In this document: positions 1 to 33,980 of the stretch, in pieces
Position numbering within the stretch: the first letter of the stretch is position 1
Layout: each line of letters begins with the position of its first letter
IMG/VR virus record: IMGVR_UViG_2869970738_000009
Length of the DNA stretch: 33,980 nt
Direction: 5' to 3' (one strand)
From: a virus
Lineage: Duplodnaviria > Heunggongvirae > Uroviricota > Caudoviricetes
Position numbers and translations under genes: made by a program
Notes under the pieces: generated by a model
What the model was told of the DNA's origin: nothing
Database searches by the model: none
Seen by the model: the letters and a program-made list of their open reading frames with translations, nothing else

Positions 1-20457: not shown

Positions 20458-21275
20458 AACTGGAAGATTTACCGAAATACTACTCCCCAAAATCCCCTAG
20501 CCTGACCGATGCATCGGCCTCAACGTCAAAAGATGCGCTGAGTATCACTGATGTGATGGCCGCGCAGGGCATGACACAGAATCGGGCTGAGATGGGGTTT
20601 TCTGCGTTCCTGGGGAAAATGGGCATCAGTATGAATGACAGGGCGCGGGCAACAGAATTACTGGCAGATTATGCACTCAGTCGGTGCGATCGTGTGGCGG
20701 CGTTGAGAAAACTTCCGGCAGAAATAAAACCGGTAGTGATGCGCATTATGGCTTCGTATGCGTTTGAAGATTATGCCCGTAGCGCGGCGAGCAAAAAACA
20801 GTGCCCCTGCTGTCACGGAAAAAAATTTATTGAAAGCGAGGTTTTTACAAACAAGATCCAGTATCCGGATGGTAAGCCACCAGTGTGGGCAAAGTGCACA
20901 AAAGGCGTGTATCCGTCTTACTGGGAAGAATGGAAAAAAGTCAGGGAGGTGGTAAAAGTTGCCTGTCCGGAGTGTGGCGGAAAGGGTGAGGTTTCCACCG
21001 CCTGTAAGGATTGCCGTGGGCGTGGTGTCGCCATTCATCGTGAAGAGTCGGTAAAACGTGGTATGCCTGTTATCAGAGACTGCCAGCGTTGTGGTGGTCG
21101 TGGCTGTGAAAGACTACCATCAACGGAGGCATTTAATGCCATATGCAAAGTGACGAGTGCTATCACGCTTGATACGTGGAAAAAATCAGTGAAACGCTTT
21201 TACGATACGTTGGTGGTTCGGTTTGACATTGAAGAGGCATGGGCGGAGCGGCAGTTAAAGAGGGTAACGCGATAG
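20454..21275 (+). CDS. late-gene antiterminator Q-like protein (QuuQ type) with four CxxC motifs
   Basis: Position immediately upstream of the PR'/tR'-like promoter and terminator; N-terminus MKLEDLPKYYSPKSPSLTDASAS resembles Q-like proteins as recalled. Confidence 0.55.
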   Translation: MKLEDLPKYYSPKSPSLTDASASTSKDALSITDVMAAQGMTQNRAEMGFSAFLGKMGISMNDRARATELLADYALSRCDRVAALRKLPAEIKPVVMRIMASYAFEDYARSAASKKQCPCCHGKKFIESEVFTNKIQYPDGKPPVWAKCTKGVYPSYWEEWKKVREVVKVACPECGGKGEVSTACKDCRGRGVAIHREESVKRGMPVIRDCQRCGGRGCERLPSTEAFNAICKVTSAITLDTWKKSVKRFYDTLVVRFDIEEAWAERQLKRVTR

Positions 21276-21280
21276 TGTTG

Positions 21281-21308
21281 TTGATTTTTCCCGAATCTGT
21301 GGTAAATT
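21281..21308 (+). promoter_or_regulatory. putative late promoter PR' (-35 TTGATT, -10 TAAATT)
   Basis: Sigma70-like hexamers with 16-bp spacer directly after the Q stop codon. Confidence 0.4.
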
Positions 21309-21357
21309 TGCTCTAATGATGGGCGTTTTATGCCTGACGTTAGAAGATTTTTTACAC

Positions 21358-21379
21358 CCCGCCGCCTGGCGGGTTTTTT
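21358..21379 (+). terminator. rho-independent terminator (tR'-like)
   Basis: Stem CCCGCC/GGCGGG with loop GCCT followed by TTTTTT, about 55 nt downstream of the putative PR'. Confidence 0.6.
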
Positions 21380-21501
21380 ATGACTGAAATCGCGTCAGTA
21401 CAGTAAACGCGCTGGTGGCGGTGAATACCTGTCTTTCAGCTTGCTGGCTTTTTCGACAAGAGTTATTGGTGTGTCACGTTAACCGGAAAAGGGAAAAAGA
21501 C

Positions 21502-21699
21502 ATGCTAAAACAGCAGGATATGACAGAAACCGCCAGAGTGGTGTTTAATGAATTAAGCGTTACCGAACCGGCGACAGTCGGGGAGATAGCGCAGAATACT
21601 TACCTTTCACGCGAACGCTGCCAGTTAATACTGACCCAGCTGGTTATGGCGGGTCTGGCAGACTATCAGTTCGGTTGTTACAGACGCCTTCCGCAGTGA
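21502..21699 (+). CDS. hypothetical small protein (66 aa)
   Basis: ORF from ATG 21502; weak Shine-Dalgarno. Confidence 0.35.
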   Translation: MLKQQDMTETARVVFNELSVTEPATVGEIAQNTYLSRERCQLILTQLVMAGLADYQFGCYRRLPQ

Positions 21700-21849
21700 A
21701 GGCTTTTTTATTTGTGGTAAATGGGCGGCTGGTGGGTGTTAGGGGCACCCACCAGCCATCTGCTCATGCGTTGGGTTCACAAGCAAACCTCAGGCCCACT
21801 GCTTTGCGCAAAAGCAGAATGAGCCTATCAGAGACAGGCTTAATGATCC

Positions 21850-22899
21850 ATGCTTAATACTGTGAAAATATCCAGTTGTGAGTTAATCAACGCCGACTGC
21901 CTGGAATTTATCCGGTCGTTACCCGAAAATTCTGTTGACCTGATAGTCACGGACCCGCCGTACTTTAAAGTGAAGCCTGAGGGCTGGGATAACCAGTGGA
22001 AGGGCGACGATGATTACCTGAAGTGGCTGGACCAGTGTCTGGCGCAGTTCTGGCGGGTGCTGAAACCTGCCGGAAGTCTTTACCTGTTCTGTGGTCATCG
22101 CCTGGCATCTGATATCGAAATCATGATGCGTGAACGCTTCAGTGTGCTGAACCATATTATCTGGGCGAAGCCTTCCGGACGCTGGAACGGGTGCAACAAG
22201 GAAAGCCTGCGGGCGTATTTCCCCGCCACAGAGCGCATTCTGTTCGCGGAACATTATCAGGGGCCGTATCGTCCGAAAGATGCCGGGTATGAGGCGAAGG
22301 GCAGGGCACTGAAACAGCATGTGATGGCCCCGCTGATTTCTTACTTTCGTGATGCATGCGCGGCCCTGGGGATAACGGCAAAACAGATTGCAGATGCCAC
22401 AGGAAAGAAAAACATGGTGTCGCACTGGTTCAGTGCCAGTCAGTGGCAGTTGCCGAACGAAAGCGATTATCTGAAATTACAGGCACTGTTTGCCAGGGTG
22501 GCAGAAGAGAAGCATCAGCGGGGGGAACTGGAAAAGCCCCACCACCAGCTGGTGGATACGTATACTTCACTGAACCGACAGTATGCGGAGCTGCAGAGTG
22601 AATATAAACATCTGCGGCGGTATTTTGGTGTGACGGCGCAGGTGCCGTACACGGATGTGTGGACACATAAACCGGTGCAGTTCTATCCCGGGAAACATCC
22701 GTGCGAAAAACCGGCAGAAATGCTGCAGCAGATAATCAGCGCAAGTAGTCGTCCTGGTGATCTGGTTGCGGATTTTTTCATGGGGTCGGGTTCAACGGTA
22801 AAAGCGGCACTGGCGCTCGGGCGTCGTGCGATTGGCGTTGAACTGGAGACAGGACGTTTTGAGCAGACAGTCAGGGAAGTTCAGGATTTAATCGTTTGA
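21850..22899 (+). CDS. orphan DNA methyltransferase (beta-class amino-methyltransferase, N6-adenine or N4-cytosine)
   Basis: Motif IV DPPY (LIVTDPPYF) precedes motif I FxGSGST (FFMGSGSTV) near the C-terminus; no adjacent restriction enzyme gene. Confidence 0.8.
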   Translation: MLNTVKISSCELINADCLEFIRSLPENSVDLIVTDPPYFKVKPEGWDNQWKGDDDYLKWLDQCLAQFWRVLKPAGSLYLFCGHRLASDIEIMMRERFSVLNHIIWAKPSGRWNGCNKESLRAYFPATERILFAEHYQGPYRPKDAGYEAKGRALKQHVMAPLISYFRDACAALGITAKQIADATGKKNMVSHWFSASQWQLPNESDYLKLQALFARVAEEKHQRGELEKPHHQLVDTYTSLNRQYAELQSEYKHLRRYFGVTAQVPYTDVWTHKPVQFYPGKHPCEKPAEMLQQIISASSRPGDLVADFFMGSGSTVKAALALGRRAIGVELETGRFEQTVREVQDLIV

Positions 22900-22948
22900 A
22901 ACGGATGAGATTGCAGAATTAATTACGCACCATTATTATTCTGCTCCC

Positions 22949-23021
22949 GGCCCTTTAGCTCAGTGGTGAGAGCGAGCGACTCATAATCGCCAGGTCGCTG
23001 GTTCAAATCCAGCAAGGGCCA
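22949..23021 (+). tRNA. ileZ: tRNA with CAU anticodon, ileX/ileZ-like (tRNA-Ile2; Met not excluded)
   Basis: Cloverleaf GGCCCTT-TA-GCTC...GAGC; anticodon loop CTCATAA; T arm GCTGG-TTCAAAT-CCAGC; acceptor closes AAGGGCC; CCA not encoded. Confidence 0.75.
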
Positions 23022-23031
23022 CTATCACATA

Positions 23032-23105
23032 CCGCCATTAGCTCATCAGGAAAGAGCGCCAGCCTTCGAAGCTGGTTGCGCGGAGTTCGGGTCCCCGAAG
23101 GCGGT
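23032..23105 (+). tRNA. tRNA-Arg-like (anticodon UCG), noncanonical T loop; may be degenerate
   Basis: Anticodon arm CCAGC-CTTCGAA-GCTGG is clean; T loop TTCGGGT and one mismatch each in the T and acceptor stems. Confidence 0.45.
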
Positions 23106-23121
23106 TCATTATCTGTATCCT

Positions 23122-23198
23122 GCGTTGTTAGCTCAGCCGGACAGAGCAATTGCCTTCTAAGCAATCGGTCACTGGTTCGAATACAGTAGAACGCGCCA
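23122..23198 (+). tRNA. tRNA-Arg (anticodon UCU), CCA encoded
   Basis: GCGTTGT-TA-GCTC...; anticodon loop CTTCTAA; T loop TTCGAAT; acceptor and T stems have one mismatch each. Confidence 0.65.
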
Positions 23199-23212
23199 CA
23201 CTTATTTTCCCT

Positions 23213-23237
23213 GGCTCGCTTTTGCGGGCTTTTTTTT
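23213..23237 (+). terminator. rho-independent terminator after the tRNA cluster
   Basis: Stem GGCTCGC/GCGGGCT (two G-U pairs), loop TTTT, then T7 run. Confidence 0.55.
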
Positions 23238-23365
23238 AAATGTCTCACAATTCAGGCGGTTGACTGTTGTCTGGTTTGCGGGGAGTTTGTTAAAAGAAAC
23301 TGGCATGGTGAATCCCCCTGTGCGGAGGGGCAATCAGCGAGTAGGTATATGGGATAATCGCAGAT

Positions 23366-23463
23366 TCAGGTGCTGGTACTGAATTCACCGGGAGGCACCC
23401 GGCACCATGCAATGGCACATAGCGCCACTCTCCAGCCCCTCTCCGGAGGGGCTGTTTATATTG
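23366..23463 (+). ncRNA. putative small structured RNA (about 100 nt) ending in a strong intrinsic terminator
   Basis: Extended -10 TGGGATAAT at 23350-23358; hairpins at 23389-23403 and 23433-23454 (9-bp GC stem) followed by a U-rich tract. Confidence 0.2.
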
Positions 23464-23488
23464 ATTTTGTCAGATGTGAGTAAACTCC

Positions 23489-23824
23489 TTATGGACTTTG
23501 TTGTTTTAGCCCATAAGGACATATTTGCAGAGTGCAACGGTTATTAAAGCATTCATTCAATACGTTATCTGTATTTGTAGGGCATTCCTGGCTGTTTTTG
23601 ATTAAATTCCAGAATGTTTTATTGAATGGTACTACGTTGTAAATGGTTACAGGTAGCACTTTGTTATTGAGCATGATGCCTGTGTGAGTCAGTGTAAATA
23701 TACTTTCAGGAGGTAAGAAAGCATCCGATTGATACCAGATTATTAATTTTATTTTACTCCATATGACTGAAAAAGATATTCCGCATGATGGCTGGATAAC
23801 TGTATCAATCACAATCCACTTCAT
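23489..23824 (-). CDS. hypothetical 111-aa protein in an AT-rich cargo segment at the position where Stx phages carry stxAB
   Basis: ORF of 111 codons from ATG 23822-23824 with AAGGA Shine-Dalgarno; open frame of this length in AT-rich DNA is unlikely by chance; no recognised motif. Confidence 0.4.
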
Positions 23825-24069
23825 TTGGTTTCCTTGTTTATGCATTGCTGGTGATGTTCTGAAAAGTATAAATGATATTTTTGAATGTAAACCATAGAGC
23901 AGAATTATTTTTCTGATGTTGTTTATTGTTTATTTAAATGCAGGGTGGTTTATATCTCGTCTTGTAGTTTATCCATGCATATCTGCTTGATGATGAGGTT
24001 TTTATTTAAGGTATGGTTTTGTGTTTTTTCTGTATTACATGTCAGGTATTTTAAAGAATCATTTTTCAG

Positions 24070-25950
24070 ATGGTGGAAAGAACCATGGCATTTAAACACT
24101 ATGATGTTGTCAGGGCGGCGTCGCCGTCAGATCTTGCGGAAAAGCTGACACATAAACTGAAAGAGGGCTGGCAGCCGTTTGGTAGTCCGGTGGCCATAAC
24201 CCCTTATACTCTGATGCAGGCGATTGCAGCAGAAGGTGCAGTAATCAGCGCCACCAGCAACCCGGAGTATTACTTTGTTGTGGTTCTGGCAGGGCAGTCA
24301 AACGGCATGTCGTATGGTGAAGGCCTTCCGCTGCCGGGGACATATGACCGTCCGGACCCGCGTATTAAGCAACTGGCGCGTCGCAGTACGGTGACACCGG
24401 GCGGTGCAGCATGCAAATATAACGACATCATTCCGGCGGACCATTGTCTGCATGATGTGCAGGACATGAGCCGTCTTAACCATCCGAAAGCGGACCTGTC
24501 AAAGGGGCAGTACGGAACCGTGGGGCAGGGGCTGCATATCGCCAAAAAACTGCTGCCGTTTATACCGGCGAATGCGGGCATTCTGCTGGTTCCGTGCTGT
24601 CGTGGTGGTTCAGCGTTCACCACCGGAGCTGATGGCACATACAGTGACGCGAGTGGTGCCTCGGAGAATTCAACCCGCTGGGGTGTGGACAAGCCGCTGT
24701 ATAAGGACCTTATCGGTCGAACAAAAGCGGCACTGGAGAAGAACCCGAAAAATGTGCTGTTTGCCGTGGTGTGGATGCAGGGGGAATTTGATTTTGGCGG
24801 TACGCCGGCAAATCATGCCGCACAGTTTGGTGCGCTGGTTGATAAATTCCGTGCAGACCTGGCGGATATGGCAGGCCAGTGCGTCGGTGGCTCTGCTGGC
24901 GGTGTTCCCTGGATATGCGGGGACACGACGTATTTCTGGAAGCAGAAGAACGAATCCACGTACCAGACGGTGTACGGCAGCTATAAAAATAAAACGGAAA
25001 AGAATATCCATTTCGTACCGTTCATGACCGATGAGAACGGGGTGAATGTGCCGACGAACAAACCGGAAGAAGACCCGGACATTCCGGGTATCGGTTATTA
25101 CGGTTCGAAATGGCGTGACAGCTCAGCCACCTGGACGTCACAGGACAGGGCGAGCCATTTCAGTTCATGGGCTCGCCGTGGGATTATTTCCGACCGTCTG
25201 GCAACGGCGATTCTGAGCTGCGCGGGTAAGTCTTCTGCGTTTGTTAATGGTACTGCCGGGGTGGTTGTTCCAGACAGGCCGGTTACCACCTCAGAGTCTG
25301 TAATTTTTTACGATGCCAAAAAAGCTACAGACAATCAGCTGAAACCTTATGGCTGGGACGGTATGTATGGCAGACGCACACTGGTTGATGACAGCGGCAA
25401 TAAAGCTCTGCGAATTGAGAAAAATAACAGCGCGAAATCCTGGTCAATGTACTGTGATATTGCTGCAGACAAGGCAAAACTTTTACTGGAAAAAGGCGGG
25501 GAAATTGCTGTCCGGTTTAAAATCCCCGAAAACGTCAATCTTGAGACAACCAGAAACAAGTATGCCTTTGGTTTGTACTGGCGAATAGCGGAATGGCCGG
25601 GTGAGGGTGGTGAAGGCCATCTGAGTTCTTTCTTTGTCCAGACAGATAAAGCCAGTATTAATATTGCATACCATCATACAGTTAATCAACAAAAAGAACT
25701 TGGCACGTTTGGCGCATTCGACCATGACTGGCATACGCTTGCATTTAAATTTAAGGGCAGTAACAGCATTAATGTTACTCCGGTGCTTGATGGTGTGGAT
25801 GGACAGGCGTTTGACCTGGTGAAATGGGCCAATACTGCTAATGGACTCAACAGGTTTGTCATTACGGATATTACAGGTAGTGCAGAAACCTACCCTGTAC
25901 TTATTGATACGGTGGAAGTTAAAGCAAACAAAGCTGGAGCAGCCGCATAA
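24070..25950 (+). CDS. nanS: NanS-type sialate O-acetylesterase (phage nanS-p-like; DUF1737 N-domain plus SASA/SGNH esterase domain)
   Basis: GQSN esterase motif (VVLAGQSNGMSYGEG); N-terminus MAFKHYDVVRAASPSDLAEKL typical of DUF1737; start is either ATG 24070 or ATG 24085. Confidence 0.75.
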   Translation: MVERTMAFKHYDVVRAASPSDLAEKLTHKLKEGWQPFGSPVAITPYTLMQAIAAEGAVISATSNPEYYFVVVLAGQSNGMSYGEGLPLPGTYDRPDPRIKQLARRSTVTPGGAACKYNDIIPADHCLHDVQDMSRLNHPKADLSKGQYGTVGQGLHIAKKLLPFIPANAGILLVPCCRGGSAFTTGADGTYSDASGASENSTRWGVDKPLYKDLIGRTKAALEKNPKNVLFAVVWMQGEFDFGGTPANHAAQFGALVDKFRADLADMAGQCVGGSAGGVPWICGDTTYFWKQKNESTYQTVYGSYKNKTEKNIHFVPFMTDENGVNVPTNKPEEDPDIPGIGYYGSKWRDSSATWTSQDRASHFSSWARRGIISDRLATAILSCAGKSSAFVNGTAGVVVPDRPVTTSESVIFYDAKKATDNQLKPYGWDGMYGRRTLVDDSGNKALRIEKNNSAKSWSMYCDIAADKAKLLLEKGGEIAVRFKIPENVNLETTRNKYAFGLYWRIAEWPGEGGEGHLSSFFVQTDKASINIAYHHTVNQQKELGTFGAFDHDWHTLAFKFKGSNSINVTPVLDGVDGQAFDLVKWANTANGLNRFVITDITGSAETYPVLIDTVEVKANKAGAAA

Positions 25951-26088
25951 TTGCTAAAAAAAGCCGCCAGCGGCAGGAATGGAAGCTGGCGGAGGTAATC
26001 CCAATGGAGAATGTAAAGAAAAGATGCTTTCGTACATTGGTTTTTAAATGAAAACAATTCTCATTGTCAACCATAACGGTAAGAAATT

Positions 26089-26271
26089 ATGACATTTATT
26101 CATCAGGTGATGCTGTACTTCTGTACGGCGGTCTGTGTGCTGTATCTTCTTTCGGGTGGGTACAGGGCTGTGCGCGATTTCTGGTGCAGGCAGATTGATA
26201 AAAGGGCCGCTGAGAAAATCAGCGCCAGTCAGTCAGCCGGAAGCAAACCCGAAGAACCCGTTACTCCTTAA
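26089..26271 (+). CDS. hypothetical small membrane protein (60 aa)
   Basis: ORF with hydrophobic N-terminal half; weak Shine-Dalgarno. Confidence 0.25.
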   Translation: MTFIHQVMLYFCTAVCVLYLLSGGYRAVRDFWCRQIDKRAAEKISASQSAGSKPEEPVTP

Positions 26272-26293
26272 CAACCCCTTTCAGCGAGAAAAT

Positions 26294-26524
26294 CCCATGT
26301 CAGAAATCACATCCCTGGTCACTGCAGAGGCAGTGAAGGAAGTCCGGAGCGCACTGAAACAGAAACTTCGCCAGAATCTTGAGTCGCGTCTTGATGCAGA
26401 AGTGGATGCCATTCTGGATGAGCTGCTGGGCGTAGCAGCGGTTCCTGAGCCGGAAGGTATCGCGGGTGACGGGAGTGCTTCAGATGGCGGTGAACCTACA
26501 CCTGACAGCGACATGATGATGTAA
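26294..26524 (+). CDS. hypothetical acidic protein (76 aa)
   Basis: ORF from internal ATG of the 129-codon track ORF; moderate Shine-Dalgarno. Confidence 0.35.
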
Positions 26525-26600
26525 GCATGCGCAAGGGACCATCGGTGTGTGCCGGTGGTCTTTATATTGTTGTGAGCTTCCGGATTGCGGGAGACGGGGT

Positions 26601-26816
26601 ATGTACCAGATGGAAAAAATCACAACAGGTGTGTCATACACCACGTCAGCGGTGGGAACGGGCTACTGGTTCCTGCAGTTGCTGGACAGGGTTTCCCCGT
26701 CTCAGTGGGCGGCAATAGGCGTGCTGGGGAGTCTGTTGTTTGGGCTGCTGACATATCTGACTAACCTGTATTTCAAAATCAGAGAGGACCGTCGTAAGGC
26801 GGCGCGGGGAGAGTAA
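26601..26816 (+). CDS. S: class II holin, phage 21 S-like (pinholin), dual-start motif MYQM
   Basis: [68 protein letters not shown] matches S21-type holins as recalled. Confidence 0.75.
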
Positions 26817-26820
26817 AGCG

Positions 26821-27165
26821 ATGAAGAAAAAATACGAACTGGTTGTTAAAGGGATAAATAATTACCCGAATAAGATTACTGTTACTGTGGCACTGGAAAT
26901 TGGTGGGTATCCGTCACTGTTGTTGCCAGATGTGGCGATTAGTCTTGACCGTACTGAAGATGCCACGCTGGAGTTTTACGAAGCTGAGGCGAAAAAGCAG
27001 GCGAAGCAGTTTTTCATGGATGTTGCTGCCGGGTTATGTGAAGGGGATGGTCCGTTGCCGGAAAAGCGCCCCGTAATTTTAGAGGCGCAGGATGTGTTGA
27101 TAACCTACAGAGGAAAACTACCGGGAATAATTACGGGTTCTCTGAAGACTCCACCGCTGGCCTGA
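26821..27165 (+). CDS. YdfR-like (DUF1327-type) protein between holin and endolysin
   Basis: 114-aa hydrophilic ORF; family assignment from memory of the K-12 Qin prophage gene order. Confidence 0.45.
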   Translation: MKKKYELVVKGINNYPNKITVTVALEIGGYPSLLLPDVAISLDRTEDATLEFYEAEAKKQAKQFFMDVAAGLCEGDGPLPEKRPVILEAQDVLITYRGKLPGIITGSLKTPPLA

Positions 27166-27215
27166 AGACTTAACATATCCAGGGATTTGAAATCGATAAA
27201 CCCTGATAAATATCC

Positions 27216-27749
27216 ATGAACACCAAAATCAAATACGGCCTGTCGGCTGCCGTTCTGGCGCTGATTGCCGCAGGTGCGCCTGCGCCTGAAATCCTCGACC
27301 AGTTTCTGGATGAAAAGGAAGGTAACCACACCACGGCATACCGTGATGGCGCGGGTATCTGGACCATCTGCCGCGGTGCCATCCTGGTGGATAGTAAACC
27401 TGTCGTCCCGGGCATGAAGTTGTCGAAGGAAAAATGCGACCAGGTCAACGCCATTGAGCGTGATAAGGCGCTGGCATGGGTGGAGCGCAATATTAAAGTG
27501 CCGCTGACCGAACCCCAGAAAGCGGGTATCGCGTCATTTTGTCCCTATAACATTGGCCCCGGTAAGTGTTTCCCGTCGACGTTTTACAGACGGATTAATG
27601 CTGGTGACCGCAGGGGAGCATGCGAAGCGATTCGCTGGTGGATTAAGGACGGTGGCAGAGACTGCCGTATCCGCTCAAATAATTGCTACGGTCAGGTATC
27701 CCGGCGAGACCAGGAAAGTGCGCTGGCGTGCTGGGACATCGACAGATAA
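27216..27749 (+). CDS. R: SAR endolysin (T4-type lysozyme fold with N-terminal signal-anchor-release domain)
   Basis: Gly/Ala-rich weakly hydrophobic N-terminus followed by the catalytic E-D-T triad region (EKEGNHTTAYRDGAGIWTICRG). Confidence 0.8.
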   Translation: MNTKIKYGLSAAVLALIAAGAPAPEILDQFLDEKEGNHTTAYRDGAGIWTICRGAILVDSKPVVPGMKLSKEKCDQVNAIERDKALAWVERNIKVPLTEPQKAGIASFCPYNIGPGKCFPSTFYRRINAGDRRGACEAIRWWIKDGGRDCRIRSNNCYGQVSRRDQESALACWDIDR

Positions 27750-27904
27750 GCAGAATATTTTGCTGAAAAATAAGGCATGAGCACGCGGACGGATAACACG
27801 AAATCCTGCGAACTGGCGAAACGTAAGTGAATAAAAGTAAAAACCCCGTTTGTTGGCACCAAGCGGGGTTTTGTGTTTCTGACCTTGAGTAAGGCAAGGG
27901 AGAA

Positions 27905-28088
27905 CATGGCGAAGTATAAACGAATTCTGTTGAGGTTGACCATGAAAAACGGCCTTGAACTGAAAGCGCCTGTAACTGATGACATCAGCAGAGCACTGGC
28001 TTTTGCCATTAAGTGGATGGCGGTCGGTGTTGCTGTGTCCCCGATGCTGTATGGGCTGGCAAAACTGGTCATTGCGTTGAAATCGTGA
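27905..28088 (+). CDS. hypothetical 60-aa protein with C-terminal transmembrane helix
   Basis: ATG 27905 with GGGAGA upstream; C-terminal [22 protein letters not shown]. Confidence 0.35.
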
Positions 28089-28102
28089 AGGGAGGATTAA
28101 GC

Positions 28103-28234
28103 ATGTCAGACAAACTCATAACGCTGGCGAAGATCCTCTGTGTAATTGTCGGCATTTCATTTTCACTAATGCTGGTTGCTCTTTTTCTTTCCATGGCCTG
28201 GATGATGTTGTCTTCGTCGGGGCTGCTGGGGTGA
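28103..28234 (+). CDS. hypothetical 43-aa membrane peptide
   Basis: Strong GGGAGG Shine-Dalgarno; sequence almost entirely hydrophobic; stop overlaps the Rz start (GTGA). Confidence 0.4.
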
Positions 28235-28704
28235 ACATAAACCGAATGCTTTCCGCGTTTACCGTTATTCTGCTGGTGGTCTGTGGTGCGCTGTGGCTGG
28301 CAACAGACCATTACCGTGATAACGCCATCACCTACAAAGCGCAGCGCGATAAAAAAGCCAGAGAGCTGGAGCTGGCAAACGCAACCATTACTGACATGCA
28401 GCAGCGCCAGCGTGATGTTGCTGCGCTTGATGCCAGATACTCAAGGGAATTAGCCGATGCGAGAGCTGAAAATGAAACTCTGCGTGCTGATGTTGCCGCT
28501 GGTCGTAAGCGCCTGCGGATCAACGCCACCTGCTCCGGTACCGTGCGTGAAGCCACCGGCACCTCCGGAATGGATAATGCAACCGGCCCCCGACTGGCAG
28601 ACACCGCTGAACGGGATTATTTCACCCTCAGAGAGCGGTTGATGACAATGCAGAAGCAACTGGAAGGGGCGCAGGAATATATCCGCACTCAGTGTATTAA
28701 CTAG
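28231..28704 (+). CDS. Rz: Rz i-spanin
   Basis: N-terminal transmembrane helix then coiled-coil periplasmic domain; contains the embedded +1-frame Rz1. Confidence 0.7.
28472..28642 (+). CDS. Rz1: Rz1 o-spanin lipoprotein, embedded in Rz
   Basis: [24 protein letters not shown]...; lipobox VSAC, Pro-rich mature region. Confidence 0.65.
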
Positions 28705-28727
28705 TATTTTTGTTATCCGGAGAATGC

Positions 28728-28952
28728 ATGAAGAAATTACTGGTAACCGTAAAGCCTTTTCAGGGAACAATTCCGTTCCGTATTTTGCAGCGTGGTCGTG
28801 TTCTTGTTGAAGGTTCGTTCAGTGGTAAATGTACGCAATTACACTCCCGGACCTTTCAGGTGAATGCCACGAATGAAGAGCTAACCGTTGAGTGTACGAT
28901 GAATGCCGCTAAATGCCGCATGGTATCCGCTGCATTACAGCCAGTGTGTTGA
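28728..28952 (+). CDS. hypothetical 74-aa protein in the bor position
   Basis: GGAGA Shine-Dalgarno; five Cys; no signal peptide recognised. Confidence 0.4.
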   Translation: MKKLLVTVKPFQGTIPFRILQRGRVLVEGSFSGKCTQLHSRTFQVNATNEELTVECTMNAAKCRMVSAALQPVC

Positions 28953-29296
28953 GCGACCTTATTAACCATGCGCGGTATTGTCGCCGTATCCCCGCATTAA
29001 CAGAGACCGCAGCCCGACCGGGAGACTCCTCTGCGCGAGTGTGCGGGGATAATCAAAAACGATACACACCGGGGTTTACCGCGTTAACGGAGCGCGGCGT
29101 TGTCCCCTCATGGTCGCTGGTCCGGTGCGATGGTGGAAGAAACCGGACGATGTGTTACCTCGCAAGCTCTGTTATGTCATGTGTCTGATTTGTGATTTAA
29201 GTCGGATAATTGTCGTTGCCATTAAGCAGAGGATTGATGACCGACAGGGTGGCATTGTTAGAATAAGACTTATTCTTATCTGTGCCGGGAATGAAA

Positions 29297-29623
29297 ATGA
29301 AAAGAAACCTTCCGTTAATTATTTTGTTGTCTTCTCTGGTTATGGGCTGTACGCAACATAAAACAGATATGCCCCGACAGTTGGTTAAGGCATTACCACA
29401 ATATCCGGCCTATGCAGCGGCAAATTATATAAAGGGACGGGTTGATGTGAGGTTTGATATTGGTGCTGATGGTACTGTCACCCGAATTGAGTTTATTCGT
29501 TCAGAGCCGCACCATCTGTTTGATGAGCAGGTTGTAAAGGCGATGGCAAAATGGCGATTTGAGAAGGACAGGCCGTGTAAAGGCGTGAAGAAAACGTTTA
29601 TCTTTAGTCCTTCCGCACCCTGA
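29297..29623 (+). CDS. lipoprotein with TonB C-terminal-like domain
   Basis: Signal peptide with lipobox LVMGC; mature part ALPQYPAYAAANYIKGRVDVRFDIGADGTVTRIEFIRSEP...FDEQVVKAMAKWRF resembles the TonB_C fold. Confidence 0.6.
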   Translation: MKRNLPLIILLSSLVMGCTQHKTDMPRQLVKALPQYPAYAAANYIKGRVDVRFDIGADGTVTRIEFIRSEPHHLFDEQVVKAMAKWRFEKDRPCKGVKKTFIFSPSAP

Positions 29624-29754
29624 TTATTTCATCAGAAATTAATTATCACTCTGTTGTTATTCTGTACATCCCGGCAGGGTAAGTCTTGTTCCGTCGGATA
29701 TGAAGATGAAATATTGTTGGAGGACAGTGGGTACCTGCTCCTGTAACCGAACGT

Positions 29755-29955
29755 TCATTTCTCGTTATTTGTCATGCTGGCCGGGCGCAGATGCGTTGCA
29801 TCTGTTGCCAGCCTTCTCCTGCAGGCTTCAATAACCCACGCTGAAAAGTTTCCTGAACCTTTCAGATCAAGAGCGATGTTAATTTGTTCAATCATCTGGT
29901 TTGGAAATCGGATGTTGCGGGTTGTTGTTCTGCGGGTTCTGTTCTTTGATGACAT
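29755..29955 (-). CDS. ribbon-helix-helix (Arc/CopG-like) DNA-binding protein
   Basis: RNIRFPNQMIEQINIALDLKGSGNFSAWVIEACRRRL has the beta-strand plus two-helix RHH pattern; start is 85 bp from the IS66 terminus. Confidence 0.5.
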   Translation of the reverse strand: MSSKNRTRRTTTRNIRFPNQMIEQINIALDLKGSGNFSAWVIEACRRRLATDATHLRPASMTNNEK

Positions 29956-30064
29956 AATGTTTCCCCATATTCAGTGTTGCTGATTTGTATTATCTGAAGT
30001 TGCTTTTACGTTAATTTGATGCAGATCAATCAATACGATAGTAAGGCAGTATGACTTTCCGTGA

Positions 30065-31545
30065 GACAGATGCTGGCCAACGTGGGATATTTAACGCGGG
30101 TTAACATCGTTGTCAGAGCCGCATGGGTGAGCTGTTGCTACACCCCGGTATTTCCACCACGGAGGCCAGCATGAACAACAATAACACATTGTACGTCGGG
30201 TTAGATGTTCACAAAGAATCGATTACTGTCGCTTATGCTATCAATTCAGAACCTGTTGAACTGATGGGTAAAATTGGCACATCACCTACTGATATTCAGA
30301 ATCTTTGTAAACGTCTCAGGTCAAAGTCATCGCAGGTCAGTATCGTTTATGAAGCGGGGCCCTGTGGTTATGGACTTTATCGTCGGCTGGTGAAATCCGG
30401 TTTTGACTGCATGGTCTGCGCCCCCTCACTTATCCCGAAAAAACCGGGGGAGCGGGTTAAAACCGATCGCCGTGATGCCATCAGACTTGTGCGTTCACTG
30501 CGTGCAGGAGATCTTTCTGCTGTCTACGTACCCGGTATTGAAGATGAGGCATTCCGGGATTTGGCCCGGGCATGGGCATCTGCCCGCGATGATTTACGGC
30601 ATGCAAGGCAACGTCTGAAATCGTTTCTTCTGGTTCATGGGGTCCATTATGTCGGGCGAGCAGATTGGGGCCCTGCACACCGACGCTGGCTCAGCAAATA
30701 CTCATTCGAAAGTCCCTGGCGACAATTAGCTTTTGACGAACACCGTCGTACAATAGAAGACCGGCAGGCACAATGTGAACGGCTGGAATCCGCCCTGAAG
30801 GAGGCCGTTACCGAATGGAGGCTGTATCCGGTAGTAGAGGCGCTGCAAGCCATGCGAGGGATTCAGTTTATTACTGCGGTTGGATTAATTTCTGAACTGG
30901 GTGATCTGACCCGTTTTGAACATCCACGACAACTGATGTCATGGTTTGGTATCACGCCATCAGAATATTCATCGGGTGGAAGCAGACATCAGGGCAGCAT
31001 TACCAAAGCCGGAAACAGCTATGCCAGAAAGCTATTGGTCGAGGCAGCGTGGAGTTACCGTCATCCGGCACGCATCAGTCCGGCAATACAAAAAAGGCAG
31101 GAAAATTTACCCCGCCCCGTCATTGACAGAGCATGGGATGCTCAACTCAGGCTTTGTAAGAGGTATCGAAAACTTCAGGCCAAAGGAAAGAATGTCAATA
31201 TTACAATTGTTGCTGTTGCACGTGAGCTGGCGGGTTTTATCTGGGATATGGGCCGAATAGCAATGTCTGTCGCACAACAACCACAATGTCACAAATAAAA
31301 AATGAGAATAACCAGTTCCCTGAAGGCGACGTAGCCCGGTACAAGAGTAACCCACGTTAGCGCTTGGCGACGGCGGAACAAAGCTGATTCGCGACGTAAG
31401 AAAGTGGCAGGCTCATATGACGGACCTCTGTAATGCGGTATCCAACCCGCGAATATCAGCGTGATTCACCGTCGGATTTACTGCTACGTCGCCCTCAGGG
31501 AATTAAACCTAAAAAGAAAATCGTCAAAATTAGAGATTCCGGTTT
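30065..31545 (+). mobile_element. IS110-family element nested in the IS66 terminus (boundaries approximate)
   Basis: About 1.5 kb lies between the IS66 IR and the tnpC stop, where tens of bp are expected; contains one DEDD-type transposase gene; flanked by inverted 14-mers TATGACTTTCCGTG (30050-30063) and CACGGAAAGTCATA (31547-31560). Confidence 0.4.
30171..31298 (+). CDS. IS110-family (DEDD) transposase
   Basis: N-terminus MNNNNTLYVGLDVHKESITVAY typical of IS110/IS1111-family transposases; GGAGG Shine-Dalgarno. Confidence 0.85.
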   Translation: MNNNNTLYVGLDVHKESITVAYAINSEPVELMGKIGTSPTDIQNLCKRLRSKSSQVSIVYEAGPCGYGLYRRLVKSGFDCMVCAPSLIPKKPGERVKTDRRDAIRLVRSLRAGDLSAVYVPGIEDEAFRDLARAWASARDDLRHARQRLKSFLLVHGVHYVGRADWGPAHRRWLSKYSFESPWRQLAFDEHRRTIEDRQAQCERLESALKEAVTEWRLYPVVEALQAMRGIQFITAVGLISELGDLTRFEHPRQLMSWFGITPSEYSSGGSRHQGSITKAGNSYARKLLVEAAWSYRHPARISPAIQKRQENLPRPVIDRAWDAQLRLCKRYRKLQAKGKNVNITIVAVARELAGFIWDMGRIAMSVAQQPQCHK

Positions 31546-31590
31546 GACACGGAAAGTCATATCAGCGTCAACGGAGCACCGTATTGACGC

Positions 31591-33183
31591 TTATTTATTG
31601 GTGAGTGCTACGTTCCATGGCAGGAGTTCGTCAACACGGTTGGAAGGCCATTCCGGCAGTACGCTCAGGATATAGCGCAGATACGCTTCCGGATCGATAC
31701 CGTTCAGTCGGCAGGTGCCGATCAGCCCGTACAGTAGCGCACCACGCTCTCCACCGTGATCGCTGCCGAAGAACATAAAGTTTTTCTTTCCGAGACAGAC
31801 TGCACGAAGCGCTCTTTCCGCGGCATTATTATCCGCCTCAGCCAGACCATCATCACTGAAGTTGCACAACGCAACCCAGTGCTTCCTGATATACCGGAAC
31901 GCATCTCTCAGACGGCATTTTTTCGATAACGTGTGTTCTTTCTCCTGCATCAGCTTATACAGGGAAGTCAGTAGCGGTTTACTCTGCATTTGCCTGACCG
32001 CCAGGCGTTCAGACACCGGCAACCCGCGTATTTCGTGCTCGATGGCGTACAGCTCACCGATTAGTTTCAGGGCTTCTTCCGCTGTCGCGCTTTTGGTACT
32101 GATATATACATCGTGGACTTTGCGCCGCGCATGAGCCCAGCATCCTGCTTCCGTCAACGCGCCGCCTTCTCGTTCGGCACTGAACAGCCGATCGTAACCA
32201 TTAAACGCATCTGCCTGCAGGATACCCCGGAAGGGACTAAGGTGCTGCTCCGGATGTTTACCCTGATGGTCCGGTGAGTAGGCGAACCAGACCGCCGGAG
32301 GCTCTGGCGAACCGGCATTCCTGTCATCCCGGACATACGTCCAGATATATCCTGTTTTCGCCTTCTTCCTGCCCGGTGCCAGCACTTTTACTGGTGTGTC
32401 ATCAGTGTGAACTTTGCGGCTGTTCATCACATAACGGTACAGAGCATCATTCAGCGGCGTCATTAACTGGCAGCACGCGTCAACCCAGTTGGAGAGTAAT
32501 GCACGGCTCAGTTCGACACCCTGACGGGCAAAAATTTCACTCTGACGATACAGTGGCAGGTGTTCGCAGTATTTTCCCGTTAACACGCGGGCAAGTAACC
32601 CCGGGCCCGCGATACCACGCTCTATCGGACGGGATGGTGCCGGTGCTTCAACGATGCAGTCACATTTTGTACAGGCTTTTTTTACCCGTTCTGTGCGGAT
32701 CACTTTCAGAGCGCTGCTCACCAGTTCCAGTTGTTCTGCGCTGACTTCCCCCAGATAATCCAGCTCACCGCCACACTCCGGGCAACAGCTTTCTTCTGGC
32801 TCCAGGCGATTTATTTCGCGGGGCAGATGCTCCGGTAACGGGCGACGATGACGAGACTGTCGCAACTGGCGGGGAACCTGCGGATCGTCTTCCCGCCCAC
32901 TGTAACGATCACTGTCCTGTTCGCGTTGTTTCAGCAGGGCCTCAGCCTGTTCAACTTCACGACGCAGTTTTTCAGAACGGGTACCGAACAGCATCCGGCG
33001 CAGTTTTTCTATCTGAGCCCGCAGATGTTCTATTTCCCGTTCATCTTCTTCGATCTTTTCTTCGGCGCGGGCCAGTGCAGAGCGCAGGAAGGCCTCCGTC
33101 TCTTCAACCAGACTCAGTTGCTGGTCTTTCTGACGGAGCTGGCATTCCAGTTCTGCAATGCGAATGAGGTATTTTTGATTCAT
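31591..33183 (-). CDS. tnpC: IS66-family transposase TnpC
   Basis: 530-aa protein with N-terminal coiled coil, CxxC zinc motif (CPECGGEL) and DDE core. Confidence 0.85.
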   Translation of the reverse strand: MNQKYLIRIAELECQLRQKDQQLSLVEETEAFLRSALARAEEKIEEDEREIEHLRAQIEKLRRMLFGTRSEKLRREVEQAEALLKQREQDSDRYSGREDDPQVPRQLRQSRHRRPLPEHLPREINRLEPEESCCPECGGELDYLGEVSAEQLELVSSALKVIRTERVKKACTKCDCIVEAPAPSRPIERGIAGPGLLARVLTGKYCEHLPLYRQSEIFARQGVELSRALLSNWVDACCQLMTPLNDALYRYVMNSRKVHTDDTPVKVLAPGRKKAKTGYIWTYVRDDRNAGSPEPPAVWFAYSPDHQGKHPEQHLSPFRGILQADAFNGYDRLFSAEREGGALTEAGCWAHARRKVHDVYISTKSATAEEALKLIGELYAIEHEIRGLPVSERLAVRQMQSKPLLTSLYKLMQEKEHTLSKKCRLRDAFRYIRKHWVALCNFSDDGLAEADNNAAERALRAVCLGKKNFMFFGSDHGGERGALLYGLIGTCRLNGIDPEAYLRYILSVLPEWPSNRVDELLPWNVALTNK

Positions 33184-33213
33184 GGCCGTTTTTATAATCC
33201 GGCCATGACATTT

Positions 33214-33564
33214 TTACAACATTGTCAGTGCGTTAAGGCGGGATGTTTTTGGCTGACGCCAGTCCAGCTTATCGAGGAGCATTGCCAGTTGCTAGCGGGT
33301 AATGGATACCTTGCCGTCACGCACAGCAGGCCAGATAAACTGGCCTTCCTCCAGGCGTCTGGTGAACAGGCACAGACCATCAGCATCAGCCCACAGGATT
33401 TTAATCATGTCACCCCGTCGGCCACGGAAGATGAACAGGTGACCGGAGAAGGGATTATCATTCAGCACATGCTGTACCTGTTCACCCAGCCCGTTGAAAG
33501 ACTTACGCATATCGGTTATCCCAGCAACGAGCCAGATGCGGGTGCCTGACGGGAGTGAGATCAT
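33214..33564 (-). pseudogene. tnpB: IS66-family TnpB (Orf2) with in-frame amber codon at 33292-33294
   Basis: ORF stops at ...GKVSITR*; the same frame continues QLAMLLDKLDWRQPKTSRLNALTML* to a second stop at 33214-33216. Confidence 0.55.
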
Positions 33565-33980
33565 CGTCCCCTCCCGGTCAGTTCACGGATCAACACTGTG
33601 AGCAGCTCTGGTGAAGGATTTTCCAGCGTCATGTTACCGTGACGGAACTCCACCTTGCAGGAGCTGGCACTAACTGTAGTCTGAGTAGATAAAGACGGAG
33701 TAAGAGCAGCCACCGGTTCTTTCGGCTCATCCGGCGTTATCTCCACAGGTAATAATTCAACGCCAGTGTCAGAAGAGGTTGTTACCGGAAGACGCCGCGA
33801 TATGCGCCCTTCGTTCTGCCAGAGCCTGAGCCATTTGAACAGCAGGTTATCATTGATATCGTGTTCCCGGGCAATACGGGCAACAGAGGCTCCTGGTTGT
33901 GAAGCCAGTTTAACCATTTGAAGTTTAAACTCATTTGAAAATGATCTGCGGGGTTCTGCAGATAATGCTTTCTGTTCCAT
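33561..33980 (-). CDS. tnpA: IS66-family TnpA (Orf1)
   Basis: 139-aa HTH protein; 4-bp overlap with tnpB; ATG is at 33978-33980. Confidence 0.75.
   Translation of the reverse strand: MEQKALSAEPRRSFSNEFKLQMVKLASQPGASVARIAREHDINDNLLFKWLRLWQNEGRISRRLPVTTSSDTGVELLPVEITPDEPKEPVAALTPSLSTQTTVSASSCKVEFRHGNMTLENPSPELLTVLIRELTGRGR

Follow-up and report, generated by a model that had tools for sequence, protein, structure and literature searches.

The window analysed here is a stretch of 33,980 nucleotides from a virus of the class Caudoviricetes, and its late region carries the following features.

20454-21275: Q antiterminator, 273 aa (Pfam PF03589)
21850-22899: N6/N4 DNA methylase (Pfam)
22949-23022, plus strand: tRNA with a CAT anticodon, ileZ-type (ARAGORN; Rfam tRNA, 72.5 bits)
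23031-23107, plus strand: tRNA-Arg (TCG), argN-type (ARAGORN; Rfam)
23122-23198, plus strand: tRNA-Arg (TCT), argO-type (ARAGORN; Rfam)
23213-23230, plus strand: terminator-like hairpin and T-run (hairpin scan; 933W homology)
23236..23241, no strand: empty toxin junction, slot A (blastn break points and annotations)
23274-23463, plus strand: STnc100-family sRNA gene (Rfam RF02076)
23454-24083, minus strand: iraL cassette, slot B (homology break points 23453 and 24084; GC)
23489-23824, minus strand: iraL coding sequence, 111 aa, IraM-family RssB anti-adaptor
23831-23835, minus strand: Shine-Dalgarno AAGGA, 6 nt upstream of the ATG at 23824 (sequence)
23844, minus strand: SNP within the 33-nt 5' UTR, T on the iraL strand and G in four comparator loci
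23857, minus strand: iraL transcription start (homology to the CFT073 5' RACE end, PMC4045071)
23865-23870 and 23886-23891, minus strand: -10 TATACT and -35 TTTACA of a putative sigma-70 promoter (reading of the sequence)
24085-25950, plus strand: nanS-p, prophage sialate O-acetylesterase, 621 aa, intact (Pfam DUF1737, SASA and DUF6645)
26547-26816: P21-type holin (Pfam)
27216-27749: lysozyme (Pfam)

The original prediction had described three tRNAs, an AT-rich block with one reverse-strand ORF and then nanS-p, set in the flanking synteny of a Stx phage, and this layout is borne out by ARAGORN, by the ORF and its GC content, and by the Pfam assignments of Q, the methylase, nanS-p, the P21-type holin and the lysozyme. 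The interval itself had been given as about 850 bp of AT-rich DNA with a lone ORF, which is correct only in part. Positions 23454-24083, 630 bp in all, are indeed AT-rich (GC 0.327, compared with 0.499 for the whole window), whereas positions 23238-23453 are not (0.546), and the single reverse-strand ORF shares the interval with the plus-strand STnc100 gene, which had been overlooked. This sRNA gene, predicted from the sequence by a covariance model, scores 126.9 bits against a gathering threshold of 47 (E 2.3e-28), is matched over its full length (model positions 1-206 of 206) and has the terminator hairpin 23433-23454 as its 3' end. Members of the family occupy the syntenic position in 933W, the Stx1 phage, 1717, Stx2_EH2201, CFT073 and phage 640R1, making STnc100 a conserved element 3' of stx1B and stx2B in Stx phages.

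On the upstream side, window positions 22900-23236 align with the 933W locus 3072-3409 at 91% identity (blastn), and the hairpin that follows the tRNAs is homologous to the 'possible rho-independent terminator upstream of the stx genes' of that phage (933W locus 3386-3409). PGAP labels the homologue of the CAT-anticodon tRNA as tRNA-Ile in homologous loci. On the downstream side, nanS-p is the first late-operon gene past the iraL cassette and starts at the ATG at 24085, not at the one at 24070; homology to the nanS-p/yjhS of Stx phages restarts at 24084. As read from these alignments, the order of the interval is tRNAs, slot A (stx in Stx phages, empty here), STnc100, slot B (iraL) and nanS-p, so that two separate cargo positions lie between the tRNAs and nanS-p with a conserved sRNA gene between them.

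The reverse-strand ORF had been presented as having no recognised motif, but its product is not an unrecognised protein. Its 111-aa product is identical at 111 of 111 residues to IraL of the uropathogenic E. coli strain CFT073 (WP_000871291.1), and the nucleotide identity with that strain is 98.6% over window positions 23233-24238, which comprise the cassette and its flanks. The product also passes the NCBIfam model for IraM, NF007393, with 161.7 bits against a cutoff of 121 over profile positions 1-113 of 114. A phmmer search of the PDB returned 8TWD chain A (IraM residues 1-78) with an E-value of 9.1e-32, the alignment covering query residues 1-78 end to end and gap-free, which serves as a sequence-level test of homology to the PmrD-like beta-barrel. 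Identity to K-12 IraM is 62% (61.7%) over 107 aa, again gap-free, consistent with the 58.9% reported for IraL and IraM (PMC4045071). A Pfam scan of the ORF gave no family even at an E-value of 10, and the only PHROGs match is the unnamed family phrog_4407.

The ORF had also been judged too long to arise by chance, and here the prediction was right: the identity to a characterised protein and the passing of a curated HMM cutoff indicate that 23489-23824 (minus strand) is a genuine gene and not a chance frame. By the same searches it is the already published iraL, which is carried by prophages and is a paralogue of iraM, an anti-adaptor gene of E. coli, and a strong match to a well-characterised family, which the prediction had named as an outcome that would count against it, is what was found. 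Matches among iraL strains are reported to share at least 95% nucleotide identity across the coding region (PMC4045071). Of 5,426 complete E. coli genomes, at least 1,430 contain the iraL segment at that same identity, with the gene annotated as IraM by PGAP, and the segment was also found in four phage records. The candidate ORF thus resolves to an ordinary gene, already published and routinely annotated.

We also considered how this gene is expressed. The published iraL 5' RACE sequence (PMC4045071) matches window positions 23857-23826 on the minus strand at 31 of 32 bases, with 0 such matches expected by chance. Upstream of this start lie the putative -10 and -35 hexamers, separated by a spacer of 15 nt, which is short. 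Sigma-70-like -10 and -35 elements have been reported for iraL (PMC4045071); both hexamers here are the same as in CFT073, and the two loci share 77 of the 79 bases that lead from the promoter to the start codon. The promoter and 5' UTR are at least 96% identical among iraL strains, some of which carry promoter point mutations (PMC4045071). A generic promoter scan of the window did not list the published iraL promoter site, and its minus-strand calls at 23932-23904 and 23773-23746 were set aside, being at or below shuffle expectation.

Two bases near the transcription start are not as in CFT073, one at 23844 in the 5' UTR and the other 2 nt upstream of the start. The first of these bears on the choice of start codon. 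Counted from its first ATG, the reverse-strand frame spans 23489-23845 and encodes 118 aa, yet this longer start is probably unused, because its upstream in-frame ATG is created by SNP 23844, which is private to the window. We therefore rejected the 118-aa frame, whose ATG falls at +13 of the mapped mRNA, has no Shine-Dalgarno sequence and is the product of that SNP. The 111-aa frame, in contrast, can be read from the sequence together with the AAGGA originally described for it.

At the other end of the gene, neither a hairpin scan nor the sequence revealed a convincing intrinsic terminator 3' of the iraL stop on the minus strand, and the sole hairpin past the stop is the STnc100 terminator read backwards, without a U-tract. 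The gene is antisense to the Q-dependent late transcript and runs towards the STnc100 terminator, with only 25 bp separating that terminator from the iraL stop codon. The original suggestion that expression would be uncoupled from the Q-dependent late transcript is therefore right in kind, given a sigma-70-type promoter of its own and the start at 23857 known from CFT073 RACE, and the ORF is real accessory cargo, carried in a lambdoid late region and read in the direction opposite to the late operon.

[quoted passage not shown] 2014, mBio, PMC4045071). [quoted passage not shown] In the IraM-RssB crystal structure, the IraM cluster I residues I4, I6, W22, K26 and I42 contact the alpha4-beta5-alpha5 face of the RssB receiver domain (PMC10844676), and all five are identical in IraL. 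Residue conservation thus suggests that IraL contacts RssB through these five cluster I positions.

We propose that a lysogen would transcribe iraL from its own sigma-70-type promoter, starting at 23857 on the minus strand and running against the Q-dependent late operon. The 111-aa IraL would bind the N-terminal receiver domain of the adaptor RssB, which is assumed to be supplied by the host, outside the window. RssB would thereby be unable to deliver the stress sigma factor RpoS (sigma-S) to the ClpXP protease, and RpoS would be stabilised in exponential growth with the general stress response raised. The experimental basis is the identical protein and the 98.6%-identical cassette in CFT073, for which the transcription start, the sigma-S level and half-life and the RssB interaction were determined, and by analogy we infer CFT073-type IraL activity in the present host as well. 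Taken as one explanation, the iraL identity, the RssB/RpoS mechanism and a self-contained slot B cassette have, by our estimate, a probability of about 0.93. Part of what had been predicted survives in this explanation: host-altering cargo is supported through the RpoS stabilisation seen in CFT073, while the idea of defence cargo was dropped because the PADLOC-DB defence models matched the ORF in 0 families at E-values up to 1.

The PGAP label would instead make the gene an equivalent of K-12 IraM, induced through PhoP/PhoQ in Mg2+ starvation and clamping both RssB domains and the linker, as IraM does in its crystal structure with RssB. The two proteins do belong to the same curated family, their 62% identity is gap-free and cluster I is wholly conserved, and some 63-79 bp upstream of the transcription start, at 23920-23936, there is a direct repeat, TGTTTATTGTTTATTTA, that resembles a PhoP box. 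This repeat, the one site found in a search for KGTTTA-N5-KGTTTA with one mismatch allowed, is a weak lead at chance level: the expectation is 0.5 sites per window, and at least one was present in 38 of 100 shuffles. Nucleotide homology to K-12 iraM is limited to the coding sequence (23505-23827, 71%), the upstream DNA being unrelated and unalignable. In published work, Mg2+ starvation induces IraM, which binds both domains of RssB, whereas IraL is expressed in log phase without stress and binds the N-terminal domain only. Among the cluster II and III residues, which contact the RssB C-terminal domain and linker, 5 of 9 are identical and four are changed (T13S, L75I, H63N and I64V), all on the surface facing that domain and linker. 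We consider functional equivalence to IraM unlikely.

A silent or decaying remnant is less likely still. Here the ORF would look intact and yet be unexpressed, owing to H-NS silencing of AT-rich DNA or to the SNPs specific to the window; the cassette GC of 0.33 is typical of xenogeneic DNA, SNP 23844 adds an upstream ATG within the 5' UTR, and promoter point mutations do occur among iraL strains. Against such decay, the coding sequence is 100% conserved as protein, the -10 and -35 hexamers match those of CFT073, where the promoter is active, and more than a quarter of the complete E. coli genomes retain the cassette at no less than 95% identity. An intact, expressed iraL is our preferred reading.

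The stxAB genes had been expected between the tRNAs and nanS-p, which is where they lie in 933W and Stx2_EH2201, and the ORF segment had been placed in that toxin slot. Alignment to Stx phages puts it elsewhere. Blastn break points place the stx2AB of 933W and that of Stx2_EH2201 at the empty junction 23236/23241, before STnc100, and the iraL cassette begins about 215 bp beyond this junction, past the STnc100 gene; stx1B and stx2B are upstream of STnc100 and the cassette is downstream of it. Slot B of 933W, of the Stx1 phage AP005153 and of the stx-negative PPwrbA_EH2201 is occupied by unrelated DNA of normal GC content, about 232-263 bp long, which in 933W holds AsxR (933W locus 4985-5037). 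These alignments indicate that the cassette adjoins the toxin position, which is itself empty here. It is hardly tenable that stxAB was replaced in the toxin slot by an AT-rich segment bearing an uncharacterised gene for conversion or anti-phage defence, for although the ORF is AT-rich, reverse-oriented, without a Pfam match and within the interval that holds stx in Stx phages, with 0 of 5,426 complete E. coli genomes having stx2B or stx1B adjacent to the exact IraL-allele cassette (megablast, chimeric queries), its protein is identical to characterised IraL, stx2AB maps outside the cassette, PADLOC offers no defence match and Stx2c and Stx2a phages carry stx2 together with an IraM-family allele in the syntenic slot.

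This last point also led us to drop mutual exclusion of stx and iraL for the IraM family. A diverged IraM-family allele adjoins stx2 in 41 phage records (tblastn), and in 1717 (Stx2c) and Stx2_EH2201 (Stx2a) the two coexist in the same gene order, so that exclusion, as far as these searches show, is limited to the IraL allele, at the sensitivity of megablast, and does not extend to the family. The anti-adaptor position can thus be filled alongside Shiga toxin in Stx2c and Stx2a phages, and RpoS-stabilising and toxin cargo would be deliverable by one phage.

A literature search on IraM in Stx phages found no dedicated study, and the Stx-phage allele appears unstudied. The IraM-family locus may be an old syntenic part of the stx-flanking late region (tRNAs, [stx], STnc100, ira, nanS-p), with at least three diverged alleles, and the stx2c/stx2a-linked allele, 75% identical to IraL, may be a further RssB anti-adaptor. 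If so, a Stx-linked anti-adaptor would tie Stx-prophage carriage to RpoS stabilisation in O157. Prophage induction may in addition reduce the amount of IraL made, by antisense pairing or transcriptional interference, and RpoS would then become less stable. An old syntenic ira locus, an anti-adaptor function of the Stx allele and a fall of IraL on induction, taken jointly, form a tentative proposal that we regard as more doubtful than probable.

Of the known systems, CFT073 is the closest. It shares with the window the lambdoid order of Q (273 aa), three tRNAs, STnc100, iraL, nanS-p, holin, DUF1327/YdfR and lysozyme. The two differ in nanS-p, intact at 621 aa in the window and a truncated remnant in CFT073, and in the DNA methylase, in whose place CFT073 has IS200C. 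Between its tRNAs and STnc100, CFT073 also carries some 640 bp of unrelated DNA that includes a DUF3927 ORF; this segment, which the window lacks, falls between the positions matching window 23210 and 23233. K-12 IraM (b1160) and IraL both belong to NF007393, are both encoded by AT-rich genes and have five cysteines at the same positions, but iraM lies beside the e14 element whereas iraL lies in a phage late region.

The Stx2c/Stx2a allele (phage 1717 gp43, phage 2851 and the 'iraM' of Stx2_EH2201) is found in slot B in the orientation of iraL, between STnc100 and nanS-p, in a region to which the whole of window 23241-24238 aligns without a break at 70% nucleotide identity, and has a -10-like element at the position corresponding to that of iraL. 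Its protein shares 74.8% identity with IraL but has 107 aa rather than 111 and two extra cysteines, and stx2AB is in the same phage. AsxR of 933W resembles iraL in its place, slot B, flanked by STnc100 and the start of nanS-p, and in being encoded on the strand opposite the late operon. It differs in being a 53-nt anti-sRNA in a GC-normal segment of about 260 bp, whereas iraL is AT-rich and protein-coding, and an Rfam search of the window gave no AsxR match.

The stxAB genes, finally, are like iraL accessory cargo of the tRNA-to-nanS-p interval in the same late-region architecture. They occupy slot A on the late-operon strand and are co-transcribed with the late genes upon induction, whereas iraL, in slot B, is encoded on the other strand and has a promoter of its own. 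By analogy with CFT073, that promoter is expected to be active in the uninduced lysogen, unlike the induction-linked expression of stxAB.

Sequence comparison identifies the reverse-strand frame 23489-23824 as iraL, a characterised and routinely annotated gene that was already known. The ORF listing contains one long reverse-strand frame at 23489-23845, which encodes 118 aa if read from its first ATG and 111 aa if read from the one at 23824, and AAGGA at 23831-23835 precedes the latter start, bearing out the 111-aa ORF and Shine-Dalgarno of the original prediction. That prediction recognised no motif in the gene; the protein and HMM searches match it strongly to the well-characterised IraM family. 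Pfam returned no match for the ORF; it passes the curated NCBIfam model NF007393 "anti-adapter protein IraM" with 161.7 bits (cutoff 121), and its first 78 residues, the N-terminal part, give a gapless alignment with the solved IraM in PDB 8TWD (E 9e-32). The 901-bp segment 23200-24100 is present, at 80% coverage or above, in at least 1,430 of the 5,426 E. coli genomes that are complete, in which PGAP names the gene IraM. Identity to K-12 IraM is only 62% (61.7%), in agreement with the 58.9% published for IraL, which is the paralogue of IraM in uropathogenic CFT073 (Hryckowian et al. 2014, PMC4045071), and IraL of the CFT073 potB-island prophage is identical to the window protein at 111/111 residues (98.6% DNA identity over 23233-24238).

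Pfam supports the Stx-type late-region synteny expected here (Q, methylase, nanS-p, holin and lysozyme), and ARAGORN found the three tRNAs ahead of the ORF.

Features of the late region
20454-21275, Q antiterminator (Pfam PF03589)
21850-22899, N6/N4 DNA methylase (Pfam)
22949-23022, + strand, tRNA with CAT anticodon (ARAGORN)
23031-23107, + strand, tRNA Arg-TCG (ARAGORN)
23122-23198, + strand, tRNA Arg-TCT (ARAGORN)
23274-23463, + strand, full-length STnc100 sRNA gene (Rfam score 126.9 bits, gathering score 47)
24085 (start ATG), + strand, nanS-p (Pfam DUF1737, SASA and DUF6645)
After nanS-p, P21-type holin, DUF1327 and lysozyme (Pfam)

A 94-aa ORF at 21415-21699 (+), for which no Pfam family was found, lies between Q and the methylase in the zone of the expected late promoter and terminator.

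The interval ahead of nanS-p had been described as AT-rich with a single feature. The AT-richness holds for 23454-24083 (GC 0.327) but not for 23238-23453 (GC 0.546; window 0.499), and the full-length STnc100 gene is a second feature, its 3' hairpin coinciding with a terminator-like site at 23433-23454. Members of this family lie 3' of stx2B in phage 933W, 3' of stx1B in the AP005153 Stx1 phage and upstream of iraL in CFT073. STnc100 and its relative PasD are prophage sRNAs, pasD lying directly 5' of a sialate esterase gene (2026 preprint). The stretch from the tRNAs to iraL is itself variable. Phage vB_EcoS-640R1, an iraL carrier, has two tandem STnc100 copies upstream of iraL (4562-4755 and 5031-5219 of its locus), separated by small ORFs. 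In CFT073 a different segment of ~640 bp, which contains a DUF3927 ORF, lies between the equivalents of window 23210 and 23233. Over the STnc100 DNA of homologous loci PGAP places, on the other strand, a truncated pseudo "hypothetical protein" (e.g. L001, one such locus, 6095-6220).

The proposal that the ORF occupies the toxin's place fails on alignment to Stx phages, which bounds the iraL cassette (23454-24083, beyond STnc100) apart from the stx junction.

Alignment of the window to the phage 933W locus (L007)
Window 22900-23236, L007 3072-3409: tRNAs and a terminator annotated "upstream of the stx genes"
Window junction 23236|23241, L007 3463-4703: stx2AB, missing from the window
Window 23241-23331 and 23381-23411, L007 4745-4926: DNA 3' of stx2B
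Window 24084 onward, L007 5189 onward: nanS-p from its start codon

Since stx2AB falls between 23236 and 23241, this alignment identifies the junction as the toxin insertion point, empty in the window; the insertion is exact there in both 933W and Stx2_EH2201. In phage 1717 the order is Q, stx2A, stx2B, STnc100, ira (opposite strand), nanS-p, and in Stx2_EH2201 it is Q, methylase, three tRNAs, stx2A, stx2B, STnc100, ira (opposite strand), nanS-p, so that toxin and anti-adaptor are neighbours, not alternatives. Window 23241-24238 aligns contiguously with this type of region at 70% identity, stx2AB being the exact 23236|23241 gap. The window looks like a late region of this type minus the toxin operon and plus the IraL allele.

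By tblastn, an IraM-family gene occurs in 46 phage records. The IraL allele accounts for four, all stx-negative, and a diverged allele (72-74% identity) for 41, mostly Stx2c-, Stx2- or Stx2a-converting phages. Chimeric megablast queries found stx1B or stx2B beside the exact iraL cassette in none of the 5,426 complete E. coli genomes. The Stx-phage allele is a third IraM-family allele of 107 aa, located after stx2B between STnc100 and nanS-p (5001-5324 in the loci of both phage 1717, as gp43, and Stx2_EH2201, as "iraM"). It is 74.8% identical to IraL and 65.4% to K-12 IraM, and we found no study of this stx2c/stx2a-linked allele in the searchable literature.

The published iraL mRNA 5' end (32 nt, by 5' RACE; PMC4045071) matches window 23857-23826 (-) at 31/32 positions, with 0 such matches expected by chance. 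The sole mismatch, 23844, is T on the iraL strand in the window and G in CFT073, TOE17, STEC388 and phage 640R1 (five loci compared), and gives rise to an in-frame ATG at mRNA position +13. The 118-aa frame was rejected because its ATG arises from this window-private SNP inside the mapped leader, which identifies the 111-aa frame, with a 33-nt leader, as the gene. Upstream of the mapped start we read TATACT (23865-23870) and TTTACA (23886-23891), both the same in CFT073. The STnc100 match ends (3') only 25 bp from the iraL stop codon, which is on the opposite strand (23464-23488). No U-tract terminator is visible after iraL, and thus its transcript may extend, antisense, into STnc100.

IraM-like control by PhoP would rest on a PhoP-box-like direct repeat, TGTTTATTGTTTATTTA, at 23920-23936 (+), which lies ~63-79 bp before the point where iraL transcription starts. 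No other site in the window matches, but 0.5 are expected there by chance, the promoter DNA is unrelated to that of K-12 iraM, and log-phase expression of iraL is published (PMC4045071). That iraL is a silent remnant in this prophage is unlikely, given the perfectly conserved protein and promoter hexamers that are identical to those of CFT073. The suggestion of anti-phage defence cargo is unsupported, PADLOC having given no match.

[quoted passage not shown] The expectation of cargo expressed in the lysogen, uncoupled from the late transcript, was right in kind. RssB co-purifies with IraL, and in two-hybrid assays the one RssB domain that IraL binds is the N-terminal receiver domain, whereas IraM binds both domains (PMC4045071). 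In the IraM-RssB crystal structure the contact residues form three clusters, cluster I facing the RssB N-terminal domain and clusters II and III the C-terminal domain and linker (PMC10844676). The window protein keeps cluster I (5/5: I4, I6, W22, K26, I42) and carries T13S, L75I, H63N and I64V in clusters II and III, a pattern that fits N-terminal-only binding, although we infer the link from substitutions to binding mode. Transcribed in the lysogen from its own promoter, iraL would yield a protein that occupies the RssB receiver domain and blocks delivery of sigma-S to ClpXP; the sigma-S spared would raise the general stress response while cells grow. The C-terminal tail (residues 81-111; window 23489-23584, -) has four cysteines, C81, C92, C97 and C102 (CX10CX4CX4C), which stand at the same positions in IraL, K-12 IraM and the Stx-phage allele. 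The tail was cut off for the IraM crystal, and the text of that paper mentions neither zinc nor cysteine (PMC10844676); these residues may serve in metal binding or as disulfides.

What remains of interest is the map of the interval as two slots, an STnc100 gene that lacked annotation and the uncharacterised allele travelling with stx2c and stx2a. K-12 iraM has only the coding region in common with the window, which is consistent with different regulation. The counterpart of the iraL cassette in 933W, the Stx1 phage and stx-negative PPwrbA_EH2201 is unrelated, GC-normal DNA of ~232-263 bp. In 933W it holds the anti-sRNA AsxR (L007 4985-5037, -; Rfam RF02703, 88 bits), which has no match in the window and occupies the same reverse-strand slot as iraL, between STnc100 and nanS-p.

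Follow-up and report, generated by a model that had tools for sequence, protein, structure and literature searches.

A region of DNA originally flagged as a possible small RNA, between a tRNA terminator and an AT-rich open reading frame (ORF), is part of a real and already described gene, that of the small RNA (sRNA) STnc100. The Rfam model of this family (RF02076) matches positions 23274–23463 of the + strand of the window, by which we mean the whole 33,980-nt stretch that was analysed. The match covers the full model (positions 1–206 of 206) with 126.9 bits and E = 1e-27, against a gathering score of 47 bits, and an Rfam search was one of the checks that the original prediction had proposed. 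In print, family members also carry the names EcOnc05, EcOnc06, EcOnc27, and sRNA103, and STnc100 is related, and has been tied, to PasD1 and PasD2 of EPEC. We consider it probable that the RNA is a copy of the lambdoid-prophage STnc100 that works as a free-standing, Hfq-associated, trans-acting sRNA. The original prediction had picked out a real feature and had correctly called it an RNA; its boundaries were misplaced, and the promoter and antisense role that it proposed are unsupported.

Identity and prophage setting

Window positions 23199–23454 are the sequence of prophage Sp4 of E. coli O157:H7 Sakai with two differences only, a one-T indel in the terminator upstream of the RNA and an A rather than a G at 23362. 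The Sp4 locus is listed as EcOnc05 (Tree et al. 2014 Table S2), with an Hfq CRAC peak at 1179806–1179914 (+) in all five experiments and a band of ∼222 nt on northern blots (Tree et al. 2014). The EcOnc05 probe of that study is the reverse complement of window positions 23332–66, except at position 23362. The same DNA in Sakai therefore gives an Hfq-bound, northern-detected RNA, so that the transcript exists and binds Hfq in a strain that carries it. By analogy with this near-identical copy, the RNA of the window would likewise be expressed and associated with Hfq. Lack of a transcript and loss of the region in relatives had been named in advance as findings that would count against an RNA; the Sakai transcript is published and relatives keep the RNA.

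The window is the late-regulatory region of a lambdoid, Stx-phage-like prophage, with the following features around the RNA:

+ strand, before the Q homologue: DUF968 gene, RusA
20454–21275, + strand: Q homologue (Pfam PF03589), 31% identical to lambda Q from end to end
21281–21308, + strand: late promoter pR' (TTGATT at 21281–86, 16 bp, TGgTAAATT at 21300–08), followed by TAATGATGGG
21358–21379, + strand: tR', a hairpin and T-run
+ strand, between the Q region and the tRNAs: small ORF and DNA methylase
22949–23198, + strand: tRNA-Met(CAT), tRNA-Arg, and tRNA-Arg
23213–23230: terminator after the tRNAs, from a terminator scan
23489–23845, − strand: IraM homologue (the AT-rich ORF), convergent with the RNA (NCBIfam NF007393, 161.7 bits against a cut-off of 121)
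24070–25950, + strand: nanS-p type sialate esterase
26547–26816, + strand: putative holin ORF, without a family match
27216–27749, + strand: lysozyme

The RNA thus occupies the location expected of STnc100, namely the stretch of a lambdoid prophage that runs from the late promoter to the lysis genes. Besides the full-length model match, the near-identical sequence, and the same type of terminator, it shares with EcOnc05 its prophage position, after the tRNA/stx moron site and before nanS-p and the lysis genes. The two loci differ in the convergent neighbour, which is an iraM homologue here and an anti-sRNA (AsxR or EcOnc08) in Sakai; the AsxR and AgvB anti-sRNA families (RF02703 and RF02702) have no match in the window at E values up to 1. 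IraM is an anti-adaptor that stabilises RpoS, and its homologue sits in the slot of the anti-sRNA of the Sakai prophages.

Several neighbouring features merit mention in their own right. Relative to lambda Q, the Q homologue carries an insertion of ∼66 aa with DnaJ-like CxxCxGxG zinc-finger repeats. ARAGORN reads the tRNA at 22949–23022 as Met(CAT), and the identical Sakai gene is annotated as ileZ (tRNA-Ile, anticodon cat), which is presumably lysidine-modified. Further upstream, at 14012–14197, Rfam has adjacent matches for isrK (62.3 bits) and C4 antisense RNA (75.1 bits); the pair is a control module of the P1/P7-type immunity or Gifsy-1-like antirepressor kind. An Esr41-like weak match (20.7 bits, E = 0.2) lies on the − strand at 25956–26030, between nanS-p and the holin ORF, an interval that in EPEC is the site of PasA-type sRNAs.

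STnc100 is widespread, with copies in many genera of the Enterobacterales. By megablast, the window's version occurs in 2860 of 5426 complete E. coli genomes, at up to 13 places per genome, and EHEC and Salmonella carry several copies of the gene. Tandem arrays of three to five cores, mostly ∼243–253 nt apart, occur in three IMG/VR contigs (L059 459–981, L074 1812–2334, and L117 4465–5452), the spacing being exactly 253 nt in L059 and L074. We also considered the K-12 RNA IpeX (DLP12) as the same RNA. No ipeX feature is annotated at the locus, and the candidate was dropped on the origin of IpeX, which we take to be the 3′ end of nmpC, on the opposite strand. In strain EDL933, 11 STnc100 copies are transcribed, one of them confirmed by northern. 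The copy of Stx2 phages, called EcOnc27 or sRNA103, is found ∼75 nt downstream of stx2B and converges with AsxR (VT2-Sakai).

Ends of the RNA

Comparison of family members places the ends of the RNA as follows, together with the parts of the fold discussed in the next section:

23267–23296, + strand: predicted sigma-70 promoter of the sRNA (−35 TTGTCT at 23267–72, 18-bp spacer, extended −10 TGtTAAAAG at 23288–96)
23303–23410, + strand: structured core of 108 nt, with P1, P2, P4, P5, and a pseudoknot
23303–10 with 23403–10, + strand: P1
23313–18 with 23324–30, + strand: P2, with loop UGUGC at 23319–23 and a bulged A23326
23333–23339, + strand: 5′ strand of the pseudoknot, AUCAGCG, directly after P2 and pairing with 23371–77
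23340–23361, + strand: variable insert between this pseudoknot strand and P4, holding TGGGATAAT at 23350–58
23362–69 with 23379–86, + strand: P4
23371–23377, + strand: 3′ strand of the pseudoknot, UGCUGGU, in the P4 loop
23388–92 with 23398–402, + strand: P5, CCGGG-AGGCA-CCCGG, with loop AGGCA
23411–23432, + strand: variable single-stranded tail, with a small hairpin in the minimum free energy (MFE) fold
23433–23463, + strand: intrinsic terminator (9-bp stem at 23433–54 and an interrupted U-tract), found by a terminator scan and coinciding with the end of the Rfam model

The RNA probably starts at ∼23303, at the foot of helix P1, as judged from 133 distinct relatives. Of 119 promoter-bearing relatives, 64 have a promoter of the form TTGACx-16/18-TAnnnT that ends 4–7 nt ahead of P1 (reverse-complement control, 8 of 142), and TTTGTTAAAA is the best-conserved upstream motif among the E. 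coli-type copies. The promoter predicted for the window at 23267–23296 is of a weak sigma-70 type. PasD2 (741157–741328, 172 nt), whose ends come from RNA-seq, starts at the G of P1, exactly the G of GCAUGGUGAAUCC, and has TTGACT-17-TTAAAA upstream. The first ∼29 positions of the Rfam model probably cover promoter DNA rather than transcript.

Published northern sizes of the Sakai copies are ∼222 nt for EcOnc05, ∼235/247 nt for EcOnc27, and ∼177 nt for EcOnc06 (Tree et al. 2014). The first two exceed the distance from P1 to the terminator by 55–65 nt, and for this reason we treat the 5′ end as probable rather than settled; EcOnc06 is nearer to the P1-to-terminator length of the other copies, and the 172 nt of PasD2 fit a start at P1. 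A structured 5′ leader at 23247–23302 was considered and rejected, as the hairpin of the Sp5 copy is not conserved in the window.

The 3′ end is marked by the 9-bp GC-rich hairpin and U tract that the original prediction had noticed. The hairpin, at 23433–23454, has seven G–C pairs among its nine and is followed by TTTATATTGA. Its U-tract is interrupted (GUUUAUAUUG), which counts against the explanation that we favour. By a crude scan for a hairpin plus T-run, 82 of the 119 promoter-bearing relatives have a terminator no more than 110 nt from P1; the interrupted T-run of the window was not flagged by the same scan.

The proposed length of ∼100 nt does not hold up, since the Rfam match spans 23274–23463 and the structured core begins at 23303; the flagged feature was a truncated one. 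Its start had been set by TGGGATAAT (23350–58), read as an extended −10. The motif is present, but it lies inside the variable insert of the RNA, is found in only nine of the 133 variants, and has no −35 element. Near-consensus extended −10 motifs (TGNTATAAT, one mismatch allowed) number 18 in the window against 21.8 expected, a count at chance level, so that TGGGATAAT carries no weight by itself.

The structured core

Folding and covariation analysis across homologous loci, also proposed as a check, revealed a conserved pseudoknotted core. An exact-pattern scan of one genome per species gave 33 loci in Escherichia, Citrobacter, Enterobacter, Klebsiella, Leclercia, Trabulsiella, Superficieibacter, Phytobacter, Atlantibacter, Franconibacter, Erwinia, Rosenbergiella, and other genera, and a scan of IMG/VR for the core gave at least 120 contigs with a match. 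The species scan and the IMG/VR matches listed yielded 133 distinct cores, which share the 108-nt plan given above.

The MFE fold of 23303–23463 contains P1, P2, P4, P5, and the terminator (−66.8 kcal/mol, z = −2.7). All consensus helices of RF02076 form in the MFE fold, namely the closing helix, CCCCC/GGGG, GGGUUCAG/CUGAACUC, CCGGG-AGGCA-CCCGG, and the terminator, and these helices are backed by covariation in 64 relatives. The two hairpins that had been seen between the supposed promoter and the terminator are both there, at 23362–23386, which covaries, and at 23388–23402, which is nearly invariant. In a MAFFT alignment of 64 diverse members (<85% identical), 83.7% of cells are paired, a value reached by none of 500 shuffles and compared with 42–48% in slid controls. 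P1, P2, and P4 show many double changes in this alignment and P5 is nearly invariant. Across the family, P2 has a pentaloop U-N-W-G-C and usually one bulged base, and the insert after the first pseudoknot strand varies from 0 to ∼55 nt.

The pseudoknot joins the segment that follows P2 to the loop of P4. Register drift blurs the count in the MAFFT alignment, where 51% of pseudoknot cells are paired, and we therefore counted from anchored positions. Counted in this way, 81% of 123 distinct cores can form at least six contiguous pairs, against 10% with shuffled loops, and the duplexes comprise 67 different sequences (e.g., CCAGUC/GACUGG, AAGCCA/UGGCUU, CAGCUA/UAGCUG, and AAGGUUG/CAACCUU). The structure line of RF02076 in cmscan shows no pseudoknot, and a 2026 preprint on PasD and STnc100 leaves it unmentioned.

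While the helices covary, ∼45 nucleotides of the loops and junctions (GGUGAAU, the P2 pentaloop, and CACCGGGAGGCACCCGGCACC) hardly change across the range from Escherichia to Erwinia. Near-invariant loops are atypical of a base-pairing sRNA and hint at another, structure-dependent function.

At the allele level, A23362 replaces the G of Sakai Sp4 and other close copies, turning the first pair of P4 from G–C into an A·C mismatch and weakening it. The 3′ strand of P2 (GAGGGGC, 23325–31) is perfectly complementary to the 5′ strand of the terminator (GCCCCUC, 23435–41).

Mode of action

Trans-acting base pairing is the most likely mode of action of this copy, to judge from the literature on identical or related copies. 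A unit of ∼160 nt, placed in the ‘moron’ zone that separates the late promoter from the lysis genes, would be transcribed in lysogens from its own weak sigma-70 promoter, starting at ∼23303 and ending at the terminator at 23433–23463. The 5′ two-thirds would fold into the conserved pseudoknotted core, which may be a scaffold or a partner-binding domain, and the 3′ third, a variable tail and a terminator hairpin, would be a module of the kind bound by Hfq. The tail (23411–32), as a putative seed, would supply target specificity, and the RNA would act on targets as an Hfq-associated base-pairing RNA.

Related copies are consistent with this scheme. EcOnc27/sRNA103 is Hfq-bound, and its over-expression raises fimZ and espA transcripts. 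PasD1 and PasD2 are RIL-seq hubs with many partners and Hfq-dependent stability; their seed, UGUGAG, is in the 3′ tail, and both the seed and the chimera coordinates fall at the position of the window's 23411–23432. The PasD RNAs of EPEC E2348/69 share with the window's RNA the P1, P2, pseudoknot, and P4 architecture, a TTAAAA-type −10, a start at the G of P1, a place upstream of a sialate esterase gene, and dependence on Hfq. They differ in that their P2 has a tetraloop, their P5 is degraded, and their tail is not the same; UGUGAG is absent from the tail of the window's RNA.

Among the alternatives, the one that best survives holds that the core is primarily structure-dependent, either as a cis-acting leader that acts on elongation or termination in the manner of nut or put sites, or as a binding site for a conserved protein or ligand; we judge it unlikely. 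If the core acted in cis, the terminated ‘sRNA’ of lysogens would be an un-antiterminated by-product, as 6S and StxS are for pR'. The contrast between near-invariant loops and junctions and the covarying helices and pseudoknot argues for a role of this sort, as do promoter-less relatives that lie in early-operon leaders and score 39–43 bits (E. coli and Shigella representatives), below the 47 bits of RF02076. These copies form a second set of relatives, with a P2 such as GCGGCUCAGCGCACGC, of which only one of 23 reaches the promoter-score cut-off. The element of Shigella phage SfII (L161 3074–3195) lies downstream of cI, in the leader of an operon whose last genes are xis and int; a promoter was looked for in this leader and not found. 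A hairpin and U-run follow (3217–3265), and the one annotated ORF of this stretch overlaps the element. At four other loci (L122, L131, L051, and L108), a TTGACA promoter flanked by operator-like repeats precedes the element by ∼130 nt or more. Lambda itself retains a decayed core remnant in its late leader (L158, J02459, ∼44,857–44,941), downstream of tR'. A few genera have the core immediately ahead of small lipoprotein ORFs, and no terminator separates the two. Finally, the order of promoter, element, terminator, and same-strand late genes in promoter-bearing copies (here with the convergent iraM in between) follows the logic of pR'-qut-tR'.

Two further observations concern these relatives. 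The lambda remnant reads GUUGUGCUG AAU UAAGCG ... CAGCACAAC, and a GCACAAC before it could pair alternatively with the same strand. A promoter-less core relative in an early-operon leader at L040 8041–8229, below the Rfam threshold, is likewise followed by a hairpin and U-run.

Other evidence speaks against a primarily cis-acting or factor-binding core. RNAs of discrete size accumulate, which means that the element's own terminator works in lysogens, and a constitutive self-antiterminating unit upstream of the holin would be lethal. No cognate factor for the core has been identified. PasD has a degraded P5 and is yet an active RIL-seq hub. A riboswitch-like switch between P2 and the terminator was considered and rejected: the complementarity that would allow the alternative pairing is present in the window, but in only 21 of 143 members. 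The leader distribution of the promoter-less relatives recalls nut and put sites, but the putL and putR RNAs of HK022 and the putL-like RNA of HK639 have no sequence similarity to the core, and none of its motifs was found at these three features. The likeness to the HK022 put RNAs is one of position and concerns the promoter-less relatives alone, each being a structured RNA in a phage-operon leader upstream of terminators; the put RNAs consist of two stem-loops, and the core is a pseudoknotted structure of five helices with neither sequence nor architecture in common with them. HK639 carries an ordinary promoter-bearing STnc100 copy between Q and the holin. A primary cis-acting or partner-binding role of the core accordingly keeps a small share of our confidence. 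We are rather doubtful of the broader proposal that it defines an unrecognised class of phage leader RNA, acting on the elongation complex or binding a conserved host or phage factor, with the Hfq-bound sRNA as its terminated by-product.

The original prediction had also suggested an antisense regulator of the AT-rich ORF, an RNA of ∼100 nt starting near 23365 from the extended −10 TGGGATAAT. This is improbable. The motif does match five of six positions of the −10 hexamer, has the upstream TG, and is kept in the close subfamily. As read from the sequence, the iraM transcript lacks a good terminator of its own before that of the sRNA, so the 3′ ends could overlap, and opposite-strand Hfq peaks lie just beyond EcOnc05 in Sakai (Tree et al. 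2014). However, motifs of this type are as frequent as expected by chance, no −35 element accompanies this one, and 124 of the 133 variants lack it. A start near 23365 would cut the RNA inside P4 and lose the covarying P1, P2, and pseudoknot. The RNA end at ∼23463 and the iraM stop codon (23489–91) are 26 nt apart in convergent orientation, with no overlap of the coding sequence, and close relatives keep the RNA while exchanging the neighbouring gene for other cargo, either the stx-associated AsxR or another anti-sRNA-like unit.

That the region encodes a small protein, in the ORF at 23407–23547 or another short frame, is very improbable. The ORF exists, and one EDL933 copy with the same UAUGGGAUA motif has a raised ribosome-footprint ratio. 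It has 46 codons rather than the 50 first given, and it is not the only frame: other ORFs run at 23260–23382 (+), 23290–23418 (−), and 23385–23537 (−). Its ATG at 23407 sits in the 3′ strand of P1, and just 36 of the 133 cores have it; the peptides are 1 to ∼40 aa long, show frameshifts, and share only the stretch ‘SPSPEGL’, which is the translated terminator hairpin. The short frames have no Pfam match. With the full-length STnc100 match and the Hfq-bound, northern-detected Sakai copy, these unconserved peptides bear out the choice of an RNA over a protein.

We give virtually no credence to the idea that the RNA is a prematurely terminated leader of pR', of the lambda 6S/StxS class: it does lie between Q and the lysis genes, occurs once per prophage, and is abundant in lysogens, but a lambda-like pR'/tR' directly follows the Q homologue (21281–21379), ∼2 kb upstream of the RNA, Stx2 phages have STnc100 downstream of stx2B, after the toxin genes, and in another strain the antiterminator ahead of a nearly identical STnc100 belongs to a different family (DUF1133), so that this identity is ruled out by position. 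Like STnc100, 6S and StxS are short prophage RNAs of lysogens from the Q-to-lysis interval, and StxS binds Hfq; unlike it, they start at pR' next to Q and carry qut and pause signals, and they have no sequence similarity to STnc100. The window's own pR' and tR' predict a separate terminated leader RNA of ∼65 nt of the 6S/StxS kind, and CTCTAATGATGGG after pR' resembles the lambda pause region. In HK639, the pR'-tR' interval (L160 20282–20354) gives a near-threshold isrJ match (34.6 bits against 37), which hints that IsrJ, an sRNA of Salmonella, may be a terminated leader of a late promoter.

As a gene call, this STnc100 copy adds nothing new: STnc100 is among the most often annotated sRNAs, and this allele had already been detected in O157 Sakai. 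Its ends have nevertheless been misplaced by automated and by-eye annotation alike, with the Rfam model taking in promoter DNA and the original prediction beginning inside the RNA. STnc100 copies flank stx2 and carry variants associated with HUS. The covarying pseudoknot, near-invariant loops, and promoter-less leader relatives suggest that the family does more than base-pair, a proposition that can be tested by mutation.

Follow-up and report, generated by a model that had tools for sequence, protein, structure and literature searches.

A prophage cargo gene for a predicted lipoprotein with a complete TonB C-terminal domain, and its possible action as an unpowered TonB mimic

Directly behind the lysis genes of a lambdoid prophage lies a short open reading frame, and the question it raises is what a small lipoprotein with a domain like the C-terminal domain (CTD) of TonB might do in a lysogen or in an induced cell. 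The window, i.e. the whole stretch of 33,980 nucleotides that was analysed, had earlier been read from its letters alone. The original prediction was that the frame encodes a prophage lipoprotein whose TonB_C domain could act as a decoy for the TonB boxes of TonB-dependent receptors and thereby block TonB-dependent phages or colicins. We ask whether the gene is real, whether its domain is that of TonB, and which action would fit it best.

As read from its sequence, the window represents a lambdoid prophage of E. coli type that resembles Stx phages. After the Q antiterminator the + strand carries a DNA methylase, three tRNAs, a NanS-p-like esterase and DUF826, and then, directly upstream of the gene as had been predicted, the lysis cassette with a P21-type holin, DUF1327, a lysozyme and Rz/Rz1. 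The TonB-CTD lipoprotein gene follows in the same late-operon orientation, Table 1. Prophage homology stops near 30040 and transposases of the IS110 and IS66 families lie beyond, so that the prophage in the window is truncated before the terminase. In the intact relatives that we compared (CB6837, Lys8385Vzw, phage 21, JJ1887, CFT073 and one Klebsiella phage, whose homologue is 41% identical) the gene always follows the lysis cassette and precedes the small terminase subunit.

Table 1. Positions in the window of the TonB-CTD lipoprotein gene, its parts and its neighbours.
Feature	Position	Strand	Basis or remark
Q antiterminator	20454-21275	+	
Rz (i-spanin)	28231..28704	+	Pfam Phage_lysis E=7e-50
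Rz1 (o-spanin), embedded in Rz	28457-28642	+	Pfam Rz1 E=1.5e-19
Swappable cargo cassette with the TonB-CTD gene	29146..29795 (approximate)	+	three-way alignment
Candidate promoter: ATGACC, 16-nt spacer, TAGAAT, TG extended -10	29237..29264	+	consensus scan
Shine-Dalgarno-like GGGAA	29287..29291	+	5 nt before ATG 29297; AGGAA in phage 21
CDS of the TonB-CTD lipoprotein (most likely extent)	29297..29623	+	108 aa + stop; upstream start alternatives ATG 29291, GTG 29282
Predicted lipoprotein signal peptide, residues 1-18 (MKRNLPLIILLSSLVMG, then C)	29297..29350	+	rule-based lipobox match
Linker TQHKTDM, 7 residues, lipidated Cys to domain	29351..29371	+	TonB alignment begins P26 = TonB P153
TonB C-terminal domain, residues 26-104 = E. 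coli TonB 153-231	29372..29608	+	Pfam, NCBIfam, PDB, AlphaFold, Foldseek
Last beta-strand, residues 94-104 (CKGVKKTFIFS) = TonB beta3	29576..29608	+	DSSP strand 96-106 (110-aa numbering), superposition
YlcI/YnfO (DUF3950) gene, convergent right neighbour	29755..29955	-	Pfam DUF3950; RefSeq annotation of homologous loci

The prophage of SF-088, the closest relative overall, shares both flanks and has another small ORF between them, therefore the TonB-CTD gene rides on a swappable cassette. Judged by this pattern of presence and absence between aligned flanks, the gene is a lambdoid prophage cargo gene (moron), which agrees with the conversion-type role first proposed for it. The slot had also been described as the one where lambdoid phages carry bor and lom. 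For bor this holds, as it occupies this place in lambda and in phage 21, and bor or iss is the immediate neighbour of the TonB-CTD gene in phage 21, JJ1887 and CFT073. It does not hold for lom, which lies among the tail genes and not in the post-lysis slot. A PADLOC scan gave no meaningful match for the gene.

The protein matches the PHROG family phrog_1267, labelled 'Rz-like spanin', with E=1.3e-42, and a lipoprotein gene that adjoins the lysis cassette on the late-operon strand could be a lysis accessory or a spanin-type protein. We consider this very unlikely. The window prophage has its own Rz with an embedded Rz1, and phage 21 likewise; the protein has a globular TonB_C domain where an o-spanin is short and proline-rich, and it is without the C-terminal membrane segment of a unimolecular spanin. 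Moreover, the SF-088 prophage, the closest syntenic one, does without the TonB-CTD gene. The spanin label of phrog_1267 was most likely carried over from the position and the lipobox.

The open frame at 29282..29623 that had been assigned to the gene is present on the + strand, with in-frame starts at GTG 29282, ATG 29291 and ATG 29297. Its start needs revision. In an alignment with the phage 21 homologue, ATG 29297 is the sole conserved start, the first ATG being ATA there, and the RefSeq proteins of the cluster are 108 aa long, begin with MKRNL and are 95-97% identical. Because this start is kept in phage 21, is preceded by a Shine-Dalgarno-like motif and gives the RefSeq length, the coding sequence most likely begins at 29297, and GTG 29282 is probably too early.

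Compared with the phage 21 allele, at 71% amino-acid identity, the gene has a dN/dS of 0.12 with dS about 1.5, i.e. the synonymous divergence is near saturation. We found it in 1616 of 5426 complete E. coli genomes (~30%), full-length in 1612 of them. As far as substitutions and copy counts tell, it is a real gene under purifying selection and no decaying fragment, since a low dN/dS coincides with full-length copies in 1612 of the 5426 genomes. E. coli has two main alleles. One, the window type (at least 95% nucleotide identity), is carried by 414 genomes and also by Stx1a phages, Lys8385Vzw and JLK-2012, and the other, the phage-21 type (~73% nucleotide identity), by about 1200 E. coli genomes. 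WP_000828068.1 is a window-type protein, with O157 and O103 strains among its carriers. WP_000830178.1 is of the phage-21 type; in ExPEC, both in the ST131 strain JJ1887 and in the UPEC strain CFT073 (locus C_RS07335), it adjoins iss in a phage-21-like prophage integrated at icd. This icd-integrated iss/sit element has been termed 'PAI-icd (Iss, Sit system)' (PMC7545054).

The same numbers bear on the idea that the gene is only a non-functional remnant of a captured tonB. It does cover only the last ~85 residues of TonB, and the labels partial or fragment appear in some database entries. Selection at this strength over near-saturated synonymous divergence, the full-length copies, and a purpose-built lipoprotein signal that replaces the N-terminus of TonB and is kept across genera make a remnant extremely unlikely.

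The predicted lipoprotein signal with the lipobox LVMGC stands. Its N-terminus MKRN, hydrophobic core and LVMG before the cysteine follow the PROSITE PS51257-type rule (a charged (+) N-terminus, a hydrophobic core, the lipobox [LVI][ASTVI][GAS]C, and the Cys at positions 15 to 35). The lipobox codons are at 29336-29350; lipidation is predicted at Cys18, which would become the N-terminus, and the +2 residue is Thr. By the +2 rule of E. coli Lol sorting, which is established knowledge, Thr and not Asp at this position predicts that the lipoprotein is sorted to the outer membrane. The linker that follows has low pLDDT in the AlphaFold2 model.

The rest of the protein is a TonB C-terminal domain. 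Pfam PF03544 (TonB_C) matches with E=9.1e-15 and 55.3 bits against a cut-off of 24.6, TIGR01352 scores 55.1 against 27.1, and phmmer against the PDB sequences finds the CTDs of E. coli and Salmonella TonB at E~1e-15. The alignment to TonB residues 153-235 is free of gaps, at 36% identity. AlphaFold2, given 13 homologues, yields a model with a pLDDT >94 in the domain. In Foldseek the predicted model lies at an rmsd of 0.8 Å from 1u07_A over 79 residues and of 1.0 Å, with a TM of 0.92, from 2gsk_B, i.e. TonB bound to BtuB, and it also matches FhuA-bound TonB (2grx_C). The structure prediction that had been suggested as a check of the TonB_C fold thus bears it out. By profile and by model, the similarity is far above chance and the domain is complete.

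Membership in the TonB_C family (PF03544/TIGR01352) is seen in the profile scores, in the YP motif and in a three-stranded sheet against two helices. The YP motif Y36 P37 corresponds to Y163-P164 of TonB, and the aromatic core F53, F75, W86, F88 and F103 to F180, F202, W213, Y215 and F230, so the core differs at Y215 alone, which is F here; the glycines are conserved. The beta3 pattern of TonB is retained in the last strand, and conservation spans the whole fold, this edge strand included. At the C-terminus the protein is four residues short of the end of TonB and has a Pro-containing tail, SPSAP. Three residues of TonB, Q160, R158 and R166, are replaced: Q160 gives way to L in this protein and to Y in phage 21 and stays Q in the Klebsiella homologue, R158 gives way to K, and R166 to an invariant Y. 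We take these three to be the receptor-contact and TonB-box recognition residues of TonB genetics and structures. The closest TonB relatives of the domain are the enterobacterial TonB proteins, i.e. the host's own protein, and not divergent TonB_C-like modules.

The protein is not a whole TonB. The TonB equivalogs NF008080-NF008084 reach at best 73.6 bits, where the cut-off is 315, and only over their last ~85 profile positions. The N-terminal transmembrane anchor and the proline-rich spacer of TonB are absent from the 108-aa protein, therefore it would have no coupling to ExbB-ExbD and no energy transduction. A reading as an energy transducer is ruled out by this architecture, with a cleavable lipoprotein signal and the domain beginning 7 residues later.

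Upstream of the gene, a consensus scan gives one candidate promoter, in a sequence that yields no more promoter-like matches than shuffled versions do; the TGTnAGAAT part of the candidate is kept in phage 21. We found no terminator after the gene. A palindrome, AGAATAAGACTTATTCT (29260-29276), overlaps the candidate -10; the idea of an operator or a Fur-like box was rejected here, since phage 21 lacks the right half of the palindrome. The GATAAT-containing upstream stretch matches the Fur consensus at ~10/19 positions, by eye. Further upstream there is a conserved block of 190 nt (28959-29145). As a structured RNA it was rejected, having no Rfam match and an ordinary fold energy (z = -1.15), and the small ORF over it (CPT_21_72 in phage 21) shows protein conservation limited to the first residues.

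The family reaches beyond phages. An exhaustive profile search returned 4702 TonB_C proteins at E<1e-3, and its best matches include ~110-aa proteins of identical design, a lipoprotein signal and a TonB CTD. Among 18 such short relatives, the strict lipobox is kept in 15 and Asp at +2 occurs in none, with linkers of 7-14 residues; lipobox and short linker are therefore conserved across genera. A scan of viral contigs with a narrow family alignment matched near-identical E. coli prophage loci only. Single chromosomal homologues occur in ordinary neighbourhoods of Raoultella, Enterobacter, Serratia and Erwinia: those of Raoultella and Enterobacter adjoin lacZ-lacI, the one of Serratia grimesii lies between a CxxCxxCC protein gene and dsbB, and Erwinia typographi has one in a non-phage context. 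Pfam scans of their neighbours give housekeeping contexts, and a tblastn search with proteins of lysis and of the terminase turned up no phage gene within 6 kb of the Raoultella, Serratia, Erwinia and Enterobacter homologues. With such non-phage chromosomal homologues the family is not phage-only, and its ancestral role need not be anti-phage. By homology, the design is that of a small Enterobacterales lipoprotein family that prophages have acquired, and not a phage-restricted invention.

What could a TonB CTD without a motor do at the outer membrane? We propose, tentatively and as the likeliest of the readings considered, that it acts as a decoy for TonB boxes; from analogy and the structural model we regard this as a real possibility, though one that falls somewhat short of probable. 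The signal peptide would be cleaved and Cys18 lipidated, which is predicted to anchor the protein in the inner leaflet of the outer membrane, and the 7-residue tether would hold a complete copy of the TonB CTD at the place where TonB boxes emerge. Its free edge strand, the equivalent of TonB beta3, could then pair by beta-augmentation with the exposed TonB boxes of transporters or, alternatively, with those of incoming group B colicins. In this manner the lipoprotein might compete with the few TonB molecules of the cell and dampen TonB-dependent steps, such as irreversible adsorption of phages of the T1/phi80 type and the import of group B colicins, of some microcins and of albomycin.

Two published results make such an action conceivable. 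TonB boxes are bound by parallel beta-augmentation on the last strand of the TonB CTD, chiefly through backbone hydrogen bonds (PMC6699858); with binding mediated by the backbone, the fold and a free edge strand may suffice. Furthermore, the periplasmic TonB fragments 33-239, 103-239 and 122-239 inhibit TonB-dependent transport (bioRxiv 10.1101/2020.01.05.895219), and because such fragments are dominant-negative a decoy or exclusion role is plausible. Among our own results we count in favour of the decoy the superposition on TonB as bound to BtuB and to FhuA, the purifying selection with intact copies in many genomes, the lipobox and short linker kept across genera, the variable bor/iss slot, and the kinship of the domain with the host's own TonB.

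Against the decoy counts, at the level of sequence, that the TonB-box recognition residues Q160, R158 and R166 are not kept. In addition, a tether of 7 residues may not reach far enough to permit canonical docking. The homologues in ordinary chromosomal neighbourhoods, the promoter match at chance level and the lack of a PADLOC match also weigh against it. A further point comes from the carriers. Torres et al. in 2001, a study listed among the references of PMC3091784, reportedly found TonB-dependent systems to be required for virulence in uropathogenic E. coli, and their strain is said to be CFT073. As CFT073 has a homologue of the phage-21 type and yet reportedly depends on TonB, a constitutive strong block in lysogens is unlikely. 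Taking together the late-operon strand, the weak candidate promoter and the working TonB of the carriers, any effect would probably be partial or depend on conditions; it might arise on induction of the prophage, with the Q-dependent late transcript running through the gene, or at a low level in the lysogen.

The same phenotype, a reduced TonB function, would result if the target were not the TonB box but TonB itself. The edge strand could form a heterodimer with the CTD of the host TonB, in the manner of the TonB CTD dimers seen in crystals, and hold this scarce protein at the outer membrane. The stoichiometry would be more favourable than for a decoy, as TonB is far scarcer than its receptors, and the domain is 36-38% identical to the E. 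coli TonB CTD with 0.8 Å to the dimeric crystal form 1u07. We nevertheless consider it distinctly unlikely, since the carriage by the TonB-dependent CFT073 speaks against this reading too, and the physiological relevance of TonB CTD dimers is debated.

A different possibility is that TonB is not blocked at all and that the fold serves as a generic periplasmic binding module in a lipoprotein for host fitness or the envelope. Its target might be peptidoglycan, another envelope protein or a host factor, in parallel to Bor/Iss and serum survival. Several observations point this way: bor or iss adjoins the gene in phage 21, JJ1887 and CFT073, within PAI-icd (PMC7545054), the chromosomal homologues sit in housekeeping contexts, the receptor-contact side chains are not conserved, and carriers keep their TonB function. 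On the other side, none of our results points to another ligand, the domain is nearest to genuine enterobacterial TonB, and the whole fold is conserved together with the edge strand. On balance we think such an envelope role unlikely.

Returning to the TonB-box decoy, E. coli TonB (P02929) itself is the obvious comparison. Its CTD, residues ~150-239 (1u07, 1xx3, 2gsk, 2grx), has the same fold, YP motif, aromatic core and beta3 edge. In contrast to TonB, the phage-borne gene stands outside any tonB/exbBD system and its product has a lipoprotein signal in place of the transmembrane anchor, the proline-rich spacer and the coupling to ExbBD; the last ~4 residues are missing and Q160, R158 and R166 are substituted. 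In function, what comes nearest to the proposed mechanism is the set of engineered dominant-negative fragments. These fusions to signal peptides likewise deliver an unenergised CTD to the periplasm, where they inhibit ferrichrome transport and TonB-dependent growth (bioRxiv 10.1101/2020.01.05.895219). They are soluble, longer and overexpressed, whereas the phage protein is natural, minimal and putatively lipid-anchored.

In the proposed biological role, the nearest analogues would be the receptor-blocking lipoproteins Llp of T5 and Cor of phi80/N15. Both are small phage lipoproteins at the inner leaflet of the outer membrane; Llp blocks FhuA from the periplasmic side (bioRxiv 10.64898/2026.03.26.714494), and Cor acts on FhuA from that side as well (PMC11436027). 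No homology to either was found in the Pfam and PHROG scans, which returned TonB_C-type families and phrog_1267/34172 only. While Llp and Cor each act on one receptor, a TonB mimic would hit the coupling step common to all such receptors. That the protein is a natural phage-encoded, outer-membrane-anchored dominant-negative TonB, serving as a superinfection and bacteriocin exclusion factor at this shared step, is a bolder claim, which we rate as somewhat unlikely. If true, one small protein would make its host broadly tolerant of phages that depend on TonB, of group B colicins and of microcins. As a still bolder extension, the sitABCD genes, which encode a TonB-independent iron/manganese importer and accompany the gene both in phage 21 and on the icd island of ExPEC, might offset the iron cost.

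The sequence is not new. Thousands of database records label it 'TonB family protein' or 'TonB C-terminal domain protein', and an older label reads 'partial tonB-like membrane protein encoded within prophage CP-933N'. The word undescribed, as used originally, can therefore be kept only for the function, which is the part apparently unaddressed: a full-text literature search, with subscription journals mostly outside its reach, found no paper on the gene. The same search found no phage exclusion protein of the TonB_C fold, in line with the original reading. The TonB_C fold and the dominant-negative principle are known already, and what appears new is that prophages carry the TonB_C domain in the form of a minimal lipoprotein.

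The gene is common, in ~30% of complete E. coli genomes, in Stx-phage-like prophages and in the PAI-icd of ExPEC, yet it has been overlooked. Should it disturb TonB coupling, it would represent a new class of prophage-encoded, broad-spectrum exclusion at the shared TonB step. This would matter for phage therapy, as many coliphages, therapeutic ones and model ones, rely on TonB-dependent receptors, and for the susceptibility to bacteriocins and siderophore-antibiotics and the iron physiology of pathogens.

Bor/Iss are similar in place and form, being cargo genes for small outer-membrane lipoproteins in the same slot after Rz/Rz1. Their fold is unrelated to TonB_C, and while the TonB-CTD gene is on the late-operon strand, bor/iss are on the opposite strand with their own expression in lysogens. 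Even if TonB were untouched, the TonB-CTD gene would still be a conserved, unstudied neighbour of the virulence-associated iss.

The segment that carries the gene of the TonB C-terminal domain (TonB-CTD) lipoprotein is preceded by a non-coding stretch of ~190 nt (window 28959-29145). This block is ~90% conserved compared with both phage 21, which carries a homologous allele, and the prophage SF-088, which has no TonB-like gene, and looks like a conserved module boundary. A search of the block against Rfam gave no match, and its RNA folding energy is ordinary (z = -1.15). Further downstream, a perfect 8-1-8 palindrome, AGAATAAG-A-CTTATTCT (29260-29276), overlaps the candidate -10 element, with the start codon ~20 nt further on. 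A conserved operator at this palindrome was ruled out, because phage 21 does not have the right half.

The PHROGs database labels the family holding the lipoprotein, phrog_1267, as "Rz-like spanin". The members are TonB_C lipoproteins and their phages have separate Rz/Rz1 genes; the label is likely an annotation error, which would propagate through phage genome annotation.

In phage 21 and in the icd-integrated ExPEC prophage of JJ1887, sitABCD, iss and the TonB-CTD lipoprotein gene are found on one element, see the table. SitABCD is a TonB-independent Fe/Mn importer; it could compensate if the lipoprotein dampened TonB-dependent iron uptake. The three loci belong to a single prophage lineage, and their co-occurrence is therefore not independent evidence.

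Homologues of ~110 aa also exist as lone chromosomal genes in non-phage settings, in four enterobacterial hosts. A gene for a DUF1440 membrane protein lies near both the Raoultella homologue and the one in a Klebsiella phage, which may be a coincidence.

Coordinates of features in the window and in the compared records (L-numbers).
Feature	Record	Position (strand)	Remark
tRNA cluster (Met-CAT type, Arg-TCG, Arg-TCT)	window	22949-23198	downstream of Q and methylase
IS110-family transposase	window	30123-31298 (+)	
IS66-family transposase	window	31591-33183 (-)	
Transposase HTH ORF	window	33561-33980 (-)	
sitABCD	L113 (phage 21)	12968-16417	
sitABCD	L115 (JJ1887)	2785-6234	
Homologue, Raoultella	L085	5998-6333	
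Homologue, Enterobacter	L091	5896-6333	
Homologue, Serratia grimesii	L087	5995-6321	
Homologue, Erwinia typographi	L088	1597-2004	
DUF1440 gene	L085	6738-7301	directly downstream of homologue
DUF1440 gene	L004 (Klebsiella phage ST13-OXA48phi12.4)	1277-1903	~3 kb upstream of homologue

The tRNA cluster, which follows Q and a methylase, is typical of Stx phages. The gap between the cluster and the NanS-p-like esterase gene is only ~870 bp (23199-24069), therefore there is too little room for stxAB, and the prophage looks like an stx-negative relative of the Stx phages. For a 118-aa ORF on the minus strand (23489-23845), no Pfam match was obtained. Terminase and structural genes are absent from the window. 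Directly past the YlcI gene lie the three transposase ORFs, and the prophage is truncated at this region.

What the first reader, a model, noticed from the sequence alone, without database searches (positions are those of the whole stretch)
30041..31590. IS110-family element nested inside the IS66 terminus, flanked by inverted 14-mers
About 1.55 kb separates the IS66 terminal repeat from the tnpC stop codon, and the space holds a complete DEDD transposase gene. The insertion is bounded by TATGACTTTCCGTG (30050-30063) and its inverse CACGGAAAGTCATA (31547-31560), as if the element had inserted into the loop of a hairpin in the IS66 end. IS110-family elements are known to target palindromic sites; an IS66 terminus as target would be worth documenting.
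Basis: partly seen in the sequence, partly recalled or inferred. Interest (0 to 1): 0.5.

Follow-up and report, generated by a model that had tools for sequence, protein, structure and literature searches.

The report
ISSso6 inserted in an IS66 end
A known small mobile element (ISSso6) sits five bases inside the tip of a second mobile element (an IS66-family IS), probably steered there by its own guide RNA; this is a new target for a known mechanism, not a new one.

Summary
A complete 1,520-bp IS110/IS1111-type element (30046-31565) lies between the outermost five bases of an IS66-family inverted repeat (GTAAG, 30041-30045) and the rest of that repeat (from 31566). Its transposase is 100% identical to ISSso6 of Shigella sonnei.

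The hairpin reading is wrong. The inverted 14-mers (30050-30063 and 31548-31561, the second off by one) are ISSso6's own subterminal repeats. About 50 Burkholderiaceae relatives keep them, with compensatory changes, and none adjoins an IS66.

An intact copy of the same IS66 variant (99.7%) lacks the 1.5 kb. An empty non-IS66 site shows a precise insertion with no duplication.

At least 15 distinct ISSso6 contexts share 5'-(G)TAAG|CG-3' in a single orientation. About ten are right or left ends of different IS66-family members.

The 267-nt region after the transposase gene holds a conserved ~190-nt RNA fold. Two of its segments covary with the flanking target across relatives (0 of 20,000 permutations). 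In ISSso6 they spell CGTAAG and the complement of AAGCGCTAACG, so the IS66 tip is a near-cognate target.

This parallels IS4321/IS5075 in Tn21 ends and ISEc21 in IS3 genes. It is a new member of a known kind and of modest interest.

The parts
30041..30045 (-). Outer tip (GTAAG) of the IS66-family right inverted repeat, cut off from the rest of the repeat by the insertion.
   Evidence: Prophage homology ends at 30040. Intact ISEc23 and an intact copy of the same IS66 variant read flank|GTAAGCGTCAACGG.
30046..31565 (+). ISSso6, a 1,520-bp IS110-family element of the IS1111 group. An AG present at both junctions leaves the limits uncertain by up to 2 nt.
   Evidence: Copies at 99-100% identity are annotated 'IS110-like element ISSso6 family'. 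The empty-site reconstruction matched 100% over 400 nt in a single piece.
30050..30063 (+). Left subterminal inverted repeat of ISSso6 (TATGACTTTCCGTG).
30171..31298 (+). ISSso6 DEDD transposase gene (375 aa).
   Evidence: PF01548 and PF02371. NF033542. 375/375 identical to WP_001063816.1 on S. sonnei Ss046 pSS_046.
31314..31504 (+). Predicted guide (seek/bridge) RNA scaffold of 191 nt, closed by a 20-bp stem (31316-31335 with 31483-31502).
   Evidence: The stem was found. The RNAalifold consensus over 43 relatives shows covarying pairs.
31355..31365 (+). Guide 1 (CGTTAGCGCTT), complementary to the top strand of AAG+CGCTAACG, that is, the core plus the right half of the target.
   Evidence: Same alignment position in all relatives, and it covaries with the right flank.
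31395..31400 (+). Guide 2 (CGTAAG), same sense as the left half of the target, so it would pair with the bottom strand.
31453..31459 (+). Putative donor guide (ATATCAG), identical to the right end of the IS plus the core.
   Evidence: Conserved position in nearly all relatives. It is invariant, so covariation cannot be tested.
31479..31484 (+). Putative donor guide (TACTGC), the reverse complement of the left end GCAGTA.
   Evidence: Its last base lies in the closing stem.
31544..31549 (+). TTGACA in the right end. In a circle junction it would lie 17 nt upstream of CAGTAT from the left end, forming an inferred junction promoter.
   Evidence: TTGACA is conserved in the relatives' right ends.
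31548..31561 (+). Right subterminal inverted repeat of ISSso6 (CACGGAAAGTCATA).
31566..33980 (-). The rest of the IS66-family element: inner part of the right inverted repeat (31566-31590), tnpC (31591-33183), tnpB with a premature stop at codon 91 (33292-33564), and tnpA (33561-33980, cut by the window end).

Best explanation
The 1.5-kb segment is a copy of ISSso6, a catalogued IS110-family insertion sequence of the IS1111 group. It integrated by site- and orientation-specific recombination, without target duplication. The integration point is between bases 3-5 and 6 of the right terminal inverted repeat of an IS66-family element (GTA[AG]|CGTCAACGG).

The site is most likely chosen by an RNA encoded in the 267-nt non-coding region downstream of the transposase gene. 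One segment of an internal loop (CGUUAGCGCUU) pairs with the top strand of AAG-CGCTAACG. A second segment (CGUAAG) pairs with the bottom strand of the left half-site. Two further conserved segments match the IS's own right and left ends (the donor).

The tip GTAAGCGT shared by all the IS66-family ends examined here matches these guides, apart from one G:T wobble and zero or one mismatch. IS66 ends (right, and sometimes left) are therefore the commonest landing sites, along with a few look-alike chromosomal or phage sites.

Shown: identity, limits, absence of a duplication, recurrent target and orientation, conserved RNA fold, and guide/target covariation.

Inferred: that the RNA is made and bound by the transposase, that a circular intermediate with a junction promoter is used, and that the split inverted repeat disables that end of the IS66.
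For: Identity:
- The transposase is 375/375 identical to the ISSso6-family protein of S. sonnei pSS_046.
- Its first ~100 residues match the ISSso6 sequence in the supplement of PMC11187229.
- NF033542 and Pfam domains are present.

Limits and absence of duplication:
- Intact ISEc23 and an intact copy of the same IS66 variant read GTAAGCGTCAACGG uninterrupted.
- The reconstructed nhaA-upstream empty site is 100% identical over 400 nt, in one piece, in many E. coli genomes.

Recurrent target:
- Eighteen flank combinations, at least 15 distinct contexts, all carry TAAG on the left and mostly CG(T/C) on the right, always in the same orientation.
- They include right ends of several IS66 variants at 94-100% identity, left ends with tnpA, tnpB and tnpC downstream, and a right-end remnant on Shigella pINV.
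- Five contexts are non-IS66 sites.

The inverted repeats belong to the IS:
- They are conserved, with compensatory changes, in about 50 relatives, none of which adjoins an IS66.

RNA:
- The consensus fold has a ~22-bp closing stem and two internal loops.
- The guide positions sit at fixed offsets from the right end.
- Permutation test over 23 guide types: guide 1 scored 4.39 of 7 against 2.06 ± 0.24; guide 2 scored 3.17 of 6 against 1.77 ± 0.20; 0 of 20,000 shuffles reached the observed values.
- The top-strand match lies 5' of the bottom-strand match, as reported for IS1111 seekRNAs (PMC11187229).
- The nhaA site matches guide 1 at 11 of 11 positions. IS66 right ends match at 9-10 of 11 plus one G:T wobble.
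Against: - There is no experimental evidence here that the RNA exists or is required.
- Rfam has no matching family.
- The single-sequence fold is no more stable than shuffled sequence, z = -0.15. The structure therefore rests on comparative data only.
- The two donor guides are invariant across the clade, so they cannot be tested by covariation.
- Some insertions, such as L084/L096 (GTAAG|TGAATG), match guide 1 poorly at 5 of 11.
- The terminal extensions beyond the subterminal repeats (4-6 nt left, 2-4 nt right) do not fit the 7/3 or 6/3 rule quoted for IS1111 members.
- Identical ISSso6::IS66 composites at several loci could partly reflect spread of the composite rather than repeated targeting.
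Confidence: 0.85

Rival explanations
1. One reading: the two 14-mers are the stem of a hairpin in the IS66 end, and the IS110-type element landed in its loop.
For: The 14-mers are perfectly complementary and lie close to the junctions. Some IS110/IS1111 members are known to use palindromic targets such as REP and attC (PMC11187229).
Against: - Intact IS66 ends contain neither 14-mer.
- The 14-mers accompany ISSso6 into non-IS66 sites.
- They are conserved, with compensatory changes, in relatives that are not in an IS66.
Confidence: 0.01
2. The 1.5 kb is a native passenger segment of this particular IS66 variant, not an insertion.
For: The ISSso6::IS66 composite recurs at 99.5-99.9% identity at several loci.
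Against: - The same IS66 variant exists without it at 99.7% identity (L088).
- ISSso6 occurs alone at the nhaA, sopA and CaiF/GrlA sites and at a phage site, with an exact empty site.
Confidence: 0.01
3. There were one or a few ancestral insertions into an IS66 end, and the composite was then spread by IS66 transposition or homologous recombination. On this view the IS66 association reflects hitch-hiking more than active targeting.
For: Near-identical composites have four different left flanks (L107/window, L109, L111, L112). ISSso6 copies are about 99.9% identical to one another, so they carry no dating signal.
Against: - ISSso6 lies at the same position in IS66 members that differ by up to 6%.
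- It is found in left as well as right ends, in a diverged right-end remnant on pINV, and in non-IS66 sites sharing GTAAGCG.
- Only 5 nt of the IS66 inverted repeat remain at the outer edge of the composite, so IS66 transposase is unlikely to use that end (inference).
- The guide RNA sequence predicts this site.
Confidence: 0.08
4. The transposase protein alone reads GTAAGCG, and the downstream non-coding region is regulatory or irrelevant to targeting.
For: There is no direct RNA evidence here. Some sites match guide 1 poorly. All clade members share the AG at the crossover.
Against: - Relatives with 71-81% identical transposases use quite different flanks, and those flanks track two variable segments of the otherwise conserved non-coding region.
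- seekRNA dependence has been shown experimentally for four IS1111 members (PMC11187229).
- NCBIfam classes the protein as an RNA-guided transposase.
Confidence: 0.05

Closest known systems
[quoted passage not shown] 1 in PMC11187229)
   Same: An IS1111-type element with subterminal inverted repeats. Insertion is site- and orientation-specific, lies inside the terminal inverted repeat of another transposable element, and makes no duplication.
   Different: The host element is an IS66-family IS rather than a Tn3-family transposon, and the insertion is only 3-5 nt from the tip. In the identity matrix of PMC11187229, the ISSso6 transposase is only about 17-25% identical to most other listed family members. 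The original paper was not available to me.
ISEc21 (IS110 family), which targets a conserved stretch of IS3-family transposase genes (Siddiquee et al. 2024, PMC11187229)
   Same: An RNA-guided IS whose natural target is a motif conserved across another IS family, an 'IS in IS' arrangement.
   Different: ISEc21 has its non-coding region upstream, lacks subterminal repeats, and hits a coding motif. ISSso6 has a downstream non-coding region and subterminal repeats, and hits a terminal inverted repeat.
ISEc11, ISKpn4, ISPst6 and ISPa11 seekRNAs (IS1111 family; PMC11187229)
   Same: The non-coding region lies downstream. The segment matching the top strand is 5' of the one matching the bottom strand, and the two overlap at the crossover. 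Relatives are naturally re-targeted by changes in these segments. A circle-junction promoter is expected.
   Different: The transposase is longer (375 aa against 330-350 aa). The subterminal repeats are 14 nt, and the terminal extensions are 4-6 and 2-4 nt rather than 7 and 3. No experimental data exist for this clade.
IS621 bridge RNA
   Same: One structured RNA with two internal loops. One loop carries two guides for the target and the other carries two for the donor ends. There is a short shared core at the crossover.
   Different: IS621 is in the IS110 group, with the RNA upstream of the gene and the opposite guide order. Its core is CT, whereas here it is AG.

Membership tests
IS110 family (DEDD transposase) | N-terminal DEDD/RuvC-like domain plus the C-terminal PF02371 domain with a G--P----SG motif. 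| tested here: met
   PF01548 (E = 2.6e-11) and PF02371 (E = 8e-24). NF033542 at 274 bits against a cut-off of 140. The motif GITPSEYSSG is visible in the translation.
IS1111 group | Perfect or near-perfect subterminal inverted repeats of about 11-13 bp. | tested here: met
   A 14-nt perfect repeat at 30050-30063 and 31548-31561, conserved with compensatory changes in relatives.
IS1111 group | A long non-coding region downstream of the transposase gene. | tested here: met
   267 nt lie between the stop codon (31298) and the right end (31565). Only about 125 nt lie upstream of the gene.
IS1111 group | Asymmetric terminal extensions of 7 (or 6) bp on the left and 3 bp on the right, beyond the subterminal repeats (PMC11187229). 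| tested here: inconclusive
   With the repeat taken as 14 nt, the extensions are 4-6 nt (left) and 4-2 nt (right), depending on where the shared AG is assigned. They approach 7 on the left only if the repeat is defined as shorter.
IS1111 group | No target duplication; a single orientation at a specific site. | tested here: met
   The empty site matched 100% over 400 nt. All 18 flank combinations have the same orientation and motif.
IS1111 group | A seekRNA from the non-coding region, with the top-strand match 5' of the bottom-strand match. | tested here: met
   Met at the sequence level only. Two segments at fixed positions covary with the flanks, with 0 of 20,000 permutations reaching the observed scores. 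The order is as described. Expression and binding were not testable.
IS1111 group | A circular intermediate with abutted ends that creates a promoter. | not testable with these tools
   The sequence is compatible. TTGACA, 17 nt, then CAGTAT would form across a right-end/left-end junction.
ISSso6 (ISfinder name) | Near-identity to the reference element. | tested here: met
   100% amino-acid identity to the ISSso6-family transposase of S. sonnei Ss046 pSS_046. RefSeq annotation of copies 99.9% identical at the DNA level. ISfinder itself could not be queried.
IS66 family (host element) | tnpA, tnpB and tnpC genes; inverted repeats starting GTAAGCG; 8-bp duplication. | tested here: met
   The Pfam families HTH_Tnp_1, TnpB_IS66 and DDE_Tnp_IS66 are present, as is NF033517. 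The GTAAGCG tip is seen in intact copies, and an 8-bp duplication (cataaaat) is seen for ISEc23. No duplication is seen for the window's copy, because its far end abuts another IS.

The most novel reading that the evidence does not exclude
ISSso6 is a dedicated 'parasite of a parasite'. Its ancestors are Burkholderiaceae elements that use other targets. Its guide RNA has been naturally re-programmed to the motif shared by the ends of the IS66-family members examined here (GTAAGCG). It can therefore colonise whichever IS66 member is present, at the right or left end, spread with it on plasmids and prophages, and at the same time cripple that end of its host IS. As far as I could find, this IS66-end tropism and the four-guide RNA of this clade have not been described.
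Probability: 0.4. Interest if true: 0.45.

Novelty: new member of a known kind. Interest (0 to 1): 0.3.

Why it matters
- It adds IS66-family termini to the short list of mobile-element ends and genes that IS110/IS1111 elements use as safe landing sites. The known ones are Tn21 inverted repeats, attC, REP and IS3 transposase genes.
- It gives a sequence-level rationale, a guide RNA whose two target segments spell the IS66 tip.
- The clade offers a natural series of about 23 re-programmed guides on one conserved scaffold. That series could help define guide rules for IS1111-type recombinases.
- In practice it explains why ISSso6 is so often 'connected' to other ISs in Shigella assemblies, which hampers short-read IS mapping.
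- The mechanism and the IS itself are already known, so this is not a new kind of system.

Tried and rejected
- Rfam scan of 29900-31700 at E ≤ 1: no family.
- Single-sequence folding of the non-coding region: not more stable than shuffles, z = -0.15. I therefore relied on the alignment of relatives.
- Search for the same prophage::IS66 junction without ISSso6: none in E. coli complete genomes. The best partial hits were a different ISEc23 insertion about 500 bp away (L086) and chance extensions into AT-rich flanks (L087).
- Test of whether the Burkholderiaceae relatives also sit in IS66 ends: they do not. Only L044 has an unrelated IS66 fragment.
- Literature searches for ISSso6, IS1111+IS66, bridge RNA+IS66 and GTAAGCG found no description of this target.
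- Partridge & Hall 2003 (PMC219399) is not held in the library.
- I considered whether GTAAG belongs to the IS rather than to the target. I rejected this because of the empty site and the intact IS66 ends.
- I considered whether the first base of the IS (G/T/A in relatives) belongs to the target. For ISSso6 the junction arithmetic excludes it.

Full report
**What is in the window**

Positions 29755-29955 (minus strand) encode a YlcI/DUF3950 protein of a lambdoid prophage. Homology to such prophages in E. coli ends at 30040.

From 31591 to the window end, the minus strand carries the three genes of an IS66-family element. These are tnpC (31591-33183), tnpB (33292-33564) and tnpA (33561-33980, cut by the window end).

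Between the prophage and the IS66 genes lies a 375-aa DEDD transposase gene (30171-31298, plus strand). It has PF01548 and PF02371 and matches NCBIfam 'IS110 family RNA-guided transposase'.

**Exact insertion point**

An intact ISEc23 (L001) ends cataaaat|GTAAGCGTCAACGGAGCACCGTATTGACGCTTATTTATTGG, with an 8-bp duplication at the other end.

An intact copy of the same IS66 variant as in the window (99.7% identity over 605 nt; L088, E. coli FDAARGOS_943) reads ...ctgttg|GTAAGCGTCAACGG.

In the window, the left junction is cgata GTAAG|GCAGTATGAC and the right junction is GTCATATCAG|CGTCAACGG.

The insert is therefore 1,520 bp (30046-31565). It lies 3-5 nt inside the IS66 right inverted repeat, and an AG shared by both junctions cannot be assigned to either side. 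The remainder of the repeat still abuts the tnpC stop codon.

It is not met. Intact copies lack the segment.

**Identity of the insert**

Its transposase is 375/375 identical to the 'IS110-like element ISSso6 family transposase' of Shigella sonnei Ss046 plasmid pSS_046. Its N-terminus equals the ISSso6 sequence in the supplement of Siddiquee et al. 2024. Copies at 99.9% DNA identity occur in E. coli and Shigella chromosomes and plasmids.

The same prophage::IS66::ISSso6 arrangement is present in an IMG/VR contig (L107, 99.4% over 6,980 nt).

**The 14-mers belong to ISSso6, not to IS66**

- ISSso6 copies outside IS66 carry the same 14-mers. These sites are nhaA-upstream, a sopA pseudogene, a site next to a CaiF/GrlA gene, and a phage gene.
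- For the nhaA site, joining the two flanks gives a sequence that is 100% identical over 400 nt, in one piece, to many E. coli genomes. This proves a precise 1,520-bp insertion with no duplication. It also shows that GTAAG is target sequence, not IS sequence.
- About 50 relatives encoding 71-81% identical transposases, all in Burkholderiaceae, have the same subterminal repeats. Both arms change together, for example TATGACTCCCCGTG/CACGGGGAGTCATA and TATGACTTTGCGTG/CACGCAAAGTCATA.
- None of these relatives adjoins an IS66.

The subterminal repeats and the downstream non-coding region are the hallmarks of the IS1111 group (PMC11187229).

**Is the IS66 tip a real target?**

I collected 18 flank combinations, at least 15 distinct contexts, from E. 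coli genomes, PLSDB plasmids, metagenomes and IMG/VR. All carry TAAG (nearly always GTAAG) on the left and mostly CG(T/C) on the right. In every case the ISSso6 left end faces the outer side.

| Class of site | Examples |
|---|---|
| IS66 right ends of variants 94-100% identical to the window's (CGTCAACGGAGCACC; CGTTAACGGAGTGCC) | window/L107, L085/L099, L102, L109, L111, L112 |
| IS66 left ends, followed by tnpA/tnpB (and tnpC in L093) (CGTAAAGCCAATGCC; CGTAAAGCCTGTGTC) | L093; L097/L098/L103 (a decayed ISSso6-like remnant) |
| Diverged IS66 right-end remnant near virF/ospE2 on Shigella invasion plasmids (CGTTAACCGAATGCC) | L089-L092, L094, L095, L100 |
| Non-IS66 sites | L082, L083, L084/L096, L101, L104/L106 |

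About ten contexts are IS66-family ends. The association is therefore recurrent targeting and not a single accident.

Spread of an ISSso6::IS66 composite may add to the count. Near-identical composites occur at four different left flanks.

**Mechanism**

The 267-nt region after the transposase gene is highly conserved across the clade, except for two short variable segments.

RNAalifold on 43 distinct sequences gave the following consensus:
- a closing stem of about 22 bp (window 31316-31335 with 31483-31502, with covarying pairs);
- an internal loop bounded by two conserved helices, which holds the two variable segments;
- a second region holding two invariant segments.

The 5' variable segment is complementary to the top strand of the core plus the right flank. 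The 3' variable segment has the same sense as the left flank plus the core. This is the order reported for IS1111 seekRNAs.

Across 23 guide types, the scores were as follows:

| Segment | Observed Watson-Crick matches | Flanks permuted among elements | Shuffles reaching the observed value |
|---|---|---|---|
| 5' (guide 1) | 4.39 of 7 | 2.06 ± 0.24 | 0 of 20,000 |
| 3' (guide 2) | 3.17 of 6 | 1.77 ± 0.20 | 0 of 20,000 |

In ISSso6 the segments read CGTTAGCGCTT (31355-31365) and CGTAAG (31395-31400). The programmed site is therefore CGTAAG|CGCTAACG. The match of each kind of site to guide 1 is:

| Site | Match to guide 1 |
|---|---|
| nhaA-upstream | 11 of 11 |
| GTAAGCGTTAACGG (IS66 right-end variant, L102) | 10 of 11 plus one G:T wobble |
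| The window's GTAAGCGTCAACGG | 9 of 11 plus one G:T wobble |

The invariant segments are ATATCAG (31453-31459) and TACTGC (31479-31484). They equal the right end plus the core, and the reverse complement of the left end. By analogy with bridge RNAs they would bind the donor. Because they never vary, this assignment is inference only.

A conserved TTGACA in the right end would lie 17 nt from CAGTAT of the left end in a circle junction. That fits the junction promoters known for this family.

**Caveats**

- There is no expression or binding evidence for the RNA.
- Rfam has no matching family.
- The single-sequence fold is not unusually stable.
- The terminal extensions differ from the 7/3 rule quoted for IS1111 members.
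- One site (GTAAG|TGAATG) matches guide 1 poorly.

**Consequence for the IS66 (inference)**

Only 5 nt of its right inverted repeat remain at the outer edge, so that end is probably unusable by TnpC. This particular copy also has a premature stop at tnpB codon 91, compared with the intact 116-aa TnpB of L088. In the matching IMG/VR contig, its far end abuts another IS without a duplication.

**Comparison with what is known, and novelty**

The element and the mechanism are known kinds. ISSso6 is catalogued. IS4321/IS5075 insert in Tn21-family inverted repeats, and ISEc21 inserts in IS3 transposase genes (PMC11187229).

I found no description of IS66 termini as a target, or of this clade's guide RNA, in the searchable literature. 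One preprint notes only that ISSso6 is often 'connected' to other ISs in S. sonnei.

My verdict is a new member of a known kind.

Noticed in passing
window 33292-33294 (tnpB, minus strand): The IS66 tnpB has a premature stop at codon 91. The intact copy in L088 continues to 116 aa, with S at that codon. The host IS66 copy therefore looks defective independently of the split inverted repeat.
   Followed up: partly
L107 (IMG/VR contig sharing the window's context), about 86 nt beyond window position 33980: The IS66 left end (...CAGTTTACGCTTAC) abuts what looks like an IS3-family orfA. No 8-bp duplication matches ATACGATA on the other side, so the locus was rearranged or hit by a further IS.
   Followed up: partly
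L097, L098, L103; also hits H84-H90: A decayed ISSso6-like remnant sits next to an IS66 left end in many E. coli genomes. It keeps nt 899-1237 and 1434-1520 at about 94% identity and has lost the guide-RNA region. This suggests an old association.
   Followed up: partly
L109, L085/L099, L112, L094/L100 junctions: Several junctions vary slightly. There is an extra G after the right end in L109. The right end reads TCGG instead of TCAG in L085/L099. The IS66 tip reads ATAAG instead of GTAAG in L112. A 6-bp deletion lies at the right junction on some pINV plasmids.
   Followed up: no
L002-L081 (genome contigs): Among species-representative genomes, the closest relatives of the ISSso6 transposase (71-81% aa) are all in Paraburkholderia, Caballeronia, Cupriavidus, Mycetohabitans and Variovorax. 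This suggests transfer of the clade into Enterobacteriaceae with re-targeting.
   Followed up: partly
L057 (Paraburkholderia sp. IW21): This relative has an insertion of about 124 nt in the predicted guide RNA, between the target-binding and donor-binding parts.
   Followed up: no
window 31565-31590: The inner part of the IS66 right inverted repeat is itself a hairpin (GCGTCAA, 12 nt, TTGACGC) directly after the tnpC stop codon. ISSso6 inserts just outside it, not in its loop.
   Followed up: no
window 27216-29623: Upstream of the finding is a lambdoid prophage late/lysis region. It holds a lysozyme-like ORF (27216-27749), an Rz-like ORF (28231-28704) and a small lipoprotein-like ORF (29282-29623). 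I inferred this from the ORF translations and from the annotation of a similar prophage (L086). I did not test it further.
   Followed up: no
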